Assembly (NCBI GenBank): GCA_030650415.1
Contig: JAUSEG010000017.1
Location: 16,885-80,884, forward strand
Direction: 5' to 3'
Source: a bacterium
GTDB lineage: Bacteria > Patescibacteriota > Patescibacteriia > Patescibacteriales > GWC2-42-12
Length of the DNA stretch: 64,000 bases
The position numbers and the translations under genes are program-made. This document shows positions 1 through 64,000 of this stretch, piece by piece. Position 1 is the stretch's first letter. The number at the start of each line of letters is the position of its first letter. A model generated the notes under the pieces. The model was not told the origin of the DNA. It searched no databases and was given only the letters and a program-made list of their open reading frames with translations.

Positions 1-94
1 ATATCGTAGAATAGTTTTAAATTACATCGGCGAAAAAGATTCGACTGAAGTTTCAGAACAAAACGACTCTAAGCCAGAAGCTTCTTCACCCAGG

Positions 95-1615
95 ATGGTC
101 GATGGCGTTAATTTAAATAAAATTAATCGATTTGCGTCAAAAGAGAAAGGTAAATTTGAAAAAGCGCCCGCTCAAGGAGATCAGAAGGCCGTTTCCGGCA
201 GAAACCAGGAAGAATTGATAAAGTCTGGCGAAGAAGAGCGGTTAAGAGAGGCGATTAAACGGCAAGAAGAGGGAAGAAAAAAAATAAAAGAAGAAGAAAG
301 GCAATATCAAATAAATAAGGAGCAGGAAGAAAGAAATCGGCTGGAGCAGGAGGAGAGGCAAAGGCAAGAAAAAATCAGACTGGAGGAAGAGCGTATTAGA
401 CAGGAAAAAAATAAAGAGAAAGAAAGACAGAGGGCTGAAGAAACTAAGAAATTGGTAGAGAAGAAAAAATCAGAAGATCTAATAAAAGAAGAGCAAAAAA
501 AGGCTAAAGAGAAAATTAGGCTGGAAAGTGAAAAAATCGAAAAAGAGAAAGCTAAACAGCTTGAGATTATAAAGCAGAAGCGGGAGCTGGCTGAAAAAAA
601 ATTCCGCGAAGAGCGTGAGTTAATCAAGCAGGAAGAATTAAAGAAAAAAGAAATTGTCGAACAGGCTAAACGCCAGGCGCAAGAAAAAAAGCGAGCGGAA
701 GGCATTAAAAGGTATGAAGAAAGAATCAGGCTCGAGAAGCTTAAAGAAGAAGAAAATAGAAGAATTAGAGAAAATTTTCGCTTGGAAAGAATGAGGCGTA
801 GAGAAGAGATAAAGAGGCTAAGGCTGGAAATGAAAATAAAAAGGCAGGCGGAAAGGGAAAAACGCAGAATTAAACGGCGTCGGGCTTGGAAAAAAATGAA
901 GAAAAACTTTAATTTTAAATTAAGGATTCTGCTTCTTAGGCTTAAGCAAAACATTATTTATATAGTCTCGTTCTTAGCGGTTTCTTTGGCTATTATATAT
1001 ATAGTTTTTTGCTTGGCGGTTCTAAGGTTTAATAATGGTTTTATCGGTTGGGCGGCTAATTACCTGTCGGTGCCAGCGGTTATTACCAACCAGGGTATAG
1101 TAAGCTACAGCGATTATAGAAAAATTGAGGATGAAAATTATCTGAGATTAAGTTTAGCCGAGAAAAAAAATTATTTGTCCGAGTGGGTGGTTCTGCGGAA
1201 TTTAAGGAATAAATATCGAATTTCGACCGAATCATCAGACAATAATTTGGCCATAAGGTATGTTTTGGATAAAGATTTTAATCAGGTTGGATTGTCTAGA
1301 ATAAATAAAATTAATGAATTATTAAAAGGCGGCAGCGAGTTTGAATCGTTAGGCCGATACGCGGATGAATATAGCGACGGAGCTTATTATGATAGCGCGA
1401 GCGCGACAGAGAAATTCGGCTCTAAAGGACTAGGCTTAGTCATCGGCCAAACTAGCCAAATTATACCTCAAGCCAATGGTTATTATCTAGTAGAAAGAAT
1501 TGATGATAAAAATGGCCAGCTTGGCTTAAGATATCTTTTTATTGAAGCCAAGACTTTGGATCAGTATGTCCATGAAAAATTGAATAAAACCGGAGTGTTT
1601 ATTTTGGCTGACTAA
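95..1615 (+). CDS. Membrane-anchored protein with a Lys/Glu-rich coiled-coil N-terminal half and a degenerate parvulin/PpiC-like C-terminal domain; possibly 5'-partial
   Basis: 506-aa ORF. The frame stays open from nt 2 to the ATG at 95, so the true start may lie left of the window. About 250 aa of E/K/R-rich repeats, one hydrophobic helix (IIYIVSFLAVSLAIIYIVFCLAVL). C-terminal LLKGGSEFESLGRYADEYSD...GYYLVERID resembles PpiC-type PPIase domains. Confidence 0.6.
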   Translation: MVDGVNLNKINRFASKEKGKFEKAPAQGDQKAVSGRNQEELIKSGEEERLREAIKRQEEGRKKIKEEERQYQINKEQEERNRLEQEERQRQEKIRLEEERIRQEKNKEKERQRAEETKKLVEKKKSEDLIKEEQKKAKEKIRLESEKIEKEKAKQLEIIKQKRELAEKKFREERELIKQEELKKKEIVEQAKRQAQEKKRAEGIKRYEERIRLEKLKEEENRRIRENFRLERMRRREEIKRLRLEMKIKRQAEREKRRIKRRRAWKKMKKNFNFKLRILLLRLKQNIIYIVSFLAVSLAIIYIVFCLAVLRFNNGFIGWAANYLSVPAVITNQGIVSYSDYRKIEDENYLRLSLAEKKNYLSEWVVLRNLRNKYRISTESSDNNLAIRYVLDKDFNQVGLSRINKINELLKGGSEFESLGRYADEYSDGAYYDSASATEKFGSKGLGLVIGQTSQIIPQANGYYLVERIDDKNGQLGLRYLFIEAKTLDQYVHEKLNKTGVFILAD

Positions 1616-1630
1616 GAGAAATTTAATAAT

Positions 1631-1657
1631 CAGCTCCGACGTTTTGTCGGGGCTGAT
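1631..1657 (+). terminator. Rho-independent terminator-like hairpin after 95..1615
   Basis: cagctccgac-gtttt-gtcggggctg forms a 10-bp stem (one G.T), followed by attatttat, 16 nt after the stop codon. Confidence 0.6.
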
Positions 1658-1663
1658 TATTTA

Positions 1664-1739
1664 TGGAGCCGATGGTCGGGATCGGACCGACGACCTATGG
1701 TTTACGATACCATTGCTCTACCAGCTGAGCTACATCGGC
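1664..1739 (-). tRNA. tRNA-Thr (anticodon CGU)
   Basis: The reverse complement folds as a cloverleaf: acceptor GCCGATG/CATCGGC, D-arm GCTC-AGCTGGTA-GAGC, anticodon arm ATGGT-ATCGTAA-ACCAT, T-arm GTCGG-TCCGATC-CCGAC, encoded CCA. Confidence 0.9.
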
Positions 1740-1746
1740 AAACTTT

Positions 1747-2079
1747 CTAGACTATATCATATCTGGGCATAATATCAATAGCCGGTTCTTCGTAGGGGTG
1801 GAATTTTTTTACTTCGGAGATAATTTTCTCCACCAGATTTCGATGGCAAATAATTTCAATTAATTCTTCTTTCACTTCTTCCGGCAGTCCAATCTGGCCG
1901 ACAGACGGCTGCGCTCCTGGCTTCGGAAGGAAACGTCCGGTTTGTTTCATTGAACTGCTGCAATGTTCATAGTTTCCCTGCTGGCCGGCTCCAGCCCTGC
2001 CCAAAATTTCGCGGATTTTATCCGCGGCTTCAACCGGAACGGCAATACGGATTTTTACGAAAGCAGATTCTTTCAGCAT
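1747..2079 (-). CDS. Small protein resembling the PII-like insert module (COG3323) of NIF3/YqfO-family proteins
   Basis: The track ORF is 1747..2157. I prefer the internal ATG at 2079 (MLKESAFVKIRIAVP...) because it removes a 71-nt overlap with 2087..2824. GNYEHCSS...GRFLPKPGAQPSVGQIG..EEV.E..IE pattern recalled from COG3323 proteins. Confidence 0.5.
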   Translation of the reverse strand: MLKESAFVKIRIAVPVEAADKIREILGRAGAGQQGNYEHCSSSMKQTGRFLPKPGAQPSVGQIGLPEEVKEELIEIICHRNLVEKIISEVKKFHPYEEPAIDIMPRYDIV

Positions 2080-2086
2080 AGGAAAT

Positions 2087-2824
2087 TTATTTTTTGCCGT
2101 ATATCCCTTCTTCAATTTGTCGAACGCCTTGCTTCTCGGTTTCAACTGTTTTAGCATAGGCGTCTGAATTTCTCATGGCTTCTATGATTTTTTCGTATTT
2201 AGCATCTCGCGATATCAATATTTCTTCCGCTGGCAATAGGCGAATCTGTAATTCTTTTCCCTTTTTAAAGTAATCCCAAGATTCAAAAAAATCTTTATCA
2301 TCGGGTTTCAATCTTTTTGCCAATTCCTCTAAATGATCTAACATCGACCGGACTCTTGGGAAATGAATCTCGCCGGTAAGTATCGCAACGCTTCTCCAGC
2401 TGTTCCTTCTCGCCATTTTAACCATTTCAAGCAATTCGGTTAAAGTATTTGTAGATTTTTCCTCCAACTCAATAGTTTTTTCTGATACCCCCAATCTCTT
2501 AAGTTCTTGCGCGTATGTTTCGGCGAGAGTAGGTTCGTCTTCGTAGTCGTAGCTTGTGGTTACGAGTTTTATTTTAGGAAAAAATTGTGAAATTTCCGCG
2601 GCCGCGATAACGCGAGCATGTCCACCGCCCATGGAACCATGATTATCTAAACTACTGTAAGAATCAGCACGATACATTTTTTTTTCACCAAAATTTTTAT
2701 TCCTAGCGCTTGCGGATAAAATAAAAATAGCCTTTGCATCGTCTACCATTTCACCGTATTTTTTGACTTTATTTTTTTCAGTACTTTGTTCTAACTTAAA
2801 ATTTTGTAGTTCATTTTTTCTCAT
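2087..2824 (-). CDS. DUF218 (YdcF/SanA/ElyC-like) domain protein
   Basis: 245-aa ORF. GGGHARVIAAAE ... EEKSTNTLTELLEM ... VAILTGEIHFPRVRSML matches the S-x-N-T and H-x-x-R signatures I associate with DUF218. Confidence 0.5.
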   Translation of the reverse strand: MRKNELQNFKLEQSTEKNKVKKYGEMVDDAKAIFILSASARNKNFGEKKMYRADSYSSLDNHGSMGGGHARVIAAAEISQFFPKIKLVTTSYDYEDEPTLAETYAQELKRLGVSEKTIELEEKSTNTLTELLEMVKMARRNSWRSVAILTGEIHFPRVRSMLDHLEELAKRLKPDDKDFFESWDYFKKGKELQIRLLPAEEILISRDAKYEKIIEAMRNSDAYAKTVETEKQGVRQIEEGIYGKK

Positions 2825-2886
2825 AAATTTTGTTCATAGTTAAAGTATAAATTTGATTAACATTAATAAAAGAATATTCGCATAGG

Positions 2887-2957
2887 AGCGGGATACGAGA
2901 ATCGGACTCGCGTCTCCTGCTTGGGAAGCAGATGTACTACCATTGTACTAATCCCGC
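2887..2957 (-). tRNA. tRNA-Gly (anticodon CCC)
   Basis: Reverse complement: acceptor GCGGGAT/ATCCCGC, D-arm GTAC-AATGGTA-GTAC, anticodon arm TCTGC-TTCCCAA-GCAGG, T-arm GCGAG-TCCGATT-CTCGT, 71 nt, no encoded CCA. Confidence 0.9.
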
Positions 2958-2965
2958 CTATTATT

Positions 2966-3154
2966 AAATTCGAAATCCTAAATTTTAAACTCTCATCGCT
3001 ACGCGAGATCTGGCGTAGCCATGATAAACAAATACAATCCGCCAGCTGGCGGACAAAATTCTAAATAAACTCCTAGTATTTATTGATTAGTTTAGAGTTT
3101 GGAACATTTGAATTGGGAATTTGTTTAGGGTTTAGATATTAGAATTTAGAGTTT
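2966..3154. repeat. AT-rich word-repeat element (homologous to 39450..39583) carrying two nested GC-rich hairpin insertions
   Basis: Shares aaatcctaaa..aaactc / taaacaaatacaa / aaattctaa and ...gaatttgtttagg(g)tttagatattaga..tttagagttt with 39450..39583. It is interrupted by tcatcgctacgcgagatctggcgtagccatga (2993..3024) and the perfect palindrome tccgccagctggcgga (3038..3053). Confidence 0.8.
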
Positions 3155-3183
3155 ATTTGTAAGTATGTTATAATTATATTTGT

Positions 3184-4797
3184 ATGGTGAGACAAAGTCA
3201 AATTTTTGCAAAGATAATAGTATTCTTTCTAATATTACTGCTGGCTCAAATGGCCGGTGGTTTTATTTACGCTTCTGAACCGGCGGCGCAAGATGAAAAT
3301 TCGTTTTTCATTAATATTAATAAGGCCACCGCCGATAAGGGCTATGCCATAAAAGCTTTGGCCGGTCAGTTTAGCCTTTCTTTACCCAAGGGAATTTTAA
3401 AAGACGCTACCGGAGTGGAAATAAAAAAAGTTAATGAAGATATGGATTTGCCTTGGCAGCTGGAAAAATTAAGCGAAATTTATCAGTATGAAATTATTAA
3501 TAAAACGGCTTATGACGGTAAAAAACCGCTAACGGTTGAGATTAAATATAATCAAGCGTCTTATTACTATAAGCAAGTTTATTTTTACGACAAAAATTAT
3601 TCTTCTTGGCGGCCGCTTTCCTGCAAGGAAATTTTTGACAAAAGTTCCGTTAGATGCGAAGTGCCGTTTAATTTCGCCCGATTGGCCGTCTTCGCCAATC
3701 CCAATGTCTTAGCCATCGGCAAAGCCAGCTGGTATAGCTACAAAAAAGGCAACTTTACAGCCTCGCCGGATTTTCCCAAAGGTTCAAAATTGCGTGTCTA
3801 TAATTTGGATAACGGTAAATTTGTAGATGTGGTAGTCAATGACTTCGGGCCGGAAAGAAAATTGCATCCTGATCGGGTGGTTGACTTGGAAAAAACCGCT
3901 TTTAGTAAAATTTCCAATATAAAACAGGGAACCATTAAAGTCAGAGTTGAACTCATTTCTCTTGGAGTTAAGTCCGAAAGATTATTTGGCATAAGCAATC
4001 AGGGAGCAAAAAACCAACCGGTGATAACGGCTAAGTCGGCTATTGTTATGGATGAACAGACCGGAGATATTCTATGGCAGAAGAACGCGACCAGCACTCT
4101 ACCTTTAGCCAGTCTTACAAAACTCGTTGCTATTAGAGCTTTTTTAGATACCAGGCCGAGCTTGAATAAAATAGTCGCTTACAGTATTAGAGATGAAGAA
4201 TATAATTATGAATATGTAAATAAATGGGAGTCGGCCAGGTTAAAATTAGCCGACGGCGATACTCTAACCATCGAAGATTTACTTTACGCGGCCTTAGTGG
4301 GTTCAGCCAATAACGCGGTTGAAACCCTAGTGCGCTCGAGCGGTTTAACCCGCAGTGAATTTATTAAGAATATGAATGATCTAGCGGCCGGTTGGGGCGC
4401 GTCAGCGACTCATTTTATCGAGCCGACCGGCTTGGCGCTGGAGAATGTGAGTTCGGCTTATGATTATGCTATAATAAGTAAGGAGGTTTATACTCATCCG
4501 ATTATTCAGAAGGCCAGCACCATGTATAAATATAAATTTACCACTCTGAACACTAATAAAGCCCATACCATAGTTAATACCGATAAACTTTTAGAAGTCA
4601 GCAGTTTAAACATCACCGGCTCTAAGACCGGCTACTTGGACGAAGCGCAATATTGCTTAATGGCCAGAGCTGCCAATAAGAAAGGCGGGCAAGTTATCGC
4701 CGTTATCATGGGAGCGGATAGCCGAGAGAAAAGCTTTGCCGAAACCGAAGAGCTTTTAAAGTATGGATTAAAAAATTGGACGCTGGTTATTAAATAA
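3184..4797 (+). CDS. Fusion protein: RlpA-like double-psi beta-barrel domain plus D-alanyl-D-alanine carboxypeptidase (peptidase S11, PBP5-like)
   Basis: N-terminal hydrophobic signal. ASWYSYKKGNFTASPDFPKGSKLRVYNLDNGKFVDVVVNDFGP is RlpA/DPBB-like. The C-terminal half has SLTK (SxxK), SANN (SxN) and KTGY (KTG). Confidence 0.8.
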   Translation: MVRQSQIFAKIIVFFLILLLAQMAGGFIYASEPAAQDENSFFININKATADKGYAIKALAGQFSLSLPKGILKDATGVEIKKVNEDMDLPWQLEKLSEIYQYEIINKTAYDGKKPLTVEIKYNQASYYYKQVYFYDKNYSSWRPLSCKEIFDKSSVRCEVPFNFARLAVFANPNVLAIGKASWYSYKKGNFTASPDFPKGSKLRVYNLDNGKFVDVVVNDFGPERKLHPDRVVDLEKTAFSKISNIKQGTIKVRVELISLGVKSERLFGISNQGAKNQPVITAKSAIVMDEQTGDILWQKNATSTLPLASLTKLVAIRAFLDTRPSLNKIVAYSIRDEEYNYEYVNKWESARLKLADGDTLTIEDLLYAALVGSANNAVETLVRSSGLTRSEFIKNMNDLAAGWGASATHFIEPTGLALENVSSAYDYAIISKEVYTHPIIQKASTMYKYKFTTLNTNKAHTIVNTDKLLEVSSLNITGSKTGYLDEAQYCLMARAANKKGGQVIAVIMGADSREKSFAETEELLKYGLKNWTLVIK

Positions 4798-4812
4798 ATT
4801 CTTATTTGCATT

Positions 4813-5493
4813 ATGATAAAGTTAGAAAATATTTCAAAAATCTATCCGCCGGATATTAAAGCTCTATATAAAGTTAACCTGCATATTAAGCCGGGCGAAT
4901 TTGTTTCCATCGTCGGCCGATCAGGCACGGGGAAAACTACCTTAGTTAAACTTTTAATCGGCGAAGAAAGGCCGAGCCAGGGGAAAATTATCGTTGGCGG
5001 CTGGGATATTACCAATATCGGCCAAGCGGAAGTTCCGGTTTTGCGTCGGCAGATTGGCGTAGTTTTTCAGGATTTTAAATTGCTTAACCGCAAGACTTTG
5101 TTTGAAAATGTCTGCTTCGCTTTGCAGGTTTGCGGCGAACCGCAGAGTAAGATTAACGGCATTGTGCCCCAAGTTCTAAAGATTGTCGGTTTGGAGAATA
5201 AGATGCATCGCTATCCCTCAACCGTTTCCGGGGGCGAGCAGCAGCGCGCCGTGATCGCCCGCGCCTTAGTGCATCGGCCAAAGATTCTTTTAGCCGATGA
5301 GCCGACCGGCAATCTGGATTCTATCAACGCCGATGAAATTATTGAAATTTTGCAGAAGATTAATAAATTCGGTACGACCGTTCTGCTTGTTACCCATAAT
5401 CGTGATGTAGTTAATAAATTAAGAAAAAGAGTTATTACCATTGAAAATGGGCTAATCGTCGGCGATCAAGCGGTGGGAAAATATATATTATAA
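4813..5493 (+). CDS. ftsE: Cell division ATP-binding protein FtsE
   Basis: Walker A GRSGTGKTT, signature SGGEQQR, Walker B LLADEPT, 226 aa, upstream of ftsX. Confidence 0.9.
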   Translation: MIKLENISKIYPPDIKALYKVNLHIKPGEFVSIVGRSGTGKTTLVKLLIGEERPSQGKIIVGGWDITNIGQAEVPVLRRQIGVVFQDFKLLNRKTLFENVCFALQVCGEPQSKINGIVPQVLKIVGLENKMHRYPSTVSGGEQQRAVIARALVHRPKILLADEPTGNLDSINADEIIEILQKINKFGTTVLLVTHNRDVVNKLRKRVITIENGLIVGDQAVGKYIL

Positions 5494-5498
5494 AACCT

Positions 5499-5603
5499 TT
5501 AAAAACTTTTTAAGAAAAAGTTTTTAATATTTTCAAAAAATATATGGTATCAAATAAAAATCTTACAGCGAGCAAAGCTCTACGGCCGTAAGATTTTTAT
5601 TTG
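5499..5603. other. Two perfect hairpins in the ftsE-ftsX spacer
   Basis: ttaaaaacttttt-aag-aaaaagtttttaa (5499..5527, 13-bp stem). caaataaaaatcttac...gtaagatttttatttg (5551..5603, 16-bp arms). Confidence 0.7.
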
Positions 5604-5626
5604 ATGATTAATAAATATTATATTTT

Positions 5627-6541
5627 ATGTTTTTATTATCAATTTTAAGAGTCATAAAATTCAGCCTGCAAGACTTTGTCCGTAATATTTGGCTGTCGGT
5701 TATAACGATTATAATTATAGTTTTAGCTTTAATTTCCGTAAATCTTTTACTGGTGGTTAAAGTTTTGGGCACGGCAACCGTCAACGCGGTTAAAGAAAAA
5801 GTTGATATCAGCTTGTATTTAAAATCAGAGTCCGAGGAAAGCCGTATCTTAGCTTTAAGGAGTAAAATTAGTTCCCTGGGCTCGGTTCAAGAAGTTATAT
5901 ACATATCCAAGCAGGAAGCAATCGATAGTTTCAGGGAAAAGCATAAAAACAACCCGGAAATTTTAGCGGCGCTTCTGGAATTAGGCAGAAATCCGCTTTC
6001 TCCGAGCCTAGTAATTAAACCTAAGGATATAAATAATTACGAAGAATTAATTGTCAGCTTAAATAAGATTGATGATCAGCTGATTGAGTCAAGGAATTTT
6101 GACGATCACCGAGCCATGCTGGCAAAAGTTAATGATATTACCGAGAAGGCTTCCCGGGTCGGACTGGCGATCAGTTTGCTGTTTATTTTAATAACTATTC
6201 TGGTGGTTTATAATACGGTGCGCGTGGCTATTTATACTCATAAGAGAGAAATTGGCATTATGAAATTAGTCGGCGCTTCAAATTGGTTTATTCGCGCGCC
6301 CTATTTAATTTCCGGAATAATTTACGGCTTTCTGGGGGTAGTGGCGATAATAATTATTCTCTATCCGCTGCTAAGTTTTATTCAGCCATATCTCGAAGTT
6401 TTCTTTTACGGTTTTAAAGTGAATATTTTAGAATATTATAATAGTAATTTTTTTACAATTTTCGGCCTGGAATTTTTAGCCGTAACTTTAGTAAACTTTT
6501 TAGCCAGCTTAGTGGCGGTAGGGAAATATTCTAAAGTGTAA
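5627..6541 (+). CDS. ftsX: Cell division permease-like protein FtsX
   Basis: 304 aa: N-terminal TM helix, extracytoplasmic domain, three C-terminal TM helices. REIGIMKLVGAS motif; follows ftsE. Confidence 0.85.
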   Translation: MFLLSILRVIKFSLQDFVRNIWLSVITIIIIVLALISVNLLLVVKVLGTATVNAVKEKVDISLYLKSESEESRILALRSKISSLGSVQEVIYISKQEAIDSFREKHKNNPEILAALLELGRNPLSPSLVIKPKDINNYEELIVSLNKIDDQLIESRNFDDHRAMLAKVNDITEKASRVGLAISLLFILITILVVYNTVRVAIYTHKREIGIMKLVGASNWFIRAPYLISGIIYGFLGVVAIIIILYPLLSFIQPYLEVFFYGFKVNILEYYNSNFFTIFGLEFLAVTLVNFLASLVAVGKYSKV

Positions 6542-6557
6542 TTAGGATGATAGCCGT

Positions 6558-6686
6558 CTCTTTTTTCGTCAGTTAGCATTGTTCGGGCTGGAGGACGACT
6601 TTAGAACGATGGACTGGGTGGAAGTTAGGGAAAATCTAAAGTTTGCCGCCTGTAATTTAAAATGCTTAAAAGATGTTTTCGGTTAA
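6558..6686 (+). repeat. Direct repeat copy A (coding-like remnant ending ...DDFRTMDWVEVRENLKFAACNLKCLKDVFG*)
   Basis: About 95 nt align at about 85% identity with 8368..8463, and ttttttcgtca is shared further upstream. Both copies end in TAA in the same frame, and several differences are synonymous (gtt agg vs gtc cga = VR). Confidence 0.75.
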
Positions 6687-7633
6687 ACAAAATTAAACAA
6701 ATATCCAATAATAATTATACCGAGAGTAACCGTGCCAAAGAATATGGCCAGTAATTTCATTGTCATAACCCTTTTTAGCATTATTGCTTCCGGTAGTGAC
6801 AACCCGGCGATAGCCATCATAAAAGCTAAGGCAGTGCCCAAAGGTATGCCTTGAACGGTTAAGGCAAAAACGATTGGCACGAGAGTTGAACATCCGGCAT
6901 AAATCGGAACGCCAATTAAGGTAGCGATCGGCACGGCCCAGATTGAATTAATGCTAAGATAGTGCCTAAAGAAATCTACCGGAACATACCCATGTATTAA
7001 AGCGCCAATTCCTACGCCGATAGCAATAAACAACCAAAGTTTTTTGAAAGTGGTAAAACTCTCATTTAACGAATACTGGATCTTCCCCTCTATGCTCTTG
7101 GGTAGATATTCAAGAGACAGGATCTCTCCTCCGTTATCATCAAATTTCAAAATTATTTCTTTTTCTAATTTCATCTTGCCAATTATTAGGCCGGCAACAA
7201 CGCCTAGAATAATCCCAGCCAAAGCGTAAAGGGTGGCTATCCTCCAGCCAAAAGTTCCCCCTATTAGCACAAAGACAACTTCATTTACTAGCGGAGAAGT
7301 AATAATAAAGGAAAAGGCTATGCCCAGGGGCATTTCCGCTTTTAAAAAGCCGATAAAAATCGGGACAGACGAGCAAGAACAAAAAGGCGTAACCGCCCCA
7401 AGAATTGAAGCGGCAATATTTCCAATGCCAAATTTTTGTTTGGCGAATGTTTCTTTCAACTTATGCGGCGATAGAAACGTGCGGATAAAAGCAATTACCG
7501 CGATAATAGCTAAAACAAGAAGATATATTTTAACCGTGTCATAAACAAAAAAGTTTATACTGCTACCTGCCCTTGAGGCGGGATCAAGATGAAATATAGA
7601 ATAAACTAACCAATTGGCAAATTGCTGAATCAT
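6683..7633 (-). CDS. Permease, COG0701/DUF318 (YraQ/ArsP-like) family
   Basis: 316 aa, about 8 TM helices. The TPFCSCSSVP motif is typical of this family. Last gene of an ArsR-headed three-gene unit. Confidence 0.7.
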   Translation of the reverse strand: MIQQFANWLVYSIFHLDPASRAGSSINFFVYDTVKIYLLVLAIIAVIAFIRTFLSPHKLKETFAKQKFGIGNIAASILGAVTPFCSCSSVPIFIGFLKAEMPLGIAFSFIITSPLVNEVVFVLIGGTFGWRIATLYALAGIILGVVAGLIIGKMKLEKEIILKFDDNGGEILSLEYLPKSIEGKIQYSLNESFTTFKKLWLFIAIGVGIGALIHGYVPVDFFRHYLSINSIWAVPIATLIGVPIYAGCSTLVPIVFALTVQGIPLGTALAFMMAIAGLSLPEAIMLKRVMTMKLLAIFFGTVTLGIIIIGYLFNFV

Positions 7634-7643
7634 AAATTATATT

Positions 7644-7925
7644 TTAGCAACAGCTTTTATTAGTATCACTTCCGCAACAGTCTTTTTCCTCGGATTTTGG
7701 GTTGGTGTCACAAACACTATCCCCGCAACAGCTGCCGTCAGTTTTTTCAGAGCCTTTAAAAACATTCTTAACAAAATTTACAGCGGAAAATTCTTGTTTA
7801 ATATTTTTTGACTGGCATTTCGGGCAAGTAAATTTTTCGCTTTTACCCTCTTCTTTTTCCTTAATTGATGCCTTAACATCAAATACTTCGCCGCAGTCAG
7901 AACATTTGTAAGTGTAAGTTGCCAT
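7644..7925 (-). CDS. FmdB-type zinc-ribbon protein with Cys-rich (metallothionein-like) tail
   Basis: YKCSDCGEVF...FTCPKCQS gives CxxC...CxxC. The last 30 aa carry 8 Cys (SCCGDSVC...DCCGSDTNKSCC). Confidence 0.7.
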   Translation of the reverse strand: MATYTYKCSDCGEVFDVKASIKEKEEGKSEKFTCPKCQSKNIKQEFSAVNFVKNVFKGSEKTDGSCCGDSVCDTNPKSEEKDCCGSDTNKSCC

Positions 7926-7950
7926 AGATTTTAAGATTAATTAATAATTA

Positions 7951-8241
7951 TTAAAACGAATTGTCTTTTTTTACGTTCAAAATATTATCTATCGTTTTCT
8001 TCAATTCTATTAATGTTTTTTTGTTTAAAGAATAATATACCCATTTGCCATCTTTGCGGTCTACGATAAAACCACTTTCTCGTAAAATACCTAAATGGTG
8101 GGAAGTAAGATTTTGCGGCAAGCCAAATTTCTTAAAAATATTACAAACGCATTTTTCTCCGGAAGCCAAATAATTAATAATCTTGAAACGAATATTATTA
8201 CCTAATACGCAACAAAGTTCGTGTGATTTTTTTGATGTCAT
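7951..8241 (-). CDS. ArsR/SmtB-family metalloregulator
   Basis: 96 aa. ELCCVLGNNIRFKIINYL...CVCNI...LPQNLTSHHLGILRESGFI is a winged HTH with Cys pairs at the usual metal-site positions. Confidence 0.85.
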   Translation of the reverse strand: MTSKKSHELCCVLGNNIRFKIINYLASGEKCVCNIFKKFGLPQNLTSHHLGILRESGFIVDRKDGKWVYYSLNKKTLIELKKTIDNILNVKKDNSF

Positions 8242-8246
8242 ATTAT

Positions 8247-8268
8247 CATATCAAATTATATTGATATG
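8247..8268. promoter_or_regulatory. Candidate ArsR operator (8-6-8 perfect inverted repeat)
   Basis: catatcaa-attata-ttgatatg begins 6 nt upstream of the arsR-family start codon. Confidence 0.45.
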
Positions 8269-8278
8269 TTATCTTATT

Positions 8279-8463
8279 TTTATTTTTTCGTCAAATTAAT
8301 TATATTCTCTACCTGTAATTACAAAAAAGCGCTCTAATATTAGAGTGCTTTCTATTTACTCGGATTGGCCGACGACTTTAAAACGATGAATTGGGTTGCA
8401 GTCCGAGAAAATCTAAAGTTCGCCGCCTGTAATTTAAAATACTTAAAAAATATTGTTGGCTAA
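8279..8463 (+). repeat. Direct repeat copy B (remnant ending ...DDFKTMNWVAVRENLKFAACNLKYLKNIVG*)
   Basis: Second copy of the 6558..6686 repeat, with an extra ~50 nt that contains the palindrome ctctaatattagag. Confidence 0.75.
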
Positions 8464-8645
8464 GTCGTCGTTTATTGATTTAAACTTATCTTCAAGACAT
8501 AATTATTATAGATTAATAAGCCGGAAGTTACAATATATGGGCAAAATCAAAGAAAACATTTTCGAACTCCCAATAAATCGCTTACCTAACGAAAAAGCAG
8601 GCGTTTTATCACCTGCTCGTTCTGCATTGTTCGGGGACCAGGATT

Positions 8646-8798
8646 TTCACCCCGTCAAATAGTAAAGTTTTCTTCACATCGTTCGGGGACCAGGATTCGA
8701 ACCTGGATTAATGGCTTCAAAGGCCACTGTCTTACCATTGGACGATCCCCGAACGATATGAAGAAATTATATTAATAATTTTTATTTGACGGGGCAGG
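8646..8798 (-). mobile_element. Hairpin-bounded 153-nt element carrying a complete tRNA-Gln (family E, copy 1)
   Basis: Sense-strand termini are CCTGCCCCGTCAAATA ... TATTTGACGGGGTGAA (12-bp inverted repeat). The inner 13-bp stem TTCTTCATATCGT/ACGATGTGAAGAA flanks the tRNA. The termini match 22573..22676. Confidence 0.6.
8682..8752 (-). tRNA. tRNA-Gln (anticodon UUG)
   Basis: Acceptor TCGGGGA/TCCCCGA, anticodon arm GTGGC-CTTTGAA-GCCAT, T-arm CCAGG-TTCGAAT-CCTGG, 71 nt, discriminator A. Confidence 0.9.
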
Positions 8799-9104
8799 CC
8801 TGGATTAACGGCTTCAAAGGCCGCTGTCTTACCATTGGACGATCCCCGAATGTTGAGATGATTGTTAAATTATCTCTGGAAAACTAAGCAAAATCCCGAA
8901 AACTCGGGATATTGTTATCATAAAATATTATTTGATTTTTGTAAACCCCAGTTAAATATTTTTTAGCTATTATTAGCTTCGCCATAATAAAAGCGTATGT
9001 TTTGCTATCTGCTGTTGATATATTTATTTTTAACGGAGCGGGGTTGTTCTGGATTTTATTTTGAGCTATGATATAATATAAGATATAAAAAATAATTATA
9101 TTAT

Positions 9105-9422
9105 ATGCCAGAAAGACCCGAAGAACAATTAGATTTTTTTAATAGAACAGACAGGCAGCCGGCGCAGAAAAATGGCGCGGTAGAAGCTGGAGCGCAAAAA
9201 AGAGATAAAATGATACCGCCGATATTTAAGCCAGAAGATATAAAAAAAATTTTTGGTGAAAACGAAATAGCGCCGGCGGGAGAGTCTGAAAAAACCACTC
9301 CGGAAAAAAATGTTAGGGAGCCGAGAAGTCATCCGAGGAAGATGCCTTTGAATTCTGCTGAAAAAAGTTTAGGCTGGGCGGGTCGTTACTGGGGTAATAA
9401 CCCAGATGATTCTAAGCAATAA
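9105..9422 (+). CDS. Hypothetical low-complexity protein upstream of htrA-like gene
   Basis: 105-aa ORF ending 11 nt before the protease gene. An extended -10 (tgatataat, ~9069..9077) lies upstream. No recognisable domain. Confidence 0.35.
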   Translation: MPERPEEQLDFFNRTDRQPAQKNGAVEAGAQKRDKMIPPIFKPEDIKKIFGENEIAPAGESEKTTPEKNVREPRSHPRKMPLNSAEKSLGWAGRYWGNNPDDSKQ

Positions 9423-9433
9423 TTATTAATTTT

Positions 9434-10555
9434 ATGATAAAAAAATATTTTATAATTAGCGTGATGTTATTAGTCGGATTGATCGGCGGTTTATTTATTA
9501 ATTTTTATTTACCTAAAACGACCAGTGTGATAGCCGATAATCTGCGCTTGGATGATCAAGAAGCGACGATTAGGGCGATTAATAAAGTTATGCCCGCAGT
9601 AGTAAGCATAATTATAATTGATCAACAAATCTCGGTTAGCGTAGATTTAAATACCGGCCAGCAAACCGAGAAAAAGGATAAAGTTCAGAAGGGCTCCGGC
9701 ACCGGCTTTATTATTTCGCCGGACGGACTGATTTTAACCAATAAACATGTAGTTAGCGCGGGTAACGAAAAAACCGCTGAATACAGAGTAATTTTGAATT
9801 CAGGCAAGCAATATTACGCCCAGTTAATCGGCAAAGATCCGATAAATGATCTGGCGGTATTAAAAATTTTTGATAAAAACTTGCCCTTCGTGCAGTTAGG
9901 CGATAGCGATAAACTGCAGATTGGCACGACCGCCATCGCTATCGGCAATACTTTAGGCAGATATCAGAATAGCGCTGCTAAGGGCATAATCAGCGGTTTA
10001 GGCAGAAATATCGAGGCTTCAGATCAAAGCGGCAGTCTGACCGAAACTTTAGATAATGTTATCCAGACCGACGCGGACATAAATTTAGGCAATTCGGGCG
10101 GTCCGTTGGTTGATTTGGAAGGTAATATCATTGGTATAAACGTAGCTATCGATCAATCCGGTTCGTCAGTTGGTTTTGCCATTCCGATTAACGATGCCAA
10201 GCCGGTAATAAAGTCGGTGCGTGAACTCGGCCGCATTATTAGGTCGCGGCTCGGGATTAGATATCAGATGTTAACCCCGGAGATAGCAGCCGAATACAAA
10301 TTAGCTAAAGATAGCGGCGCCTGGATATCGACCAACGAAATCGGCGGCCCAGCGGTGCTCTCGGATTCGCCGGCCAATAAAGCCGGTTTGATTCCCAACG
10401 ATATAATTATGGAAATAAACGGCATAAAACTGCAAGGCAAAACTACCCTTATGTCAGTAGTTCAAAAATATAAGCCGGGCGATAAAATTGGTTTAAGAGT
10501 TTTTCGCGATGGGAAAATTATTATTTTAACGGCCATTTTGGATGAGTTTAGATAA
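9434..10555 (+). CDS. HtrA/DegP-family serine protease with PDZ domain
   Basis: N-terminal TM helix. Triad contexts TNKHVV, DLAVLKI, GNSGGPL. C-terminal PDZ (SPANKAGLIPNDIIMEINGIKL). Confidence 0.9.
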   Translation: MIKKYFIISVMLLVGLIGGLFINFYLPKTTSVIADNLRLDDQEATIRAINKVMPAVVSIIIIDQQISVSVDLNTGQQTEKKDKVQKGSGTGFIISPDGLILTNKHVVSAGNEKTAEYRVILNSGKQYYAQLIGKDPINDLAVLKIFDKNLPFVQLGDSDKLQIGTTAIAIGNTLGRYQNSAAKGIISGLGRNIEASDQSGSLTETLDNVIQTDADINLGNSGGPLVDLEGNIIGINVAIDQSGSSVGFAIPINDAKPVIKSVRELGRIIRSRLGIRYQMLTPEIAAEYKLAKDSGAWISTNEIGGPAVLSDSPANKAGLIPNDIIMEINGIKLQGKTTLMSVVQKYKPGDKIGLRVFRDGKIIILTAILDEFR

Positions 10556-10556
10556 A

Positions 10557-10662
10557 TTATGCCCTCCTTCCAAAGGAGGGGTAGGCCTGCCCGCAACGCT
10601 TCGCTTGCGAGGCGGGCGGGGGAGGTTTAAACCCCCTTAATCCCCCTTTTGAAGGGGGATAA
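10557..10662. repeat. Cluster of GC-rich hairpin modules
   Basis: ccctccttccaaaggaggg, gcccgc..gcgggc, and atccccctt-ttga-aagggggat are the same module types seen at 26976, 44293, 45221, 50403 and 59334. Confidence 0.8.
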
Positions 10663-10665
10663 AAT

Positions 10666-10944
10666 ATGATAGAAATAAATAATTTATTTAATAATATGGA
10701 ACAACCCGAATCAATAAAAAAAGGTCTAGAGATGGGACCTCCAGTAGAAAATATCCAACGAATCAATAAAGGAGAAAAACATTTTCAAATTTTTGCCGAT
10801 GTTAATGGTGAAAGGAGGTGGGTTTTAAGTTCTATCAATGGTGTAGTTACAATAAAGGGAGATCTTTGGTCGAAAAAAATGAAACGAAAAGTGGAAGAAT
10901 TTACTGGAGAAAAATTTGAAAATCCAAATATGGATTGGGCATAG
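10666..10944 (+). CDS. Hypothetical 92-aa protein inserted in front of the ABC ATPase gene
   Basis: Its first 7 codons plus 5 upstream nt (aaaatatgatagaaataaataattta) duplicate the start of the next gene (10952..10977, 25/26 identical). Confidence 0.45.
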   Translation: MIEINNLFNNMEQPESIKKGLEMGPPVENIQRINKGEKHFQIFADVNGERRWVLSSINGVVTIKGDLWSKKMKRKVEEFTGEKFENPNMDWA

Positions 10945-10956
10945 TAGAAATAAAAT

Positions 10957-11661
10957 ATGATAGAAATAAAAAATTTAACAAAAAAGTTTGGTCAAAACTT
11001 GGTTTTAGATAACTTAAGTTTTTCTGTGGCTAAAGGCGAAATCTTGGGTTTTCTCGGTCCGAATGGAGCCGGCAAGACTACGACCATGAAAATTATTACT
11101 TCTTTTTGGCCGGCGACGTCAGGCCAGATTTTAATCGACGGATTGGACACGGCCGTAAATTCCTTGGCTACGAGAAGAAAGATCGGCTATTTGCCGGAAA
11201 CTGTGCCGCTCTATGAGGATATGAGAGTTTTTGAATATTTAAAGTTTGTGGCGGAAATCCGCGGATTGGAAAAATTCAAGATTATGCCCAGATTAAAAGA
11301 AGTGGTTTCGCTTTGCGGTTTATCTAAGGTTTGGCGCCGGCCGATTGACGAGTTGTCAAAGGGTTTCCGCCAGCGCGTGGGCTTGGCTCAAGCGATTATG
11401 CATGAGCCGGATATTTTAATTTTAGATGAACCGACTACCGGTTTAGACCCGAATCAAATAGTGGAGATCCGCGATTTGATTAAAACCATCGGCCGAGAAA
11501 AAACCGTGATTTTTTCCACCCATATCTTAAGCGAGGTTAGCGCCACCTGTAATCGCGTGATAATTATTAATAATGGCAAGATTGTCGGGCAGGGGAGTCC
11601 GGCGGAGCTGGAGAAACAATACGGCAACCTGGAGCAGGCGTTTAGGGAATTAACGAAATAA
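10957..11661 (+). CDS. ABC transporter ATP-binding protein (ABC-2/GldA-like)
   Basis: Walker A GPNGAGKTT, signature LSKGFRQR, Walker B ILILDEPT. Heads a permease/GldG-like/DUF4340-like operon. Confidence 0.9.
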   Translation: MIEIKNLTKKFGQNLVLDNLSFSVAKGEILGFLGPNGAGKTTTMKIITSFWPATSGQILIDGLDTAVNSLATRRKIGYLPETVPLYEDMRVFEYLKFVAEIRGLEKFKIMPRLKEVVSLCGLSKVWRRPIDELSKGFRQRVGLAQAIMHEPDILILDEPTTGLDPNQIVEIRDLIKTIGREKTVIFSTHILSEVSATCNRVIIINNGKIVGQGSPAELEKQYGNLEQAFRELTK

Positions 11662-11688
11662 ATGAAAAATGGCAATACCGTCTTAATT

Positions 11689-11880
11689 GTCATTGCGGCC
11701 TCTGAGCCGCAATCCAGGAGTGAGCAGTAAAAATAAAAATATTATAATAAAAATTAATAGCAAGTAAAATGTTTAGAAGCGTTTTTTGATAACTCGTAGT
11801 TTGTGCGGTTTACTCCTGGATTCCGGCTTCGCCTGCCTGATGGCAGACTCTCCGCCTGCTGGCGGAGGCCGGAATGACAG
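11689..11880. repeat. GC-rich hairpin modules
   Basis: gtcattgcggcctctgagccgcaatccagga (11689..11719). ctcctggattccggcttcgcctgcc..ctccgcctgctggcggaggccggaatgacag (11813..11880). Confidence 0.8.
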
Positions 11881-11902
11881 TATAATAAACTTTAAATTAC
11901 CT

Positions 11903-12637
11903 ATGAATAAATTGCAGTATCTAAAAATTATCTATATACTCTTTAAGAAAGAATTAATGTCCTATTTTAATTCTCCCATCGCTTATATTTTTATCGGCGT
12001 ATTTTTAATCGTCGGCAATTGGCTATTTTTTAATGCTTTTTTTCTAATTGGGCAGGCGAGCGTTAGAAATTATTTTTCTCTCTTACCCTGGATATTTTTA
12101 TTTTTATCGCCGGCTATTACTATGCGACTCTGGGCCGAAGAAAAGAAAAGCGGTACGATTGAATTTTTATTGACTTTACCCGTAACTGATTGGCAAGTGG
12201 TCTTGGCTAAATTTTTTAGCGCCTTGGCTTTTCTATTTTTCAGCTTACTGCTTTCAATCAGCATACCGTTCTCCGTGGCCTGGCTCGGTAATTTAGATAT
12301 GGGTCCGGTAATCGGCGGTTATCTGGGCGCTTTATTTTTAGGCGGATCATACTTGGCTCTAGGTTTATTTATTTCCAGTTTGACAAAGAATCAAATTATC
12401 GCTTTTATTTTAGGTTTGGTGGCTTGTTTTACTGCTTTTATTATCGGCGCGGATTTTGTTTTAGCCGGCGCGCCGGCCGCGCTCGCGCCTTTGATGAAGT
12501 TTATTGGGTTAGGCAGCCATTTTAATAATATCGCCAGAGGCGTAATTGATACCAAGGATATAATTTATTATTTATCTTTTATATTTTTATTTCTCTGGCT
12601 TAATGTCAGGGTAATCGAGAAAAGAAGTTGGAAATAA
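11903..12637 (+). CDS. ABC-2 type transporter permease (GldF-like)
   Basis: The track ORF starts at 11786 inside repeat modules. The ATG at 11903 (MNKLQYLKIIY...) gives a 244-aa six-TM permease. Confidence 0.8.
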   Translation: MNKLQYLKIIYILFKKELMSYFNSPIAYIFIGVFLIVGNWLFFNAFFLIGQASVRNYFSLLPWIFLFLSPAITMRLWAEEKKSGTIEFLLTLPVTDWQVVLAKFFSALAFLFFSLLLSISIPFSVAWLGNLDMGPVIGGYLGALFLGGSYLALGLFISSLTKNQIIAFILGLVACFTAFIIGADFVLAGAPAALAPLMKFIGLGSHFNNIARGVIDTKDIIYYLSFIFLFLWLNVRVIEKRSWK

Positions 12638-12649
12638 TATTTTTTTATT

Positions 12650-14173
12650 ATGAAAATTAATAAATTTTTTGCCAAAGCCAATTTAAGCATTACCGTTGCT
12701 ATCGTCATCGGCATTTTAATCATGGTTAACTTTTTTTCTTATAATATATTTTATCGCTTTGATTTAACCCAGAACAAGGATTATTCAATTTCCAAAGTAA
12801 GTAAAAAAACCGTGGCCGATCTCCGGGATTTAGTAAACATCAAGGCCTACTTTTCCGCCAATCTGCCGTCGCAGTATCTTAGTTTAAGGCAGGAAGTTGG
12901 GGATATCCTTGATGAATACGCTAATTATTCGAGCGGAAAAATTAAAGTGGAATTTATTAGCCCCGGGGGCGACGAAACCGTTAAGCGCGATTTATATTTA
13001 GCCGGCATACCGGAATTGCAATTTAATGTTTTGGAAAAAGACAAATATCAGGTTGTAAATGGCTATTTAGGCATGATAATTAAATATGGCGACAAGTCGC
13101 AGGCCATACCGGTTATTGAGAGCACTCTTGACTTTGAATATCAAATTACCTCGGCCATTAAAAAATTAACTAATGATAAAATCGCCAATCTAGGTTTTTG
13201 GCAAGGCGCTGGAGCCTTGGATACGCAAAAAGATCTTACCGTAGCTTTTAAAAAACTGGAAGAAATATATAATGTCTCGGTTATAAATTTTATAGCAGAG
13301 AAAAAAATTCCCGACGACCTGGATACATTAATTATTATCGGTCCAAAAGAGCAGTTTAAAGACGAAGAATTAAAAGCCATTGATGCGTTTTTAATGAAAG
13401 GAAAATCTTTAATAATTTTGGCTGACGGGGTAACCGTTGATCAGGGTTTATCGGCTAAGAGCAACGATATCGGCCTGAATAAAATTTTAGAAAGCTGGGG
13501 GGTTAAACTTAACAACAATTTGGTGCTGGACGTTAATAATAGCCTGGCATCATTCAGCCAGGGCTTCGTTACTTTTTCAACCAACTATCCGTATTGGCCG
13601 AAGGTTATAAAGCCAGGCTTTGATCAGAATAACGTTGCCGTAGCCAGACTGGAGAGTTTGGTTTTACCTTGGACCTCTTCAATTGATGTAAATTCCGATA
13701 AAACAAAAAATTTAAAAATTTCACTTCTAGCTCAAAGTTCCGACAGAGCGATGGCGATAGCCGATAATTTTAATTTGTCGCCGCAAGCCGAAATAAAGAA
13801 TGGCGTTAGGGCTAAATTTAATTTGGCTATAGCCGCAACCGGCAGTTTCGCGAGCGCTTTCAATCAACCGAGTACGGGAGCCGGCCGCTTAATCTTAGTC
13901 GGGGACAGTGATTTTATTAATGATAATTTTTTGAGAAATTACCCGGATAATTTAGTCTTTTTTCAAAATGTGGTTGATAGTTTAGCTTTGGGCGATGATT
14001 TAATTTCCATTCGCTCAAAAGGGATAACCGAACGGCCGATTAAAGAAATAAGCGAATCGATAAAAGCCATGGTTAGATATGCCAATATTTTCGGAATAAC
14101 CGCGGTGGTTATATTATTTGGCTTAGCCAGATACTTTCTTAGAAGAAGAGGGAAGTTCGGGGAGGAGATATAA
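12650..14173 (+). CDS. GldG-like ABC-transporter auxiliary protein
   Basis: 507 aa with N- and C-terminal TM anchors around a large exposed domain. The position after the ABC-2 permease is typical of the GldG/ABC_transp_aux family. Confidence 0.7.
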   Translation: MKINKFFAKANLSITVAIVIGILIMVNFFSYNIFYRFDLTQNKDYSISKVSKKTVADLRDLVNIKAYFSANLPSQYLSLRQEVGDILDEYANYSSGKIKVEFISPGGDETVKRDLYLAGIPELQFNVLEKDKYQVVNGYLGMIIKYGDKSQAIPVIESTLDFEYQITSAIKKLTNDKIANLGFWQGAGALDTQKDLTVAFKKLEEIYNVSVINFIAEKKIPDDLDTLIIIGPKEQFKDEELKAIDAFLMKGKSLIILADGVTVDQGLSAKSNDIGLNKILESWGVKLNNNLVLDVNNSLASFSQGFVTFSTNYPYWPKVIKPGFDQNNVAVARLESLVLPWTSSIDVNSDKTKNLKISLLAQSSDRAMAIADNFNLSPQAEIKNGVRAKFNLAIAATGSFASAFNQPSTGAGRLILVGDSDFINDNFLRNYPDNLVFFQNVVDSLALGDDLISIRSKGITERPIKEISESIKAMVRYANIFGITAVVILFGLARYFLRRRGKFGEEI

Positions 14174-14180
14174 AATATAA

Positions 14181-14299
14181 AAATTTTCAATTTTCAATTT
14201 ATAATTTTCAAACAATTTTCAATGAATTAATTTCCAATTTAAAAATTGAAGAATTAAAACATTGTTTAAAAATTGAAAATTAGAAATTAGAAATTAATT
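14181..14299. repeat. AT-word palindromic element (family with 30598, 42991, 60927)
   Basis: aaattttcaattttcaattt..ttttcaaacaattttcaatgaatt ... aacattgtttaaaaattgaaaattagaaattagaaatt is an imperfect dyad directly after a + strand stop codon. Confidence 0.8.
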
Positions 14300-14304
14300 C
14301 TCTT

Positions 14305-15264
14305 ATGAATCGTAAAACATTAGTATTGGGCGGAGTATTAATAGCGCTTATAGCCCTGGCTTTCCTTTATCAAGGGCCTTTAAAAAAATGGCAAAATAGT
14401 TTAGGCAAACCGAGTAATTTTTTAGCTAAAATTGATTTAGCTAAAATTGATAAAATTGAAGTTATTTCCGGAAGTAATACCGTAGTTTTAAACAAGCAGG
14501 GAGGATTATCGGCCGGTTTGGCGCAAGCTACTTCGGCTGGCTCAGTAGAAACTAAATGGAAATATAATAATAGCAAAGATTTTTATGTTGATCCGGCTAT
14601 TATGGCAAAAGTTCTGGAAAGTTTAGATAAGGCGAAGACATCAGAGCTTGAACTAGTCAGTAATAACCCCGAAAGAAAAAGCGAATTTAAAATCGATAGC
14701 GCCGGTTTAACGGTTAGAGTCTATCAGGCCGATAAAAAGGTCGCTGATTTTATTATTGGCGGAGTGGCTAGCGGCGAATATGGCAGCTCTTATATATCAA
14801 CGCCGGAGTCGCGAGCCACCTACTTGGTTAGGGTTGATTTTATTGGCGCTTTTAGGCGGACTGAGTGGCGGGATTTAACGATTTTTTCAACCGCTCAGGA
14901 GAAATTAAATAAAATTAGATTCCAATATTCGAATCGTGAGTTTACAGTAGAATTAAAAGATGGTAAATGGGCCGGAATCTTGCCTCAAAAATTCGCAGTG
15001 AATAAAGAAAAAATTGAAAAAATAGCCCAAATTATGTCAAATTTAAAAGCCGTGGAAATTCCCGAGCAAACCTTTAGTAAAACCGGTTTAAATAAGCACC
15101 TCATAATTATAGAAGCAAAAGGCGAGGCGATTGATAATATATTGATGATCGGAGAAAATTTAGATGGGCGGTCATATGCCAAGAGAGGCGAGAGCGATAA
15201 TATATATTTAATAAATAAATCGGATCGGGATGAGCTGGATAAATGGATTTGGCAGCTGAAATAA
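14305..15264 (+). CDS. DUF4340-like protein (fourth gene of the GldG-type operon)
   Basis: 319 aa with an N-terminal TM anchor. Position and size match the DUF4340 proteins that usually follow GldG-like genes. Confidence 0.5.
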   Translation: MNRKTLVLGGVLIALIALAFLYQGPLKKWQNSLGKPSNFLAKIDLAKIDKIEVISGSNTVVLNKQGGLSAGLAQATSAGSVETKWKYNNSKDFYVDPAIMAKVLESLDKAKTSELELVSNNPERKSEFKIDSAGLTVRVYQADKKVADFIIGGVASGEYGSSYISTPESRATYLVRVDFIGAFRRTEWRDLTIFSTAQEKLNKIRFQYSNREFTVELKDGKWAGILPQKFAVNKEKIEKIAQIMSNLKAVEIPEQTFSKTGLNKHLIIIEAKGEAIDNILMIGENLDGRSYAKRGESDNIYLINKSDRDELDKWIWQLK

Positions 15265-15312
15265 TAAAAAAATAAAAAAACAAGTCTAGGGCTAAGGCTG
15301 GTTTTTTTATTT

Positions 15313-16650
15313 CTACTGGATCAGCAATTTATATAAACCCTCGATGTTGCCGACTTTACCGGAAAAATATAGAATGTCGCCATCGGCATTTAAGCCAAAA
15401 GATTCGATTAAATCGAATCTTGCCAATTCAACAATATTTCTTTTTTCTCTTTCATCCAACTCAATCGCGTTTATAGTCTGGCCGGTGGAATATATGATAT
15501 AATTTTTGTTTGGGTGCATGACGACGCTATTGATTTCTTCGCTTATTCTGGTTATTAAAGTTTGTTTTTTTGTTTCGAGATTGTACAGCCAGATTTCATA
15601 GTCTCCAGCGTACAATAAGAGGTTGTTATTAACCCAGAAAGTAGTTTTTACATTATTTATAACTTCTACCAAGGGCGAATAATTCGCGGCTAGCGGATTA
15701 ATCAGATAAAGAATTTTATGATCATTATCGTAAAGGTTAATTAAATTCTGTTCGGGGTTAATAAAAGAATAATTATTTGAGGCCGGTAGGTCGATATTTT
15801 TAATTTGCGCGCCGGTTTCTATATTTATAATTTCCAGCGAGCTGGCGGTTGGTTTCGATTGGTTAATTAAATATAGATAACGATCTTTAGTTAAGAAATC
15901 ATTAAATTTTTTATTGGCAATTATCTCGGTTGGTAAGTTAGCGCTGTTTAACCGGTAAATTGAAGTTTTGTTTTGAAAGTATAAGTTGTCGTTTTGCCAC
16001 TTATAATTAAGACCATCGAGAGGCTTATTCGGGCCGATGTTAATATTTAAATTATTTAAATCGTAAAGATAATTATCAATTATCAATTTTTGGCCATCGC
16101 CTGACCAGGTAATATTTTTTCCTTTAAGATTGTTTTGGCTGATCGATTTCTTCGTTTCATCTTCCAAATTTAAAAAAGTAATTTGGCCGGCGGATAAAAT
16201 CAAGGCTTGATTATTATTTGGTGATAAATTTATGGATTTAACTCCAGCCGGAGCGATCTGAATCGGCAGGTCGTTTTTAAACAAATAAATGTCTTCTATA
16301 AAGGTTGAAGCCCCGGGGTTGATAGACAATTTTTTTTGCCAGTTCCAGTAGCCATTAAGTTTAAGCGCCAGATCGTATTCTCCCGGCAGAAGGTTTTTAA
16401 TTTTTGCCGGCGTAGTGATAAAATCATTTTTATTGAATATGGAGCTGATGAGTTTTTTTTGAACCTGGCCGTTTATAAGTATTTTGGCGCCCCGCGGATT
16501 GGAGTCAACAATAAACATGCCGGTTCGCTGGATGAAAAAACCGTTTTTGCTTAATTTAAAACCCGCGGCGTAAAGCACAACGACCGGGGTAATTGCTAAA
16601 AACAGCAGTATAAAAATTAAACTAAGAATCCTTCTGACTTTTAATGTCAT
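15313..16650 (-). CDS. PEGA-domain protein with beta-propeller-like C-terminal region
   Basis: N-terminal TM helix. IVDSNPRGAKILINGQ...TPAKIKNLLPGEYDLALKLNGYWNWQKKLSI is PEGA-like. The remainder is beta-rich and repetitive. Confidence 0.6.
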   Translation of the reverse strand: MTLKVRRILSLIFILLFLAITPVVVLYAAGFKLSKNGFFIQRTGMFIVDSNPRGAKILINGQVQKKLISSIFNKNDFITTPAKIKNLLPGEYDLALKLNGYWNWQKKLSINPGASTFIEDIYLFKNDLPIQIAPAGVKSINLSPNNNQALILSAGQITFLNLEDETKKSISQNNLKGKNITWSGDGQKLIIDNYLYDLNNLNINIGPNKPLDGLNYKWQNDNLYFQNKTSIYRLNSANLPTEIIANKKFNDFLTKDRYLYLINQSKPTASSLEIINIETGAQIKNIDLPASNNYSFINPEQNLINLYDNDHKILYLINPLAANYSPLVEVINNVKTTFWVNNNLLLYAGDYEIWLYNLETKKQTLITRISEEINSVVMHPNKNYIIYSTGQTINAIELDEREKRNIVELARFDLIESFGLNADGDILYFSGKVGNIEGLYKLLIQ

Positions 16651-16662
16651 AGTTTAACTTAT

Positions 16663-17979
16663 TTAATTAACTCGTTCTATGTCCGTGCCGAGTTTATTTA
16701 ATCGTTCGCAGATATTTTCATAACCGCGATCAATTGAGTATGAATTATAAAGAATTGATTTACCCTTGGCCGCCAGCATGCATATAAGTAAATTTATTGC
16801 CGGTCTTAGAGCCGGCGGGCAAATTATTTTAGCGGGTTTCAATTTTGTTGGACCGCTGACCGTAACCCGATACTGATCGTGCATAAGGATCCTTGCCCCT
16901 AATTTATTTAATTCAGTATAATAGATTGCCCGATTTTCATAAACCCAATCATGCACGAGAGTTTGGCCCTTGGCTTGAGTTAGGATCGGCAGGAATAAAG
17001 GCAGATTATCAATATTTAAGCCGGGAAAGGGGCGACCGTAAATTTTATCCGGCAGGGCGATTAATTTTGAGGGCGTGATCTCTATGTTAACAAGTTTAAA
17101 TTGGCCGTTAGTAGATTTGTAGGCTCGGCTGATTTTTATTTTTTGGCCCATCAGGCTTAATTTTTCCAATTCCAGACTTAAAAATTCTATGGGGCAATGG
17201 GTGATTTTTAATTTTGAACCGGTGGTGATGGCAATAGAAATAAAAGCCATGGATTCTATCGGATCAGGCATAATCGGGTAATTAATCGGTTTCAGTTTTT
17301 TTACTCCGGTAATCCGCAGCTTAGTCGTGCCGATGCCTTTAATTTTTGCTCCGGCGCGGACTAAGAAGAAACACAAATCTTGCACCATATAATTAGGCGA
17401 AGCTAAATTTATTTCGGTTATGCCGGGCAGAAGAACAGCGGCTAAAATAGCATTTTCGGTAGCCGTATCTCCGGATTCGTACATAGTAAACTCTGCGCCT
17501 TTAGCCTTGCCTCGATTAACAAAGAATTGGTTGTTGATTTTTTTTACTTCAATGCCAAGATGCTTTAGGGCAATCATGTGCGGATTGATGGTTCTTTTCC
17601 CTAGCTTGCAGCCGCTGGTTTTCGGCAAAGAGAAATTTTTAAATATCGAAGATAGGGCGCCGATTAAGAGAATCGCCGATCTGGTTTTTTCATAAGACTC
17701 ACGGTTAATTTTTTTAAGAGAAATTTTACCGGAGTTTATGACTTCCAGTTTATTGCCCGAGAGCCAGGTTATTTTTAAACCAATGGAAGTTAAAATTTCT
17801 ATGATTCGGTTAACTTCTTCAATTCGCGGCATGTCTGTTAAAATAGTTTTTCCTTTGATTATCGGTAGGGCGCAAAGTATGGCCACGGCCGAATTTTTCG
17901 CCGAGTTGGTTTTAATCGTGCCATGCAGTTTACGACCGCCGTTTATAACGAAATTTGACATAAAGTTATTAAAAATCAA
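16663..17979 (-). CDS. murA: UDP-N-acetylglucosamine 1-carboxyvinyltransferase
   Basis: Collinear with E. coli MurA: GTIKTNSAKNSAVAILCA, active-site Cys context KTSGCKLGKRTINPH, C-terminal IDRGYENICERLNKLG. Confidence 0.85.
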   Translation of the reverse strand: MIFNNFMSNFVINGGRKLHGTIKTNSAKNSAVAILCALPIIKGKTILTDMPRIEEVNRIIEILTSIGLKITWLSGNKLEVINSGKISLKKINRESYEKTRSAILLIGALSSIFKNFSLPKTSGCKLGKRTINPHMIALKHLGIEVKKINNQFFVNRGKAKGAEFTMYESGDTATENAILAAVLLPGITEINLASPNYMVQDLCFFLVRAGAKIKGIGTTKLRITGVKKLKPINYPIMPDPIESMAFISIAITTGSKLKITHCPIEFLSLELEKLSLMGQKIKISRAYKSTNGQFKLVNIEITPSKLIALPDKIYGRPFPGLNIDNLPLFLPILTQAKGQTLVHDWVYENRAIYYTELNKLGARILMHDQYRVTVSGPTKLKPAKIICPPALRPAINLLICMLAAKGKSILYNSYSIDRGYENICERLNKLGTDIERVN

Positions 17980-17999
17980 AATTAAAATATTTATATTTT

Positions 18000-18158
18000 G
18001 TCATTGCGGCCTCCGAGCCGCAATCCAGGAGAAGAAGCAGGAGTGAGAAGATAAGAATGAAGCTAATTAAAGAAAGAAAATTTTGTTTGGCGCAATTTAT
18101 TTAGTGATTTATAGTTCGTTCAACTTCCTCCTGGATTCCCGCCTGCGCGGGAATGACA
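18000..18158. repeat. GC-rich hairpin modules
   Basis: gtcattgcggcctccgagccgcaatccagga (18000..18030). tcctggattcccgcctgcgcgggaatgaca (18129..18158). Confidence 0.8.
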
Positions 18159-18231
18159 AGATAGAATTATCATAGCTTAAACCGGGCGATTTTTCAAGGA
18201 TTTGGCAAGGTTTGTCCGTTTTACGCCAAAT

Positions 18232-18263
18232 AAAAAAGCGTTCGAGGTCGGAGTCTCGAACGC
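18232..18263 (-). terminator. Rho-independent terminator of 18290..18943
   Basis: Minus strand: gcgttcgag-actccgac-ctcgaacgc (9-bp stem) followed by tttttt. Confidence 0.75.
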
Positions 18264-18289
18264 GGTTTGTGAGTAAATTTTTGCCGCGA

Positions 18290-18943
18290 TTACTGCGCGT
18301 CAACGGTATAGAGGGCGGCTACCTTTTTTTCCGCCTTAAGCCAATCCTCCGTTGCTTGACCATCCTTCCTCTCCTGCCATAGGTGCTTTGCTCGTTCCGT
18401 CCTTTCGGTTAGGGAGGGGATGTGGCCACTTTCCTTGATAAACAGATCCCAGGCATCGCACCAATTGTGCTGGCTTCTGTCCTGTTCGTAGCGACTCCAG
18501 ATGTGTTGCGCTGCTTTGGCTACAAGTTCATTGAACTCGGAGCGGTTGACCAACGATTTCTCGGCACGCGAGATACGTTCAAGTGTGATGACTCCGTCTG
18601 CTGTCAGACAGAGCAGGATCTTGGCGCAGTGTTCGTGTGTCTCGCAGGCGCTGATGATGACCTTAACGCCCGGACAGAGGCAGATGTCAGGGATAGGGCC
18701 ATAACAGGCTTCGGGCTTGAACATGGCCACGATACGTTTTCCGGCCGCCAGGCATTGCGCGATGGCATGGATATGATGGTAGCCGTATGAGCTGCGTCCT
18801 CTTTGCCCGCACACGAAACAGGTGGCATCCGGGTTTTGCCCGTGATATTGTTGGAGACCGTACTTGTCGGTGTAGAAGTACTCGCCTTCAGAAGGTTTTA
18901 GATCTGCCAATTCGGCAGTGCCCGTAGAATTAGTTTCTATCAT
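18290..18943 (-). CDS. High-GC orphan: Cys/His-rich N-terminal domain plus DUF2934-like C-terminal repeat(s)
   Basis: 217 aa. CFVCGQ..GYHHIH..C...C..CLC...CETHEHC..C gives about 9 Cys and 6 His in 75 aa. C-terminal RAKHLWQERKDGQATEDWLKAEKKV resembles the DUF2934 motif (E.W...G...G...DW..AE). 57% G+C in line 18601-18660. Confidence 0.7.
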   Translation of the reverse strand: MIETNSTGTAELADLKPSEGEYFYTDKYGLQQYHGQNPDATCFVCGQRGRSSYGYHHIHAIAQCLAAGKRIVAMFKPEACYGPIPDICLCPGVKVIISACETHEHCAKILLCLTADGVITLERISRAEKSLVNRSEFNELVAKAAQHIWSRYEQDRSQHNWCDAWDLFIKESGHIPSLTERTERAKHLWQERKDGQATEDWLKAEKKVAALYTVDAQ

Positions 18944-19002
18944 GTTTCCTTTGTTCGTTGAGTTTTTGGTGTTTGTTTTCCCTCGTTTTTCCCTCCGCCC
19001 TC

Positions 19003-19031
19003 ATACTATCAACTCAACTGACACCTGTCAA
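19003..19031 (-). promoter_or_regulatory. Sigma70-type promoter of 18290..18943
   Basis: Minus strand: TTGACA-17 nt-TAGTAT about 60 nt upstream of the ATG. The leader ends ...actcaacgaacaaaggaaacATG. Confidence 0.5.
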
Positions 19032-19102
19032 TTCCAGTTAAATTTGGCAAAATGGATTTGCTTATGGTAAGATTAAGAAGTAAATATTAATTATAGTTTA
19101 TT

Positions 19103-20389
19103 ATGGATAAGGTTGATTTACCCGGCCAAATCATCACTCCGAAGAAACGCCGTAAAAGTAAAGTTTTGGGCGTTGTTTTATTATGTCTGATAATACTCGC
19201 CGTTTCTTTTAATGGCGGCATGATTTTCGCGCAGAAAAATGAGTTTATTAAATCGGCGAGCCTTAAGGAAGCTAATTACGCTGGCGGGGTTTATAATAAG
19301 TATGTAACGGCGCCGGCCAACAAGCTAACGCAGGACGTGGATTTTAATTTGTTCTGGAATGTCTGGGACATGCTTAAAGAAAAATATGTTGATAGGGATA
19401 AATTAGACGATAAAAAAATGTTTTATGGGGCGCTCAAAGGCTTGGTTCAATCAACCGGCGATCCTTACACCGTTTATATGGAGCCGAAATTAGCTAAAGA
19501 ATTTTCTAATGATTTGGCCGGAACCTTTGAAGGCATTGGCGCGGAAATCGGCAAGAAGAATGAAATTATAACTATTATCGCGCCGCTCGCCGACATGCCG
19601 GCGGAAAAAGCCGGTTTAAAATCCGGTGATAAAATTTATGCGATTGACGGCCAATCAACAGCCGGTTTGGAAATTGATGAAGCGGTCAGTAAAATCCGCG
19701 GCGCCAAAGGAACAGAAGTCACTCTAACTATTTACAGAGAAGGCTTTGAAGCCACTAAAGATTTTAAGATTACCAGGGACGCCATAATAGTTAAGAGCAT
19801 CAGAACCGAAATGTGGGATGATAAAATTTTTGTCATTACCATAACTAATTTTAACGACGATACGTCGGATTTGTTTAAGCGGGCGGTGCAATCGGCCGTG
19901 GAGAAAAATCCCAAAGGCATAATTTTAGATTTAAGGAATAATCCGGGCGGTTATCTTGAAACCGCTATTGACGTGGCCAGCGAATGGATTGAAAAAGGCG
20001 TGGTTGTTACCGAGCAGTTTAGTCCGGAGAAAAAAAATGAATATTTAAATCGCGGCCGGGCGCGCTTAAAAGATTATCCGACAGTGGTTCTAGTCAATCA
20101 GGGTAGCGCTTCGGCTTCGGAAATCGTGACCGGCGCGTTAAAGGATTATAAGAAAGCCACGGTTGTCGGCAAGAAGACTTTTGGCAAGGGTTCGGTTCAA
20201 ACTTTAGAAGAGCTTCAGGATAGCTCCTCGGTAAAAATTACCGTGGCTAAGTGGCTTACTCCAGGCGGCTATAATATTAACGAGCAAGGCATTATGCCTG
20301 ATATAGAAGTTGATTTTACCGCGGATGATTATGAAAAAAGCAAAGATCCGCAGATGGCTAAGGCGATAGAAATATTAAATAAGAAATAG
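19103..20389 (+). CDS. Carboxyl-terminal processing protease (peptidase S41) with PDZ domain
   Basis: N-terminal TM helix, PDZ (PAEKAGLKSGDKIYAIDG), S41 core LDLRNNPGG...NQGSASASEI...GKKTFGKG. Confidence 0.9.
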   Translation: MDKVDLPGQIITPKKRRKSKVLGVVLLCLIILAVSFNGGMIFAQKNEFIKSASLKEANYAGGVYNKYVTAPANKLTQDVDFNLFWNVWDMLKEKYVDRDKLDDKKMFYGALKGLVQSTGDPYTVYMEPKLAKEFSNDLAGTFEGIGAEIGKKNEIITIIAPLADMPAEKAGLKSGDKIYAIDGQSTAGLEIDEAVSKIRGAKGTEVTLTIYREGFEATKDFKITRDAIIVKSIRTEMWDDKIFVITITNFNDDTSDLFKRAVQSAVEKNPKGIILDLRNNPGGYLETAIDVASEWIEKGVVVTEQFSPEKKNEYLNRGRARLKDYPTVVLVNQGSASASEIVTGALKDYKKATVVGKKTFGKGSVQTLEELQDSSSVKITVAKWLTPGGYNINEQGIMPDIEVDFTADDYEKSKDPQMAKAIEILNKK

Positions 20390-20395
20390 ATAATT

Positions 20396-20606
20396 GTCAT
20401 TGCGAGCGACCATCTTCCTTTTGTCATTCCGGCCTCCGCCAGCAGGCGGAGAGCCTGCTCCGGCAGGCGAAGCCGGAATCCAGAAATTTGTTCGTGGCAC
20501 TGAATTCTGGATTCTCATGGCTACGCCAGATCTCGCGTAGCGATGACCGCCTGCGCGGGAATGACAAAGAGGAGATTGCTTCGTCGCTGAAGCTCCTCGC
20601 AATGAC
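20396..20606. repeat. Cluster of about 6 GC-rich hairpin modules
   Basis: gtcattgcgagc.., gtcattccggcctccgccagcaggcggag.., ggctacgccagatctcgcgtagc (reverse complement of the 2993 module), ccgcctgcgcgggaatgaca, ..ctcctcgcaatgac. Confidence 0.85.
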
Positions 20607-20620
20607 AGAAATATTTTAAT

Positions 20621-22270
20621 ATGGCAAACAAAAAAGCAGGCAGGGAGGTCAAGTACATTTTTGTCGTCGGCGGCGTAATGTCGGGTGTTGGCAAGGGCAT
20701 TACTTGCGCCTCGATCGGCCGGATTTTAGTTTCTAAAGGTTATAACGTCAGCGCCATAAAAATCGACCCATATATAAATGTGGATGCCGGCACCATGAAT
20801 CCGGTTGAGCACGGTGAAGTCTTCGTTACCGAAGACGGCGACGAGACCGATCAGGACGTTGGCAATTATGAAAGATTTTTAAACAAGAATATTTATCGAG
20901 AAAATTACATGACTACCGGCCGGATTTATTCCGCCGTTATAGCTAAAGAACGCAACCTCGAGTACGGCGGTAGATGCGTGCAGGTTGTGCCCGATATTCC
21001 TAATGAGGTTATAAAAAGAATTAAAAATGCCGCCGAGAAGAATAAAGTTGAAATAATGCTCATAGAAATCGGCGGCACGGTCGGCGAATATGAAAATCTG
21101 CTATTTTTAGAAGCGGCCAGAATTATGCATCTGGCTGATCCGGAAAATGTTTTATTTATTATGGTGTCATACCTGCCGGTGCCGTCAATCATCGGCGAGA
21201 TGAAGACCAAACCGACCCAGCACGCGGTCAGAGCGCTTAATTCGGCCGGCATTCAGCCGGATTTTATCGTGGCTCGTTCGATCGCCACGGTTGACGCGCC
21301 GCGCCGCCGGAAGCTGGCAATTTTTTGCAATATCCAGGAGAGCGACGTTATTAGCGCGCCGGACATAAAATCAATTTATGAAGTGCCGATTAATTTTGAA
21401 AAAGACAATTTAGGCGAGAGAATTCTAGAAAAATTCGGCCTGCCCGGAAAGAAAAAAGATTTAATTGATTGGCGGAAAATGGTAAAGAAGATTAAAAATG
21501 CCAAAAAGACGGTTAATATAGGCATAGTGGGAAAATATTTTTCGACCGGCGATTTTTGCCTGACCGATTCCTATATCTCCGTGATTGAAGCGATCAAGCA
21601 TGCCGGCGGAGCCAATAATTGCCAGCCGATTCTTCACTGGATAAACGCCGAAGATGTGGAAAAACAAGGGGTTAAAATTTTAAAGAAGCTTGACGGCATA
21701 ATCGTGCCCCAGGGCTGGGGTTCGCGCGGCGCTGAAGGCAAGATTAAAACCATTAAATACGCGCGCGAGAATAAGGTGCCGTATTTCGGTTTGTGCTACG
21801 GCATGCAGATGGCGGTGATTGAGTTCGGCCGCGACGTTTTAGGCTTTAAGGGGGCAAATAGTGAAGAGGTTGACCCGAAAACCGCTTACCCGGTAATTCA
21901 TATTATGCCCGGCCAGAAAGAATTGATTGCTAAAAAACAATATGGCGGAACGATACGTTTAGGCGGCTGGCCATGTAAAATTGTTCCCGGAACGCATTTG
22001 GCATCCGCTTACGCTAAGTTCGGCAAGAAGGGGACTATCTCGGAGCGTCATAGGCATAGGTATGAATTTAATAACTTATATCGCGAGCAATATGAAGAAG
22101 CCGGTTTGCGCGTCGCCGGCACTTCGCCGGACGGAAAAATTGTCGAAGCGATTGAAATTACCAATCATCCATTCTTTATCGGCACGCAATTTCATCCGGA
22201 ATATATTTCCCGTCCGCTTGACCCGCATCCCTTGTTCGTAGAGTTTATTAGGGTGTGCGGGAAGAAATAG
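20621..22270 (+). CDS. pyrG: CTP synthase
   Basis: 549 aa. N-terminal YIFVVGGVMSGVGKG synthetase domain and C-terminal glutamine amidotransferase (GLCYGMQ, HRHRYE). Confidence 0.97.
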   Translation: MANKKAGREVKYIFVVGGVMSGVGKGITCASIGRILVSKGYNVSAIKIDPYINVDAGTMNPVEHGEVFVTEDGDETDQDVGNYERFLNKNIYRENYMTTGRIYSAVIAKERNLEYGGRCVQVVPDIPNEVIKRIKNAAEKNKVEIMLIEIGGTVGEYENLLFLEAARIMHLADPENVLFIMVSYLPVPSIIGEMKTKPTQHAVRALNSAGIQPDFIVARSIATVDAPRRRKLAIFCNIQESDVISAPDIKSIYEVPINFEKDNLGERILEKFGLPGKKKDLIDWRKMVKKIKNAKKTVNIGIVGKYFSTGDFCLTDSYISVIEAIKHAGGANNCQPILHWINAEDVEKQGVKILKKLDGIIVPQGWGSRGAEGKIKTIKYARENKVPYFGLCYGMQMAVIEFGRDVLGFKGANSEEVDPKTAYPVIHIMPGQKELIAKKQYGGTIRLGGWPCKIVPGTHLASAYAKFGKKGTISERHRHRYEFNNLYREQYEEAGLRVAGTSPDGKIVEAIEITNHPFFIGTQFHPEYISRPLDPHPLFVEFIRVCGKK

Positions 22271-22273
22271 CTA

Positions 22274-22300
22274 TCATTGCGGGCTTGACCCGCAATCCAG
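22274..22300. repeat. GC-rich hairpin module
   Basis: tcattgcgggcttgacccgcaatccag. Confidence 0.8.
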
Positions 22301-22331
22301 TTTTTTGCTGATGCTAAAAAAAAACGGATTA

Positions 22332-22361
22332 TTTGACATCCGACTAAGTGGACGAGTATAA
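22332..22361 (+). promoter_or_regulatory. Near-consensus sigma70 promoter
   Basis: TTGACA (22332..22337), 18-nt spacer, TATAAT (22356..22361), 33 nt upstream of the 22395 ATG. Confidence 0.6.
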
Positions 22362-22394
22362 TATAAACATAATAATTTATTTTCAATCATAAAT

Positions 22395-22589
22395 ATGGCA
22401 AATAATATGACAATTGATGAATTGGCCGGAATGATAAAAGGAGAATTTGATAATGTTGGTGGAAAATTTGATAAAGTTAACGGTCGTTTTGATAAAATTG
22501 AAAGTGAAATGGCAAAAGGCTTTAAAGAATTAAAGGATGATCATGAGAAGCTTGAATTAAAAGTATCCAATGCCTGCCCTGTTAGATAA
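22395..22589 (+). CDS. Small coiled-coil protein, interrupted near its 3' end by a 104-nt element
   Basis: 64-aa ORF. The last 4 codons plus stop (CPVR*) lie inside element 22573..22676. See 22677..22747 for the displaced remainder. Confidence 0.6.
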   Translation: MANNMTIDELAGMIKGEFDNVGGKFDKVNGRFDKIESEMAKGFKELKDDHEKLELKVSNACPVR

Positions 22590-22676
22590 GTTTGATTTAT
22601 TGGAAAAATAAATTATTTAAATATATCGCTGTGATTAATTTGTGAAATATAAAGTCAATTTATCTAACGGGGTGAA
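22573..22676 (+). mobile_element. Hairpin-bounded 104-nt element (family E, copy 2, no tRNA)
   Basis: Termini CCTGCCCTGTTAGATAA ... TTATCTAACGGGGTGAA match those of 8646..8798, with two compensatory arm changes. The inner ATATCG/TGTGA flanks are also shared. Confidence 0.6.
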
Positions 22677-22747
22677 CCTATCGCTTTGAGTTGGTTGAAT
22701 TGCAAAAACGAGTGGAACTTTTAGAAAAGAAGGTTTTAAAGAGTTAA
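22677..22747 (+). other. Displaced 3' coding segment of the 22395 gene
   Basis: Deleting exactly 22573..22676 joins ...KVSNA to YRFELVELQKRVELLEKKVLKS* in frame (23 stop-free codons in AT-rich DNA, same heptad-like character). Confidence 0.5.
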
Positions 22748-22782
22748 AGAGCTGGCTTAAAAAAATAATAAAGAGAAATAAT

Positions 22783-23145
22783 ATGCTAGAGGAAAAAGAT
22801 ATTCAATCTATCGGAGAGTTGCTTGATAAAAAGTTAAAGAATCAAAAGGATGAAATTGTAGCTGAAATAGGGTCGGCAACGAGTGAAGCCTTTAGCGCTG
22901 TTGAAAGCAGTTTAGGAAAGCTTGAAACTAAGGTTGATAAATTAAGCGAAGAAATGTCGCTTCGTCCGACTTTAAATCAAATCATGAATTGGGGAGACAA
23001 AAAAATAGTCGCGCTGGAATTGGATATGGACAAGGTAAAGTATCTTCATCAAGAAGAGTTTAATAAACTGCCGCCGCAGGCGGAAATTAGCCGGAGATTG
23101 GTTGAATGCGGTTTAAAAGAAAAAACAGCGCATCCGGTTAAATGA
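22783..23145 (+). CDS. Hypothetical coiled-coil protein
   Basis: 120-aa ORF with no recognisable domain. It ends ...AHPVK* in a sequence (catccggttaaatga) loosely similar to family-E termini. Confidence 0.55.
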   Translation: MLEEKDIQSIGELLDKKLKNQKDEIVAEIGSATSEAFSAVESSLGKLETKVDKLSEEMSLRPTLNQIMNWGDKKIVALELDMDKVKYLHQEEFNKLPPQAEISRRLVECGLKEKTAHPVK

Positions 23146-23158
23146 TTTAATCATCTCT

Positions 23159-23293
23159 AAAAAAGCAAGCCCTTAATTAGGCTTGCTTTTTATATTTTCA
23201 GAAGTTTTATTTCGCTTGCGGTATTACGTTAACGATCTTGGTGGATACCAGCTCGCTATCATATTTCTTGATTTTCTTAGTGGTAAAAATGCG
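23159..23293 (-). pseudogene. Diverged duplicate of the rpmA 3' end plus its terminator (att-like island boundary)
   Basis: About 78% identical to 25686..25820. It encodes ...[26 protein letters not shown] versus the L27 end [26 protein letters not shown]. Terminator aagcaagcc-taattaag-ggcttgctttttt is retained. Confidence 0.8.
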
Positions 23294-23559
23294 GGCTCGG
23301 ACACGACAGAATCTAGATTTTCATATTGGAATGCGAAGGCGGAGGCTTTTTGAAAAAGTAAAATGGTGGTTGATTCAAAAATCAAAAAAAACCGAGCATC
23401 TCCAGTCGAGACACCCGGTCAAATGGTTACCCTAAGGGCATCCTAAAAAACTCGTCCGGTTGAAATTGTTTACACCGATGAACTTTGCTCTACGGATTCA
23501 CAAATTTATTGCAAACCCGATAAAGCAGGGAACCGAAGTTCCCTGAAACCGTCCGACCA

Positions 23560-23988
23560 TCAATTTAATGACGGGTCGACGGGCGTGACGGGAAGGCGAG
23601 GTGTTTGCGCTTTTGGTGCTTGCAGAACTGCCGTCATCAGTTTCGCAACTAGAATTGTTTCGGTGATGATGCAAAGCACAATCCCCAAAAAACAATTCCA
23701 GAACCTCGAGGGTGGACTGCCTCCAAGCATCCACGCATACCCAACAAAGCTCACAAAGAGCCCGACCAGTAGCACCACATAAAGCCGCTGGCGAAATTGC
23801 CTCTTGGCAAGTGCAAGGCTTACGCCCGCACCGATTCCCACAAATAATGTGGTGCGTGCCTCCCAAAGAGCCTTCGGCCAACTTTGGAGTTCGTCGAGCG
23901 CGAAGCTCGCTGTGAAAAACAGACCGCCCAAACCACAGGCGATTGTTCCGACAATTAACAGACCGATTTTGGTGTTTTTAGTATTCAT
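23560..23988 (-). CDS. Island gene A: 4-TM membrane protein
   Basis: The track ORF is 23560..24084. The ATG at 23988 (MNTKNTKIGLLIVGTIACGLGG...) avoids translating repeat R1. Four clear hydrophobic helices. Confidence 0.55.
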   Translation of the reverse strand: MNTKNTKIGLLIVGTIACGLGGLFFTASFALDELQSWPKALWEARTTLFVGIGAGVSLALAKRQFRQRLYVVLLVGLFVSFVGYAWMLGGSPPSRFWNCFLGIVLCIITETILVAKLMTAVLQAPKAQTPRLPVTPVDPSLN

Positions 23989-24049
23989 GCAATTTGCCGC
24001 CGTGCCATCACACCGAAGCAAGTTGCATGAATACTTGTTTAAAAGAACA

Positions 24050-24092
24050 AACTCTATGAATCCACCACACTTTGATGGACTCAATTGAGTGG
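24050..24092 (-). repeat. Island repeat R1 (imperfect palindrome)
   Basis: aactctatgaatccaccacactttgatggactcaattgagtgg, followed by the unique hairpin gggagattt..aaatccccc. Confidence 0.8.
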
Positions 24093-24189
24093 GAGATTTA
24101 TTTTGAAATCCCCCAAGATTTTGTGATGATTCTGTTGCCAGGTAATCACTCTACCCCGCGTGCCGAAGCCGCAGTGGAGCCGCTTTGGG

Positions 24190-24336
24190 CTAGGCCAGCA
24201 TGGACTCAGGCACAACCTTGAAGTTGGCCTCATCCACTGCCGCGCAATCATTCCGAAAGTCGCAGGCTTCGTCAAACAAAGCGAACGGCCCGGAATCCAG
24301 CATCCCATCGCGGGTGATGTAAAACGGAGCTTCCAC
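24190..24336 (-). CDS. Island gene B: 48-aa acidic protein (below the ORF-track cutoff)
   Basis: GTG start 8 nt after AGGAGG (24350..24345). Translation: VEAPFYITRDGMLDSGPFALFDEACDFRNDCAAVDEANFKVVPESMLA*. Confidence 0.45.
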   Translation of the reverse strand: MEAPFYITRDGMLDSGPFALFDEACDFRNDCAAVDEANFKVVPESMLA

Positions 24337-24363
24337 TCTTCTCACCTCCTTTCTTAAAGAACT

Positions 24364-24408
24364 GAACTCTATGAATCCGCAAAACTTTTTGTGGACTCAA
24401 TAAAGTGG
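24364..24408 (-). repeat. Island repeat R2
   Basis: gaactctatgaatccgcaaaactttttgtggactcaataaagtgg, followed by the hairpin ggatcaa-aagc-ttgatcc. Confidence 0.8.
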
Positions 24409-24532
24409 ATCAAAAGCTTGATCCGTTTCTCACAACTTTTTCTGGCATGTGACGCACAGGGATTTTTCATAATTTCCAACGCCTTCTTTTATTTATTCTC
24501 GCCGGAGGATTTCGAGTCAGGAAGTAGCCCAC

Positions 24533-24736
24533 CTACTTAATGAACCGTCGTAACCACTTGGGAATTTCCCAAAAGATTACGCAGGTCACTTCGTAAGGGT
24601 GGTGCTCACCTAATGTCTCGCGTTCACGACGCTCTGAATGGTACTTCGATTCATAAGCATCATTCTCGCTTTGACATCCGATGGACACCTGGCCACCTTT
24701 CCGCTTCGCCACATATGCAGTATGCAGCATCTGCAA
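24533..24736 (-). CDS. Island gene C: ~65-aa basic protein, start uncertain
   Basis: ORF ...MLHTAYVAKRKGGQVSIGCQSENDAYESKYHSERRERETLGEHHPYEVTCVIFWEIPKWLRRFIK*. First ATG at 24730. No clear SD. Confidence 0.35.
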   Translation of the reverse strand: MQMLHTAYVAKRKGGQVSIGCQSENDAYESKYHSERRERETLGEHHPYEVTCVIFWEIPKWLRRFIK

Positions 24737-24775
24737 CCAGCGCCACCACTTCTGGGCTTTACTGGTTTCTTCAAA

Positions 24776-24821
24776 GAACTCTATGAATCCACCACATCTA
24801 TGATGAACTCAATAAAATGGG
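24776..24821 (-). repeat. Island repeat R3
   Basis: gaactctatgaatccaccacatctatgatgaactcaataaaatggg, followed by the hairpin gggaatgt..acattccc. Confidence 0.8.
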
Positions 24822-24862
24822 AATGTTTGTTTGGCACATTCCCGAAAGCCGATTGAAACTGG

Positions 24863-25447
24863 TCAAGAAGATGGTTTTGTTTCAGTGACACTGACCATCT
24901 TTTGAAATCCTTCCTCGGTTACGAGGCCGGAGGCGATAGCCAGAGACGCGGCGGATCGTGCCGCACCTATACCGAAACCTCGCCTTTTCCCATTCATCTT
25001 TCCGAAGATGAATTGCGCCACTCGCTCCTGAAAGTCGATCTCCTCTGTCTGGTATTCAAGGCCGTGTTCAATAAAAAACCCGCTAATTAGACGAACGGCT
25101 TTTTTACCAACACCGCGGTAGTGAAGAAGCTGATAGTCGCTTTTACCACGGATGTCGCCGACTCGCTCAAACCCACACTTCGCCAACGGTCCAACGACCG
25201 AACCGGGGAAGACCTCTTCCAGCCGTAACATGTACAGCCCGACCCTGTCTCCCTTCAGCTTCTTTAATTTATTGGCTCGGGCGATTCGGGTTTCTGCCTC
25301 TTGGCGAATAGAACGTATCCGAGAAGAGGTAACCTTGAACCGATCAGCAATTGCCCTTACTTTCTCTCCGTTCGTCATTGCCGTCACAACGGCTTTTTCC
25401 CGATGGGTCAAGATTTCTAGGTTTTCGGCGCTGATATTAGTATTCAT
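24863..25447 (-). CDS. Island gene D: putative DNA-binding regulator (sigma70 region-4/LuxR-like HTH plus RpoA-CTD-like helix-hairpin-helix)
   Basis: LTHREKAVVTAMTNGEKVRAIADRFKVTSSRIRSIRQEA is an HTH. GPLAKCGFERVGDIRGKSDYQLLHYRGVGKKAVRLISGFF resembles alpha-CTD HhH. The 10-bp inverted repeat attgtgaat..attcacaat lies upstream. Confidence 0.55.
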   Translation of the reverse strand: MNTNISAENLEILTHREKAVVTAMTNGEKVRAIADRFKVTSSRIRSIRQEAETRIARANKLKKLKGDRVGLYMLRLEEVFPGSVVGPLAKCGFERVGDIRGKSDYQLLHYRGVGKKAVRLISGFFIEHGLEYQTEEIDFQERVAQFIFGKMNGKRRGFGIGAARSAASLAIASGLVTEEGFQKMVSVTETKPSS

Positions 25448-25736
25448 TGTTTTCCTTTTGTTTTTGTTGTTTGGTTAATTGTGAATCTAAAACCGGAAAA
25501 ATTCGAGTTCAAATTCACAATCAACCCAAAAGGAAAAAACTTAAGAATTCAAATTTAACTAGAGCATAAAATAATATAGCATATCTCATTCTGTTTGTCA
25601 ATACAAGTGGCAGTAAAATTATATATTTTAACTAAAATTAGCTAATTTATATTAATAGATTACGGATCAGAGGTCGCAATGACAATAAAAAAAGCAAGCC
25701 CAATTAAGAGTTTGCTTTTTTGTATTTTCAAAAGTT

Positions 25737-26021
25737 TTATTTCATTTGCGGTATGACATTGACGATTTTAGTGGCTACCAGTTTGCCATCGTATTTTTTT
25801 ATTTTTTTGGTGGTAAAGGTGACGAACCCGGCCACCATAGAGAATAGGGTATCGTCCTTGCCTTTTTCCACATTCTTGCCCGGCCGGTACTTAGTGCCGC
25901 GCTGGCGGATGATGATTGATCCGATTTTAGCGTAGCCGCCATCTTGGATTTTTACACCCAATCTTTTGCTTTGCGAATCGCGGCCGTAGACGGTTGAGCC
26001 GCCGGCTTTTTTATGCGCCAT
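25737..26021 (-). CDS. rpmA: 50S ribosomal protein L27
   Basis: [51 protein letters not shown] is the canonical L27 sequence. Confidence 0.97.
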
Positions 26022-26108
26022 ATGATAATAAATTAAAAATAAAGGTCAAAAACAGTTGCTATTTTTGACTATTTTAATATAACAAATGCCTATATGAATG
26101 TCAAGGGC

Positions 26109-26136
26109 TTGACATAAATTTACGGCATGTTATTAT
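26109..26136 (+). promoter_or_regulatory. Sigma70-type promoter of the FTR1 permease gene
   Basis: TTGACA (26109..26114), 16-nt spacer, TATTAT (26131..26136). SD taggag lies 9 nt before the ATG at 26171. Confidence 0.5.
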
Positions 26137-26170
26137 ATGAATACCAACTAATTTAGTAGGAGATTAAAAT

Positions 26171-26977
26171 ATGCTGGAAAGTTCTATAATATCATTCAGA
26201 GAAATCTTGGAAGCCTCTTTAGTAATCGGCATTGTTTTGAGTTATTTGGTTAAGATAAAACAAACTAAATACAATAATGTCGTTTATCTGGGCGTGGTCG
26301 CCGGCATAAGCGCGAGCATAGTCGGCGCTTTGATATTTAATCAAGTTGCCGGCGGATTTACCGGCCGAGCCGAGCAAATATTCGAAGGGATTACCATGCT
26401 GGTTGGCGCTTTTCTTTTGACCACCATGATATTATGGATGATGAAGCGGAAGCATGTTGCCAAAGAGCTGGAAGACAAAGTGACTGCGGAAATAAGCGAA
26501 GCGCATAAATTTGGTTTATTTTTATTAGTTTTTGTCGCTGTCTTAAGAGAAGGCATAGAAACAGTTATTTTTTTGGGAGCGGCCAGTTTTACTTCAACCG
26601 GCAATAGTTTGATTGGGGCTTTAGCCGGAATAGTGGCGGCGATTTTATTGGGCTACGCTATATTCGTTGGCTCGATGAAAGTCAATTTAAAAAAGTTTTT
26701 TAATATCACCAGCATATTATTAATTTTTTTTGCCGCCGGATTGGTCGCGCACGGGATTCATGAATTTGAGGAAGCCGGCATAATTCCCATAGTCATAGAG
26801 CAGGTCTGGGACACTAACTCTATCATAGATGAAAATGGGATGGTCGGCGGCGTCTTAAAGGGGCTATTCGGGTATAATGGCAATCCTTCATTAATCGAAG
26901 TGTCAGGTTATTTAATTTATCTGTTCTCTATCTTTACGCTTTGGAGGAACATAGAAAAAGTTCATAAAGTAATTTAA
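26171..26977 (+). CDS. FTR1/EfeU-family high-affinity iron permease
   Basis: Seven TM helices with two REXXE-type motifs (REILEAS, REGIETV). Confidence 0.85.
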   Translation: MLESSIISFREILEASLVIGIVLSYLVKIKQTKYNNVVYLGVVAGISASIVGALIFNQVAGGFTGRAEQIFEGITMLVGAFLLTTMILWMMKRKHVAKELEDKVTAEISEAHKFGLFLLVFVAVLREGIETVIFLGAASFTSTGNSLIGALAGIVAAILLGYAIFVGSMKVNLKKFFNITSILLIFFAAGLVAHGIHEFEEAGIIPIVIEQVWDTNSIIDENGMVGGVLKGLFGYNGNPSLIEVSGYLIYLFSIFTLWRNIEKVHKVI

Positions 26978-27016
26978 CCCCCCTTCCCCCTTTTGAAGGG
27001 GGTCAATAAAGTAAAT

Positions 27017-27418
27017 ATGATATTTTCCACTCGTTCAACTTACGGCTTGAGGGCGATGATAAACCTGGGCAGACAGGAGAAGCTCGGCAGCGTTTCTTTA
27101 ACCGCCATCGCCAAGGAAGAAAATATTTCTTTAAAATATCTGGAAAGGCTGTTTTCCAATCTGAAAAAAGCCGGCTTGGTTAAGTCGGTGAAGGGCGCGT
27201 CAGGCGGTTATTCCTTAGCCAGCCAAGCCGGGCAAATTAATATTTATGATATAATTAAAGCGCTGGAAGGCGAGCTTAATCCTTTCCACTGCACCGGTAA
27301 AAATGAAAAAATTTATTGCAACAGCCGGTGCAACTGCGAAGTTACTTATGTTCTTTCAAGAGTGGAAGAAGCTATCAGCCGGAGCTTAAAAGATATAAAA
27401 TTAGATCAACTATTATGA
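27017..27418 (+). CDS. Rrf2-family transcriptional regulator (IscR-like)
   Basis: The ATG at 27017 (MIFSTRSTYGLRAMINLG...) is preferred over the track's TTG at 26993, which lies inside a repeat module. Cys cluster CTGKNEKIYCNSRCNC. Confidence 0.85.
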   Translation: MIFSTRSTYGLRAMINLGRQEKLGSVSLTAIAKEENISLKYLERLFSNLKKAGLVKSVKGASGGYSLASQAGQINIYDIIKALEGELNPFHCTGKNEKIYCNSRCNCEVTYVLSRVEEAISRSLKDIKLDQLL

Positions 27419-28155
27419 AAATTTTAGCCGTAGTTATAAGTTTGTTAATATTCGCCACTCCGGCTTTGGCCGAAAATAAATTAGATAGCGATAACGACGG
27501 CGTGCCGGATAAAGATGAAATAGAAATTTATCATACTGATCCGAATAAGGCAGATACCGACGGCGACGGCTATAACGATTGGCGGGAATTAAATACCGGG
27601 TTCTCTCCACACAACCCGGCACAAGTGAAACTGGCGGATAATGACGCAGACAGCGACGGCTTGTCTGACAGAATGGAATTAAATTTTTATACCGATTTGA
27701 CTAACCCCGACACCGACGACGACGGCTATAAGGACGGAGAGGAAATAAAAACCGGTTACGATCCCTTGAATCCCCAAAGAGTAAAATTAACTAAAAAAAT
27801 TGAAGTTAATACCGGCCGAGAGCAAAAATTATATTATTTTTTAAGCGATGTCAGGATGGGAGAATTTAAAATTTCTTCCGGGAAAGCCAGTACAGCCACG
27901 CCCAAAGGAAATTTTAAGATAGACGGAAAAGCTTTGCGAGCTTGGTCAAGCTATGGACTTTGGATGCCCTACTGGATGAGTTTAAAAAACGGCTATTTCG
28001 GCATTCATGAATTGCCGGTTTGGCCAAACGGGGTTAAGGAAGGAGAAAATCATTTAGGCCTACCGGTTTCTCACGGCTGTATAAGGCTGGGCGTCGGGCC
28101 GGCAAAATTTTTATATGATTGGGCGCCGATCGGCACGGCAGTGAAGATATATTAG
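27415..28155 (+). CDS. L,D-transpeptidase (YkuD) with thrombospondin-type-3-like Ca-binding repeats
   Basis: The ATG at 27415 overlaps the Rrf2 stop (ATGA). Signal peptide MKILAVVISLLIFATPALA. DSDNDGVPD/DTDGDGYND/DADSDGLSD/DTDDDGYKD repeats. Catalytic SHGCIRL. Confidence 0.85.
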   Translation: MKILAVVISLLIFATPALAENKLDSDNDGVPDKDEIEIYHTDPNKADTDGDGYNDWRELNTGFSPHNPAQVKLADNDADSDGLSDRMELNFYTDLTNPDTDDDGYKDGEEIKTGYDPLNPQRVKLTKKIEVNTGREQKLYYFLSDVRMGEFKISSGKASTATPKGNFKIDGKALRAWSSYGLWMPYWMSLKNGYFGIHELPVWPNGVKEGENHLGLPVSHGCIRLGVGPAKFLYDWAPIGTAVKIY

Positions 28156-28192
28156 GTTATCAAAAAATTGAGAATTATTATAAAAAAATTAA

Positions 28193-29518
28193 ATGTCTAT
28201 GGTAAAAAATAAAAAAAATAATATAGCTAGAGTATATCTTGATAATGCGGCGACCACGCCGACAGCCAAGGAGGTTTTAAAAGCCATGACGCCATATTTT
28301 TTTGATGTTTTGGGTAATCCATCGGCTTTGCATTTTGACGGGCGCCGGGCAAAAGGCGCGCTTGGTTTGGCTCGGCAGCAAGTAGCAAAAATAATTAACG
28401 CGGAGTCCGCCGAAATAATTTTTTGCGGCAGCGGCACGGAGTCGGATAATCTGGCAATTTTAGGCGCGGCCAGATTATATAAGCCGAAAGGCGCCCATCT
28501 TTTGACGACCAATATCGAGCATCACGCCGTTCTGCATTCGGTTGAGCGCTTGGAAAATAAAGAAGGTTTTAAAGTCTCAATTTTGGGGGTTGAGGAAAAC
28601 GGGATTATAAATTCGAAGAAAATTTTTGCCAATATCAGTCCGGAAACCATTTTGATCTCCGTGATGTACGCCAATAATGAAATTGGAACGATTCAGCCGA
28701 TAAAAAAAATCGGCGGGTTAATTAAAAAATGGAAACAGAAAAATAATCGCGGGCCGACAGAGCCGCCGTTTTTTCATACCGACGCTTGTCAGGCGGCCGG
28801 ATATTTAGATTTAGACGTTAAAAAATTGGGTGTTGACCTTATGACCTTAAACGGCAGTAAAATCTACGGACCCAAGGGCGTGGGTGTGCTTTACGTCAGG
28901 CGAGGCATCAGTTTGGAACCGCTGATTTTTGGCGGAGGCCAGGAAAGAGGATTAAGATCAGGCACGGAAAATTTAGCCGGCATCGTGGGTTTTGCCAAAG
29001 CTTTGGAATTGGCGCAAAAAAATCGAAAGAAAGAAATTTCGCGATTAACGATTTTAAGAGACTACTTTTTTAAACAAATTTTGAAAAATATTCCCAAAAC
29101 CTTTATTAATGGAGATTTAAAAAATCGATTGCCCAACAACGTTAATGTTTCAATCTTGGATATTGAGGGTGAAGCGATGCTCTTATACTTGGATGAAGCG
29201 GGCGTAAGCGCTTCGACCGGTTCAGCCTGCGATTCATCGCGGCTTGAACCATCGCATGTTATTTTAGCCTTGGGGCGGCCCTATGAATACGCCCATGGCA
29301 GCTTGCGCTTTACTCTGGGCAAGCAAACGACTAAAAAAGAGATTGATTATACCGTAAAAGAGCTTAAAAGAGTAACGGAAAAATTAAGAAAGATTTCTCC
29401 GTTAAATTTTAAACTCGGAGAAGAAAAGTTGTTTTGTCCATCAAGAATTTTCGTCCAAGGCGGCCGGCCGCATTGGGAAAGGAAAAAAATAAATAAGCCA
29501 GCCGCTGTAAAGCCATAA
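28193..29518 (+). CDS. Cysteine desulfurase (NifS/IscS class V aminotransferase), with ~45-aa C-terminal extension
   Basis: VYLDNAATTP, HTDACQA, SGSKIYGPKG-type PLP-lysine context (LNGSKIYGPKGVG), active-site SASTGSACDS. Confidence 0.9.
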   Translation: MSMVKNKKNNIARVYLDNAATTPTAKEVLKAMTPYFFDVLGNPSALHFDGRRAKGALGLARQQVAKIINAESAEIIFCGSGTESDNLAILGAARLYKPKGAHLLTTNIEHHAVLHSVERLENKEGFKVSILGVEENGIINSKKIFANISPETILISVMYANNEIGTIQPIKKIGGLIKKWKQKNNRGPTEPPFFHTDACQAAGYLDLDVKKLGVDLMTLNGSKIYGPKGVGVLYVRRGISLEPLIFGGGQERGLRSGTENLAGIVGFAKALELAQKNRKKEISRLTILRDYFFKQILKNIPKTFINGDLKNRLPNNVNVSILDIEGEAMLLYLDEAGVSASTGSACDSSRLEPSHVILALGRPYEYAHGSLRFTLGKQTTKKEIDYTVKELKRVTEKLRKISPLNFKLGEEKLFCPSRIFVQGGRPHWERKKINKPAAVKP

Positions 29519-29592
29519 AAAAATAAATAATAATTTCACATGATAGTTTCTGCCGCGGAGTAATTTACATTAAATTAATAATGTTTTAAAAT

Positions 29593-30267
29593 ATGAAAAA
29601 AGTTAAAAAGAAAATTAATTTTAAAAGCGATGTCATGAACCAATCTACCGGCCAATCGTGGGTATATTCCGATGTCGTTAAAGACCATTTTTTTAATCCG
29701 CAAAATTTACTTTTAGAAGATCCTGAGCCGGGTGAATACGATGCCGTAGGCGAAGTAGGCAGCCCGGCCTGCGGCGATGTCATGAAAATGTGGGTTAAGG
29801 TGGATAAAAAAAGCGATAAAATTAAGGATTTGAGATGGCGAACCTTCGGCTGCGGTTCGGCAATCGCCGCCACCTCGATGTTTTCCGCGATGGTTAAAGA
29901 GGCGGGCGGGATGAAAATAAACCTGGCCTTAAAAATCAAGCCCCAAGATATCATGAAGAGATTGGGCGGACTGCCGGAGAGAAAAATCCATTGCTCGGTG
30001 CTCGCTGATAAAGCTTTTAGAAAAGCCATGAATAACTATTTTAGGGTCAGCGACCAGCCCCAGAGGATTATCGCTCTAAGCGGAAGAATTATTGATAAGC
30101 GGCTGAACATCACTGATAAAGATATTGAAGAGGCGGTTTTGGAAGGCGCGCGCAATTTAGTGGAGGTGCAAAGAAAATTAAAAGTCGGCGTAGGCGACAA
30201 AGCGGCCATACCCGAACTTGAGCAGCTTATAAGATTTTATGTGGAAAAATATTACGGTAAAGGATAG
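29593..30267 (+). CDS. NifU/IscU-type Fe-S scaffold with degenerate central-domain-like extension
   Basis: GSPACGDVM, FGCGSAIA and IHCSVLA are the three scaffold Cys contexts. The C-terminal ~80 aa is BFD-like in layout but lacks the Cys ligands. Confidence 0.85.
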   Translation: MKKVKKKINFKSDVMNQSTGQSWVYSDVVKDHFFNPQNLLLEDPEPGEYDAVGEVGSPACGDVMKMWVKVDKKSDKIKDLRWRTFGCGSAIAATSMFSAMVKEAGGMKINLALKIKPQDIMKRLGGLPERKIHCSVLADKAFRKAMNNYFRVSDQPQRIIALSGRIIDKRLNITDKDIEEAVLEGARNLVEVQRKLKVGVGDKAAIPELEQLIRFYVEKYYGKG

Positions 30268-30323
30268 CTTTATGTTTTAAAATAAAATTAGTAGAGTTAA
30301 TAAATTATTAAGTTAAAAAATTT

Positions 30324-30599
30324 ATGGTAAAAGCTAAAATTATAAAAAAAACCGACTCTGCCGAAGCAATTGTGGATAAAATAAAGAAAGTTATTGATCA
30401 AATCAGGCCGTCTTTGCAAATGGACGGAGGAGATGTCCAATTCATTGATTTTAACGCCGAATCCGGCCTGTTAAAAGTTGAGTTAATCGGTCATTGCGCT
30501 CATTGCCCGATGTCAACCGTAACTTTAAAGCAGGGGATTGAGGCGGAAATTATGCGAACCGTGCCGGAGGTTAAAGAGGTCAGAGCGGTGCAGATGTAA
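30324..30599 (+). CDS. NifU C-terminal (Nfu-type) domain protein
   Basis: 91 aa. IRPSLQMDGGDV...GHCAHCPMS CxxC motif. Confidence 0.85.
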   Translation: MVKAKIIKKTDSAEAIVDKIKKVIDQIRPSLQMDGGDVQFIDFNAESGLLKVELIGHCAHCPMSTVTLKQGIEAEIMRTVPEVKEVRAVQM

Positions 30600-30700
30600 A
30601 ATTTTCAATTATTAATGAATTAATTTTTAAATGTTTATTTATTTTTTGTTTGGAAATTAAAACATTGAGACATTGTTTAGAAATTGAAAATTAGAAATTT
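30598..30700. repeat. AT-word palindromic element (degenerate copy)
   Basis: aaattttcaattattaatgaattaattttt ... aacattgagacattgtttagaaattgaaaattagaaattt. Confidence 0.7.
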
Positions 30701-30758
30701 TTAACTTAAAAATATTATAAAAAAATATATTTATTTAGACCATAGCGCCACCACGCCG

Positions 30759-31910
30759 GTGGACAAGGCGGTTCTAAAAGCGATGTTACCGTATTTTTCC
30801 GATAAATACGGCAACGCTTCTTCGCTTCATGCTTTCGGCCAAATAGCCGCCAAGGCGGTTAATCAAGCGCGGGAGAATATCGCTAAATTATTAAATTGCG
30901 GGATCGAAGAAGTAATTTTTACTTCCGGCGCCACCGAAGCGGATAATTTGGCGGTTTTCGGCTTGGTCAACGCTTTAAGAAAAAATAACAATGATAAGCT
31001 TCATATTATAACTTCAGCGATCGAGCATCCGGCGGTGCTGGAACCGTTAAAAATATTAGCAGGTCAGGGAGTCGAAGTCACCTATTTGCCGGTTGGCAAG
31101 AGCGGCCTGGTTGATTTGGAAATTTTTAAAAAGTCCATCAAAGACAACACGGTTTTAGTTTCGATTATGTATGTTAACAGTGAAATCGGCATTATTGAGC
31201 CGATCAGGGAAATTGGTGAAGTCATTGAAAAAATTAATGCCGAGAGAGCAGGCCAAGGCGGTAAGAAAAGAATTTATTTTCATACTGATGCCGTTCAGGC
31301 CTTAAATTTTTTGGATTGCGACACCAAAAAACTTCATCTCGATCTTTTATCATTTTCCGGACATAAAATATATGGGCCTAAGGGAATAGGCGTTTTATTC
31401 GTTAAATCCGGCACACCGATTCAAGGTCTGCAATTGGGCGGCCACCACGAAAAAAATTTAAGAAGCGGCACCTTAAACGTTCCGGGCATCGTCGGCCTCG
31501 CTGAAGCCTTAAGAACTTGCTCACGGGACAGAGAAAAAAACAATAAGAAAATTTTAAAATTGAGAAATAACTTTGTCGCTGCGGTTAAAAAGCGAATAAA
31601 AAACGTGAGAGTAAATACCGATTTAAAAAAATCCACGCCGTCGCTGGCCAGTATTTCTTTTGTTGGCGCCGAGGGCGAATCGATCTTAATCGCTTTGGAT
31701 TTAAGCGGCGTGGCGGTTTCTACCGGCTCGGCTTGCGCTTCGGCGAGCCTAAAGGCCTCGCCGGTCTTACTCGCTATCGGTATAAAAGAAGAAACCTGCC
31801 ATAGCACCATAAGGTTCAGTTTCGGAAAAAATAATACTGAAGCTGAGGTTAAAAAAGTCTTAAAAATATTACCACCGATAATTGAGAGATTAAGGAAAAT
31901 GGCTCCCTAG
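30759..31910 (+). CDS. Second cysteine desulfurase (NifS-like); true start upstream and non-canonical
   Basis: The track starts at GTG 30759, but the conserved N-terminus IYLDHSATTP is encoded in frame at 30726..30758. That frame opens at 30705 and has no ATG/GTG/TTG; only ATT (30714) and ATA (30717) are available. Confidence 0.85.
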   Translation: MDKAVLKAMLPYFSDKYGNASSLHAFGQIAAKAVNQARENIAKLLNCGIEEVIFTSGATEADNLAVFGLVNALRKNNNDKLHIITSAIEHPAVLEPLKILAGQGVEVTYLPVGKSGLVDLEIFKKSIKDNTVLVSIMYVNSEIGIIEPIREIGEVIEKINAERAGQGGKKRIYFHTDAVQALNFLDCDTKKLHLDLLSFSGHKIYGPKGIGVLFVKSGTPIQGLQLGGHHEKNLRSGTLNVPGIVGLAEALRTCSRDREKNNKKILKLRNNFVAAVKKRIKNVRVNTDLKKSTPSLASISFVGAEGESILIALDLSGVAVSTGSACASASLKASPVLLAIGIKEETCHSTIRFSFGKNNTEAEVKKVLKILPPIIERLRKMAP

Positions 31911-31992
31911 CTTTTAATCAATTTGCAGTCAGTTTAATAAAAAACGCCTCCCTAGCTTTTAATCAATTTGCAGTCAGTTTAATAAAAAACGC
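31903..31992 (+). repeat. 45-bp tandem duplication spanning the nifS-like stop codon
   Basis: ctccctagcttttaatcaatttgcagtcagtttaataaaaaacgc occurs twice (31903..31947, 31948..31992). The third unit begins but runs into the terminator stem. Confidence 0.9.
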
Positions 31993-32024
31993 CTCCGTCA
32001 AAATTTGACGGAGGCGTTTTTTAT
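31984..32024. terminator. Bidirectional terminator hairpin
   Basis: aaaaaacgcctccgtcaaa-at-ttgacggaggcgtttttt is a perfect 13-bp stem with A/T runs on both sides, between convergent genes. Confidence 0.85.
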
Positions 32025-32025
32025 T

Positions 32026-32304
32026 TTAACGGAAGGGGCTAATTATATCATTGATTTTTTTTGGTTGAGTTTTTTCTGTAATTTTATCGATTATTGAATT
32101 AAATTTTTCTATGTCCACGGTATAGAGGGCGACCTTTCCCTGGAGAACGATGATTTTTTTAGATTGGGTGATGGTTTGATAGAAGTTCTTATACAAAAAA
32201 ATGGAAACGAAAATTAAAACGATGGAAGTTATAAAAATAATAATCACGGTCAGCCAGCTGGAGATTTTTTTTGGGGATAAATTCAATTGTTTTTTTGTTA
32301 TCAT
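32026..32304 (-). CDS. Small membrane protein, last gene of the pilus cluster
   Basis: The ATG at 32304 (MITKKQLNLSPKKISSWLTVIIIFITSIVLIFVSIFLY...) lies 2 nt after the upstream stop. The track's longer start overlaps pilO-like by 92 nt. Confidence 0.5.
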   Translation of the reverse strand: MITKKQLNLSPKKISSWLTVIIIFITSIVLIFVSIFLYKNFYQTITQSKKIIVLQGKVALYTVDIEKFNSIIDKITEKTQPKKINDIISPFR

Positions 32305-32305
32305 A

Positions 32306-32899
32306 TTATTCCCAGTAAGTGTCGGCATCAATAAGCATATTAATAACTCCGCTCTTGCCTGCGGTTTCCGTCTGATCCTGGTTAGTTGTTTTTTCATTGC
32401 CAGCGGCGGGTGTAAGTTCCAATGACTTTACATTAATATAATAGCTCAATGATTCTAAATTTATAAGATATTTTAGCTGATTATTAAAATTTCCATTGGT
32501 CGAAAGCTGCAAATTATTTTTTTGTAACTCTTGGTTTTCTATGTTTTTCGGCGAGCTTAAATTTATTTTTTGGCTTACCTGGCTGTTATTAGCTTCGTTT
32601 TCTATAGTGGTGATGAATTCCAGTTCGCGATTTTTATTAATAAAAATTTGATCCAGCGAACTTAATTTAGGTTCAATCTTTTTAAGATTTTCCGTCAGTT
32701 GCCTTAAACTGCTGCCTTTAATATACTTTTTTTCCAGATCCACCATTTGCTCTTCTATTTTTTGGCTCATGGTTTGTATATCTTCAATTGTCGGAACAAC
32801 GATAAAATAAATCAAACCGAAAATTATTAAAACAAAGCCGACTATCATAACAATAATCTTGTTTTTTAAACTGAATTTTTGGTACTTGCTAAGTATCAT
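32306..32899 (-). CDS. PilO-like pilus assembly protein
   Basis: 197 aa: N-terminal TM helix then coiled coil. Follows pilM and pilN in the canonical order. Confidence 0.45.
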   Translation of the reverse strand: MILSKYQKFSLKNKIIVMIVGFVLIIFGLIYFIVVPTIEDIQTMSQKIEEQMVDLEKKYIKGSSLRQLTENLKKIEPKLSSLDQIFINKNRELEFITTIENEANNSQVSQKINLSSPKNIENQELQKNNLQLSTNGNFNNQLKYLINLESLSYYINVKSLELTPAAGNEKTTNQDQTETAGKSGVINMLIDADTYWE

Positions 32900-32907
32900 A
32901 AAGATTC

Positions 32908-33471
32908 TTATAAGCTTGACAAATTAAGTTTGGCGTTAATTTCAAAGTCAATATTTTCTTTTTCCAGAATATTTTTAATCGGAAATTCAATATCTCTAAA
33001 ATAGTCGGCGTTCTCCATTTTTCCCTTAAAGTCCAGAAGACTGCTTCTAAGCTTAGCCTTGCCTTTGATTTTTATCGTTTGTGCCGCAGAATCAAGTTTA
33101 ATATAATAAAAATTAATATCAGGCGGCGTCATTTCGGCCAGATCTTTAATTAAGTTTGACCAGGGGATGAATTCGTTCTGAATTTTTACAATAAAATTTA
33201 ATTTATTGTTTATCTCTCGAACATTATTATTATAGCCCTGATTGGATTTTGTGACTAAGGTCGTCTGGCTGACGATTTCATTGAATTTTGACTGAAGGAT
33301 AACTCTTGCGACCAGAAGAACGATAGCAATGGCAATTATAATAATTATCAAAGTCAAATTAACGGTTTTTATAAAACTGTAAATATGGCGCAATTTGATT
33401 TCTTTTTTTTGTCCCGAAGAAATTAGGTTTAAAGTTAGCATAGTGGATGGCAATTTATCAATATTCGTCAA
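32908..33471 (-). CDS. pilN: PilN-like pilus assembly protein
   Basis: 187 aa. LNLISSGQKKEIKLRH then a TM helix is typical of the PilN N-terminus. It overlaps the pilM stop. Confidence 0.6.
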   Translation of the reverse strand: MTNIDKLPSTMLTLNLISSGQKKEIKLRHIYSFIKTVNLTLIIIIIAIAIVLLVARVILQSKFNEIVSQTTLVTKSNQGYNNNVREINNKLNFIVKIQNEFIPWSNLIKDLAEMTPPDINFYYIKLDSAAQTIKIKGKAKLRSSLLDFKGKMENADYFRDIEFPIKNILEKENIDFEINAKLNLSSL

Positions 33472-34639
33472 TGAAAATTCCTCTTAAAGCCAGCCCAATA
33501 GCGGTAGCATAAGCGGCGCTGGTGTTTTGTTTAATGGATAAACTTTTTTCTTCACACTTTGAATCGAGTTTAGGAGTTTTAATGTCGAGCACGTGTTTTT
33601 CTGTAAAGAATTTATTAAACCTGGCTTGGTCTTCGTTCAGGTTGGTTAAAGTGTCGGCTAGCCTTACCTCAACTGGCAATTCTTGGCCAATAATTTTTAC
33701 CAGATTGGTTATATTGGCGCCGCCGCCACTGAGTAAGATTTGATTTAACGCGCCGTGTTCGCAAAAGTAATTTTCATAATACTGAATGGCTTCTTTAATC
33801 TTTTCCACCAGATTTTTTACCGTATCGGCCAGGATTTCTTTAATTACCCCGTTAGCTTTAGTTTCATCCATGCCACAGATTATTTTAGCCTTTTCCGCCT
33901 GTTCTTTGGTCAGAGCCAGCGCCTTGGAAATTTTCGCAGTAACTTCTCCGCCGGAGATTGGCATGCTAACGGTAAAAAGAATGGTGTTATTGGAATAAAA
34001 AATCATGCAAGTATGATCGGCGCCAATATCAATCAAGCCGTAATTTATGCCGATTTCCGGTTTATTCTTAGTTCCGGAAATTAATGGTTTTAAATTGGGA
34101 GCCTCTTCTTTTAAGAGGCTCCGAGCGATAGCCGTCGGCTCAATTTCCAAGGCTACCGGGGATAGCTTCGCTTCATCAAGCATGGCCGTATATTGATCGA
34201 CTATTTCTTTGGGCGCGGCGCCGATTAAGATAAAATATTTTTCGGTTGTTTCTTTTATCACTTGCCAGTCGTAGTAAATCTCGCTTTTTGACAGCGGAAC
34301 ATGTTTTTCTATTTCACTGCCGATAATGTCGATTAAGGCATTAGGTGATTTTTGAACTTCAATTGATTTAATAAAAGTTTTTGATTCCGGCAAGCAGGCG
34401 ACCACTTCCTTGGAGCTGGTTTTACCGAAGGCGGGTGAGGAAACGATTTTTCTAATTGCCTTAATTAGTTCGGGTTTATTTATTATTTCGCCTTTATTAA
34501 TTGTATTTTTTGGCAAACTTAACTTTCCTAAGGCCTGGATGGTTATTTTATCCCTGACTTTGTTAAGTTGGACCAATTTTATGGATAAATCCGAAATATC
34601 TAAACCAATCGGGTAAGTTGAGTTATTAGTTAATATCAT
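33458..34639 (-). CDS. pilM: Type IV pilus assembly protein PilM (actin-like ATPase fold)
   Basis: The ATG at 34639 (MILTNNSTYPIGLDISDLSIKLVQL...). GLDIG-type phosphate motifs (IGLDISD, GLIDIGADHT, LLSGGGANI). Confidence 0.8.
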   Translation of the reverse strand: MILTNNSTYPIGLDISDLSIKLVQLNKVRDKITIQALGKLSLPKNTINKGEIINKPELIKAIRKIVSSPAFGKTSSKEVVACLPESKTFIKSIEVQKSPNALIDIIGSEIEKHVPLSKSEIYYDWQVIKETTEKYFILIGAAPKEIVDQYTAMLDEAKLSPVALEIEPTAIARSLLKEEAPNLKPLISGTKNKPEIGINYGLIDIGADHTCMIFYSNNTILFTVSMPISGGEVTAKISKALALTKEQAEKAKIICGMDETKANGVIKEILADTVKNLVEKIKEAIQYYENYFCEHGALNQILLSGGGANITNLVKIIGQELPVEVRLADTLTNLNEDQARFNKFFTEKHVLDIKTPKLDSKCEEKSLSIKQNTSAAYATAIGLALRGIFIDEY

Positions 34640-34668
34640 AGATATATTATACCATAAAAAACCGATAA

Positions 34669-35907
34669 TTAATATTCTTCCTCCCAATGTTCAACCGTCA
34701 TGACCGGGGAAATTGAGCTTACGCCCAGAGCCTCGTTGATTATACTGTTGTCGTAATAAATATTTATTGGCAGCCAAACGCTGGTGATGGTTAGCTTCCT
34801 GCCAATCAGGCCGCCGGTTATAGAATTAGTAAAACCCAGGGGCAGGCTTAAGAGATTAAATTGATCGTTGGCGTAAACTACGCCGGTAATATTGATGTTG
34901 CCGCTCCATAAATCAAAGTTGACCTTTCTTTTGGCGAAAATTCCCGATCGTTGCCCGGCTATTCTAGTAACAGTTAAGTGGCTGTTGCCGCAGCGTGATC
35001 CCCGGCAACGGCTAGAGGCAAGGTTAAAATCGCGGCCGGCGGCCAATAGTCCTTTAACGACTAAAGTTTGCGCTCCGTAAACATTTATATCGCCGTCAAC
35101 GTAAGTTATTGGCCCGTTTAAAGTTAGGTTTTGATTATTCTGCATTAGAGTGTCGAATTGAGCTTGCGTATAGACGACAGTGGCTCGATTTTTTAAAGAA
35201 TTGGCGTCGGTTGAATCGAAATCAATCGCCGGCATCTGAATAGGGGCTGCGGCCGGTTTATTGGGATCGTTAGCGGCATAGATTCTGCCGCCGACATTAA
35301 CGGTCGCGAGCCATGATTCAATGTATTGGTTAACGACGTTTAAATTTTCATCAACGTTAACGGTGCTCAAAAGCTTAATGTTATAAACATTGTTTGAGTG
35401 CGAGCCGCCATCATGAAAGTAAATATTGCTTAAAGCAATATCGACGTTGCCGTCGGCGTAAGAGGCGTTATTCCCTATGCCGGCTTGTCCCATAGCTCTG
35501 AAAACCGCGGTTTCGACTATTCTCTGGCTGGTAGCGCCATTATTTAATCCAATAGTGCCGGTGGAAATAATCGTGCCATGAGCCAGGCTGGTGTTGGTTA
35601 TAGTTACAGTGTATGAACCGTTGCCGGCGCCGAAGGGGTCGGTTCTTGAAAAAGTTATTGTCCAGCTCGGGTTAGTTTCAAAATTTTGTTTGTAGGCGGC
35701 GTCATTTTTTAATTTCCAAACCATCTCTTGGATGCCGGCTTCGGCCAAATAGTAAGTTTTTGCTCCCCAGGACTGGCTGATGGCGATTCGATTTTCTATT
35801 AAAGCGGCATCTAAAAGATAGACGGCTAAAAACATGATTGTCGTCATCAGTAAAATCGTCATGATTAACTCTATGCCTCGATGGTTTTTTATGATGGAAG
35901 TTTTCAT
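34669..35907 (-). CDS. Large pilus-cluster protein with pseudopilin-like N-terminal helix (PilX/minor-pilin-associated?)
   Basis: The ATG at 35907 (MKTSIIKNHRGIELIMTILLMTTIMFLAVYLL...). About 410 aa, Gly/Asn/Thr-rich and beta-rich. Confidence 0.4.
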   Translation of the reverse strand: MKTSIIKNHRGIELIMTILLMTTIMFLAVYLLDAALIENRIAISQSWGAKTYYLAEAGIQEMVWKLKNDAAYKQNFETNPSWTITFSRTDPFGAGNGSYTVTITNTSLAHGTIISTGTIGLNNGATSQRIVETAVFRAMGQAGIGNNASYADGNVDIALSNIYFHDGGSHSNNVYNIKLLSTVNVDENLNVVNQYIESWLATVNVGGRIYAANDPNKPAAAPIQMPAIDFDSTDANSLKNRATVVYTQAQFDTLMQNNQNLTLNGPITYVDGDINVYGAQTLVVKGLLAAGRDFNLASSRCRGSRCGNSHLTVTRIAGQRSGIFAKRKVNFDLWSGNINITGVVYANDQFNLLSLPLGFTNSITGGLIGRKLTITSVWLPINIYYDNSIINEALGVSSISPVMTVEHWEEEY

Positions 35908-35908
35908 A

Positions 35909-36514
35909 TCAATGATTTCTGCTATAAACCATGGTATCAAGCTCAAAAAGGTTTTTATTTTTAGCAAGTTTTATGTAAATATTGACTAAACCGCTAGCTC
36001 CCCAGAATTCTAAGCCGTTAAAGTATTCTCCGACCGTCTGATCGCTAATTATCAATTCCAGGGGCGAGTTGCCGGCTTGATCAACGCTGTTATAAGTAAC
36101 ATAGGTTTCCGGCTCATTGTTAAAATAATAAGCTTTTTGAACTCGGTTAAGGTTTGTTCCTTCAAGCCGGTATAAAATATAAGTAGTCAAACTGGTATTA
36201 TGGCCGTCCTGAAAAAATATTTGATTAATTGGCGGATTTCCCGGGTCAGTATCGGTTGGAGGCAGGGAAGAAACGATGGTTTCCGATTGGCGCAGTTCTC
36301 GCGAAAGCCGATCCAGGGCGACTCTGGCATTCTGGGTTAGCTCGGCTAGATTGGAATTTTTATTATAAGCAGACTGCGAAATGGTAAACATGCTGTTAAT
36401 TAAGAGAATTAAAACCACGAATAAAGATAAGCTGATCATTACTTCTATTAAAGTAAAACCTGCCGGACTTTTGACTTGGCTTTTGACTTTATTTTTTATA
36501 AAAATTTTATTCAT
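35909..36514 (-). CDS. Pseudopilin with prepilin-type N-terminal cleavage/methylation motif
   Basis: SPAGFTLIEVMISLSLFVVLILL is the G/FTLIE class III signal. Confidence 0.8.
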   Translation of the reverse strand: MNKIFIKNKVKSQVKSPAGFTLIEVMISLSLFVVLILLINSMFTISQSAYNKNSNLAELTQNARVALDRLSRELRQSETIVSSLPPTDTDPGNPPINQIFFQDGHNTSLTTYILYRLEGTNLNRVQKAYYFNNEPETYVTYNSVDQAGNSPLELIISDQTVGEYFNGLEFWGASGLVNIYIKLAKNKNLFELDTMVYSRNH

Positions 36515-36603
36515 TTTGCTTGCCCCGTTAAATTAATTATTTTCGGGGGAGGTTATTTATTGATAGGTATTTAATCGTTGTTATTTTTCGTCTATAGATT
36601 AGT

Positions 36604-37314
36604 TTATTTAACCGGGGTAAATTTAAAAGCTGATAAAGCCTGTTCGGCTTCCTTGGTGAATTCAGCCGACTCCTCGCTGTATTTTAAAATATAATTAAGA
36701 TTATTTTTTATTAATAAAATATAAATATTTTTTATTTTGGCCATAAAGTTATTTAAAGTTAACTTCGTTCCGGCAACCCCGGCCAGAACAATCGGCTCTT
36801 CGGTTAAAGAAACCAGTCCGGGATATTTTTTAGCCTCGGCTTTAGCCTGTTGAATTTCATTGTTGGTTTCGCCGGATATAACCTCAATAGTTATGGCGCC
36901 TTGCCCGTTTTTTGGCGGTACCGCGCCTAAGGAGATATTATTTTCCGCGCGAATTCTTATCGGCCAGTCCGGAGGGAAGTTAATTTCGTAAAAATAAGTA
37001 TAATTCTTATAATAGCCCGGCTTCGCATTAGGAATAGTTTGTTTTTCTACCGGTGGTGTAACCCTTTTTACTTCTTCGTTCGGCGCGGCTGTCGGATCGG
37101 TTTTTTTTGAAGCGGTTTGATTATTACTAACCGACGCCGTCTGATTTGAAGATCTGACGTCGGGGGTTTTATGAAGGTTAGCCGCTTTAGCTAAATCTTG
37201 CCTGACTTTATCATCTAAATATTCCGTGTAGCCTAAATAACCTAAAGCTATCAGGCCTAAAATTATCACTATATTTATAATTGAGATTCCGCCCCTGAGG
37301 TTTTTCATTACCAT
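36604..37314 (-). CDS. Hypothetical membrane-anchored protein in pilus cluster
   Basis: 236 aa with an N-terminal hydrophobic helix after RGG. No recognisable domain. Confidence 0.4.
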   Translation of the reverse strand: MVMKNLRGGISIINIVIILGLIALGYLGYTEYLDDKVRQDLAKAANLHKTPDVRSSNQTASVSNNQTASKKTDPTAAPNEEVKRVTPPVEKQTIPNAKPGYYKNYTYFYEINFPPDWPIRIRAENNISLGAVPPKNGQGAITIEVISGETNNEIQQAKAEAKKYPGLVSLTEEPIVLAGVAGTKLTLNNFMAKIKNIYILLIKNNLNYILKYSEESAEFTKEAEQALSAFKFTPVK

Positions 37315-37823
37315 TGGTTTATTAAAGTTGTCGTAACGTAAGTTTTTTCCGTCTTGGAAAAAGAATTAATATAGTAAACGGTAACAGTGATTTTTTTTAA
37401 ACCCAGATCAGCCGCGGAAATTCCTAAGTTGCCATCAACATATTGCGCCTGGGTTTGCCGCTGAAAATAATATAAATAGCTGGCCGGATCCAGGGATAAT
37501 TTATGTTTAACCTCAATCACGCCCGTTGCAATGTCGCCGTAACCCAAAGAATAAAGATGTTCGAGCTGGCTTTGCGCTAAGTATGAAGCCTTGGTGGAAT
37601 TTTCAGCGGTTTTATTAATCATTAGTCCGCGGGGGAATGAATAGGCTAAGCTGATAAAGACCATGGAAAAAATAAAGAAAGCCACCATGGTTTCAATCAG
37701 AGTAAACCCCGTTAGAGAACTTTTAATAGTTGACAGTATCTTTAATGACCGTCGATTTAAGTCGGTAGTATTCTCTAACGGGGTAAATCCTTTTTCTAAA
37801 TTTTGTTTATGGCAACTCAACAT
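37308..37823 (-). CDS. Pseudopilin (PilV-like) with prepilin-type motif
   Basis: SLTGFTLIETMVAFFIFSMVFISL. Unusually long (~45 aa) leader if the first ATG is used. Confidence 0.7.
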   Translation of the reverse strand: MLSCHKQNLEKGFTPLENTTDLNRRSLKILSTIKSSLTGFTLIETMVAFFIFSMVFISLAYSFPRGLMINKTAENSTKASYLAQSQLEHLYSLGYGDIATGVIEVKHKLSLDPASYLYYFQRQTQAQYVDGNLGISAADLGLKKITVTVYYINSFSKTEKTYVTTTLINQW

Positions 37824-38262
37824 AGCCGGAGGCTTTTATATTTATAGTAGAGGTTAGATTATTGATGTTTTTTAAGATTACTTGGCCGGCCTGGCTAACG
37901 CCTCCGTAAAAATTGTAATAAACGTAGTTGTTGCTTAGGCCGGTAACTTGCTGGTAGCTTATGTCTGCGTCAAAATTTACGGTTTTAAGCGTAGTCGTAG
38001 CGGTTTCGTCCAGCCTTTGAATCAGATATCTTTTATTGGCGCTGTCAAAATATACGACATGAACTTTTTGCTGCGTGACCGCCAGCTGCTGAGCATATCT
38101 TACGTCGCTAGCTAAATTGCGCGCCGTTCCATGAAGTTTTAAGTTCGGTTGATATTTTTTTATATAAGGCAAAGCTAAGGTGGATAAAAGAATGACAATA
38201 CCAAGCACAACCAACAAATCAATCAGCATGCCGCCTCTGGAATTTTGTTTTAATCGGACCAT
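37807..38262 (-). CDS. GspH/FimT-like pseudopilin
   Basis: NSRGGMLIDLLVVLGIVILL (variant signal with Asp at the usual Glu+5 position). LHGTARNLASDVRYAQQLAV is GspH-like. Confidence 0.6.
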   Translation of the reverse strand: MVRLKQNSRGGMLIDLLVVLGIVILLSTLALPYIKKYQPNLKLHGTARNLASDVRYAQQLAVTQQKVHVVYFDSANKRYLIQRLDETATTTLKTVNFDADISYQQVTGLSNNYVYYNFYGGVSQAGQVILKNINNLTSTINIKASGYVELP

Positions 38263-38275
38263 GTTATTATATCGG

Positions 38276-39439
38276 TTAAATAGCGGAAGTTAAGGAATAC
38301 ATCGGCATAATAATCGCTACGGCCATGCCGCCGACGACCAAGCCGAGGGTTAAGATTAAAATTGGCTCGATTATCGCCGGTAAATTATTCATAGTTTGAT
38401 CAATTTCTCCTTCATAAAACTCGGCTAATTCTTCAAGCACATAATCAAGTTCTCCGGTTTCCTCGCCGACCGCGATCATCTGGACGATTACCGGCGGAAA
38501 GAGTTTTGGATAATTGCCGACGACTTCGCTGATGGTGCCGCCCTTTTTAATTTTATCGCTCATGGTTAATAAGGCCTCGCGATAATGGGTATTGCCTAAA
38601 ACTTGCGCGGTAATTTGAAAGCTTTTAATAATCATGATGTCGGTTTTTAGGAGCGAACTTATAGTTCTGGCAAAGCGCGCCAAGTTTATTTTTTTTATAA
38701 TCGTACCGAAAATCGGCAGTTTAAGGAGGACGGCGTGAAAAATATATTTGCCCTTGGCCGTGCTTATAAGTTGTTTGAAGATCAAGATAAAAACGACCGC
38801 GCCAATTATATAAAGCGCGCCGTGAGCGACCAAGCTGTCGGAAAATTTAATCAAGATTTTTGTCGGTAAGGGCAGTTCGGCGTTAAAATCTTTAAACATG
38901 CCGGTAATCTTCGGCACCACCGCGACCATCATAAAAATTCCGATGCCGCACATGGCGATTAAGATGACAATCGGATAAGTCAGGGCGCCTTTTACTTTCG
39001 AAACCAGTTCGTGATTTTTTTTAAATTGAACATAGAGTTTTTTTAAAACTTCTTCGAGCTTTCCGGAAATTTCACCCGACTCGACCATATTGACGAACAG
39101 TTGGCCGAAGATTTTTTCATGGGGCCTTAAACTTTCGGTAAAGCTTGTGCCCTTTTCAACGTTTTTTGAGATTTCATTTATTACGCCGGAGAATCTTTTA
39201 TTCTTGGTTTGTTTAGCCAGGGTTTTCAGGGCGATCGATAAGGAGATGCCGGCTTTAAGCATGATTCCCAGATATTGAACGAAAAATAATTTTTCAGAAA
39301 TCGGTATGGTGGTAAATCTTTTGAACCAAAGGCCGACTTTATTGATTTTATCTTTATTTTGGTCGGACTCCTCCGTCGCGGTTGTTTTCGCGTCGGTTTC
39401 TTTTTGCTTTTCGTTTTGACTAGGTAAGTTTATTGGCAT
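38276..39439 (-). CDS. pilC: Type IV pilus platform protein PilC (GspF family)
   Basis: 387 aa, two GspF repeats, three TM segments. C-terminal EPILILTLGLVVGGMAVAIIMPMY. Confidence 0.9.
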   Translation of the reverse strand: MPINLPSQNEKQKETDAKTTATEESDQNKDKINKVGLWFKRFTTIPISEKLFFVQYLGIMLKAGISLSIALKTLAKQTKNKRFSGVINEISKNVEKGTSFTESLRPHEKIFGQLFVNMVESGEISGKLEEVLKKLYVQFKKNHELVSKVKGALTYPIVILIAMCGIGIFMMVAVVPKITGMFKDFNAELPLPTKILIKFSDSLVAHGALYIIGAVVFILIFKQLISTAKGKYIFHAVLLKLPIFGTIIKKINLARFARTISSLLKTDIMIIKSFQITAQVLGNTHYREALLTMSDKIKKGGTISEVVGNYPKLFPPVIVQMIAVGEETGELDYVLEELAEFYEGEIDQTMNNLPAIIEPILILTLGLVVGGMAVAIIMPMYSLTSAI

Positions 39440-39449
39440 ACTTTTATTT

Positions 39450-39583
39450 AAATTCTAAATTAAAAATCCTAAACTCTAAACAAATACAAAATTCTAATGT
39501 TCAAAATTCAAAACGAATAATTATTTTAGTAATTTGGATTTTGGTTATTAGAATTTGTTTAGGATTTAGATATTAGAGTTTAG
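39450..39583. repeat. AT-rich word-repeat element, uninterrupted homologue of 2966..3154
   Basis: aaattctaaattaaaaatcctaaactctaaacaaatacaaaattctaatg ... ttagaatttgtttaggatttagatattagagtttag. Confidence 0.8.
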
Positions 39584-39595
39584 TTTTTTGCCTTT

Positions 39596-41317
39596 TTACT
39601 CCTTAGTTACTCTCATAATTTCTTCGATGGTTGTTATACCGTTTTTGGCTTTAATAAAGCCATCCTCAATTATGGTCAGCATACCCTGTTTTTCCGCTTG
39701 TTTTTTTAGTTCCGCCGGAGCGGCTTTTCTTAAAATCAGTTCGGACATCTCATCGGTAACTTCCAGAGTTTCATAAATGCCCATTCTGCCCTTATAGCCG
39801 GAGCCGGAGCATTGCTTGCAGCCTTTGCCGCGGTAAAAAAGCAAGGATTCAATGCCGCGGCTGGCGTCGTTGATAATTTTTCTTTTTTCCAGGGTTTGCA
39901 TAATATTTTCTAAGTCAAGTTGTTTTTTTAATTCTTCAATTATCTGCTTGTCTAATTTATAGCTTTGAATGCAATTAGGGCAGATTTTTCTAACTAACCT
40001 TTGAGCGATAATTAAGTTGGTAGTAGAAGCCACTAAAAAGGCCGGCACGCCCATATCGGATAGTCTCGGCAGGGTGGTCACGGCGTCGTTAGTGTGTAAA
40101 GAGGACAGCACTAAGTGGCCGGTCATGGCGGCGTGAATGGCGATTTCCGCGGTTTCTTGATCGCGGATTTCTCCGACCATAATTATGTTCGGATCTTGCC
40201 TTAAAAAAGCCCTTAATCCGGAAGCGAAAGTATAGCCGATTTTCGGGTTGACCTGCGACTGGTTAACATGGGGCATGCGGTATTCAATCGGATCTTCGAT
40301 GGTAAGAATGTTAACCTCCGGAGTGTTTAAAATATTCATCACGGTATAGAGCGTGGTGGTTTTTCCCGAGCCGGTCGGTCCGGTGACTAAAGTCATGCCA
40401 TGCGGTTTAGAGATATTTCTTTTGATGGTTTCCAGGGCGGAAGGCTGGAGTCCGAGCTGCTCCAGAGTTAATACTTGAGCTTTTTCATTTAATAAGCGCA
40501 TGACGATTTTTTCACCGTCGAAGGTTGGGATAATGGAAACTCTGAAAGAAACTTTATAGTCTTTAGCGCTTATTTTAAAGCGTCCGTCCTGGGGCAGGCG
40601 ATGCTCATCAACTTTTAAATTGGCCAGAATTTTAATTCTGGCGATTATTCCCGGTTGGACATTTTTCGGCAGGGTCATGACGGTTTTTAAAATTCCGTCA
40701 ATGCGGTAGCGGGCCAGAATATCTTTTTCTTCCGGCTCAATATGAATATCGCTGGCGCCTTCGAAAACCGCGTACTCTAAAAAAGTATCAACGATTCTGA
40801 CGATTGGCAGGTTTTCCGCCAGTTTTTTTAAATCAGTGTCGTTCGGGTCAAGATTTTCGCTGGCTAATTCCTCAAATTCGGCTTTTAAATTTTTATGGTA
40901 TTGTTTTAAAGCTTCATCAAAGCTTTTTGGAGTAGTTAAATATATTCTTGGCAGAAGATTGGTTTTTTTCTTTATAAATTCAAAAATTTCAATATTTTCC
41001 GGATCAAGACAAGCGATTTTTATTTCTTTATCATCGGCGGAGAAGGCGATTATCTGTTGGGTTCCCGCAATCGGCTCGGGGATGCTTAAGAGTACGTCTT
41101 TTCTTATAATTTGGTCTTTTAAATTGATGAATGGCACTTTAAAATAACCGGCCGCGCTTTCGTATAAGGCGTCGGAGGCGATAATTTTTTTTTCAACCAG
41201 GTAGTTTTCTATGTCTTTTCCCAGCCTTTCCGCCTCTTTAATTAATTTTTCGAATTCCGTCGGCGGCATTATATCGGCTCTTTTTAAGATTTTTTTTAAT
41301 TGTTCGTTGGATAGCAT
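39596..41317 (-). CDS. pilB: Type IV pilus assembly ATPase PilB (GspE family)
   Basis: N-terminal T2SSE_N domain, Walker A GPTGSGKTTT, Asp/His boxes, C-terminal zinc site CPNC...CKQCSGSGYKGR. Confidence 0.92.
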   Translation of the reverse strand: MLSNEQLKKILKRADIMPPTEFEKLIKEAERLGKDIENYLVEKKIIASDALYESAAGYFKVPFINLKDQIIRKDVLLSIPEPIAGTQQIIAFSADDKEIKIACLDPENIEIFEFIKKKTNLLPRIYLTTPKSFDEALKQYHKNLKAEFEELASENLDPNDTDLKKLAENLPIVRIVDTFLEYAVFEGASDIHIEPEEKDILARYRIDGILKTVMTLPKNVQPGIIARIKILANLKVDEHRLPQDGRFKISAKDYKVSFRVSIIPTFDGEKIVMRLLNEKAQVLTLEQLGLQPSALETIKRNISKPHGMTLVTGPTGSGKTTTLYTVMNILNTPEVNILTIEDPIEYRMPHVNQSQVNPKIGYTFASGLRAFLRQDPNIIMVGEIRDQETAEIAIHAAMTGHLVLSSLHTNDAVTTLPRLSDMGVPAFLVASTTNLIIAQRLVRKICPNCIQSYKLDKQIIEELKKQLDLENIMQTLEKRKIINDASRGIESLLFYRGKGCKQCSGSGYKGRMGIYETLEVTDEMSELILRKAAPAELKKQAEKQGMLTIIEDGFIKAKNGITTIEEIMRVTKE

Positions 41318-41395
41318 GGGATGATAAAGTAAGAAGTTAGAAGTAAATTGATTATTTATATTATACCATAAATTATGTTTTTATGGAAAGGTAGT

Positions 41396-41476
41396 GTCTC
41401 GCAACTCGTAACTCGTAACCCATAACTCAAAATGCGATATTAAAGAGTTACGAGCTATGAGATGTGAGTTGTGAGA
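41396..41476. repeat. Palindromic word-repeat element (ctcgtaac type; sibling at 53007..53111)
   Basis: gtctcgcaactcgtaactcgtaacccataactc ... gagttacgagctatgagatgtgagttgtgaga. Confidence 0.75.
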
Positions 41477-41519
41477 AAAAAGGTTGCGAATTATGATATA
41501 AATATGGTAAATTATAGAG

Positions 41520-41933
41520 ATGGTAATTGATTGGTATAAATTATTGAATCATTTTCACCTTGGCCGGGCTAAGCTGGCCGAAGTCGCTTGGTATCTAATC
41601 GGCTTTGTTTATGTGCAAATTTATCTTTTATCTTTATTAAGTTTAAACGCGATTAATTGGTTTTTAGCTTATTATGTTAATAAAAATGTCAGTCAGAGCT
41701 TAGTAGTCTTGCATTATAATGTAAATTTAGGCGTGGATTTAATCGGTAATGTCAGGGATATCTACGTCATTCCTACTCTGGGTCTAGCTTTTATTGTGAT
41801 TAATTTACTTTTATTATTAAATATTTATCGCCGAAACCGATTTTTGATCCATTTATTATTTGGTTTTTCTTTATTGATTAATTTATTTTTAATTGCCAGC
41901 ACAATCTCCATATATTTGATTAATTTTAGGTAA
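41520..41933 (+). CDS. Hypothetical 4-TM membrane protein
   Basis: 137-aa hydrophobic ORF ending 3 nt before mraY. Confidence 0.5.
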   Translation: MVIDWYKLLNHFHLGRAKLAEVAWYLIGFVYVQIYLLSLLSLNAINWFLAYYVNKNVSQSLVVLHYNVNLGVDLIGNVRDIYVIPTLGLAFIVINLLLLLNIYRRNRFLIHLLFGFSLLINLFLIASTISIYLINFR

Positions 41934-41936
41934 TTT

Positions 41937-42986
41937 ATGTTTGATTTTTACATCATTAAAATTTTGCTTCTAACCGCCTCGGCTTTTATTTTTGCTATTC
42001 TTTGGACGCCGCTTTTAACCCATTATCTTTATAAATATAAAATGGGCAAGCAGATCAGGAATAACGGCAGTACGCCGGTTTATACAAAAATGCATGCTCA
42101 TAAGGGCGGTACGCCGACTATGGGCGGGATTTTAGTTTGGCTGACAGTTTTAATTTTTGCTCTGGTGTTTTATTATTTGGGTAAGTTTTTACCTTGGGAA
42201 ATTTTTAAACAGCTTAATTTTTTATCAAGAAGCCAGACCCTCTTGCCTTTGGGCGCTTTAATCGCCACGGCTTTAATCGGTTTGTTTGATGATTGGCTGG
42301 ATGTCAAGGGTAAAGGAATTTTGGGCGGCGGCGGTTTAAGGGTTAAGCATCGTTTGTTAATTTATACGGTAATTGCCGCTGTTGGCGCTTGGTGGTTTTA
42401 TTTTAAATTGGACTGGGATGTTTTCCATGTGCCATTTCTCGGCGATTGGCAATTGGGCTGGCCGTATATTTTAATTTTTATTTTTGTCTTGGTATCCACG
42501 GCTTTTTCGGTCAATGAGACTGATGGCCTGGACGGTTTGGCCGGCGGAGTGCTTTTGATTTGTTTTGCCTCTTTCGGCGTGATCGCTTTTTCCACCGGCA
42601 AATATGATCTAGCCACTTTCTGCGGCGTGATCGCCGGAGCGCTTTTAGCTTTTTTATGGTTTAATATAGCGCCGGCGCGTTTTATAATGGGTGATACCGG
42701 CGCCATGAGTTTAGGCATAACCTTGGGTGTTATTGCTATGTTAACTAACTCGGCGTTGATTCTACCGATTATCGGCCTGGTTTTTGTGATTGAATCAATC
42801 TCCGTGATTTTGCAACTTTCATCTAAAAAAATCAGAGGCAAGAAAATCTTTATTTCTTCGCCAATTCATCACCACTTTGAAGCTATGGGTTGGCCGGAAA
42901 CGAAAATTGTTATGCGTTTTTGGGTCATCGCCGGTATTAGCGCGGCCATCGGCCTGGTGATATTTTTGCTCGATAAGACGATGTAA
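41937..42986 (+). CDS. mraY: Phospho-N-acetylmuramoyl-pentapeptide transferase
   Basis: KGGTPTMGG, NETDGLDGLAGG, FMGDTGAM, HHHFE are MraY signatures. Confidence 0.95.
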   Translation: MFDFYIIKILLLTASAFIFAILWTPLLTHYLYKYKMGKQIRNNGSTPVYTKMHAHKGGTPTMGGILVWLTVLIFALVFYYLGKFLPWEIFKQLNFLSRSQTLLPLGALIATALIGLFDDWLDVKGKGILGGGGLRVKHRLLIYTVIAAVGAWWFYFKLDWDVFHVPFLGDWQLGWPYILIFIFVLVSTAFSVNETDGLDGLAGGVLLICFASFGVIAFSTGKYDLATFCGVIAGALLAFLWFNIAPARFIMGDTGAMSLGITLGVIAMLTNSALILPIIGLVFVIESISVILQLSSKKIRGKKIFISSPIHHHFEAMGWPETKIVMRFWVIAGISAAIGLVIFLLDKTM

Positions 42987-42990
42987 ATAC

Positions 42991-43077
42991 AAATTTTTAA
43001 TTTTCAATTCTCAATTTTCAATGAATGATCAATTCATTAATTTTCAATTGAAAATTGAGAATTGAAAATTAAAAATT
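42991..43077. repeat. AT-word palindromic element with perfect 31-bp arms
   Basis: aatttttaattttcaattctcaattttcaat ... attgaaaattgagaattgaaaattaaaaatt, starting 5 nt after the mraY stop. Confidence 0.9.
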
Positions 43078-43085
43078 ATTTTGTT

Positions 43086-44225
43086 ATGTCTTCACTTTTT
43101 GCCTGGTTCCATAAAATAATATCTTCAAGCAACAAGCATGATGAAGCCGATAAAGGCCTGCTCATTATTGTCGGAGCAATTTTGGTTTTCGGTCTTATCA
43201 TGCTGGCCAGCGCTTCTTCAATTATTTCTTATAACACCTACCATCAGGATAGCTATTTTATTTTGAAACATCAGCTTTTTGGTTTAATTTTAGGTCTCGG
43301 TTTTTTTTGGTTTTTTTCCAAAGTTGATTATCAAATTTGGCGCAAATACGCTTTATGGATGCTAGTCGCTTCGATCGGCTTGTTGCTGCTGGTTTTTATT
43401 CCCGGGCTCGCCGGCACCTGGGGGACGTCCAAAAGCTGGATAAATGTTTTTGGTTTTTCTTTGCAGCCGTCCGAATTCGTAAAAATTACCTTCTTGCTTT
43501 ATTTAGCCGCTTGGCTGGAAGGCAGGAAAAAACAGCTAGCCGAAGTGTCGCGCGGCATCGGGCCGTTTATGGTTATTTTAGGAGCGATCGCGCTTTTAAT
43601 GATATTGCAGCCGGATATGGGCACTCTAACAATTATCGCTTTGGCGTCGTTCATCGTTTATTTTATCGGCGGCGGCAGCGTAAAACATTTGGTGGCTTTA
43701 GTTTTATTAGGGCTAACGGCTTTAGTTATTATGGTGAATATTTATCCTTATCAGGCTAACCGATTTAAGTGCATGATGGATCCGTCTTTTTCTAAAAAGG
43801 AAATTTGCTATCAGATCAATCAATCTTTAATCGCGGTTGGTTCGGGTGGTTGGTTCGGCCGGGGTTTAGGCGCCTCCAGGCAAAAGTTTTCGTATTTGCC
43901 TCAAGCGCAGAACGACGCGATTTTTCCGATTATCAGCGAGGAGATCGGCTTTATTTTTTCCGTGGGTTTAATTTTATTATATTTAGCCCTGTTTCTTAAG
44001 GGCGTGGCCATCGCTAAAAAAGCGCCGGATGATTTCGGCAAGATTTTAGCTGTCGGCATAGTCAGCTGGATTACTTTGCAGGCCTTGATAAATATCGGCG
44101 GTATGGTTAATATTATGCCCATGACTGGCGTGCCTTTGCCGATGATTAGTTATGGCGGTTCAGCCATGATAGCGGCTCTGGCCTCTATCGGGATATTAGC
44201 TAATATTAGCAAGCAGGGGAAATAG
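43086..44225 (+). CDS. ftsW: SEDS-family peptidoglycan polymerase (FtsW by position between mraY and murG)
   Basis: The ATG at 43086 is preferred over the track's TTG at 43062, which lies inside the palindrome. LQPSEFVK, RQKFSYLPQAQNDAIF, PLPMISYGGS motifs. Confidence 0.85.
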   Translation: MSSLFAWFHKIISSSNKHDEADKGLLIIVGAILVFGLIMLASASSIISYNTYHQDSYFILKHQLFGLILGLGFFWFFSKVDYQIWRKYALWMLVASIGLLLLVFIPGLAGTWGTSKSWINVFGFSLQPSEFVKITFLLYLAAWLEGRKKQLAEVSRGIGPFMVILGAIALLMILQPDMGTLTIIALASFIVYFIGGGSVKHLVALVLLGLTALVIMVNIYPYQANRFKCMMDPSFSKKEICYQINQSLIAVGSGGWFGRGLGASRQKFSYLPQAQNDAIFPIISEEIGFIFSVGLILLYLALFLKGVAIAKKAPDDFGKILAVGIVSWITLQALINIGGMVNIMPMTGVPLPMISYGGSAMIAALASIGILANISKQGK

Positions 44226-44270
44226 AATTATGAATAATGAATCATGGATTATGATCAATAAGAACTAATT

Positions 44271-44361
44271 GTTATTGCGGACGCTGTTATTGCCCCCTTT
44301 AACAAAGGGGGTTAGGGGGATTTATTTTTTTGTCATGCCGGACTTGATCCGGCATCCAGGA
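44271..44361. repeat. GC-rich hairpin modules
   Basis: gcccccttta-acaa-agggggttaggggga and tgtcatgccggacttgatccggcatccagga. Confidence 0.8.
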
Positions 44362-44396
44362 GGTAGTCGAAATAATTTCGGTTTATCAATTTTTAT

Positions 44397-44792
44397 ATGG
44401 TTAGAAACGTTGCCGTAATAATTCTCTACGAAAAAAATAAAAAAATTTTACTTCAGCATAGAGCCGAAAATGCTAAAAGATTACCAGGATATTGGGGATT
44501 CTTTGGCGGCGGCGTAGAAGCGGGCGAAACGCCTGAGCAGGCGGTGCGCCGAGAAACCAGAGAAGAATTAAATTATGAGTTGGAGAATCCAAAGCTGGTT
44601 ATGACGCAGAAATTTACTTATAAAGGCGATGAAAATACCCAGTATGTGTTTATGGAAGAGTACGATAAAAATAAAAAATTGACGCTGGGCGAAGGGCAAG
44701 GCATGAAGTGGTATGACCTCGCGGAATTAGGCGAATTAAAGATTATAGATCATGACGCGAAAGTTTTAAAATATATTAAGGGCAAATATTAA
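44397..44792 (+). CDS. NUDIX hydrolase
   Basis: Nudix box [23 protein letters not shown]. Confidence 0.85.
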
Positions 44793-44804
44793 AGAATAAA
44801 TTAT

Positions 44805-45113
44805 ATGGCTAAAAAAATTAAATCAATTCATCCGGGTGAAATATTAAATGAAGAATTTTTAGTTTCTTTTAAGATCAGTCAATATCGTTTAGCTAAAGAT
44901 ATCGGGGTCGCTCCGCGCCGAATTAATGAAATCGTGCACGGTTCACGCGCCATCTCTGCGGACACCGCTCTCCGTTTAGGCAAATATTTTAATATTTCTC
45001 CTCAGTTTTGGCTTAACCTGCAATCGCGTTTTGACTTAGAAACAGAAGCGGAAGAGCTGGTTTACACGTTAAAAAACGAAGTAAAAATATTTAATAATTG
45101 CGTAACAGCTTAA
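44805..45113 (+). CDS. higA: HigA-family antitoxin (XRE HTH), no HigB partner seen
   Basis: IHPGEILNEEFL...SQYRLAKDIGVAPRRINEIVHGSRAISADTALRLGKYFNISPQFWLNLQ is the canonical HigA sequence. Confidence 0.85.
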   Translation: MAKKIKSIHPGEILNEEFLVSFKISQYRLAKDIGVAPRRINEIVHGSRAISADTALRLGKYFNISPQFWLNLQSRFDLETEAEELVYTLKNEVKIFNNCVTA

Positions 45114-45126
45114 AATATAAAGCAAG

Positions 45127-46380
45127 ATGAATTTTGAAAAAAATTATAAAATACTTTTTACCGGCGGAGGCACAGGCGGATCAGTGGCGCCGCTCTTGGC
45201 TGTGGCCGAGGAGTTGAATAATCCCCCTAACCCCCTTTATCAAGGGGGAAAAAATAAAACCCCCTCTAGCTCCCCCTTGTCAGGGGGAGAATACGAATTT
45301 CTCTGGCTGGGCACGAAGTTCGGGCCGGAGCGAGAGATGGTTGCTTCGGCGAGCTCCCCTCGGCCTGAGCTCGGGACGAAGGCAGCACAGGGGGCCGGAA
45401 TAAAATTTAGAGCGATTAACGGCGGAAAATGGCGACGGTATTTTTCTTTTAAAAATTTGCTGGATGTCGTAAAAATTAAATTAGGTTTCTGGCAAGCCTT
45501 TTTTATAATGTTAAAATGGCGGCCCGATCTGGTGATAAGCGCGGGCAGTTTCGTGAGCGTGCCGGTAATTTGGGCGGCTTGGTTTTTGCGAGCGCCGATT
45601 TTAATTCATCAGCAGGACGCGATGCCCGGGCTGGCTAATAAGTTGATGGCGCCGCTGGCGCGCGCGGTGACGGTTACTTTTGAAAAATCTTTGGCTGATT
45701 ATGGGAAAAAAGCGGTTTGGACCGGCAATCCGGTAAGAAATCAATTAAAAATTACAAATTACAAATTACGAATTAAAAATTTTAAAATTCAAGATGGTTT
45801 GCCAGTTTTATTGGTGTTAGGCGGGGGTACCGGAGCGATGGCAATTAATAAATTAGTGGAAGAGAGTTTAAGTGAATTGACCAAATTTTGCCAAATTATA
45901 CATGTTACAGGCAAGAATAAAAATTCCAGTGTCATTCTGGAGCCGAAGGCGATAGAATCCCATGGCTTAGAGTTGAAACAAGGAGATCCTATCGCTTCGC
46001 TGGCGCTACGCTCCAGGATGACAAACTATTTCGCTTTTGAATTTTTAGACGCGGAACGAATCGCTGGGGCGTTTAAACTGGCTGATGTAGTGGTAACGCG
46101 CGCCGGCCTGGGGTTTTTAACCGAATTATCATTTTTAAGTAAACCAGCCATAATTATTCCACTACCCGATTCACACCAGGAAGCCAACGCCGAGATGTTT
46201 AAAGAAGCGGCCATTGTTTTAGAGCAAAAAGATTTAAACGCTGAAAAATTTGTCGGCGAAATAAAAAATTTAATTGGCGATAAAGAATTGCAAAAGGAGT
46301 TAGGCGAAAAAATCGGGCGAGTGATGAAGCCGGGAGCTAATGAGGCGATGGTGAAGATAATTTTGGAGTTATTGAAATAA
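45127..46380 (+). CDS. murG: UDP-N-acetylglucosamine--N-acetylmuramyl-(pentapeptide) pyrophosphoryl-undecaprenol GlcNAc transferase, expanded by in-frame repeat modules
   Basis: FTGGGTGGSVAPLLAVAEEL, IHQQDAMPG, LVLGGGTGA, VVTRAGLGFLTEL. 417 aa versus ~355 typical. Confidence 0.9.
   Translation: MNFEKNYKILFTGGGTGGSVAPLLAVAEELNNPPNPLYQGGKNKTPSSSPLSGGEYEFLWLGTKFGPEREMVASASSPRPELGTKAAQGAGIKFRAINGGKWRRYFSFKNLLDVVKIKLGFWQAFFIMLKWRPDLVISAGSFVSVPVIWAAWFLRAPILIHQQDAMPGLANKLMAPLARAVTVTFEKSLADYGKKAVWTGNPVRNQLKITNYKLRIKNFKIQDGLPVLLVLGGGTGAMAINKLVEESLSELTKFCQIIHVTGKNKNSSVILEPKAIESHGLELKQGDPIASLALRSRMTNYFAFEFLDAERIAGAFKLADVVVTRAGLGFLTELSFLSKPAIIIPLPDSHQEANAEMFKEAAIVLEQKDLNAEKFVGEIKNLIGDKELQKELGEKIGRVMKPGANEAMVKIILELLK
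45221..45288. repeat. Two C5/G5 hairpin modules inside murG coding sequence
   Basis: atccccctaaccccctttatcaaggggga is near-identical to intergenic 59334..59365. Second module aaccccctctagctcccccttgtcaggggga. Translated PPNPLYQGGKNKTPSSSPLSGG. Confidence 0.85.
45344..45381. repeat. Imperfect GC hairpin inside murG
   Basis: cttcggcgagctc...gagctcgggacgaag, translated SASSPRPELGTK. Absent from the E. coli MurG alignment as I recall it. Confidence 0.55.
45931..46022. repeat. ~92-nt long-hairpin module inside murG
   Basis: gtcattctggagccgaaggcgatagaatcc...ggatcctatcgcttcgctggcgctacgctccaggatgac, translated VILEPKAIESHGLELKQGDPIASLALRSRMT. Confidence 0.8.
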
Positions 46381-46385
46381 ATTAT

Positions 46386-46550
46386 ATGGATATAAAATCA
46401 GTTGTTTGGAAAGAAGGCAAACATTATGTTTCGCAATGTTTAGAAGTTGATGTTTCGAGCTTCGGTGAAACCAAAAAAGAAGCTTTAACCATGTTGCAAG
46501 AGGCATTAGAATTATATTTTGAAGATACTCCGGTTTCTAAAAAAATTTAA
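46386..46550 (+). CDS. HicB-like (UPF0150) antitoxin, 54 aa, no HicA seen
   Basis: Below the ORF-track cutoff. MDIKSVVWKEGKHYVSQCLEVDVSSFGETKKEALTMLQEALELYFEDTPVSKKI* matches the HicB N-domain pattern (..G.Y.A......v...G.T.eEAl.n..eAl.l..e). Confidence 0.6.
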   Translation: MDIKSVVWKEGKHYVSQCLEVDVSSFGETKKEALTMLQEALELYFEDTPVSKKI

Positions 46551-46579
46551 GAAAATTTTAAATATTAAAAAATAATATT

Positions 46580-48028
46580 ATGGATAAAAATATTTTTGGC
46601 AATAAAATAAAATGGATTTGGACCATGAGAAAGTTAAATACGCCCTTATCGGTTTCCTCTTATCCCAAGGGCATAAAAATGGGTCAGGACTCTTTTAAGT
46701 ACCCTCTGCGTTTAAGCGCGACTTGGTATGACTACGGCGACATTTATTTTGACGAGGAGGAGATGAATTTAATCCGTGAATTTTTGAAATATAAAATAAA
46801 AAATGACCCGGCTTATCCTAATAAAATCGCCGAACAAATTTTTTCTTTGTCAAGAAGGATTGACCGATATGATGCCGGAGAGGTTGATAACAAAAATCTC
46901 AAACAGCTCATCGCTTTATTTAAAAACAGCGAAGAGTTATTTTTAAAAATGATTGGCTTTATGAGCTATCGCGGTTCGGTGCAAATGAGCGAGGTTTTAA
47001 GAGAGCAAATAGAGATGGTTTTAAAATACAAGCTTGCCGAAAGCAAGCCATTGAATTTATTCCAAATTTATTTAGAACGGCTTTCTTATCCTCTTTATAA
47101 AAGCGTGGTAGCCGAAGAGAAAAAATTTGTTTTGCGATTGGCAAAAGGCTTTAAAAGAATCTCTGAACAGGGGCGGGAGAAAAGAATAAATTTATATTTG
47201 GAAAAATTTGAGTGGCTCTCTTACCATTGGTTCGTTGGAATATCACCGAGTAAAACGCAAATAAAAGATAAGCTTAACAGGTTATCTTTAAATGTTGATC
47301 GGGAATTAACAAAAATTAAAATTGAACAGAAGAAAAACGAGGGCGAGGTGAAAAAAATTGTTAAAGAACTGAAATTTAGTTCAGCGGAAAAACTTTTGCT
47401 TAAACAATACAGAAGCTGGCTGTTTTTACGGACTTATGTAAAAGACAACCTTAATAAAATGGCTTTTAAGTCATTGCCGATCCTCTATGCCATTGCCGAG
47501 CAAAAACAAATTGAGCCTAAATTAATTCCTTTTTTGACATCAGAAGAAATTTATAATATTGAAAGTCTCGCAGCCAAGGAAATTAATAAATTAATCAATG
47601 AACGAAAAAATGGTTTTAGCGCCGGGATTATTGAAAATAAATTTAGTTTCCGAGCATTTAATAAAATGGCGGCACTCGAGAAAAACATAGATGAAACTAA
47701 AATTAAAGGATCAATCGCTTTTAAGGGTATAGTTCAAGGCATTGTAAAAGTTATTATGTCGCCCAAAGAACAAGGTGAACTTAAAAAAGGTGAAATTTTA
47801 GTTACTTCTATGACCACTCCGGATTTACTGCCGGCTATGGAACGAGCGATCGCTTTTGTTACTGACGAGGGTGGTATTACTTGCCATGCCGCAATTGTAG
47901 CGCGAGAAATGAAAAAGCCTTGCATAATTGGAACTAAGACAGCAACAAAAATTTTAAGAAATGGAGATCTTGTGGAAGTTGACGCGATAAATGGTTATGT
48001 AAATATAATTAAACGAAATGATGAATAA
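46580..48028 (+). CDS. PEP-utilizing enzyme mobile-domain protein (PpsA-related)
   Basis: The C-terminal GEILVTSMTTPDLLPAMERAIAFVTDEGGITCHAAIVAREMKKPCIIG is the phosphohistidine swivel domain. The N-terminal ~380 aa is unassigned. Confidence 0.75.
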   Translation: MDKNIFGNKIKWIWTMRKLNTPLSVSSYPKGIKMGQDSFKYPLRLSATWYDYGDIYFDEEEMNLIREFLKYKIKNDPAYPNKIAEQIFSLSRRIDRYDAGEVDNKNLKQLIALFKNSEELFLKMIGFMSYRGSVQMSEVLREQIEMVLKYKLAESKPLNLFQIYLERLSYPLYKSVVAEEKKFVLRLAKGFKRISEQGREKRINLYLEKFEWLSYHWFVGISPSKTQIKDKLNRLSLNVDRELTKIKIEQKKNEGEVKKIVKELKFSSAEKLLLKQYRSWLFLRTYVKDNLNKMAFKSLPILYAIAEQKQIEPKLIPFLTSEEIYNIESLAAKEINKLINERKNGFSAGIIENKFSFRAFNKMAALEKNIDETKIKGSIAFKGIVQGIVKVIMSPKEQGELKKGEILVTSMTTPDLLPAMERAIAFVTDEGGITCHAAIVAREMKKPCIIGTKTATKILRNGDLVEVDAINGYVNIIKRNDE

Positions 48029-48033
48029 ATCAT

Positions 48034-48561
48034 ATGAACCTAAAATCAAAAATTAGGGAAATACCGAATTGGCCAAAGCCGGGGATTAATTTTAAAGATA
48101 TTACCACGTTGTTAGAAGATAAAGCGGCTTTTAAAGAGGCGGTGGATAAGCTAGCCGCTCCATTTTTAGGACAAAAAATTGATAAAGTGGTGGGTATTGA
48201 CGCGCGCGGTTTTCTTTTGGCCGCTCCGGTCGCTTATAAATTAAATACCGGCTTGGCGGTTGTCCGAAAAAAGGGTAAACTGCCATTTCGTTCTATAAAG
48301 CAAGATTATACATTAGAATATGCCAGCAACACGGTTGAGATGCATGAAGACGCTATAAAGCCGGGCGAGAATGTGGTCTTGATTGACGACCTTTGCGCGA
48401 CCGGCGGCACGGCTCTAGCGGCCTGCGATTTAATAAAAAGGCTGGGCGGAAAGATTATCGGCGTGAGTTTTTTAATTGATTTGCCGTTTTTAGGCGGATC
48501 CAAAAAAATTAAAGAGCGCGGGATTGAAGTGCGAAGTTTAGTTGAATATGATAAGGAATAA
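48034..48561 (+). CDS. apt: Adenine phosphoribosyltransferase
   Basis: IPNWPKPGINFKDITTLL, PRPP motif VVLIDDLCATGGTA. Confidence 0.93.
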   Translation: MNLKSKIREIPNWPKPGINFKDITTLLEDKAAFKEAVDKLAAPFLGQKIDKVVGIDARGFLLAAPVAYKLNTGLAVVRKKGKLPFRSIKQDYTLEYASNTVEMHEDAIKPGENVVLIDDLCATGGTALAACDLIKRLGGKIIGVSFLIDLPFLGGSKKIKERGIEVRSLVEYDKE

Positions 48562-48572
48562 ATTATTTGTTT

Positions 48573-48778
48573 GTCATTGCGGGTTTGACCTCGTCATCGC
48601 TACGCGAGATCTGGCGAAGCCACGACAATCCATGAGGTAGCCGTAAGTAAGTGAATTTAATATAATATTTACAAAATAATCGTTCGTGACATTTAATTCT
48701 GGATTCCGGCTCGTAGGCCGGAATGACAGATAAGGAGATTGCTTCGCCACCCTGATTACAAGGGTGGCTCGCAATGAC
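48573..48778. repeat. Cluster of GC-rich hairpin modules
   Basis: gtcattgcgggtttgacc.., tcatcgctacgcgagatctggcgaagccacga (same module as 2993..3024), ctggattccggctcgtaggccggaatgaca, ..ggtggctcgcaatgac. Confidence 0.85.
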
Positions 48779-48789
48779 ATAATAAAAAT

Positions 48790-49575
48790 ATGAATAAAAT
48801 TAAAATCGCCATTATCGGGGGGAGCGGGCTTGATGACCCGGGCATTTTAAAAAATGCCAAAGCAGTTAATATCTCTACGCCTTTCGGCGCTTCGGCCTCG
48901 CCGTTAATTTGCGGGCGGATTGGCGACATTGAGGTAGTGGTGTTGGCTCGCCATGGCCAGAATCATACTTTTATGCCGACCAAGGTGCCGTATCGGGCTA
49001 ACGTTTGGGCTTTAAAAGAAGCCGGCTGCACGCATATTATCGCCACCACGGCCTGCGGTTCTTTAAAGGAAGAAATTAAACCGCGCGATTTAATATTTTT
49101 AGATCAGTTTATTGATTTTACAAAACATCGCAATCTAACATTTTTTGAAGATAAGGTGGTGCATACGGCCATGGCTGATCCATTTTGTCCGAGCTTAAGA
49201 GAAATTTTAATTAGAACCGCCAAAGAATTAAAATTATCTTGTCATGAAAAAGGAACTATTATAACTATCGAAGGCCCGAGATTTTCCACGCGCGCCGAAA
49301 GCCGTTATTTTAAAAGCATGAACGCGGACGTAATCAATATGTCAACTGTGCCGGAAGTAATTTTGGCGCGCGAGCTGGGTATTTGCTATGCCAGCGTGGC
49401 CATGGCTACCGATTATGACGCTTGGCGGGAAGGCGAAGAAGCGGTTACCTGGAAAATGGTTATGCAGGTTATGAAAGACAACGCCAATAATGTCGTGAAT
49501 ATTTTATTAAAGGCGATTCCGAAAATCGCCGCTGAATTGGCCGATGAAGAGTGCGAGCATTGCGGAGTGAAATAA
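48790..49575 (+). CDS. mtnP: S-methyl-5'-thioadenosine phosphorylase (MTAP-type purine nucleoside phosphorylase)
   Basis: IAIIGGSGL, LARHGQNHTFMPTKVPYRANVWALKEAG, VINMSTVPE. Confidence 0.85.
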   Translation: MNKIKIAIIGGSGLDDPGILKNAKAVNISTPFGASASPLICGRIGDIEVVVLARHGQNHTFMPTKVPYRANVWALKEAGCTHIIATTACGSLKEEIKPRDLIFLDQFIDFTKHRNLTFFEDKVVHTAMADPFCPSLREILIRTAKELKLSCHEKGTIITIEGPRFSTRAESRYFKSMNADVINMSTVPEVILARELGICYASVAMATDYDAWREGEEAVTWKMVMQVMKDNANNVVNILLKAIPKIAAELADEECEHCGVK

Positions 49576-49577
49576 AT

Positions 49578-51026
49578 ATGGATTTATCTAAAATCAAAAA
49601 AATTTATATGATCGGGATTAAGGGCGTGGGCATGACTATGCTCGCTCAGTATTTGCGCGGACAGGGAATGGAGATTTCCGGTTCGGATGGACCGGAAAAG
49701 TATATGACCGACGCGGTTCTGGAAGGCTGTGGCATCAAAGTAATTGAGAAGTTTGAGGTTAATAATCTGCCTAAGGACGCTGATTTGATAATTTATTCCA
49801 CCGCCTATTCTCCGGAAACGAATCTCGAGGTGGCCGCGGCTTTAAAAGGAAGAATCAAAGTTATGACTTATGCCGAGGCCTTAGGGGAAGTGTTTAACCA
49901 AAAATACGGCATCGCCGTGGTCGGTTCGCACGGTAAAACCACGATTACGGCCTGGCTGGGATATGTCCTAAATAAGTCCGGACTTGAGCCGAGCGTGATG
50001 GTTGGCGCCAGCGTACCACAGTTTAACGGCTGTTCGCTCGCGAGCAAATCGGATTATTTAATTATTGAAGCGGATGAGTACCAGAATAAATTGCAGTATT
50101 ACCGGCCCAGAGCCGTACTTTTAAATAATATTGATTACGATCATCCCGATTTTTTTCTCACCCGGGCTGATTATGAAAACGCTTACATAGAATTTATTAA
50201 AAAGATTCCGGCCAAGGGTTTTTTAGTGGCGAATTTCGACGATCCCTTAATTAGAAAAATTGCGCAAGTTAATTGCAAGGGCAAAGTCATAACTTACGCT
50301 ATAGACGAAGCGGCGGATTATGTCGCTTATGATATTAAAACCGATAATGGCAAGCAGTATTTTAAAGTTAAGCTTGGAGTGGAAGATGAGTTGGAAGATG
50401 AAAAATCCCCCCCACCCCCCTTTGTCAAGGGGGGAGATAAATTGGGCGACTTTTCAATTCAACTTTCCGGCCGACACAATATACTGAACGCTTTGGCCGT
50501 TATCGTAACTTGCGTTGAATTAAATGTTGAGTTATTTAAAATAAGAAAATATTTGGAAGAATTTTCCGGCACGGCCAGAAGAATGGAATTGAAAGGTGAG
50601 TTCAGGGGCGCCGCTATAATTGACGACTACGCGCATCATCCCACGGAAATTAAAGCCACAGTTGAAGCGGTACGGCAGAAATATGGCCGAAGGAAATTAA
50701 TTGTGGCATTTCACCCCCATACTTTTAGCCGCACTCGGGCGCTTTTCGACGACTTTGTAAAAAGTTTTGCCGGAGCCGACGAATTAATCGTTTTGGACAT
50801 CTACGGTTCGGCTCGCGAAAAACCGGGCGGAGCGCATAGCCGAGAGCTGGTTGATAAAATTGTCGCAAGAAATAAAGAATTAGAATCCAAGCAAACCGTA
50901 AAATATATTCCGACTCTGAAAGAATGCGAAGAATATTTAAGGGAACATGTCGAGAGAAATGACGTAGTAGTATTAATGGGCGCCGGTGATATATTCAGAG
51001 TGGGGGAAGATTTGGTAAAAAAGTAA
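49578..51026 (+). CDS. murC: UDP-N-acetylmuramate--L-alanine ligase, with one in-frame repeat module
   Basis: The ATG at 49578 (MDLSKIKKIYMIGIKGVGM). GSHGKTTITAW P-loop, DDYAHHPTEI. Confidence 0.92.
   Translation: MDLSKIKKIYMIGIKGVGMTMLAQYLRGQGMEISGSDGPEKYMTDAVLEGCGIKVIEKFEVNNLPKDADLIIYSTAYSPETNLEVAAALKGRIKVMTYAEALGEVFNQKYGIAVVGSHGKTTITAWLGYVLNKSGLEPSVMVGASVPQFNGCSLASKSDYLIIEADEYQNKLQYYRPRAVLLNNIDYDHPDFFLTRADYENAYIEFIKKIPAKGFLVANFDDPLIRKIAQVNCKGKVITYAIDEAADYVAYDIKTDNGKQYFKVKLGVEDELEDEKSPPPPFVKGGDKLGDFSIQLSGRHNILNALAVIVTCVELNVELFKIRKYLEEFSGTARRMELKGEFRGAAIIDDYAHHPTEIKATVEAVRQKYGRRKLIVAFHPHTFSRTRALFDDFVKSFAGADELIVLDIYGSAREKPGGAHSRELVDKIVARNKELESKQTVKYIPTLKECEEYLREHVERNDVVVLMGAGDIFRVGEDLVKK
50403..50434. 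repeat. C5/G5 hairpin module inside murC coding sequence
   Basis: aaatcccccccacccccctttgtcaagggggga, translated KSPPPPFVKGG. Confidence 0.8.
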
Positions 51027-51036
51027 AACTTTTATT

Positions 51037-51197
51037 GTCATTGCGAGCGATCCGCCTACTGGCGGAGAGCGCGGCAATCTCACGAACTCCATAACAATCA
51101 TAATACAATAGTGGCGATATTTAGCAAAATTTAGATATATGTGAGATTGCTTCGTCGTCCCCCACCAAACCTTGGTGGGGGACTCCTCGCAACGACA
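51037..51197. repeat. Cluster of GC-rich hairpin modules
   Basis: gtcattgcgagcgatccgcctactggcggag.., gagattgcttcgtcgtcccccaccaaaccttggtgggggactcctcgcaacgac. Confidence 0.85.
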
Positions 51198-51210
51198 AGA
51201 TAAAAAATAA

Positions 51211-53004
51211 ATGCCGGAAAAAAATTCAAGCCAAAAATTAAATAGGCAGCCGATTAATATGCGTCAGTTTTGGTCGAGGCTATGGCGGTTGATCTCGGCT
51301 TCGCAGCTGCAAATAAAGCATTTGTTTGTTTTGATATTGGCGGCTGAAAGTTTTCAGTTCGTCGGCCCCTATTTGCTTAAAAGAATTATTGACTTGGTGG
51401 CGGCTTTTAAAGTTGAAAATATCAAGAATATAATAATTTTAATTATTTTCATACTCTTAGTTGATTTAATTGCCAATTTAATAGATTATTTTAGCGATAA
51501 AAGAATTTATAAAATTACCATAGCGGCGGAAAAATATTTATCGATTAATGCTCAAAGAAAAATGGTTGATTTGGGCTTGGGCTATCACGAGAAAGAAAAT
51601 ACCGGCAATAAGATTTTTAAAATTCAGAGGGGTATCGATAAAATTATCGACTTAATGGAAAATTTTTTCTGGGAGGTGGGGCCGACGATTATCCAAACAA
51701 TTTTAACCGCTTTTATTTTATATATCGTGGATTGGCGCTTCGGTTTAATATTTACTTTATTTGTCCCAATTTTCGTGTATTTAACAGCTAAGTTAAATAA
51801 TGAAAGAGCTCCTTTAAGAATGCGCCGCCACGATATGTATGAAGAAGCGGCCGGTAAAATGGCTCAGGCCATAATTAACATCAATACCGTCAAATCATTT
51901 GTTCAGGAGGACCGAGAGGTCGGCGAGTTCAAAAAAATAAAGGATAATACCGAGAAAATCGCTTTGCTGGAATTTTTTAAGCTGTTGAATTTTAATTACG
52001 GAAGAACGGCGGTCATAACTGTCGGGCGGGTTTCAGTTATGTTATTTGGCGTTTATTTGGTTTGGATCGGTAATATTACTATCGGCAGTTTTGTTTTTAT
52101 CATAACCATCTCGGAAAAGGCCTTGATTTCTTTATTTAGAATCTCCCGGCTTTACGATAAGATTATGGATTCTAGCGAAGCGATTGATCGGCTGTATCAG
52201 CTGGAAAGCCAGAGCTTGGACATAGAAAATCCGGTTAACGGCCTGGCGGTTAAGGCTATCGCCGGTCAAATTGAGTTTAAGGATGTTAGCTTCGCCTACA
52301 AAGATAGCAGCCTCAAGGCTTTGGATAAGGTAAATTTTAAAATTAATTCGGGTTGCACTACGGCCTTAGTCGGTCCGTCCGGCGGAGGAAAAACTACCGT
52401 GGCGCGTTTAATCTATCGCCACTACGATCCGACCGGCGGACAAATTTTATTGGATAATCAGGATTTAAGAAACTATAACATCTATAATTTTCGCAAATTT
52501 TTAGCAATTGTGCCCCAAGAAGTGGAAATTTTTAACGAGAGCGTTAGAGATAACATTTCCTACGCCAGTCCGGCGGTAAGCATAAAAGCGGTAATCGCGG
52601 CCGCTAAGATTGCCAATGCCGAAGAATTTATTGATAGATTAAAAAGCGGTTATAAAACTTTAGTCGGCGAGCGCGGCATTAAACTTTCCGGCGGCCAGAG
52701 ACAGCGGCTAGGCATCGCCCGCGCCATCTTAGCCAATCCGCGAATTTTAATTTTTGACGAAGCCACCTCGAATCTTGATTCATACAGCGAAAAATTAATT
52801 CAGGAAGCTTTGGAAAGAATCAGTAAGGATCGAACGGTAGTTATTATCGCCCATCGGTTAAGCACGATTAGAAGGGCCGACAAAATTGTTGTTCTGGAAG
52901 ACGGCCGGGTGGCCGAGCAGGGAAGCCATCTGGAATTGGCCAAGATAGATGGCGGGTTGTACCGGGAATTACTAAAATTACAGCGCCTGGGAGATGTTGA
53001 TTAA
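51211..53004 (+). CDS. ABC exporter, fused permease/ATPase (MsbA/ABCB-like)
   Basis: Six-TM N-terminal domain. GPSGGGKTT, LSGGQRQRLGIARA, ILIFDEATS. Confidence 0.9.
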   Translation: MPEKNSSQKLNRQPINMRQFWSRLWRLISASQLQIKHLFVLILAAESFQFVGPYLLKRIIDLVAAFKVENIKNIIILIIFILLVDLIANLIDYFSDKRIYKITIAAEKYLSINAQRKMVDLGLGYHEKENTGNKIFKIQRGIDKIIDLMENFFWEVGPTIIQTILTAFILYIVDWRFGLIFTLFVPIFVYLTAKLNNERAPLRMRRHDMYEEAAGKMAQAIININTVKSFVQEDREVGEFKKIKDNTEKIALLEFFKLLNFNYGRTAVITVGRVSVMLFGVYLVWIGNITIGSFVFIITISEKALISLFRISRLYDKIMDSSEAIDRLYQLESQSLDIENPVNGLAVKAIAGQIEFKDVSFAYKDSSLKALDKVNFKINSGCTTALVGPSGGGKTTVARLIYRHYDPTGGQILLDNQDLRNYNIYNFRKFLAIVPQEVEIFNESVRDNISYASPAVSIKAVIAAAKIANAEEFIDRLKSGYKTLVGERGIKLSGGQRQRLGIARAILANPRILIFDEATSNLDSYSEKLIQEALERISKDRTVVIIAHRLSTIRRADKIVVLEDGRVAEQGSHLELAKIDGGLYRELLKLQRLGDVD

Positions 53005-53006
53005 GA

Positions 53007-53111
53007 AATCTCGTATCTCGTAACTCGCAACCCGCAGCTCAAACTCGCAGCCCATAACTTTTTTAGCTTTATATTTTGAGTTGTGAGCTATGAGCTATGG
53101 GTTGTGAGATT
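53007..53111. repeat. Palindromic word-repeat element (ctcgtaac type)
   Basis: aatctcgtatctcgtaactcgcaacccgcagctcaaactcgcagcccataac ... tgagttgtgagctatgagctatgggttgtgagatt. Confidence 0.75.
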
Positions 53112-53118
53112 CTAATAT

Positions 53119-53652
53119 ATGATAGCCAAAATTATCGCCAATATTTTATTTATTATTATGCTCGCGATCGCGCAAATCTCTTTTATCAGCGGTTTGCCCG
53201 GGGTGTTCGCCGATTTGAATCTGGTTTTAGTGATTTTAATTTTTATTTTGGGTTTCACGAGTTTTAATTTTGCCGCCTGGTGGTCGCTGGGCATCGGTTT
53301 TATGCTGGAAGTTTTTTTCTTTTTGCCATTCGGCGCCTATCTCGTCAGCTTGTCTCTGACTATTATTATCGCCAATTTTTTATTGAATTATTTTTTCACC
53401 AACCGTTCGCTTTATTCGTTTATGGCTTTAGTCGCTTTATCTACTATTTTTTACGAGTTGATAATTAATTCCATATCTTTGATATTTTTTGAAAATAATA
53501 AATATTTCTTTTTGGTTGACGCTCATTTTTGGATTTTAACTTTAAAGCAAATCGGTTTGAATTTATTATTTACCGTTTTTATTTATTATATATTACACAC
53601 CTTTGGCAGAAATTTAAGGCCGGTATTTCTAATAAGGAATAAAAAATATTAA
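53119..53652 (+). CDS. Polytopic membrane protein, possibly MreD-like
   Basis: 177 aa, about 5 TM helices. Size and position near PBP2 fit MreD. No diagnostic motif seen. Confidence 0.35.
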   Translation: MIAKIIANILFIIMLAIAQISFISGLPGVFADLNLVLVILIFILGFTSFNFAAWWSLGIGFMLEVFFFLPFGAYLVSLSLTIIIANFLLNYFFTNRSLYSFMALVALSTIFYELIINSISLIFFENNKYFFLVDAHFWILTLKQIGLNLLFTVFIYYILHTFGRNLRPVFLIRNKKY

Positions 53653-53670
53653 GTTTATTTATAATAAAAA

Positions 53671-53692
53671 AGGCGTCTCATCTGAAACGCCT
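53671..53692. terminator. Hairpin between convergent genes
   Basis: aggcgt-ctcatctgaa-acgcct preceded by aaaaa. Confidence 0.55.
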
Positions 53693-53713
53693 TGAGCAAT
53701 CGTTTAACTTAGA

Positions 53714-53950
53714 TTATCGCTTAAGTTGTTTGTACATTTGCTCAATTGAAAGATCTGATTCTGTTTTTCCATCAAACAGAATGACAGTATCTTTATTGGG
53801 CATAGTAAAGCGAAGTTGGATACGGTTAAATTCCATTGCTTCAGCCGCTATTCCGTCTACGAAAATTTTCCCTCCTTTGTTTACCAGTGTTACTTGTTTT
53901 ACTTTTGGCGTCCAGGCACCACACCACATTTCCGCGTTTGCTGTAATCAC
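53714..53950 (-). CDS. Hypothetical 78-aa protein
   Basis: GTG start 5 nt after GGGAGGA. Opposite strand to its neighbours. No recognisable domain. Confidence 0.5.
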   Translation of the reverse strand: MITANAEMWCGAWTPKVKQVTLVNKGGKIFVDGIAAEAMEFNRIQLRFTMPNKDTVILFDGKTESDLSIEQMYKQLKR

Positions 53951-54098
53951 GACTATCCTCCCTTCTTTTAGCTAATTATTTTTGTTTGTTGGCTTTATAT
54001 TATCAATGTATTTTTAAGTTGTCAATGGTATAAATTTTGATAAACCCCATGCGTTATTTGTAATATTTATAGCTAATTCGTAGATTTGTGTAAAATTT

Positions 54099-56057
54099 AT
54101 GATTTTACTAAAAAAACAATTTAAAAGAAGCGATCCTTTCGTTATTCAGGAGGGCAGTATCCGGTCTGGTAAATTAAAAAGGGATCAAGGCGCGTTTGAA
54201 TTGGTTGAGTCCCAATCTTCATATTCGGGCAGAAAAGAAACCATCGGCCGGAGTTTTGACGTCAATAAAATTTATAAAATAAATATAGTTTTGTTATTGT
54301 TTTTTTTCTTTATTCTCGGCCGAGCCGGCTGGCTGCAAATCGCTAAAGGCGGTTATTATTACGATTTAGCCGAAGGCAATCGCATCAGAGTCGAGAGAAT
54401 GGAAGCGAAGAGAGGTGTAATTTATGATCGATTAGGCCGGCCCTTGGTTAGGAATTCAGCCAATTTTTTATTATATTTTACGCCGGCTGATTTGCCTAAG
54501 GATAAAATTGAGCAAAAAAAGATTATTCAGAAAGTCAGCGAATATTTAGGCGATATCAAGCCGGAGGCAATCGCGGATTCTTTAAGTAAAATTAAAGTTA
54601 ATTCGCTAGAATCCTATCAACCTTTATTTATCGCCGATAATATTGACTATGACCGAGCCATGGCGCTTTATTTAGCGGCCGATAATCTGCCGGGCGTAAT
54701 TATAACCAATAAGACCAGGCGCGAATATAATTTATTCAGCCTGTCTTTATCTCATATTTTGGGTTATACGGGAAAAATCAATGACGCGGAATTAGTTAAA
54801 TTCGGCGGCGGCTATCTGCCGATTGATTATATCGGTAAAACCGGGATTGAGAATTTTTGGGAGAACGAGATGAAAGGAACGAACGGAAAAAAGCAAATTG
54901 AAGTCGATGCTCTAGGTAAGGAAAAAAAGATTATAAACCAAGAGCCGGGTGAAGACGGGCATAATCTGGTTTTATCAATTGACATTGAACTGCAGAAAAA
55001 ACTCGAAGAATCAATAATAAGTTCTTTAGAAAAGCTTCATTTAAATAAGGCTTGCGCTATCGCTTTAGACCCGAATAACGGCGAAGTCTTAGCCATGGTA
55101 AGTTTTCCTTCATACAACAATAACGACTTTGCTCATGGCCTGACGCAGGCCGAATATCAAAAAATTGCCGAGCATCCGGATCGGCCATTATTTAATCGCT
55201 GCGTTTCCGGCGAATATCCGTCCGGTTCGGTGATTAAGCCGGTGGTCGCGGTCGCGGCGCTTGAAGAAAAAATTATTAATGAAAATACCAGTTTTTTAAG
55301 TACCGGTGGAATAAAAATTGATCAATGGTTTTTTCCTGACTGGAAAGCGGGCGGGCACGGCTTAACTAATGTCAGGTCGGCCATTGCCAATTCGGTCAAT
55401 ACTTTTTTCTATTACATCGGCGGCGGCTACCAGGATTTTACCGGGCTCGGCCTTGATCGCATGGTGAAATATGAAAAATTATTCGGCCTGGACGCGCAAT
55501 CCGGCATAGATCTAATAGGCGAAGCCGATGGTTTTTTACCGACTAAGGATTGGAAGCTTCAGACTAAGGATGAAAGATGGTATATCGGCGATACTTATCA
55601 TGTGGCGATCGGGCAAGGCGATCTCTTAGTCACACCCTTGCAGGTGGCGGACTATACGGCGGTTTTCGCCAATGGCGGTTCTCTGTATCGTCCGCATTTA
55701 ATTAAACAAATTTTAAACAGTCAGGATAAAATTATCGGCGAAGTGGATAATAAGCCGATTAGAAGTAATTTCGTAAGCGCTAAAAATATTGAAATCGTCA
55801 GGCAGGGTATGCGCCAAACCATAACCTCGGGTAGCGCGCAGAGCTTGCAAGCCGTTCCCGTTCCCGTAGCCGGCAAGACCGGCACGGCGCAGTGGTCGAG
55901 CGTAAAGCCGACTCATGCCTGGTTCACCGGCTTCGCGCCTTATGACAAGCCGGAAATTGTCATAACCATTTTAATCGAGCAGGGCGGGGAAGGCAGTACG
56001 ACTGCCGTACCGATTGCTAAGGAAGTATTGAATTGGTATTTTAGCAGAAATCCTTAG
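54099..56057 (+). CDS. mrdA: Penicillin-binding protein 2 (class B transpeptidase)
   Basis: N-terminal TM helix, dimerisation domain, SGSVIKP (SxxK), SVN-type motif, KTGTAQ. Confidence 0.85.
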   Translation: MILLKKQFKRSDPFVIQEGSIRSGKLKRDQGAFELVESQSSYSGRKETIGRSFDVNKIYKINIVLLLFFFFILGRAGWLQIAKGGYYYDLAEGNRIRVERMEAKRGVIYDRLGRPLVRNSANFLLYFTPADLPKDKIEQKKIIQKVSEYLGDIKPEAIADSLSKIKVNSLESYQPLFIADNIDYDRAMALYLAADNLPGVIITNKTRREYNLFSLSLSHILGYTGKINDAELVKFGGGYLPIDYIGKTGIENFWENEMKGTNGKKQIEVDALGKEKKIINQEPGEDGHNLVLSIDIELQKKLEESIISSLEKLHLNKACAIALDPNNGEVLAMVSFPSYNNNDFAHGLTQAEYQKIAEHPDRPLFNRCVSGEYPSGSVIKPVVAVAALEEKIINENTSFLSTGGIKIDQWFFPDWKAGGHGLTNVRSAIANSVNTFFYYIGGGYQDFTGLGLDRMVKYEKLFGLDAQSGIDLIGEADGFLPTKDWKLQTKDERWYIGDTYHVAIGQGDLLVTPLQVADYTAVFANGGSLYRPHLIKQILNSQDKIIGEVDNKPIRSNFVSAKNIEIVRQGMRQTITSGSAQSLQAVPVPVAGKTGTAQWSSVKPTHAWFTGFAPYDKPEIVITILIEQGGEGSTTAVPIAKEVLNWYFSRNP

Positions 56058-56137
56058 CTCCTTCTTTCTTTATGGGTGAAGCAGGTTTTGTCTTAATAAA
56101 TTTTTATGCTAAAATATAAGCATAAACATAAATAACA

Positions 56138-56884
56138 ATGAATATGCTGGATAGCCTTATTTTGAACAAAAAATCCATAGAAAGTATTTATAAAACAATT
56201 AGCGAATACCACAAAAAACATTTAGTACAATTTGGAGTAAAATTGCCTAAACTTTATGCTTCTAAAAAGAAATTTACAAAAGACGCGCTAGTTTTAGTCT
56301 ATTTAGCATACGATTACCCAAATACTAGAAAAGTTAGTAAAGAGGAACTTACTAAATTTGTCAGGAGCCATTATCCAAATACAAACGATGTTCAGCAAGC
56401 CAGACATTTGGGCGCGCAAGCTGGCTGGTGGATAGTCGCGGGCGGACGAGATAATATTGTTTTAAAAATAGAAAGAGGTTCATATCAGCTTTATACATTA
56501 GAGCAACCCTATCCTGGATTTAAAAAGGGACACAGGATCGCAGAAACTGATGACTGGGGCACTATAAAAGAAAAATATAATTATCGTTGCGCTACTTGCG
56601 GTTCGCAAGAAGGCAAGCCGCACTTTCATTGGCCAGCGACAAAAACGATTTTAGAGAAATCACATATGGATCCGAACAAACCGCTTGTTCCTGGAAACAT
56701 TATTCCTCAATGCCAGAAATGCAACCGGGGCGACAGAAATAGATGGGTTTATGACGAAAAAGGCAGAGTTATAAAATTAGCAGATGGTAATTTTGTAAAA
56801 AATTTTGATAAAGAGGTAAAGAAAATAATTTATAGAATACTTTATAAAGAATTTAATGGAAAAAATCCAAATTTAAAAAAATGA
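56138..56884 (+). CDS. Putative type II restriction endonuclease, HNH (beta-beta-alpha-Me) type
   Basis: C-terminal CATCGSQEGKPHFHWPATKTILEKSHMDP...NIIPQCQKCNR has two CxxC pairs around His/Asn. Its stop overlaps the methylase start (ATGA at 56881..56884). Confidence 0.6.
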   Translation: MNMLDSLILNKKSIESIYKTISEYHKKHLVQFGVKLPKLYASKKKFTKDALVLVYLAYDYPNTRKVSKEELTKFVRSHYPNTNDVQQARHLGAQAGWWIVAGGRDNIVLKIERGSYQLYTLEQPYPGFKKGHRIAETDDWGTIKEKYNYRCATCGSQEGKPHFHWPATKTILEKSHMDPNKPLVPGNIIPQCQKCNRGDRNRWVYDEKGRVIKLADGNFVKNFDKEVKKIIYRILYKEFNGKNPNLKK

Positions 56885-57888
56885 AAAACAATAAATTTAT
56901 AAACAATATAATTTGCGCTGACACTTTAGAATTTTTACCTCAAATCGAAAGTGATTCTATTGATGTTGTTCTGACTGATCCTCCATATTTTTTAGATAAG
57001 CTTGATAATAATTGGGATTATGAAGAAGTGTCAAATCAAAATAACCAATACACGATAAAATCACTTCCCGCCGGAATGAAATTTGACAGAGAACAAGGTA
57101 AAAGGTTTTATGCCTGGTATTTGAAAATTTCTTATGAAATTTTTAGAATTTTAAAACCAGGCGGTTTTTTCTTTTCATTTTCTAGTCCTAGGTTGTATCA
57201 CAGGATGGCTTCCGCGATTGATGATGCCGGTTTTGAAATCAGAGATGCCTTTATGTGGCTATATACTCAAAATCAGGCCAAAGCGATGGGCGTTGATCAC
57301 TTTATTAAAAAAATGGATATAGATGAGAAAGCAAAAGAAAAAATTAGAGAAAAATTGAATGGTTGGAAAACCCCACAAATTAAATCATGCTTTGAGCCAA
57401 TCGCAATGGCGCAAAAACCAGCCGGTCAAACATATCTTAAAAATATGCTTGAACATGAAGTTGGATTGTTTAATACCAATTTCAGAATTGGCAACAATAT
57501 GTACCCGGCGAATGTTTTTACGGTAGATGAAATAAATGAGTTGGTTGATAGAGCCTTTTTATTGCCGAAACCGACAAAAAAAGAAAAAGGAGATTACAAT
57601 AACCACAAAACCGTTAAGCCCTTGGCTATTTGCGAGTATTTAATTAAATTATCGGCTTTTTCAAAAGACGCTGTTATATTAGATCCGTTTGTCGGTAGCG
57701 GGACAACCGCGGTGGCGGCCAAAAAGTTGGGTAAAAATTATATTGGCATTGACGCGAACGAAAAATATGTAAAAATTTCCGAGAGAAGATTAAAAGAATT
57801 AGATGAAAAATCTGGTTTATTTAAAAATGCAATGAATGTAGAAAAACAGGAAAAAATAAGTTTGCAAGCGCAACTGCAGATTGCCTAA
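56881..57888 (+). CDS. DNA methyltransferase, beta-class (N6-adenine or N4-cytosine)
   Basis: Motif IV VLTDPPYF precedes motif I FVGSGTTAVAA near the C-terminus (beta permutation). Confidence 0.85.
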   Translation: MKNNKFINNIICADTLEFLPQIESDSIDVVLTDPPYFLDKLDNNWDYEEVSNQNNQYTIKSLPAGMKFDREQGKRFYAWYLKISYEIFRILKPGGFFFSFSSPRLYHRMASAIDDAGFEIRDAFMWLYTQNQAKAMGVDHFIKKMDIDEKAKEKIREKLNGWKTPQIKSCFEPIAMAQKPAGQTYLKNMLEHEVGLFNTNFRIGNNMYPANVFTVDEINELVDRAFLLPKPTKKEKGDYNNHKTVKPLAICEYLIKLSAFSKDAVILDPFVGSGTTAVAAKKLGKNYIGIDANEKYVKISERRLKELDEKSGLFKNAMNVEKQEKISLQAQLQIA

Positions 57889-58112
57889 AATTAGATATAA
57901 GATACAAAAAATATGAAAACGAAAAAAGGAGCGGATAATATTACTTTTTTTAGTCTGCCATCGCGCGATCAAAAAAAAGATTATTAAAGCCGCGGTTAAA
58001 GCGGCGAATAAAGACCAAAGTAATTTAGTAATGTAATACGAAAAATCTTGTTGTGGCTTAAAGCCGGCTCACGGTTGCAGATAATTAAAAAAGAATTTGT
58101 AAAAATACTAAA

Positions 58113-58148
58113 AAATAAGGCGTGAATAACGGCCTTATTTTTTTTGTT
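58113..58148 (+). terminator. Rho-independent terminator of the R-M pair
   Basis: aaataaggc-gtgaataacg-gccttattt followed by tttttt. Confidence 0.7.
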
Positions 58149-58151
58149 TTA

Positions 58152-58178
58152 AAATAAAAAAGACCCGCCAGAGGTCTT
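58152..58178 (-). terminator. Terminator of 58222..59121
   Basis: Minus strand: aagacc-tctggcg-ggtctt followed by ttttatttt. Confidence 0.55.
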
Positions 58179-58221
58179 AGTGACATGGCGGGAAGCAGTT
58201 GGTCTGCTTAGTCCGTTGCGA

Positions 58222-59121
58222 TCAGGCGAGTTGGCTGGCGAGCCACTCGATGGCCTCTTGACGCGTCGCGAAGACGTTGGCTTCAGGGAAGCGTTTTTTG
58301 AGCACCTTCAGCGTCTGGTTCATGGCCTTGAGCGGATGCCCGGTTATGCCCTCAGTGTCGAAGACGACCACCGTGCGATTGGACTTGTCGTAGAGGGCCA
58401 TTGTGGCTTCAACCATTGAATAGGCCGAGAGCGGGTTGCCATCCTGTTTGGGATCGGCGATGTAGAAGACGAGATGGCTCGCCTCCGTCTTCGCCGCTTC
58501 TTCGCATCGCTGTGCCTCTTCGTTCCAGTCCTTGACGACCGGATTGAAAAGGGTTTCAGCCGACACGCCACGACCCACGAGGGATTCGATAAGACCGTCC
58601 CGCCAGTTGTTGTTCGCTGCCGTTCCATCCAGGAATACGAGCTTTTTGTTCATTTTGATTTTTTTGCTCTTCCTTTTCCCGTAGTACTTTGCCAGCGCCG
58701 CCTCGATGTCTTCACCGGACGCAACCTGCCAAGTAATTTCCGTATTCAGCAGATGCTCGAGCGAGTCCACGACGGCCAGGTCGGACGGATCCGCGATGGC
58801 GATGGTGAGCGCGTCGCCGTGTTTGTAAACGGGAACGACTCGATAGTTGCGGGCGATGTCCCTGCGGACGCTGGCGATGACCTCATCGTCAATCTTCATC
58901 TCACTCAGATTCACCACCTTCACGCCAAAGTGCGCCGCCAAGGCATGCATGATATTATCCTTCTGGATAATGTTATGGATTAGCATCCAATTCACGACCC
59001 CAACCCGACAATCACTCGCCGCCTCTCTGGCGGCCGCGACCTGTTTGGCGTTAACTAGGCCGAGATTTAGCAGCGAATCAATCAGATAATCTTTCCCTTC
59101 GCCTATAGACTGTTTTTTCAT
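58222..59121 (-). CDS. High-GC orphan: T2SSE_N/MshEN-type domain fused to nucleoside 2-deoxyribosyltransferase-like domain
   Basis: Residues ~10-150 are collinear with the PilB/GspE N-terminal domain (..HFGVKVVNLSEMKIDDEVIASV..ARNYRVVPVYKHGDALTIAIADPSDLAVVDSLEHLL..EITWQVASGEDIEAALAKYYG). After a Lys-rich linker, FLDGTAANNNWRDGLI...FNPVVKDWNEEAQRCE...YSMVEAT matches phage NDT-like proteins (FLGGT....WR..LI...FNPVV.DW...Q..E...YS..E). 58% G+C in line 58441-58500. Confidence 0.75.
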   Translation of the reverse strand: MKKQSIGEGKDYLIDSLLNLGLVNAKQVAAAREAASDCRVGVVNWMLIHNIIQKDNIMHALAAHFGVKVVNLSEMKIDDEVIASVRRDIARNYRVVPVYKHGDALTIAIADPSDLAVVDSLEHLLNTEITWQVASGEDIEAALAKYYGKRKSKKIKMNKKLVFLDGTAANNNWRDGLIESLVGRGVSAETLFNPVVKDWNEEAQRCEEAAKTEASHLVFYIADPKQDGNPLSAYSMVEATMALYDKSNRTVVVFDTEGITGHPLKAMNQTLKVLKKRFPEANVFATRQEAIEWLASQLA

Positions 59122-59201
59122 AGTTTTTTTGTTTTGTTTTACTCCGGCTTGTTTTTGCCGGATATTTTATTTAAGCATATTTTAAAATATTTGTCCAGCT
59201 T

Positions 59202-59262
59202 TTAGCACTCCCTTGACCCCGCATAACTCGCTACGCTCGTAAGCGGGGCAGGCAAGAGTGCT
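59202..59262. promoter_or_regulatory. Degenerate second CIRCE with its spacer expanded by a GC hairpin
   Basis: TTAGCACTC (59202..59210) ... AGAGTGCT (59255..59262) are separated by 44 nt containing the hairpin ccccgc...gcgggg (59217..59248). Confidence 0.45.
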
Positions 59263-59277
59263 TTTTTTATATGTAAA

Positions 59278-59304
59278 TTAGCACTCTTGACACGGGAGTG
59301 CTAA
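59278..59304. promoter_or_regulatory. CIRCE operator (HrcA binding site) overlapping a sigma70-type promoter
   Basis: TTAGCACTC-ttgacacgg-GAGTGCTAA is a perfect consensus. TTGACA lies inside the spacer and TATAGA 16 nt downstream. 67 nt upstream of hrcA. Confidence 0.9.
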
Positions 59305-59370
59305 TTAGTATAGAATGATAATATAGGAAATTAAATCCCCCTAACCCCCTTTGTTAAAGGGGGCAATTAT

Positions 59371-60057
59371 ATGGACAAACGGAAAGAATTAATTCTAAAA
59401 ACCATTATTAAAGAATACATAAAAACCGCCGCGCCCATCGGATCGGAAGGTTTGGTTGAGAAATACAATTTGGACATTTCCTCGGCCACGGTCAGGAATG
59501 AAATGGCGGATTTAGAGGAAGCCGGCTTTATAGCGCAACCGCATACTTCGGCTGGCCGCATTCCAACCGAGAAAGCTTATAATTTCTACTTAGAAAATTT
59601 AAGTGAAAAGAAATTAAGCGATAGCGAGGAGAAAATTTTTAAAGAAGTTTTGATAAAAAAAGAAGAAATAAATTTTAAGCAAGCGGCAAAGCTCATGGCC
59701 AAGATTTCCGGCAACGCGATTTTTTGGGCCTTTCACAAACATAATTTATACTATACCGGAGTATCTAATTTATTGCATCAGCCGGAATTTTCCCAAGCCG
59801 ATATGGTTTATGATATTTCAGGGTTGATTGATCGTCTGGACGAAATTATTAGTCAAATTTTTAACGACTTGAAATTCGGACCGCAAATTATGCTTGGGTC
59901 AAAAAATCCGTTCGGCGTTTATTGCAGTGTGGTGATCAGTAAATACCGGTTAGGCGACGATATCGGTTTAATCGGCGTTCTTGGTCCGATGCGGATGAAT
60001 TATGAAAAGAATTTAGCCTTAGTGAAATTTATAAATGATATATTAAATGAAAAATAA
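59371..60057 (+). CDS. hrcA: Heat-inducible transcription repressor HrcA (short form, 228 aa)
   Basis: KRKELILKTIIKEYIKTAAPIGSEGLVEKYNLDISSATVRNEMADLEEAGFIAQPHTSAGRIPTEKAY is the canonical HrcA wHTH. Confidence 0.85.
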   Translation: MDKRKELILKTIIKEYIKTAAPIGSEGLVEKYNLDISSATVRNEMADLEEAGFIAQPHTSAGRIPTEKAYNFYLENLSEKKLSDSEEKIFKEVLIKKEEINFKQAAKLMAKISGNAIFWAFHKHNLYYTGVSNLLHQPEFSQADMVYDISGLIDRLDEIISQIFNDLKFGPQIMLGSKNPFGVYCSVVISKYRLGDDIGLIGVLGPMRMNYEKNLALVKFINDILNEK

Positions 60058-60928
60058 TAATATGGGGGAAGAAAAAGAAGTTAATAATTTCGGTTGTAAA
60101 TACGCCATTTTTGGAGTAAGCGCGCTTATTTTTAATGAGGAAGGTAAGTTGTTCTTGGCTAAATCACCAAAATGGAAAAATTTATGGATGGTTCCGGGAG
60201 GCAAGGTTGAATTTGGCGAGAGTATGAGCGAAGCCTTAGAGCGCGAGGTTAAAGAAGAAACTGGTCTGTCCATAAAAGATATAAAATATTTGAACACTGT
60301 AGAATTAAACAGAACCGAAGAAAGACCAAATATGCACATGGTAGTTATGAGACATGTGACAAAGACTAGCGATAGCGAAGTGAAATTGAATGATGAACAC
60401 AGTAAATTTGATTGGCGCGCGCCCGAAGATTGGCTTAAAGAGAAAGATATACATCCCAGTATAAAGGAGACGATTGAATATTATTTAAATGAGTTTTTGT
60501 CAAAAAATGATCATGAAGGCCTGTATAAGCGCGCTTTAGCCGATTACCAGAATTTATTAAAGCAGACGGCCAAGGAAAAAATGGAATTTGCCATGTTCGC
60601 CAATGAAATAATGCTAAGAGAAATTTTGCCGGTTTATGACCATTTAAAAATGGCCATAGAGCATCATAATGAAGAGTCTAAAGATGAATGGTTGGCCGGC
60701 GTTAAACATGTAGTTAAACAATTTAAAGACGTTTTGGAAAAAATTGGCGTAACGGAAATTAAAACCGCGGGCGAAAAATTCGACCATAATTCAATGGAAG
60801 CGATAAAGAATGAAGAGACGGCTGATGAAAAATTGGACGGCCAAGTGGCTAAACAAATGAAAGCCGGGTACAAGTTGAATGGTAAAGTTATAGAAGCGGC
60901 TAAAGTAGTAGTTTACAAAGTGAAGTAA
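60047..60928 (+). CDS. grpE: Nudix hydrolase domain fused to nucleotide exchange factor GrpE
   Basis: Perfect Nudix box GKVEFGESMSEALEREVKEETGL at residues ~52-74. Residues ~150-293 are GrpE (YKRALADYQNLLKQ..LPVYDHLKMAIEH..GVKHVVKQFKDVLEKIGVTEI..GEKFDHNSMEAI..GYKLNGKVIEAAKVVV). Confidence 0.85.
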   Translation: MKNNNMGEEKEVNNFGCKYAIFGVSALIFNEEGKLFLAKSPKWKNLWMVPGGKVEFGESMSEALEREVKEETGLSIKDIKYLNTVELNRTEERPNMHMVVMRHVTKTSDSEVKLNDEHSKFDWRAPEDWLKEKDIHPSIKETIEYYLNEFLSKNDHEGLYKRALADYQNLLKQTAKEKMEFAMFANEIMLREILPVYDHLKMAIEHHNEESKDEWLAGVKHVVKQFKDVLEKIGVTEIKTAGEKFDHNSMEAIKNEETADEKLDGQVAKQMKAGYKLNGKVIEAAKVVVYKVK

Positions 60929-61046
60929 TTTTTAATTTTCAATTCTCAATTTTCAAACAATTTTCAATGACTTAATTTTCAATTAATCATTGAGAAATTG
61001 AAAATTAGAACATTGTTTGAAAATTAGAAATTAGAAATTAAAAATT
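60927..61046. repeat. AT-word palindromic element
   Basis: aatttttaattttcaattctcaattttcaaacaattttcaatgac ... gaacattgtttgaaaattagaaattagaaattaaaaatt. The left arm is nearly identical to 42991. Confidence 0.85.
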
Positions 61047-61125
61047 GAACCTAAGCGAAATAATAATTAAATTTATTTCCGCGATTAATTCTGGCAGATA
61101 GAATTGACGCGGAAGAGGAAATTAT

Positions 61126-61554
61126 ATGCCAATAATTAAATGGACGCCATTCCTCGAACCGTTTGAGGATATGAATAAAATGTTTGAAGATTATATGCCA
61201 GCTCGCGGCGGGTTTACCGGCTTAGTGCCGGCCGTGGACGTTTATCAGGATAAGGATAAGGTCTATGTGGAAACGCAACTCGCGGGAATAGATCCGGAAA
61301 AAGTTGATATTTCGATTGAAAATGACGTTCTGATTATTAAGGGAGAAAACGAAAAGAAATCTGAGGTGGAAGATAAAAATTATTATCGGAAAGAAATCAG
61401 ACGCGGCAGTTTTTACAGAAGCGTGCCTTTGCCGACCCATGTGATCGGCGAAAAGGCTTCGGCCGAAGCGGTGAACGGTATTCTGAAAATTTCCGTGCCG
61501 AAAGCGCCGGGAACGAAGCCGAAGACGATTAAAATTAAGACGGGGAAGAAATAA
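61126..61554 (+). CDS. Hsp20/alpha-crystallin small heat-shock protein
   Basis: PAVDVYQDKDKVYVETQLAGIDPEKVDISIENDVLIIKGE...GSFYRSVPLP...GILKISVPK. Confidence 0.9.
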   Translation: MPIIKWTPFLEPFEDMNKMFEDYMPARGGFTGLVPAVDVYQDKDKVYVETQLAGIDPEKVDISIENDVLIIKGENEKKSEVEDKNYYRKEIRRGSFYRSVPLPTHVIGEKASAEAVNGILKISVPKAPGTKPKTIKIKTGKK

Positions 61555-61585
61555 TTTAAAATTTAATTAATAAATAAAATAATTT

Positions 61586-61700
61586 TTGGATTCTCGCCAT
61601 CGCGGGAATGACAAAAGAAAAATAAATTAAAATAATTAATAAATAATTAAATTTGTCCTTGCCACGCGCCCCTGGATTGCGGGTCAAGCCCGCAATGACA
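61586..61700. repeat. GC-rich hairpin modules
   Basis: ttggattctcgccatcgcgggaatgaca and cccctggattgcgggtcaagcccgcaatgaca. Confidence 0.8.
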
Positions 61701-61737
61701 ATTAATACGGTCGCTGGCAATGATAGTAAAAAATATT

Positions 61738-63684
61738 ATGTCAAAAATTTTAGGAATTGATTTGGGGACCACTAATTCGGCCATGGCCATTATTGAAGGC
61801 GGACAGCCGAAAATTATTGAAAACGTTGAAGGCGCGAGAACCACGCCGTCTATCGTCGCGATTACGAAGAATGGCGAACGGTTGGTGGGGATGTCGGCTA
61901 AACGCCAGGGCGTAACCAATCCGGAAAATACGATATTCTCTATAAAACGCTTAATCGGCCGAAGCTTTGAAGATGAAGAAGTGCAACGCGATTTAAAGGC
62001 CATGCCGTATAAGATTATTAAAGCTAACGGCGGGGTTAAAGTATTGATTAGCGGCAAAGAATACACGCCGCAGGAAGTTTCGGCCATGATATTATCCAAG
62101 TTAAAAGCCGACGCTGAAGCGAAGATCGGCGAGAAAATTACCGAAGCGATTATTACCGTGCCGGCCTATTTTAATGACGCGCAAAGGCAGGCGACTAAGG
62201 ACGCGGGTAAGATCGCCGGGCTTGATGTGAAACGGATAATTAACGAACCGACGGCCGCGGCCTTGGCTTATGGCTTTGAAAAGAAAAAAGGCCAGCAAAT
62301 CGCGGTTTACGACCTGGGCGGCGGAACTTTTGATATTTCCATTCTGGATGTGAGCTCCGATACGGTAGAAGTTAAATCAACCAACGGCGACACGCACTTG
62401 GGCGGTGATGATTTTGACCAAAGAATAATTAAATGGATTATAGAACAATTTAAGAAAGATCAGGGCGCGGACTTATCTAAAGATCCCTTATCTTTACAAA
62501 GAATAAAAGAAGCGGCCGAGAAAGCCAAGATTGAACTTTCCACCATGCCGGAAACCGAAATCAATCAGCCATTCATTACGGTTGATCCGACCGGTCGGCC
62601 ATTGCACTTAGTTATGAAGATGACCAGAGCGAAACTAGAAGAGCTTACCGGTGATCTCGTGGCCGCGACCATCGCGCCGGTAAGAGCGGCTCTTAAAGAC
62701 GCGGGCGTTGACGTTAAAGATATTGAAGAAGTCTTAATGGTCGGCGGTATGACCCGCATGCCCCTAGTCTTAAAAACCGTTAAGGAATTTTTCGGTAAAG
62801 AACCGAACCTAACGGTTAATCCGGATGAGGTCGTAGCTTTAGGCGCGGCCGTGCAGGCCGGCGTTCTACAGGGTGATGTTAAGGATGTTTTACTTTTAGA
62901 CGTTACGCCTTTGACTTTAGGCATTGAAACTTTAGGCGGCGTGGCCACGCCTTTAATTGAAAGAAATACCACGATCCCGACTTCTAAATCGCAAGTATTT
63001 TCTACCGCGGCCGACGGCCAGACCAGCGTGGAAATTCATGTCTTGCAAGGCGAGCGCCCGATGGCCGGAGATAATAAAACCTTAGGCAGATTCATACTGG
63101 ACGGCATTCCGACCGCGCCGCGCGGCATACCGCAAGTTGAAGTGTCTTTTGATATTGACGCTAACGGCATTTTAAATGTTAAAGCCAAGGATAAGGCGAC
63201 CAATCGAGAACAAAAAATTACCATCACCGCCTCTTCCGGTTTATCCAAAGAGGAAGTGGAAAAGATGAAAAAAGAAGCCGAGCTTCATGCCGAGGAAGAT
63301 AAAAAGAAAAAAGAGCAGGTGGAAATAAAGAATCAGGCCGAGGCCGTGATTTTCCAGACGGAAAAGATGTTGAAGGAGGCCGGCGACAAGATCAAGGCGG
63401 AAGATAAAAAAGACTTGGAAGAAAAAATTGAAGCTTTAAAAAAGGTCAAAGACGGCGACCCTTCGGCAGGCTCAGGGCAGGTACTTGCTGAAATAAAAAA
63501 GGCTATGGACGAATTAAACGCCACGGCGCAGAAAATTGGCGCGGCCATGTACCAGTCCGCGCAAGGAGCGCAACCTGGAGCCGGAGCTATGCCGGGCGCG
63601 GAACAGGCAAACGGCGGCGCTGATGCCGGTGGAGAGAAAAAACAGGAAGGGCCGATTGAAGGCGAATTCACGGAGAAAAAATAA
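61738..63684 (+). CDS. dnaK: Molecular chaperone DnaK (Hsp70)
   Basis: The ATG at 61738 ([18 protein letters not shown]) is preferred over the track start 61720, which abuts a repeat module. DLGGGTFD and the full Hsp70 architecture are present. Confidence 0.98.
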
Positions 63685-63753
63685 TTGATTAAAATAAAAA
63701 GACGCCCGCGTGATTGCTGAAGTTAGGAACAATCGTGCGGGCGCGGAGAAGGA

Positions 63754-63921
63754 TTAATCCTGCGGAAAGAGACTTTTGCCGTGGGGGCAAACAAATGGTT
63801 CCTCTGACTGAGGCGGTTCCTTGCAATCAGGAAACGGCATTTGCCTTGAGGCAGATCTGGCTAGGCCAAGGACGAAAATAATGACCAAAGCCCCGATAGT
63901 TGAAAGGACAATCAGTAACAT
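63754..63921 (-). CDS. Small membrane-anchored Cys-containing protein in a GC-elevated islet
   Basis: The ATG at 63921 (MLLIVLSTIGALVIIFVLGLA...) lies 5 nt after AAAGGAA. The leader actcaaccaaaggaataaaATG resembles that of 18290..18943. TATAAT upstream. Confidence 0.45.
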   Translation of the reverse strand: MLLIVLSTIGALVIIFVLGLARSASRQMPFPDCKEPPQSEEPFVCPHGKSLFPQD

Positions 63922-64000
63922 TTTATTCCTTTGGTTGAGTGTTACAATTATAGTATCATACATAGTCTTTTATGTCAAAATTTAGCTAATTTTAGAGATG

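Follow-up and report, generated by a model that had tools for sequence, protein, structure and literature searches.

The window, by which we mean the whole stretch of 64,000 nt that was analysed, harbours a small gene for a coiled-coil protein that is headed by a perfect σ70-type promoter and is split by a hairpin-forming segment into a 5' part and a stranded 3' remnant (Table 1). This segment, referred to below as copy B, consists of two arms that pair at 12 of 13 positions and form one T.G pair, enclosing an A+T-rich interior of 70 nt. Folded as RNA it reaches -30.6 kcal/mol and, since none of 200 shuffled sequences equalled this value, the hairpin goes beyond chance. The host ORF (22395..22589, 64 aa) runs into a TAA at 22587..22589 within copy B and ends in ..SNACPVR*, as the earlier note had described, and the remnant comprises the last two bases of the split Ala codon, 22 codons and the stop. 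Three further copies of the same kind of hairpin (A, C and D) lie elsewhere in the window, one associated with a tRNA-Gln gene and two with pilus genes.

Table 1. Coordinates of the hairpin copies, their parts and the affected genes in the window.
Feature	Position	Strand	Description
σ70-type promoter of the interrupted gene	22333..22362	+	TTGACA-18-TATAAT; 12/12 consensus matches
5' part of coiled-coil gene	22395..22572	+	59 codons and first base of the next; from ORF list
Copy B of the hairpin element	22573..22676	+	sequence, inverted repeat, fold z = -3.8
Copy B, left flank	22573..22576	+	CCTG
Copy B, left arm	22577..22589	+	CCCTGTTAGATAA; 13 nt
Copy B, right arm	22660..22672	+	TTATCTAACGGGG; 13 nt, complementary to left arm
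Copy B, right flank	22673..22676	+	TGAA
Stranded 3' gene remnant	22677..22747	+	matches orthologue C-terminus YRFELVELQKRVELLEKKVLKS
Copy A	8646..8798	-	termini and CCTG/TGAA flanks as copy B; carries a complete tRNA-Gln
Inner tRNA-Gln(UUG) carried by copy A	8681..8752	-	complete
Resident (outer) tRNA-Gln(UUG)	8630..8850	-	split in T loop by copy A
Copy C	36519..36621	+	CTTG...TAAA; between 236-aa gene and next pilin gene of minus-strand pilus operon
Copy D	37703..37787	+	77-bp hairpin, TAAA/TAAA duplication
Hairpin not belonging to the family	31989..32017		A run/13-bp stem/T run; between convergent ORFs

When compared with its relatives, the interrupted gene proves to be intact elsewhere. Orthologues of the host protein are 77-86 aa long and uninterrupted, the 5' part of the gene aligns with them, and they carry the 23 downstream codons; the C-terminus ..SNVAYRFELVELQKRVELLEKKVLKS recurs in 14 orthologues, which identifies the codons downstream of copy B as the genuine C-terminus. 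At the DNA level, the empty orthologous site reads TCCAATG-TGG-CCTACCGC, and in the copy B allele 104 nt stand where TGG was; both CCTG and TGAA are missing from the empty site, and there is no target duplication. Copy B is absent from the orthologous DNA of three relatives (L001, L002 and L003), and it is also seen in L004, an independent Logan assembly. Among database proteins, the closest uninterrupted homologues show 74-80% identity, and none represents an uninterrupted allele of the same species. In one of these relatives, L001, the promoter is the same and a further hairpin of the family lies between it and the ATG; for that hairpin it is the window that provides the empty site.

These comparisons indicate that copy B inserted into the small gene and disrupted it. 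The element entered, as DNA, a gene whose coiled-coil product would be 83 aa long; it lies between codons 59 and 61 and took the place of three target bases. Since its 104 nt are out of frame and bring an in-frame TAA, translation ends four codons inside the element; the conserved C-terminal 23 residues are thus no longer produced, which leaves a truncated and probably inactive gene. Such a loss may simply be tolerated, the gene being small and having paralogous neighbours. The earlier note had pointed out that deleting the 104 nt joins the ORF to 23 more stop-free codons, up to 22747, and this is indeed so. The restoration is nevertheless not exact, as had been maintained: because empty sites read AATG-TGG-CCTAC, the removal costs the invariant Val codon and gives SN-AYRF.

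Copy A has the termini and the flanks of copy B, just as had been described for both, and neither of the two copies has a target duplication; their CCTG/TGAA flanks are rare. Two differences between the left arms of A and B are mirrored by the complementary changes in the right arms, and a third accounts for the T.G pair. The resident tRNA-Gln split by copy A is left as a 5' part (8799..8850) and a 3' part (8630..8645), with its loop TTCG replaced. Three relatives (L137, L138 and L139) have a single intact tRNA-Gln at the syntenic spot and no copy A, and the anticodon stem of this tRNA is that of the outer copy of the window. After removal of the hairpin together with one flank a tRNA is recovered by ARAGORN. 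Removal of the element would leave a T loop of 3 nt, or of the sequence TGAAAAT. The kinship of the two copies, for which the earlier note had called copy B a sibling of the tRNA-borne one, extends to termini and flanks and does not include the interiors: once the tRNA is left out, the interior of A shows no significant homology to that of B (z = 1.45, p about 0.1), and the inner ATATCG/TGTGA considered to be shared is not significant. Other hairpins carrying or splitting a tRNA were not encountered in 140 loci. T loops were also considered as a general target and discarded, as, of the 11 loci that a search of metagenomes gave for hairpins with flanking duplications in the context GTTCR..TTCRANNC, the single tRNA-like case is a 3' fragment and none is an intact tRNA gene.

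In the pilus operon, the gene upstream of copy C takes its final codons and its stop from the element; in L124 and L125 the two neighbouring genes overlap by ATGA and the element is absent. According to the empty-site comparison, neither flank of copy A occurs in its empty site, as with copy B, and half of this applies to copy C. The orientation relative to the host, stated to be the same for the copies then known, is indeed so for A and B, whereas copy C lies in its operon the opposite way round. Copy D separates G from FTLIE in a PilV-like prepilin encoded on the minus strand (ORF 37308..37823), where it is in frame and free of stops, and it is missing from the 144-aa orthologues. Empty copy D sites (GG-TTTA-CTTTGAT) occur in L123 and L125, and the 4-bp duplication is plain when GGA-TTTA-[H]-TTTA-CTCTG is set against GG-TTTA-CTTTG; the occupancy of this same pilin site varies between close species. 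A candidate fifth copy at 33847..34161 was rejected because it falls within a long ORF of the pilus gene cluster (33458..34687, minus strand), its arms are poor and a stricter scan did not recover it. The perfect stem at 31989..32017, which the earlier note had likened to two abutted termini, is no family member either: three of the ten foot positions mismatch and the family flanks are missing. Its 8-mer core is also present at 51887 and 28334, and a relative has a different, unrelated hairpin followed by a T run in its place. A simple terminator scan did not report this hairpin, probably owing to its 2-nt loop, although A run, stem and T run are visible in the sequence.

The termini recur well beyond this locus, as had been anticipated. 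A relaxed family scan finds the four copies A-D in the window and none in ten shuffles of it, and a scan of species-representative genomes yields at least 118 family loci in at least eight phyla, with the chance expectation for the whole genome collection estimated by us at about 30 matches. The listed loci come from Omnitrophota, Planctomycetota, Patescibacteria, Desulfobacterota, Nitrospirota, Bacteroidota, Cloacimonadota, Gammaproteobacteria and one archaeon, and many of them hold several copies. Among 2.9 million viral contigs there are only 3 matches, and plasmid and phage collections contain no real one. The family is defined by a fixed 10-nt foot (CCCCGTTAGA/TCTAACGGGG), identical across phyla, followed by three pairs that are variable but matched: across 112 copies, positions 11, 12 and 13 pair in 92, 85 and 62% of cases, as opposed to 37, 59 and 31% in permuted controls, and from position 14 onward pairing is at background, which gives the stem a sharp 13-bp boundary. 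The covariation of the terminal stem, first noticed between two copies, thus persists when many are aligned. Interiors measure from 4 to about 120 nt and are unrelated between copies, even inside one window; the hairpins span 29-145 bp, some members being 29-35 nt in total, and contain no ORF. Identical flanking 4-mers of the type TTYA/TRAA border 64 of 142 hairpins among the matches listed, a proportion obtained from loci chosen by a pattern that requires GGGGTRAA on one side and under-samples other flank classes. Beyond TTYA, rare matched flank pairs are CGAG, TATG, TAGA and TTAA. Empty orthologous sites, which attest insertion, are known for copies A, B, C and D and for one L001 copy. No single insertion model accounts for every flank class; the ones tried invoke duplication of the target, insertion on the 3' side of a tetranucleotide, overhangs derived from the donor, or correction of quasi-palindromes. 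A published description of the family was not found: literature matches to the element's sequence strings were all chance primer matches, an apparent 77-bp repeat of P. gingivalis being in fact an artificial bulge oligonucleotide, and nothing relevant came up for MITEs of CPR or Omnitrophota.

Many copies persist inside genes. Among the listed copies with flanking duplications, 15 of the 18 genic ones have lengths that are multiples of three and are free of stops, whereas only 18 of 51 non-genic copies are multiples of three (binomial p about 2e-5 for the genic bias, by our own arithmetic). Pfam matches confirm IF-2, FolD, Asd, the DNA polymerase III delta' subunit, an exonuclease, a radical-SAM/NirDL protein and a Memo-AMMECR1 protein as hosts, with the insertions mainly situated at domain junctions; pilin leaders are also among the hosts. 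The only recurring encoded peptides derive from the ends (FTPLE..LTG or VNPVR..SNGV). ORF families recurrent near hairpins are PilB/PilT, PilC, GGDEF, aminotransferase and LeuRS, none of them transposases; PilB/PilT genes are present in 18 of 118 listed loci, and a copy occupies 8 of the 14 G-FTLIE sites. A bias towards in-frame, stop-free lengths is expected only if copies remain in the mRNA and are translated, so that removal is unsupported and the genic copies, as far as their lengths and reading frames tell, appear to be translated in frame.

Taken together, the segment at 22573..22676 most probably belongs to a family of MITE-like mobile elements that are palindromic, very small and without coding capacity. 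The unit of this family is a 13-bp terminal inverted repeat, with ten fixed bases and three variable matched ones, enclosing any interior and usually surrounded by a 4-bp duplication of TTYA. Movement would be brought about by a transposase acting in trans, and the matched arms may reflect what this enzyme, or an intermediate folded as a single-strand hairpin, requires, and not an RNA function; since the ends of any inverted-repeat transposon match each other, arm covariation alone is no proof of RNA structure. Neither a transposase nor a longer autonomous element with the same ends, for which the earlier note had suggested searching, was found in the window, in 122 genome loci or in plasmid and phage collections. 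Long-range end pairs in the loci, considered as candidate autonomous elements, turned out to be combinations of separate hairpins, and the G+C-rich islands of the window contain no transposase domain. The simple cut-and-paste picture is inapplicable to copy B, because its flanks are not in the empty site and there is no duplication; moreover, the copies of one genome do not share interiors, which is unusual for a recently amplified MITE.

Several known systems offer points of comparison. Rickettsia palindromic elements (RPEs) are short, non-coding palindromes that persist in frame in genes and add peptide to housekeeping proteins (PMC10969869). By analogy the present family behaves like them in that its genic copies, including copy D, mostly persist in frame (15 of 18; for instance in IF-2, FolD and Asd), whereas copy B, with its 104 nt and in-frame TAA, does not. 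RPEs measure about 100-150 bp, have conserved interiors that code for a likewise conserved peptide and do not occur outside Rickettsia; here, members are as small as 29-35 bp, only the 13-bp ends are conserved, many phyla are involved and a clear 4-bp target duplication exists. There is no sequence similarity to RPEs, the interiors being unrelated even between copies. Bacterial MITEs (Correia/NEMIS, ERIC, RUP and the Coxiella QMITEs) are characterised by inverted repeats, target duplication and occasional in-frame fusions (PMC10969869, PMC5896051). Terminal repeats, many copies, no transposase of their own and insertion polymorphism between relatives are common to both, but the members of a typical MITE family resemble each other in their interiors within a genome and occupy a narrow range of hosts, while here interiors are unrelated and the foot is cross-phylum. 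REPs bear GTAG or CGTC tags and are extragenic (PMC3733652). Like REPs and REPINs, which are moved by the Y1 HUH enzyme RAYT, the family consists of small hairpins with a conserved tetranucleotide beside the stem, and REPIN structure is likewise kept by matched changes; unlike them, it has TTYA/TRAA or CYTG tags, target duplication and frequent intragenic copies, and neither a RAYT gene nor a recurrent Y1-type ORF family was seen in the loci.

The piggyBac superfamily, of which IS1380 is the prokaryotic outgroup, uses a 4-bp TTAA target with variants such as TAAA and TCAA, and its repeats start with CCC (PMC10813416). An A+T-rich 4-bp duplication and short repeats starting with CCC are also found here, although the target is TTYA and not TTAA, and no piggyBac- or IS1380-type transposase lies near any copy. 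The 13-bp piggyBac repeat CCCTAGAAAGATA is moreover similar to CCCCGTTAGAAAT, and by this analogy the piggyBac-like ends may be regarded as a lead. As for palindromes derived from IS200/IS605, hairpin-dependent recognition would apply in both cases, and TTYA-H-CARG copies such as copy C resemble an insertion just 3' of a tetranucleotide without duplication; IS200/IS605 elements, however, have two different subterminal hairpins and never duplicate the target, whereas here a single hairpin is formed from both ends and duplication is usual. An integron attC site was rejected too, since the order is reversed, with GTTAGAT...ATCTAAC on both strands where attC needs RYYYAAC at the 5' and GTTRRRY at the 3' side, and no integrase or cassette context was seen in the window.

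The earlier note had left open whether a small non-autonomous element disrupted the gene or the segment is removed at the RNA or DNA level. It would be very surprising if the segment were an intervening sequence removed from RNA, with both the mRNA and the outer tRNA-Gln being repaired and the terminal stem bringing the exon ends together for cleavage and ligation. The strong pairing of the termini as RNA, a 104-nt deletion that is in frame and gives back 22 of the 23 conserved C-terminal residues, the sense orientation of A and B and the perfect promoter upstream are all in keeping with it. Such removal, however, does not recreate the orthologous sequence, either at the lost Val codon or in the T loop, the reversed copy C shows that flank-defined orientation relative to host genes is inconstant, and in-frame, stop-free genic copies would be unnecessary if they were spliced. 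Copy A, in addition, brings its own tRNA-Gln, which fits a dead outer gene in need of replacement, and an intact tRNA gene was not seen among the T-loop-context metagenome hairpins. A group I or II intron or a ribozyme was rejected, since Rfam at gathering thresholds gives just three tRNAs in the window and some members are merely 29-35 nt long. The same applies to an archaeal bulge-helix-bulge intron, which is absent by inspection: where such an intron has two 3-nt bulges with a 4-bp helix between them at the exon-intron junctions, here the junctions are found in an internal loop of 4 x 4 (B) or 4 x 7 (A) unpaired bases beside the 13-bp helix, and the exon bases flanking copy B do not pair.

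It is likewise improbable that the element is excised from DNA at some frequency, either seamlessly, in a piggyBac-like way, or site-specifically, and acts as a reversible on/off switch. Clean 4-bp duplications, as in copy D, would permit seamless excision, the ends resemble those of piggyBac/IS1380 in the CCC start, the 13-bp repeat and the A+T-rich 4-bp duplication (PMC10813416, PMC7351741), and the occupancy of one pilin site differs between close species; yet the gene could not be restored by excision of copy B, which lacks a duplication and stands in place of 3 nt; database proteins include no uninterrupted allele from this species, and no transposase was found in the loci or the window. 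Comparably little probability attaches to the hairpins being functional signals (protein-binding, uptake-type or terminator/regulator) that are copied by recombination and maybe linked to type IV pili. A 10-nt foot constant across phyla with free interiors, the enrichment of pilus loci and the missing transposase would agree with this, as would the similarity of the foot to the Neisseria uptake sequence GCCGTCTGAA, which it matches at 7 of 10 positions. Orthologous sites, however, either contain or lack the entire hairpin with its interior, together with a 4-bp target duplication, the rare non-TTYA duplications match on both sides, copies lie within unrelated housekeeping genes at domain junctions, and copy B destroys a gene. 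Both the observation as first noted and its interpretation therefore hold in part: the disrupting non-autonomous element stands, supported by empty orthologous sites, a multi-copy family and copies C and D in the window, and the removal is unsupported.

With the mobile-element reading, the suspected intron-like segment at 22573..22676 becomes an ordinary gene disruption, and the 64-aa ORF deserves annotation as a truncated gene. A bolder version of this reading, rather unlikely but worth stating, is that the family represents an undescribed, still active, cross-phylum minimal transposon, possibly moved by a piggyBac/IS1380-like enzyme that would recognise the hairpin or the matched ends down to a size of about 30 bp, with a preference for the pilin G|FTLIE site and an ability to carry cargo. 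If true, copy A would be a "replace what you break" element, which inactivates the resident tRNA-Gln gene and provides a copy of its own. The questions thus raised are which enzyme moves a 30-bp hairpin with the same foot across phyla, why pilin cleavage sites are so frequently occupied, and how copy A gained a tRNA gene of the same kind as the one it interrupts. Beyond this locus, short in-frame inserts contributed by the family are widespread; they add 11-28 residues to IF-2, FolD, Asd and DNA polymerase III delta' and lengthen prepilin leaders. The family also splits genes in uncultured phyla such as Patescibacteria, Omnitrophota and Planctomycetota, and its 13-bp ends let annotators and protein modellers flag the inserted segments.

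Copy B of the hairpin family interrupts a small coiled-coil gene (ORF 22395..22589), and its termini, like those of copy A, which encloses a tRNA gene, stand in the window sequence as the earlier note had described them: at two positions where the arms of the copies differ, the opposite arm has the matching change, and a third difference yields a T.G pair. Folded as RNA, the copy B region reaches -30.6 kcal/mol, with a z of -3.8 relative to dinucleotide-shuffled sequence. The host ORF stops at ..KVSNACPVR*, its TAA lying within the left arm of the element, and deletion of 104 nt adds 23 further codons, ending at 22747. When the reconstructed 82-aa host protein was used as query, uninterrupted homologues of 72-88 aa were recovered (56-80% identity, full query coverage), and these end in ..SNVAYRFELVELQKRVELLEKKVLKS, so that the codons stranded 3' of copy B are the true C-terminus. 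Among database proteins, the ..SNACPVR ending is found only in the 64-aa call of the source MAG itself, and it recurs in an independent Logan assembly. In relatives, where the syntenic order is ctp, pyrG and then the host-gene orthologue, the empty site reads TCCAATG-TGG-CCTACCGC, as against TCCAATG-[104 nt]-CCTATCGC in the window; the insertion of copy B is real, and three bases were replaced. Removal of the 104 nt gives SN-AYRF, from which a Val present in every one of 14 homologues is missing, and the exact restoration once claimed for the gene is therefore not correct.

Features of the hairpin family and related sites (L numbers denote loci or assemblies from other genomes or metagenomes)
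Feature	Position	Strand	Description
Copy A	8646..8798	-	CCTG-CCCCGTCAAATAA ... TATTTGACGGGG-TGAA around tRNA-Gln(UUG) 8681..8752
Resident tRNA-Gln(UUG)	8630..8850	-	T loop split by copy A
Copy B	22573..22676	+	CCTG-CCCTGTTAGATAA ... TTATCTAACGGGG-TGAA
A-run/13-bp stem/T-run hairpin	31989..32017		between convergent ORFs
Copy C	36519..36621		lies between two genes, which in L124 and L125 overlap by ATGA
Copy D	37703..37787	host gene on -	PilV-like prepilin gene, precisely at the G/FTLIE junction of the cleavage motif
Prepilin hairpins	window 37703..37787; L014, L047, L082, L091, L111 (two), L121, L124		precisely at the G/FTLIE junction in type IV prepilin genes

When considered across genomes, the family is widespread. 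A scan of one genome per species (pattern CCCCGTYARA, 10-70 nt, TYTRACGGGGTRAA) matched at least 118 loci, against about 30 chance matches that we estimate for the entire collection. The matches listed include Omnitrophota, Pirellulales, Phycisphaerae, Planctomycetia, several Patescibacteria lineages, Desulfobacterota and "Deltaproteobacteria", Nitrospirota, Bacteroidales, Cloacimonadota, Gammaproteobacteria, KSB1, WOR-3 and one Methanosarcinales MAG; all are hairpins, many loci hold several, and the smallest among them measure 29-32 bp foot to foot, e.g. CCCCGTTAGAGAAC-TTCG-GTTCTCTAACGGGG-TAAA. Over 112 distinct copies, arm positions 1-10 are fixed. Each of positions 11-13 varies among three pair types, with Watson-Crick pairing in 92, 85 and 62% of the copies (37, 59 and 31% in permuted controls); from position 14 onward pairing falls to background, and the inverted repeat has a sharp boundary at 13 bp. 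Plasmid and phage collections contain no member of the family, and 2.9 million viral contigs gave only three matches. Some hairpins (in the metagenomic L129 and L133-L136, and in L021 and L067) sit inside the loop of a second family hairpin, and composite forms in the same set have a spare right arm joined through CAAG-CGGGGC. The relative L001 has two short family hairpins in 5' leaders (956..997 and 4238..4290): one just upstream of ctp, the other in front of the orthologue of the copy B host gene, where it separates promoter and ATG and where the window is empty. A separate G+C-rich repeat family (CCCCTCC / GGGAGGG-type palindromes) fills intergenic regions of L001 (700..860, 4070..4200) and is absent from the matching regions of the window.

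Identical 4-mers flank 64 of 142 hairpins (TTTA 28, TAAA 19, TTCA 9, TGAA 8), and rare non-canonical flanks (CGAG, TATG, TAGA, TTAA) likewise match on either side; beyond TTYA, the sole target preference is C or T at the next base. Together with five empty orthologous sites, these matched flanks are the trace that transposition through a staggered cut of 4 bp leaves. The loci behind these statistics were chosen for GGGGTRAA on one side, so that other flank classes are under-sampled. Two non-duplicated classes also recur among the 142 hairpins (L005-L122), namely TTYA-H-TRAA, where H is the hairpin and which is mostly mismatched TTCA..TAAA (24/33), and TTYA-H-CARG; no single insertion model fits all flank classes of this set. 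The latter class, equivalent to CYTG-H-TRAA, is the minority class of copies A and B and recurs in other phyla (L016, L028, L067, L070, L073, L101, L113). Copy B has the flanks of copy A (CCTG...TGAA), a length of 104 nt, an in-frame TAA and no target duplication. The view of copy B as a sibling of the tRNA-borne copy holds for ends and flanks and rests on them, since the interiors, with the tRNA taken out of copy A, are not significantly alike (z = 1.45). The orientation relative to host transcription, as set by the flanks, is not constant: copies A and B agree, and copy C is inverted relative to them.

Whether genic copies are removed before translation or are carried into the protein was judged from the duplication-flanked copies, in which the hairpin and one duplicate were deleted and a long ORF across the junction was sought. 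Such an ORF was restored in 18 cases, and the insert length was a multiple of 3 in 15 of them (binomial p about 2e-5, our own arithmetic), against 18 of 51 non-genic copies; occupied ORFs continue through the hairpin as FTPLE...LTG or (V/I)NPVR...SNGV. In-frame hairpins in Pfam-identified hosts (from L006, L012, L017, L031, L064, L084 and L085) lie in IF-2, FolD, aspartate-semialdehyde dehydrogenase (Asd), DNA polymerase III delta', an Exo_endo_phos nuclease, a radical-SAM/NirDL fusion and Memo-AMMECR1, in most cases between matched domains. Removal from RNA or DNA before translation would make length modulo 3 and stop codons irrelevant, and the in-frame bias is the strongest argument against the second alternative of the earlier note, such removal; intron and ribozyme models find no match in the window. 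Copy B is most simply read as a disruptive insertion by which the protein is cut short ahead of its most conserved segment, the nearly invariant residues Y61-E64; the host gene is small and has adjacent paralogues in relatives. Of the two alternatives that the earlier note had offered, a non-autonomous element disrupting the gene was judged right, and removal with exact restoration is not supported.

A scan of the window (at most 2 mismatches to the 10-nt foot, at least 11/13 arm pairs) finds four copies, A to D, against none in ten shuffled windows. Copy C has flanks TTTA...CAAG in operon direction, TTTA being the target, without duplication. Copy D has TTTA on either side, counts 81 nt with one duplicate and is stop-free, so that the prepilin reads ..EKG-FTPLENTTDLNRRSLKILSTIKSSLTG-FTLIETMVA..; it is absent from eight 144-aa orthologues, two other orthologues (P0039 and P0112) have a different insert at its spot, the empty site GG-TTTA-CTTTGAT occurs in the DNA of L123 and L125, and L124 has there an independent hairpin with other arms and interior. 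Prepilin hairpins are stop-free and always in frame, and lengthen the leader by 11-31 residues (FTPLE...LTG). In the 118 loci listed, PilB/PilT-type ATPase ORFs occur in 18 and PilC in 7; of 14 G-F-[TS]-[LM]-[ILV]-E sites, 8 have an in-frame hairpin set precisely between G and F, whereas occupancy of the TTYA sites as a whole (22,884) is about 0.6%. The site may be a harmless place, as the extra residues go into a leader peptide, made longer by them, that is later cleaved away, or the inserting enzyme may prefer it, as GG-TTYA-C.C...T.GAR resembles the element junction GGGG-TTYA-CCCCGTTAGAR.

Copy A is set apart by its tRNA. The relatives L137 (Candidatus Falkowbacteria GW2011_GWA2_41_14), L138 and L139 have, at the syntenic position, a single intact tRNA-Gln(UUG) with the anticodon stem of the window's outer, split tRNA, and copy A thus entered the resident gene within its T loop, where it took the place of TTCG. 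The inner gene, one compensated anticodon-stem pair apart (C-G outer, T-A inner), sits within its own 12-bp inverted repeat (TTCTTCATATCG / CGATGTGAAGAA) and is probably the functional one, because the sequence present does not allow the T loop of the outer gene to be rebuilt; the whole has the look of an element that breaks a gene and brings its replacement. Among the loci examined, no other hairpin carries or splits a tRNA, and a targeted metagenome scan for hairpins in tRNA context had its sole find in a tRNA-like 3' fragment. In L131 (150..300, minus strand), the T loop of a 3' tRNA fragment holds a family hairpin flanked by a TTCA duplication; the fragment has the anticodon loop CTGAAAA, lacks the 5' half and may be an integration-site remnant.

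The hairpin between convergent ORFs, a candidate terminator formerly taken as kin of the element termini, differs at 3/10 foot positions and lacks family flanks, and it therefore fails the family scan; the 8-mer CCGTCAAA/TTTGACGG that it shares with the element is found at 51887 and 28334 as well, the equivalent place in L124 holds an unrelated hairpin and then a T run, and the resemblance is treated as chance. A 45-nt unit (AAAACGCCTCCCTAGCTTTTAATCAATTTGCAGTCAGTTTAATAA) in 2.2 tandem repeats (31896..31996) runs into this hairpin. Elsewhere, islands of 45-51% G+C in the 40% genome (~18.0-19.0, 23.2-25.5 and 58.0-59.0 kb of the window) encode a DUF2934 tail, a weak LuxR/sigma-70 region 4 match and MshEN plus a deoxyribosyltransferase-like domain; no transposase domain was found in the ORFs of the three islands.

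The family shows inverted repeats, copy number, insertion polymorphism and target duplication, and on these grounds it is comparable to MITEs, with the autonomous partner missing: none was found in the window, the genome loci examined or the plasmid and phage collections. REP identity was rejected (wrong tags, often intragenic, target duplicated), as were an attC site, the core sites of the hairpin lying in reversed order, and a known intron. The ends of the family and its 4-bp A+T-rich duplication recall piggyBac/IS1380, and piggyBac likewise has a 13-bp repeat; kinship is a possible lead suggested by these sequence features. Variants of the piggyBac/IS1380 TSD and CCC-starting repeats are described (PMC10813416). 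Rickettsia palindromic elements stay in frame inside ORFs (PMC10969869); the family has no sequence in common with them and behaves alike, the in-frame persistence of its genic copies bringing it next to these elements. No published description of the family was found by sequence strings or by topic. The original observation is real, the exactness of restoration excepted, and the family is an addition to a known kind of mobile element.

Follow-up and report, generated by a model that had tools for sequence, protein, structure and literature searches.

In phage T7, RNase III processing hairpins lie between the early genes, and the cut messages keep a protective 3′ hairpin. Clustered hammerheads that flank single genes have been described in prophage operons (Perreault et al. 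2011, PMC3088659). In streptococci, IMEs occupy the 3′ ends of the ribosomal protein genes rplL, rpmE, rpmG and rpsI (IME_SagNEM316_rplL, IME_Sga2069_rpmE, IME_SSalJIM777_rpmG and IMESag-rpsI; PMC5704250), and CIMEs keep att-like ends while carrying neither integrase nor transfer genes (PMC5704250). The island described here resembles IMEs and CIMEs in that a foreign segment lies between direct repeats, one of which completes a ribosomal protein gene while the other is displaced. It differs from them in its host, a Patescibacterium; in its target, rpmA, which is not among the integration targets listed in PMC5704250 and had already been flagged as unfamiliar in a first-pass annotation of this DNA; in its repeats, whose identity is about 81% and whose longest identical run is 14 bases; in the absence of any remnant of integrase, relaxase or replication genes; and in belonging to an array family that elsewhere occupies unrelated sites lacking such repeats.

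The interior of the island invites comparison with the other systems. As in the clustered hammerheads, several coding-strand modules in a polycistronic unit bracket variable small genes, and canonical type-III hammerheads occupy these positions in the relatives L096, L128, L007 and L004-L006. However, the four modules of the island all belong to a second type, M2, which has neither stem III nor the CUGAUGA and GAAA core, and the arrays are hosted by Patescibacteria with no prophage or integrase context. Like the T7 hairpins, M2 is a long irregular hairpin between cistrons of what would be one transcript, but its lower stem is invariant on both strands and an adjacent hairpin, P1, is obligatory; because of these two properties, the sequence of M2 points to a more specific recognition or catalysis than that of a T7-type site. 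CALINs share co-oriented small variable ORFs, a structured element after each, one upstream promoter and gain or loss of units, but many array elements of the present family are true ribozymes and there is no IntI. An integron or CALIN was considered and rejected, as the flanking sequences TTTCAAC and GTTCTTT lack complementarity and misfit RYYYAAC/GTTRRRY, and there is no integrase.

The window comprises 64,000 nt (GCA_030650415.1 JAUSEG010000017.1:16885-80884), and all coordinates count from its first letter. Its source is a contig of a metagenome-assembled genome (MAG), and this provenance is what would favour an assembly artefact in which two strains were joined into a chimera at the rpmA repeat. 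We regard such an artefact as extremely improbable. A k-mer join at the repeat is unlikely because no run of identity between the copies exceeds 14 nt, and each junction of the island is recovered at 100% identity by independent Logan contigs of the raw run SRR13727527, L001 (equivalent to 24079-30698) and L255 (20578-24108), which overlap inside the island.

The live rpmA gene (25737-26021, minus strand) encodes the 94-aa ribosomal protein L27 (Pfam Ribosomal_L27, E 3.2e-30), with 95% amino-acid identity to the nearest relative, P0006. Alignment and terminator folding delimit a live repeat copy (25686-25820, minus strand) made up of the last 26 codons and stop of this gene (25737-25817), the 3′ UTR and an intrinsic terminator. 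The orphan copy (23159-23293, minus strand) lies in direct orientation to it and consists of 26 codons plus stop (23210-23290) and a perfect 12-bp terminator (23160-23191). The first-pass annotation had recognized this duplication at about 78% identity; we find 81% over 132 columns between 23159-23293 and 25688-25817 (blastn E 5.6e-29), and no other match longer than 12 nt in the 64 kb window. Its view that the orphan terminator is the better one also holds, with folds of -19.5 kcal/mol for the orphan and -14.8 kcal/mol for the live copy. Similarity starts abruptly at TTTACCAC, near codon 69, and stops at the terminator T-tract. The longest identities are 14 nt in the 3′ half of the terminator (GGGCTTGCTTTTTT), 12 nt around the stop codon and the 8 nt of TTTACCAC at the upstream edge; any of these could, from its sequence, have served as a crossover core, and none stands out. 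The orphan terminator sits 15 nt past the stop of a convergent 120-aa gene.

The orphan end is not translatable, having no canonical in-frame start codon after the upstream TGA. The coding portions of the two copies differ at 16 of 78 nt, with 11 of the 16 at third positions (binomial P = 0.004 against an even spread over codon positions), and 14 codons differ, 10 synonymously and four with a change of amino acid (pS ~0.64, pN ~0.09). Synonymous sites are thus near saturation while merely four residues have changed. Because the differences are mostly synonymous and the orphan is untranslatable, the two ends evidently diverged while each was part of a functional rpmA gene in a separate lineage, and the orphan evidently evolved under purifying selection elsewhere than in its present place. 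Such separate histories are what the first-pass annotation would predict from its proposal that the insertion had supplied a replacement gene end. If the 3′ end of rpmA had instead been duplicated in tandem on the spot, with other DNA later entering between the copies and the spare one decaying neutrally, this would explain why the copies are direct repeats at one locus and why both ends have a rare additional residue ahead of the terminal K (Q-M-K and Q-A-K, where most relatives have Q-K). This explanation is nevertheless very improbable: an orphan with no start codon could not have been under selection in place, yet third-position and synonymous differences predominate to the extent given above, and synonymous sites have approached saturation at the cost of four residues.

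The sequence between the two ends stands apart from its surroundings. The island core (23391-25450) has 48.8% G+C compared with 40.1% for the window (z = 2.9), and no other 2-kb stretch of the window deviates as much in tetranucleotide distance as the island does (0.41 versus 0.23 ± 0.036; rank 1 of 248). The compositional scan proposed in the first-pass annotation therefore bore out an atypical segment, but the approximately 58% G+C quoted there describes a local peak (34/60 rather than 35/60 at 23881-23940), and the adjoining rpmA and pyrG already have 46-47% G+C. The closest relatives, L008-L010, have neither island nor orphan end; their rpmA-pyrG interval is occupied by another insert, of 766 nt. 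In L011-L014, synteny is lost downstream of rpmA. The search for an empty pyrG...rpmA interval, another proposed check, consequently found no empty rpmA site in L008-L014. We conclude from its sequence and distribution that the island is foreign, horizontally acquired DNA, because it is a compositional outlier, is absent from the rpmA-pyrG slot in L008-L010 and contains a rare conserved gene that other Patescibacteria hold elsewhere.

By its predicted signals, the minus-strand segment 23294-25685 is a self-contained operon with a strong sigma-70-type promoter, a structured leader, four small genes and an intrinsic terminator. The promoter (25573-25601, minus strand; TTGACA, 17 nt, TATATT and an upstream TG) lies in AT-rich surroundings of 27% G+C and matched at 11/12 positions in a consensus scan, and the same TTGAC...ATGCTAnnAT promoter stands at the head of the arrays in L002, L004, L005, L007 and L096. 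A 5′ leader hairpin of about 19 bp (25461-25538, minus strand; inverted repeat I2; fold -28.5 kcal/mol, z -5.3) precedes gene 1, and the operon closes with a 13-bp terminator stem followed by T8 (23390-23420, minus strand; fold -20 kcal/mol, z -5.3).

Gene 1 (24863-25447, minus strand) encodes 194 aa with the layout of an N-terminal sigma-70 region 4 or LuxR-type HTH followed by an RNAP alpha-CTD-like helix-hairpin-helix domain and a helical tail. The protein itself falls below the Pfam cut-offs (GerE 17.8 bits, Sigma70_r4 16.6 bits), but two homologues exceed the RNA_pol_A_CTD cut-off of 23.8 (P0130, 30.1 bits; an ORF of L007, 27.1 bits), and the AlphaFold model (pLDDT 78) is matched by Foldseek to alpha-CTD chains with TM 0.8 and rmsd 1.5 Å over 63 aa. 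Homologues are rare, with five among 5.8 billion proteins and five clusters at E < 1e-30 among 1.84 billion representatives, the latter in other Patescibacteria and other contexts. Gene 1 is the only conserved gene of the array family, and its product is probably a DNA-binding regulator of the array. Gene 2 (24533-24736, minus strand) is a basic ORF of 65-67 aa, for which gene calling on the Logan contig gave 65 aa, with no family match. Gene 3 (24190-24345, minus strand) is an acidic ORF of 48-51 aa, called as 48 aa, with an AGGAGG-N7-GTG start. Gene 4 (23560-23988, minus strand) encodes a 142-aa membrane protein with sub-threshold Pfam matches only and four TM helices predicted from sequence; its start codon would be sequestered by a hairpin (23980-24035, minus strand; inverted repeat I3; fold -31.3 kcal/mol, z -8.3) that is about 85% identical to L007 10655-10712. 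This gene set is the one listed in the first-pass annotation, whose RpoA-CTD-like assignment is supported by the homologue and Foldseek matches. Its report of a missing recombinase was also correct: Pfam, PHROG, PADLOC and fold comparison detected no recombinase in the island ORFs, and none turned up in 10 other window ORFs or in the contexts of the relatives. What it overlooked was the identity of the island, with its own promoter and terminator, four copies of M2 and one truncated copy.

Shared sequence features place the island in a rare array family of the Patescibacteria (CPR), in which each cistron is bracketed by a predicted two-hairpin RNA module. In the relatives this module is either a canonical type-III hammerhead or the related M2, whereas the window contains M2 alone; RF00008 had no match at E ≤ 10 in 23100-25900, leaving the window without a hammerhead. 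A type-III hammerhead lies on the gene strand of every contig with a gene 1 homologue; it scores 51 bits in L002, above the Rfam cut-off, and 30-36 bits with an intact core in L004, L005, L006 and L007. Both modules occur together in L004, L006, L007, L096 and L128; in L096 and L128, two hammerheads each, plus M2, flank single genes in slots that hold M2 in the window. No match was found in phage, plasmid or IMG/VR collections.

Comparison of the arrays raises the question of whether the modules (hammerhead, M2 and the GYTCTTT box that follows) are themselves DNA- or RNA-level recombination sites of integrase-less, loosely integron-like cassette arrays, with the rpmA duplication being incidental. 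A module follows every gene, including the last, and closely related arrays have gained or lost a [gene + M2] unit relative to one another, with its boundaries near GYTCTTT, as in L006, where an extra unit relative to L005 lies directly after the GYTCTTT box of the hammerhead. One hammerhead of L128 carries an M2-type 3′ tail and is thus a hammerhead/M2 chimera, a common leader module precedes unrelated ORFs in the window, L007 and L128, and the module at the end of the window's array is truncated. These patterns would fit a cassette system, but there is no associated recombinase and no attC architecture, since complementary R''/R' core sites are missing and GTTCTTT misfits GTTRRRY. Gain and loss of units could also arise by ordinary recombination between repeated modules, and selection at the RNA level is indicated because the canonical hammerheads keep an intact catalytic core. 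On balance we find the cassette explanation quite improbable.

We regard M2 as a conserved two-hairpin intercistronic element and, on sequence evidence, a candidate new RNA element. One hairpin, P1, is free of conserved sequence and directly adjoins the other, the long P2 of about 17-20 bp with a bulge, whose lower stem, ACUUYAU-U-GAGU paired with AUUC-AUAGAGU, is almost invariant. Seventeen copies were found at 10 loci, all intergenic and all on the gene strand. The window holds four complete copies on the minus strand, three of which were scored by covariance model R1 at more than 60 bits: W3 (24769-24848; 62.3 bits, fold z -4.6), W2 (24357-24429; 67.1 bits, fold z -6.5) and W1 (24042-24119; 62.9 bits, fold z -5.3). 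A divergent copy after the last gene, W0 (23478-23549; 38.9 bits, E 3e-7, fold z -7.5), has compensatory changes in the otherwise invariant lower stem. The truncated copy (23447-23469, minus strand) retains the 5′ flank and the 5′ half of P1 (blastn 23/23 against L006 1238-1260, E 4e-5). Across the M2 copies, 97.5% of cells are paired and 10 pairs are changed on both sides, which was equalled in 0 of 500 shuffles, although P1 stems were picked as the best hairpin and the share of P1 in this pairing score is partly by construction. At P2 positions 5-10, pairing holds in 71 of the 78 cells, and 5000 shuffles never reached that level. The fold is strand-specific because G-U wobbles are invariant. 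The covariance model had no match in 609 kb of unrelated DNA holding the same two words, and M2 had no match in Rfam at E ≤ 10.

The reading that we prefer, with roughly even confidence, is that the island is an acquired, M2-punctuated operon that entered with its own att-like, CIME-like rpmA end, and that its modules cut or insulate the transcript. The incoming DNA would have brought along an rpmA end with its terminator and undergone recombination with the resident rpmA, leaving the gene intact and one end displaced. The resulting geometry would be that of attL and attR around elements integrated in ribosomal protein genes at their 3′ ends, and the repeats agree with it in that one completes rpmA while the other is an untranslatable orphan. 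A recombinase is needed for an IME and is by definition absent from a CIME. Because none is encoded here or in the relatives, the recombination step would have depended on a catalyst acting in trans or on a gene that has since disappeared, and the island is now probably CIME-like and immobile on its own. The first-pass interpretation as a footprint of site-specific integration thus survives with respect to the foreign island and the IME/CIME-like layout, but its mechanism is weakened by repeats that share at most 14 identical bases and by a search that found neither recombinase nor empty site. Nor can decay of an integrative element, as it suggested, be a property of the family, because the complete relatives L002, L007 and L096 have no integrase and no flanking gene-end duplicate.

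A possible, though unlikely, alternative is that natural transformation imported a chromosomal block, comprising the array followed by the complete rpmA and terminator of a donor from a related species, and that homology-facilitated or illegitimate recombination, with no element-specific step, attached this block downstream of the resident gene; the donor rpmA would then have lost its promoter and first 68 codons. The differing ancestry of the ends and the purifying selection on the orphan fit such an import, as does the absence of a recombinase throughout the array family. A degenerate copy of a genome-specific REP/MITE-like hairpin (25655-25686, unstranded; TCGCAATGACA at 25674-25684), identified by alignment with full and solo copies, lies between the live terminator and the island promoter; this hairpin has 10 matches in the window versus 0.9 expected and is absent from the relatives' loci. 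Because it directly follows the live terminator, that side is suggested to be native DNA, opposite to the geometry of classical integration. The live end also matches the outgroup L011 like the rest of the gene (85.5% and 84.8%) while the orphan matches at 73.9%, an ambiguous comparison in itself, and the orphan has S and E at positions where 0 of 120 relatives have them. As the distal end of the array is a truncated M2, a cut fragment fits better than a precise element end, which suggests that the array is such a fragment. Saccharibacteria are reported to be naturally competent (PMC10187176). Against import of a block, two events are needed together with a donor that has the array directly upstream of rpmA, and no fetched locus is of that kind. 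Moreover, similarity that begins abruptly at an 8-nt identity and ends exactly at the terminator is the prediction for an att block running from crossover to gene end. In L004 the array promoter immediately follows a tRNA gene at its 3′ end, the kind of site that integrases classically target, and this too speaks for an element.

For the acquired M2-punctuated operon, transcription would yield a single RNA, which the modules would cut or insulate to give single-gene messages with protected ends. This RNA-processing role is inferred from position and from analogy with the prophage hammerheads and the T7 RNase III sites, and the lack of a hammerhead core and stem III in M2 counts against it. A bolder proposal, which we consider distinctly unlikely, is that M2 forms a new class of functional RNA, which descends from the type-III hammerhead and is exchangeable with it, acting as an alternative-core self-cleaving ribozyme or as the site of a dedicated nuclease or recombinase; the hammerhead/M2 arrays would then be an undescribed cassette-type system moving among housekeeping loci (rpmA, tRNA, ruvC-ruvB, HU-rny) with no encoded integrase. 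If M2 is merely a nuclease site, it would be a modest extension of known operon punctuation.

Patescibacteria have tiny genomes and few recognised mobile elements. The island provides a concrete case of gene flow in this group, being recombinase-less and having boundaries that record an insertion with its own essential-gene end. IME/CIME-like and punctuated-operon layouts are already known kinds, and the most interesting part of the locus is the M2 RNA element. Searches beside known ribozymes are credited with the discovery of the pistol, hatchet and twister-sister ribozymes, and M2 is a cheap, testable candidate for a catalytic or processing RNA because it occupies ribozyme positions, the place where such searches look. 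Another possible use of M2 is as a natural insulator part in polycistronic expression. As a type-III hammerhead in its own right M2 was rejected, since ACUUYAUUGAG and AUUCAUAGAG replace the CUGAUGA...GAAA core and no stem III is conserved; the hammerheads of the relatives do show the core, the NUH cleavage site and the three-stem junction, open at stem III, of RF00008.

Between two 3' ends of rpmA lies an island (23294-25685, minus strand) whose more interesting content is an operon with hammerhead-related punctuation, carrying an RNA element that has no counterpart in Rfam. Judging by its signals, the island is predicted to be a single minus-strand transcription unit, in which a near-consensus promoter (TTGACA, 17 nt, TATATT with TG; 25601-25573) and a 19-bp leader hairpin precede gene 1 (25447-24863, 194 aa), gene 2 (24736-24533, a basic ORF of 65-67 aa), gene 3 (24345-24190, an acidic ORF of 48-51 aa), gene 4 (23988-23560, a 142-aa protein with four transmembrane segments) and an intrinsic terminator (23420-23390). 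The first-pass annotation had read the gene 1 product as an HTH plus RpoA-CTD-like protein. This assignment was borne out, as a sigma-70 region 4/LuxR-type HTH is followed by an RNA polymerase alpha-CTD fold; the protein's own Pfam matches are sub-threshold, while its homologues pass RNA_pol_A_CTD, and the AlphaFold model (pLDDT 78) aligns in Foldseek with alpha-CTD chains at a TM score of 0.8 and an rmsd of 1.5 Å over 63 aa. Gene 1 encodes no catalytic domain. Searches of all island ORFs against Pfam, PHROGs and PADLOC returned no significant family besides the HTH and alpha-CTD, and so no recombinase family, in keeping with the earlier statement that integrase, transposase and excisionase are absent; genes 2-4 had no relatives in these databases or in the fetched loci. 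The gene 4 leader (23980-24035, minus strand) is predicted to form a very stable hairpin (-31 kcal/mol, z -8.3) in which the start codon of this gene is occluded. The hairpin is ~85% identical to positions 10655-10712 of a Saccharibacteria array (L007) and recurs at about 1990-2050 and 3480-3540 of the metagenome locus L128. The ORFs behind this shared hairpin diverge after 'MNT', and it is probably a translational control element travelling with the M2 (see below) or hammerhead module.

Homologues of gene 1 are very rare: a search of 5.8 billion proteins gave five, and one of 1.84 billion cluster representatives gave five clusters at E < 1e-30. tblastn found no match in phages (50,697 records) or plasmids (72,556 records), and the gene 1 profile had none in IMG/VR or the JGI metagenomes and a single one among GTDB genomes, the Saccharibacteria MAG that holds L007. 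Each contig with a gene 1 homologue (L002-L007) also has a type-III hammerhead, encoded on the same strand as the genes; those of L002 and L003 score 51 bits, above the Rfam cut-off, and those of L004, L005, L006 and L007 score 30-36 bits with the CUGAUGA and GAAA core intact. The same kind of promoter heads these arrays, which occupy different sites: after a tRNA 3' end in L004, between HU and rny in L002, and in L007 with a TrmB regulator gene on one side and a SLOG gene on the other. No recombinase was present in the gene 1-homologue arrays of the contigs examined. Full-text literature searches for hammerheads or ribozymes with Patescibacteria, Saccharibacteria or CPR gave nothing relevant, and the hammerhead/M2 arrays thus appear to be undescribed within the literature searched, which is no proof of novelty. 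A TrmB-family regulator gene adjoins the array in L002 (316-1044), L007 (7706-8452), L096 (6737-7495) and L128 (4483-5244) and is not found in the window, and the block inserted between ruvC/yebC and ruvB in the metagenome locus L096 also includes a Bro-N domain gene. The L004 contig starts inside its tRNA (1-55; Rfam 33 bits), whose anticodon, read by eye as GAA, would mean tRNA-Phe and whose 3' end lies ~15 nt before the array promoter. The 3' ends of tRNA genes are classical integration targets, and a contig break inside the tRNA would be in line with this segment being repeated.

M2, a conserved intercistronic element of two hairpins, accounts for three 45-nt repeats of the window and is also present in L004, L006 and L007. 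A loose pattern scan of metagenome and viral collections gave mostly chance matches, and local filtering left six true loci (L059, L082, L093, L096, L116 and L128, all metagenomic), in two of which, L096 and L128, the array combines M2 with two canonical hammerheads; a stricter viral scan of IMG/VR found no true M2, and Rfam 15 gave no match at E <= 10. The first hairpin, P1 (7-14 bp), lacks sequence conservation and is perfectly paired in 13 of 13 copies examined; because the best hairpin was chosen for each P1 stem, this figure and the P1 share of the counts below are partly by construction. Directly adjoining P1 is a long second hairpin, P2, with an almost invariant lower stem (ACUUYAU-U-GAGU paired with AUUC-AUAGAGU) and a covarying upper stem, and, as after the hammerheads, a GYUCUUU box is found a few bases past M2. 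Overall, 97.5% of cells are paired and both sides have changed in 10 of 17 pairs, values reached by none of 500 shuffles, while slid registers lower the pairing to 37-55%; at P2 positions 5-10, pairing holds for 71 of 78 cells, where shuffles gave 56.8 ± 2.9. Fold z-scores range from -4.6 to -7.5, and the fold is sense-strand-specific owing to invariant G-U wobbles.

A covariance model (R1) picked up a fourth window copy at 23478-23549 (38.9 bits), past the last gene, and nothing more in the window; this copy is divergent, and its otherwise invariant stem shows compensatory changes. Extra copies were found in L059, L093 and L096, the last again past the final gene, and there were none in 609 kb of unrelated DNA holding the same two words. 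Directly past the fourth copy lies a truncated M2 (23469-23447, minus strand), identical at 23 of 23 nt to the L006 5' flank and 5' half of P1, which indicates that the array is cut at its distal end. M2 resembles the hammerheads in its array slots, in the UGAGUCC that opens the second hairpin and in the downstream box, and one L128 hammerhead bears an M2-type 3' tail, AUUCAUAGGGAAAGUUC. Identity of M2 with the hammerhead was nevertheless rejected, as it has no catalytic core, no NUH site with stem III and no RF00008 score. Next to its close relative L005, L006 has a single additional unit, a 125-aa gene plus M2, inserted directly after the hammerhead's box; with the leader hairpin shared by different ORFs, this indicates that the arrays are modular and exchange units across Patescibacteria lineages.

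Beyond the observed array anatomy, conservation and covariation, we propose that the operon would be read into one transcript, which the modules may cut or insulate to give single-gene messages with structured ends. M2 could do so through self-cleavage by another core or as a nuclease or protein site, and gene 1 probably regulates the array. RNase III sites between the T7 early genes offer one parallel for such a module role. The other, on which the proposed role of M2 is modelled, comes from prophage operons, whose clustered hammerheads have been shown to cut polycistronic RNA in vitro (PMC3088659).

The island is bounded on one side by the live L27 gene (rpmA; 25737-26021, minus strand; Pfam E 3e-30), whose last 26 codons, 3' UTR and terminator (25686-25820) have a second copy in direct orientation at 23159-23293. 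Alignment confirmed this duplication at 81% over 132 columns (blastn E 5.6e-29; ~78% in the first-pass annotation), and no further match to the repeat longer than 12 nt was found in the 64-kb window. The similarity border is sharp, at TTTACCAC; 26 residues are readable in the L27 frame of the orphan copy, and the copies are unrelated upstream of FTTKK. The orphan is untranslatable, with an in-frame TGA upstream and then no ATG, GTG or TTG before FTTKK. Its terminator is indeed the better one, a perfect 12-bp stem (-19.5 kcal/mol) against one mismatch in the live copy (-14.8 kcal/mol), and lies 15 nt past the stop of a convergent 120-aa gene, for which it can therefore act as terminator. The exact L27 sequence and this neighbour were present in the same genome only, and the L27 relatives group the organism with Candidatus Falkowbacteria-like Patescibacteria.

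An assembly artefact was ruled out by two independently assembled Logan contigs of run SRR13727527 that are 100% identical to the window and each span one island junction (L001, 24079-30698; L255, 20578-24108), and by the longest identical run between the repeats being <=14 nt, which makes a k-mer mis-join impossible. Local duplication followed by decay would place two thirds of changes at codon positions 1 and 2 under neutrality. The 78 coding nucleotides instead hold 16 differences split 4/1/11 over positions 1/2/3 (binomial P = 0.004 for <=5 of 16 at positions 1 and 2), with 10 synonymous and 4 residue-changing codons (pS ~0.64, pN ~0.09, dN/dS ~0.07). As the orphan is untranslatable, this third-position excess indicates that most divergence arose in working rpmA genes, that is in different lineages; local duplication is thus excluded, and the pattern fits an insertion carrying a homologous gene end. 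Both ends have a rare extra residue (Q-M-K or Q-A-K versus Q-K in most of 120 relatives), so the second lineage was a fairly close relative.

The earlier figure of ~58% G+C for the island proved to be a local peak (34/60 in 23881-23940): the core (23391-25450) has 48.8% against 40.1% for the window, the top 2-kb value (z = 2.9), and rpmA and pyrG themselves have 46-47%. Tetranucleotide usage is the stronger signal and upholds a foreign composition, since no other 2-kb stretch is as atypical as the island (L1 distance 0.41 versus 0.23 ± 0.036; rank 1 of 248). The sole comparable G+C peak, at 61.7-63.7 kb, was rejected as another island as it is dnaK.

An insertion bringing its own rpmA end is the best-supported reading. 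IMEs and CIMEs reside in the 3' ends of rplL, rpmE, rpmG and rpsI (PMC5704250), a gene-3'-end geometry that the island shares, and since no recombination catalyst is encoded on it we regard it as a CIME-like, recombinase-less insertion; an integron, IS or MITE was rejected on architecture. In the main rival reading, a chromosomal block (array plus donor rpmA) would have been imported from a donor, and the spare gene would then have been truncated at its 5' end. The first-pass reading of an integration footprint is partly supported, as to an insertion with its own rpmA end and no recombinase. None of the other complete arrays (L002, L007 and L096) is flanked by a duplicated gene end, so the repeat belongs to this insertion and not to the family; L096 and L128 lack flanking repeats altogether. 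No empty rpmA-pyrG site was seen among the closest relatives (L008-L010, L27 95% identical), which hold a different 766-nt insert without an orphan end and neither hammerhead nor M2. The slot is variable and is a hot spot for small foreign units. In the relatives' insert (e.g. L009 548-1312), an 88-aa membrane ORF is preceded by a consensus promoter with a structured leader and followed by a terminator; a common origin with the island was rejected because the promoter likeness is merely consensus sigma-70 and the TM ORFs are unrelated. Short, near-perfect direct repeats beside two other arrays flank the adjacent host gene rather than the array (19 nt, the 3' half of a terminator, at L007 11121-11139/11781-11799 around the SLOG gene; 42 nt at L002 3769-3810/5599-5640 around rny) and may point to recombination at terminators in these loci.

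As to the native rpmA end, there are two readings, neither of them decisive. Arrival of the live end with the element would be classical att geometry: the similarity block spans a sharp intragenic point to the terminator end, coding selection would not maintain an end that never replaced the host's, and the orphan's blastn matches are confined to the L008-L010 lineage, whereas the live end matches the rpmA outgroups (L011-L014) best. Arrival of the orphan is favoured by the residues S and E, which it has at positions where no relative has them, and by identities to outgroup L011 of 85.5% for the live end, 84.8% for the rest of the gene and 73.9% for the orphan, although the outgroup identities of both ends are only 3-8 nt apart and all native-end arguments rest on few nucleotides. 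It is also favoured by a degenerate REP/MITE-like hairpin immediately past the live terminator (25655-25686), but this element could postdate the island. This repeat, bounded by TGTCATTGCGA...TCGCAATGACA, is genome-specific and was not found in the relatives' loci; TCGCAATGACA occurs 10 times (<=1 mismatch) in the window against 0.9 expected. Full copies of 160-215 nt lie at 20395-20607, 48572-48779 and 51036-51197, and solo hairpins (CCTGGATTGCGGCTCAGAGGCCGCAATGACA) near 11688, 17999, 25674 and 61690, the degenerate copy near 25674 falling precisely in the gap from the live rpmA terminator to the island promoter.

A pair of small coiled-coil genes (64 and 120 aa; 22395-23145, plus strand; 32-39% G+C) is located between pyrG and the orphan end. 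Its homologues occur in unrelated contexts (L256-L258), beside ParAB or a metallo-beta-lactamase gene, so the 120-aa gene is no marker of the orphan's native neighbourhood and the pair looks like a floating two-gene module. Elsewhere in the window, an ORF at 18290-18943 (minus strand; 217 aa, with a DUF2934 tail) has ~55% G+C in a neighbourhood of 35-40% and may be another acquired gene.

Follow-up and report, generated by a model that had tools for sequence, protein, structure and literature searches.

The genes of a small island in this patescibacterial genome are each followed by a copy of a 45-nt repeat, hereafter termed the box, which is best read from its sequence as a cis-acting RNA structure and not as a DNA signal. 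The box is apparently an undescribed RNA hairpin that is widespread among ultra-small (CPR) bacteria. Since hammerhead ribozymes fill the same slot in related operons, the box probably is an intercistronic signal for mRNA processing or stabilisation. On balance we favour this reading over a promoter or a recombination site, without regarding it as assured.

The box system may help to explain why bacteria position self-cleaving ribozymes between their genes. The same slot between related genes holds either a hammerhead or a differently built hairpin, and about 80 natural variants can be compared. The role of the hairpin should equal that of the hammerhead at these sites, and hence the box provides a direct handle on this function. 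Moreover, it is a candidate that can be tested cheaply for new RNA catalysis or a new RNase recognition signal. It also flags a set of accessory genes shared by horizontal transfer among CPR bacteria, a group in which gene regulation has hardly been studied.

Architecture of the island

The stretch of DNA analysed here (64 kb, hereafter "the window") harbours one 45-nt repeat family with exactly three copies, R1 to R3 (Table 1). The 64 kb contain the 14-mer AACTCTATGAATCC at three sites in all, those of R1, R2 and R3. A covariance model built from box copies found elsewhere scores R1-R3 with 57-61 bits on the minus strand (E about 1e-10 to 1e-13) and with 6-16 bits on the plus strand. Repeat search and model thus establish as real the three repeats with internal dyads that a sequence-only reading had described. 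A scan of the window with the model detected no box outside the island; the window copies all lie within 2.4 kb, and copies elsewhere also cluster in arrays.

On the minus strand each of R1-R3 directly abuts a distinct GC-rich hairpin, termed P1, as the sequence-only reading had noticed. That reading placed a hairpin and a box before genes A, B and C, which is true but incomplete, as it missed the degenerate copy R0. Given R0 and its own hairpin after gene A, the grammar is a hairpin plus box after every gene, D, C, B and A. A further sequence at 18995-19020, formerly proposed to be related to the box, proved unrelated: it lies inside the ordinary TTGACA-17-TAGTAT promoter of an orphan gene (18290-18943), where the model finds no box, and the similarity is a chance overlap.

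Table 1. Features of the island and its boundary, in the order of transcription.
Feature	Position	Strand	Evidence and remarks
Sole strong sigma-70-type promoter of the island, TTGACA-17-TATATT, TG-extended	25573-25601	-	Promoter scan, 11/12 matches; upstream of gene D
Gene D, first of the operon; sigma region 4/LuxR-type HTH and RNAP alpha-CTD-like domain	24863-25447	-	
P1 hairpin of R3 (GGGAAUGU...ACAUUCCC), directly abutting the box	24819-24843	-	Fold and sequence
Box R3, conserved hairpin after gene D	24776-24820	-	Repeat family; 58.7 bits; sense-strand fold a continuous hairpin
GUUCUUU motif after R3, overlapping the box end	24773-24779	-	Sequence
Gene C, 65 aa, recurrent cassette gene	24533-24730	-	Independent gene call; homologues
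P1 hairpin of R2 (GGAUCAAGCUUUUGAUCC), scored terminator-like	24407-24424	-	Fold and terminator scan
Box R2, conserved hairpin after gene C	24364-24408	-	Repeat family; fold; model 60.8 bits
GUUCUUU motif after R2	24356-24362	-	Sequence
Gene B, 51 aa, GTG start behind AGGAGGTG	24190-24345	-	Sequence, ORF
P1 hairpin of R1 (GGGGGAUUU...AAAUCUCCC)	24091-24114	-	Sequence and fold
Box R1, conserved hairpin after gene B	24049-24093	-	Repeat family; fold; model 56.8 bits
GUUCUUU motif, 2 nt downstream of R1	24042-24048	-	Sequence
5' UTR hairpin of gene A, pairing with its start codon (AGUAUUCAUGCAACUUGC / GCAAAUUGCAUGAAUACU)	23980-24035	-	Inverted repeat
Gene A, 142-aa membrane protein, recurrent cassette gene	23560-23988	-	
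P1 hairpin of R0 (CAGGGAACUUCGGUUCCCUG)	23526-23545	-	Sequence
Box R0, degenerate fourth copy after gene A (CUUUAUCGGGUUUGCAA..UUUGUGAAUCCGUAGAGC)	23485-23528	-	13.3 bits, E 0.031 (covariance model, filters off, search space the 2.7-kb island)
Strong intrinsic terminator closing the operon (TTTTTTGATT)	23390-23420	-	13-bp stem and T-rich tail
Left copy of the duplicated rpmA 3' end and terminator, marking the island boundary	23159-23330	.	Repeat search

The four genes lie between a single strong promoter and a single strong terminator, and therefore the island most likely forms a single operon. The assignment of an HTH and an alpha-CTD-like domain to the D protein is supported at the fold level. 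Homologues of gene C are found in two other loci (L073, L025), and the gene falls into the same cluster as orf73 of L033 and L052. Gene A has homologues in L066, L033, L052 and L009, and its leader hairpin module is also present in L018, L050 and L059. For gene B, the fetched loci contain no homologue except in L078, which is the same genome. Searches of Pfam and PHROGs left genes A, B and C and the recurrent cassette proteins mostly without matches. At the island boundary, the right copy of the duplication (25688-25860) belongs to the intact rpmA gene, and the two copies are approximately 80% identical over about 170 nt. Exact-protein look-ups for an empty integration site, using L27 and a 120-aa neighbour, retrieved nothing but another assembly from this sample, which is broken inside the island.

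A conserved hairpin on the gene-sense strand

Public data contain about 80 distinct copies of the box, spread over about 70 contigs that derive almost exclusively from Patescibacteria/CPR. Pattern matches comprise 55 metagenome and 17 genome loci (nearly all CPR), and the covariance model yields 108 matches at E<1e-3, arranged in same-strand arrays. Besides the window, 26 loci carry arrays of two to four boxes between small genes, and the element is common to Saccharibacteria and Paceibacteria-type genomes. A same-strand ORF ends upstream of the box in 67 of 85 contexts (median 74 nt), and the next ORF starts downstream in 74 of 85 (median 40 nt). Nearly all distinct boxes (78/82) abut an upstream P1 hairpin, and 31 of the 82 (about 38%, compared to a background of 3.6%) are followed within 25 nt by the motif YTCTTT. 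The cassette-like grammar recognised earlier thus extends well beyond the island: hairpin and box follow unrelated genes in about 70 contigs, and genes A, C and D recur elsewhere in differing orders. The G+C content of the arrays is about 0.49 regardless of that of the host, which suggests a shared gene pool. Two pattern scans and one D-protein alignment scan of 2.9 million viral contigs found nothing, and hence carriage of the box by phages is unsupported.

No described RNA family corresponds to the box among those searched. A gathering-score scan of the whole window with Rfam 15 (4227 models, including the twister, twister-sister, pistol, hatchet, HDV-like and RAGATH motifs) returned three tRNAs only. 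At E<=10, a scan of positions 23000-26100 gave nothing at the boxes; a lone weak eiav_FSE match (24819-24850) is limited to the P1 hairpin of R3, and the hammerhead models do not match the island even at E up to 10. Rfam scans of related loci identified only tRNAs and hammerheads. Among the papers searched, the box sequence turned up only as chance primer matches, and nothing was found on hammerheads in Patescibacteria/CPR.

The box motif is a hairpin of 18-25 bp in which a bulged U is invariant and G·U pairs are conserved. Its base reads ACUUUAUUGAG / UUCAUAGAGU in all copies, an apparent invariance of the core that is largely due to the exact pattern used to fetch them. Copies free of this bias are five in number (three in the window, as well as L003 and L005, which were retrieved via D homologues), plus 25 found by the model only. 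An apparently stronger conservation of the 3' arm compared to the 5' arm is an artefact, since the search pattern fixed those positions. In the alignment, 93% of the cells are paired, and none of 500 shuffles reached the observed covariation. Changes on both sides occur at 11 of the 18 pairs and are compensatory along the length of the hairpin, while sliding the partner by 1-3 columns reduces pairing to 26-48%. Within the variable apical stem 84 G·U stand against 16 A·C combinations, a fivefold excess, and the conserved G·U wobbles are not swapped for stronger pairs (84/92). Predicted folds of the sense strand reach -25 to -29 kcal/mol (z -3.5 to -4.6), compared to -14 to -21 for the other strand. 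The compensatory changes, the bulged U, the G·U pairs and the excess of G·U over A·C together indicate that the box folds on the gene-sense strand only.

P1 is a GC-rich hairpin of 6-10 bp followed by the U-rich tract ACUUUAUU, an arrangement like a weak intrinsic terminator, and thus part of the transcripts may end before the box. Among the three P1 hairpins of R1-R3, a terminator scan passes only that of R2. The sequences of P1 and of the apical loops vary freely, and the box contains no conserved internal loop, junction or pseudoknot. A three-way junction closed by GUUCUUU pairing to a sequence upstream of P1 is predicted for R2 only and is not a general feature.

A slot shared with hammerhead ribozymes

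In related arrays the junction slot occupied by the box can hold a type III hammerhead instead, with one element per junction. Where a distinct hammerhead core is located no more than 3 kb from a box, it shares the strand of that box (26 of 26 cases). Successive elements are box-box (29), hammerhead-box (20), box-hammerhead (13) or hammerhead-hammerhead (7), and they are never less than 260 nt apart. The hammerhead units also resemble the box units: a hairpin precedes the element, AGYUCUUU follows it in many units, and the motif YTCTTT is found after most hammerheads of the related arrays. The junction of a C-like and an A-like gene contains a hammerhead in L033 and L052, and boxes in the window. 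The Rfam hammerhead scores are 51 bits in L001/L002 (above the gathering score) and 49 bits in L007; other matches range from 26 to 46 bits (E 5e-7 to 0.3). Processing of polycistronic RNAs has been proposed for tandem hammerheads on either side of single genes (PMC3088659; PMC6765202).

The occupation of one slot by either element suggests that the box may be a non-hammerhead version of the transcript-cutting device that the hammerhead constitutes. The island would be transcribed as one polycistronic RNA, starting at the promoter before gene D and ending at the terminator downstream of R0 (23390-23420). After each gene, the transcript would fold a two-hairpin module composed of a gene-specific P1 and the conserved box stacked directly on it, often followed by a GUUCUUU tract. 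The box would mark where the RNA is segmented and/or where each segment gains a protective 3' end, and as an outcome the mRNA of each gene would have its own stability and its own translation. The agent most likely would be a protein that recognises the conserved helix base; RNase III or another double-strand-specific RNase is a candidate, as is a dedicated factor. The structure and strand of the box, its intergenic position, the array organisation, the exchange with hammerheads and the single promoter and terminator are established. Cleavage at the box and its agent are inferred, and all that is said here of processing derives from the position of the element. With about two turns of double-stranded RNA (18 modelled pairs and further apical pairs), the box is long enough for RNase III, which to our knowledge does not need such strict sequence conservation. 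A search confined to the 64-kb window and the fetched loci found no RNase III (rnc) signature, a result that carries no weight for the genome as a whole. On the most far-reaching reading of the box, which appears unlikely, Patescibacteria would use box and hammerhead interchangeably to cut the transcripts of modular accessory genes into single-gene mRNAs.

The most serious rival, to which we assign a fairly low but appreciable probability, holds that the module stays uncut: P1 would act as a leaky terminator and the box as a REP-like 3' stabiliser or insulator, which sets a polarity gradient and shields the upstream mRNA from 3' exonucleases. Such a function would agree with the constant position of the box 3' of a gene, the two stable stacked hairpins, the U-rich ACUUUAUU after P1 with one of three P1 hairpins scored as a terminator, and the presence of the degenerate R0 between the last gene and the real terminator close by. 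However, a stabiliser needs structure and not 26 conserved nucleotides, and this rival leaves unexplained both the one-for-one alternation with a cleaving ribozyme and the GUUCUUU tract common to many box and hammerhead units.

P1 and box might also constitute a self-cleaving ribozyme of a new class, which would take over the task of the hammerhead without help from a protein; we consider this unlikely. As the sole element of its junction, the box takes the place of the hammerhead, and genomic associations of this sort, with ribozymes near particular gene classes, served to find twister-sister, pistol and hatchet (PMC5737381). The invariant bulged U and the conserved wobbles that resist replacement would suit a catalytic RNA, and the lack of a match to any Rfam family implies that such a ribozyme would be of a new class. 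Yet, nearly all conserved nucleotides reside in a regular helix backed by compensatory changes, and the freely variable P1 and apical loops, as well as the lack of a conserved internal loop, junction or pseudoknot, argue against catalysis. Other motifs that neighbour ribozymes are not known to cleave themselves.

At the DNA level, the boxes might serve to move gene cassettes as single-stranded recombination sites of an attC-like or IS200/REP-like type; we regard this as very improbable. The sequence-only reading had considered attC-like sites. Mosaic arrays with genes A, C and D in differing orders and contexts, the uniform G+C content in dissimilar hosts, and one extra gene-plus-box module in L005 compared to L003/L004, with TTCTTT at both edges, would be accounted for by such sites. 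As in an attC array, the island contains four genes of the same orientation behind one promoter, each followed by a box. Moreover, folded DNA also tolerates G·T better than A·C, and therefore the strand bias by itself does not discriminate RNA from DNA. However, homologous recombination between conserved junction elements would give equal mosaicism, the same junctions are filled by hammerheads, which are RNA-only elements, and the folding strand is the sense strand and not the bottom strand, according to folds, model scores and the ratio of G·U/G·T to A·C (84 vs 16). The hairpin base is free of GTTRRRY/RYYYAAC cores, and the HxLRH / LLGH..Y signature of tyrosine recombinases is absent from open frames of at least 120 codons in 79 loci and in window positions 22001-27000. 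No recombinase is found among the best 25 of 71 Pfam families from 114 neighbouring proteins. The GTTCTTT tract lies outside the box hairpin at a variable distance, accompanies about 38% of the copies and breaks the RRR rule.

Finally, it is scarcely credible that each box is a promoter/operator for protein D (another early proposal) or for a dedicated sigma-like factor, with each gene a transcription unit of its own: while TTGAGT and TAGAGT look like -35 and -10 hexamers, a terminator-like hairpin precedes each box and D combines a sigma region 4-type HTH with an alpha-CTD-like domain, the distance between the hexamers differs between copies (20-39 nt; sigma-70-type promoters need 16-19 bp), the bases in between covary to keep the hairpin with G·U on the sense strand only, most arrays are without a D homologue, the promoter scan finds no site at any box and its sole strong hit upstream of D, and the junctions that bear hammerheads must be transcribed through.

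Relation to known intercistronic elements

Like the attC sites of integrons, the box is an imperfect palindrome after each gene of a same-orientation array with mosaic gene content, and it shares with them a conserved hairpin base, a variable apex and an extrahelical base. Unlike attC, it is devoid of R''/R' core sites and folds on the sense instead of the bottom strand; its arrays are without integrase, attI or Pc, and it alternates with an RNA-only element.

REP/BIME elements resemble the box as imperfect palindromes of 35-45 nt at gene 3' ends with possible mRNA-stabilising and terminator-like roles. REPs often come with a RAYT transposase; they are scattered genome-wide and are species-specific, whereas the box lies in particular arrays (within the 64-kb window, in the island only), always in one orientation, and is found in both Saccharibacteria and Paceibacteria-type genomes. 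The intercistronic RNase III hairpins of phage T7 are likewise irregular hairpins of ~20 bp between the cistrons of a polycistronic RNA, and copies within one element resemble each other. The T7 hairpin remains with the upstream mRNA and protects its 3' end. In contrast to these hairpins, the sequence of the box is conserved across distant lineages, far beyond the needs of RNase III; the box has a single bulged U instead of an internal loop, and its cleavage is presumed.

RAGATH motifs, i.e., RNAs associated with genes associated with twister and hammerhead ribozymes, are, like the box, conserved covarying RNA structures which share the hammerhead neighbourhood. The search strategy of this type is described in PMC5737381. 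Unlike these motifs, the box replaces the ribozyme one-for-one at gene junctions and is not merely found nearby, and it matches nothing in Rfam 15.

The tandem hammerheads of prophage-like operons (Perreault et al. 2011, PMC3088659) separate small genes of one orientation by a conserved RNA element, as the box does, and they were proposed to cut a long transcript into single-gene mRNAs. Unlike hammerheads, the box is a single hairpin without the CUGANGA/GAAA core and without a three-way junction, and its hosts are Patescibacteria.

Boxes and genes of the island

Repeat search of the window finds one 45-nt family, whose three copies are the boxes R1, R2 and R3; the 14-mer AACTCTATGAATCC occurs exactly three times in the 64 kb, each time at one of them. 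The sense strand of the island genes is the minus strand, and on it a GC-rich hairpin (P1), different for each box, lies immediately 5' of R1, R2 and R3. In RNA folding every box forms a long hairpin of -25 to -29 kcal/mol (z -3.5 to -4.6) on the minus strand and of -14 to -21 kcal/mol on the plus strand; the minus-strand fold is much better because several pairs are G·U. Repeat search, word count and folds thus bear out the sequence-only reading of three repeats with individual GC hairpins. A degenerate fourth box, R0, with its own upstream hairpin, lies 3' of gene A (covariance model: 13.3 bits, E 0.03 in the island), and therefore the hairpin plus box pattern is common to all four genes.

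Features in the window and their counterparts in related loci
Feature	Position	Strand	Remark
R1	24049-24093		repeat search
R2	24364-24408		repeat search
R3	24776-24820		repeat search
R0	23485-23528		degenerate box
P1 of R1	24091-24114	minus	sequence and fold
P1 of R2	24407-24424	minus	sequence and fold
P1 of R3	24819-24843	minus	sequence and fold
Gene D	24863-25447	minus	then hairpin and box
Gene C	24533-24730	minus	then hairpin and box
Gene B	24190-24345	minus	then hairpin and box
Gene A	23560-23988	minus	then hairpin and box (R0)
Promoter TTGACA-17-TATATT	25601-25573	minus	upstream of D
Terminator	23420-23390	minus	after R0
rpmA pseudo-copy	23159-23330		last ~130 nt of rpmA and terminator; ~80% identity to intact copy
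Intact rpmA 3' end, bidirectional terminator	25688-25860		other arm of direct duplication
Second leader-hairpin family	25461-25538	minus	D 5' UTR; also L033 ~3270-3340, L009 ~285-345
Orphan gene	18290-18943	minus	217 aa; promoter TTGACA-17-TAGTAT ~19000-19030, terminator ~18235-18270

The island (~23331-25687; 0.45-0.53 G+C vs roughly 0.40 in the host) sits between intact rpmA and an rpmA pseudo-copy, each with a terminator. This duplication looks like an integration scar at a gene 3' end, the signature of an integrated element; no integrase is found in the 2.4-kb island. In an independent assembly of the same sample (Logan, SRR13727527; L078 and L079) both flanks are joined to island DNA, with a break within the island, between B and A, that the repeated boxes probably caused. 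A promoter/terminator scan of the island yields one strong promoter, one strong terminator and no promoter at any box, and one four-gene operon would be the simplest reading. 3' of R0 (23430-23480, minus) stands GGUGUAAACAAUUUCAACCGGACGAGUUUUUU, a sequence that precedes and starts P1 of many boxes elsewhere (e.g., L005, L020); the match stops in mid-hairpin and looks like the cut-off remnant of another cassette. The arrangement suggests that the island may be a decayed piece of a longer array. The second high-G+C orphan gene of the window has its own ordinary promoter and lacks a box; it bears no relation to the island.

The description of protein D as HTH plus alpha-CTD-like is supported by its predicted structure (pLDDT 78), in which an N-terminal sigma region 4/LuxR-type HTH precedes a domain that superposes on the RNA polymerase alpha-CTD (TM 0.8, target-normalised; rmsd 1.5 Å over 63 residues; Foldseek E-values weak), an unusual fusion. 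Only five relatives are found among 5.8 billion proteins, all heading or adjoining ribozyme/box arrays. D probably binds DNA to regulate the operon it belongs to, rather than reading the box.

Spread, position and structure of the box

Contigs of two D relatives (L003, L005) carry the same box behind unrelated genes, with apical stems that differ yet stay complementary. The pattern ATTGAGTYC N8-30 GGATTCATAGAGT, derived from these two and the three window copies, matches 55 contigs from metagenomes and 17 from genomes, almost all of them assigned by their labels to Candidatus Taylorbacteria, Paceibacterota, Nomurabacteria or Saccharibacteria. Six matching loci were rejected as chance matches without pairing (L031, L044/L072, L061/L076, L070). 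A covariance model trained on 53 distinct copies gives 108 matches at E<1e-3, including 25 distinct diverged copies overlooked by the exact pattern. Besides the window, 26 loci carry same-strand arrays of 2-4 boxes each; no box was found in the viral contig collection.

The box is intergenic: a same-strand ORF ends upstream in 67 of 85 distinct contexts (median 74 nt), and the next ORF starts downstream in 74 of 85 (median 40 nt). The upstream hairpin abuts 78 of 82 copies, and in 31 of 82 the next 25 nt hold a YTCTTT tract, vs 3.6% background. In two of its sense frames the consensus reads UGA and UAG, and copies differ in length by steps that are not multiples of three; the possibility of hidden coding, raised with the original observation, is thereby answered in the negative.

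Pairs fill 93.7% of cells in the pattern-based alignment, whose covariation is reached by none of 500 shuffles. With the diverged copies included (model-based alignment), 11 of 18 pairs have changes on both sides, and pairing falls to 26-48% when the 3' partner is slid by 1-3 columns. Compensatory changes extend to the basal helix in diverged copies (e.g., GGAUUC/GAAUCC, GAGCCG/CGGUUC). The freely varying apical stem contains 84 G·U vs 16 A·C pairs, and the structure therefore belongs to the sense strand only. A bulged U is present in 81 of 81 distinct copies and a G·U pair is retained, not swapped for a stronger pair, in 84 of 92 rows. In copies fetched with the exact pattern, core invariance is by construction; the unbiased evidence comes from five pattern-free copies (three in the window; L003 and L005 via D homologues) and the 25 model-only copies.

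Hammerhead ribozymes and the role of the box

The same arrays also hold type III hammerhead ribozymes, with canonical cores and GUC cleavage triplets, which lie on the box strand and alternate with boxes. Rfam backs them, with scores above the gathering score in L001/L002 (51 bits) and L007 (49 bits) and of 26-46 bits for the others. Wherever a box is found within 3 kb of a hammerhead core (26 distinct cores), the two share a strand. Successive same-strand elements (box-box 29, hammerhead-box 20, box-hammerhead 13, hammerhead-hammerhead 7) are never spaced by less than 260 nt; each gene junction therefore holds exactly one element of either kind. Hammerhead units resemble box units, with a variable hairpin and the element, followed in many cases by (A)AGYUCUUU. 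Genes A and C are found again in arrays elsewhere: L033 and L052 have the order C-like gene, hammerhead, A-like gene, and the window has C, box, B, box, A. Hammerheads are active only as RNA, inside a transcript running through them. Since the box replaces them, it would most simply be an RNA element with the hammerhead's role.

An element of ~100 nt conserved 3' of A-like genes (...GGCGUCAUCACCAACGAGACUGGUGCGUAAUUU...CCUGACGAGCCGAAACUGUU; L066 ~6410-6540, L033 ~3770-3890, L009 ~770-890) contains hammerhead-like words, lacks stem II and has no Rfam match; it may represent a ribozyme of a variant or split form.

Tandem hammerheads around single genes have been proposed to split long transcripts into single-gene mRNAs of differing stability (PMC3088659; PMC6765202). 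By analogy, the P1 plus box module would mark a segmentation point of polycistronic RNA and/or give the upstream segment a protective 3' structure. The agent may be a protein that reads the conserved helix base, including the bulged U and the G·U pairs, and an RNase III-type enzyme would be compatible with about two turns of duplex. The module could instead stay uncut, as a stabiliser and leaky terminator, and P1 plus ACUUUAUU is terminator-like in one of the three copies in a terminator scan; we consider this unlikely. Still less probable is a new self-cleaving ribozyme, as nearly all conserved bases lie within a regular covarying helix, with neither conserved loop nor pseudoknot.

We give very little credence to the box as a DNA recombination site: no tyrosine-recombinase signature occurs across 79 loci, and no recombinase is among the best 25 of 71 Pfam families of 114 neighbouring proteins. 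Of the cassette-like grammar first proposed, exchange stands, with mosaic arrays and a TTCTTT-bounded extra module in L005, and a strict attC mechanism falls, since core sites are missing and the folding strand is wrong; homologous recombination from one conserved junction element to another would be enough to produce the exchange. The reading of the boxes as promoter/operator recognised by protein D is abandoned, given hexamer spacing that varies from 20 to 39 nt, strand-specific covariation, arrays that mostly lack D and hammerhead junctions that need transcription through them.

A possible shared gene pool, and known systems

Many D-less arrays open with another small protein beside a divergent TrmB-like gene. 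A TrmB-family HTH gene occurs in 21 loci (L001, L007, L033, L048, L052, L064 and 15 others), in several of them directly upstream of the first array gene and divergent (L033, L052, L048, L007). In several loci tRNA, HU or RNase Y genes are close to the arrays as well; the context may reflect a favoured chromosomal hotspot or a protein that regulates the arrays. Array zones (L006-L077) have ~0.43-0.55 G+C whatever the host G+C, and 21 of 25 exceed the remainder of their locus. An AbiEii toxin family scores among the neighbouring proteins, and further neighbours resemble, by eye, RelE-like, PIN, HEPN/nucleotidyltransferase and GNAT genes. These features suggest an accessory or defence gene pool that is shared horizontally.

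Long 5' UTR hairpins are a feature of cassette genes, with the start codon within the 3' arm, e.g., GUAUUCAUGCAACUUGC / GCAAAUUGCAUGAAUAC (window 23980-24035; likewise L018, L050, L059 and many of the leaders that follow boxes). Predicted folds pair the whole start codon in 30 of 57 leaders, and 15 of 61 genes following boxes start with M-N-T (AUGAAUAC). Different genes have leader and first codons in common. A second long leader-hairpin family (GGUUAAUUGUGGAU...AUCCACAAUUAAC) lies 5' of D in the window and 5' of A-like genes elsewhere.

No Rfam 15 family matches the box, and the literature searched contained no paper with its sequence or with hammerheads in Patescibacteria. The window is putatively placed in the CPR through the labelled genomes that carry the box; the NCBI label of its D protein is just 'bacterium'. 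Ribozyme-punctuated operons are themselves a known phenomenon, but the use of this hairpin as an alternative mark of punctuation, like its occurrence across CPR bacteria, appears to be undescribed.
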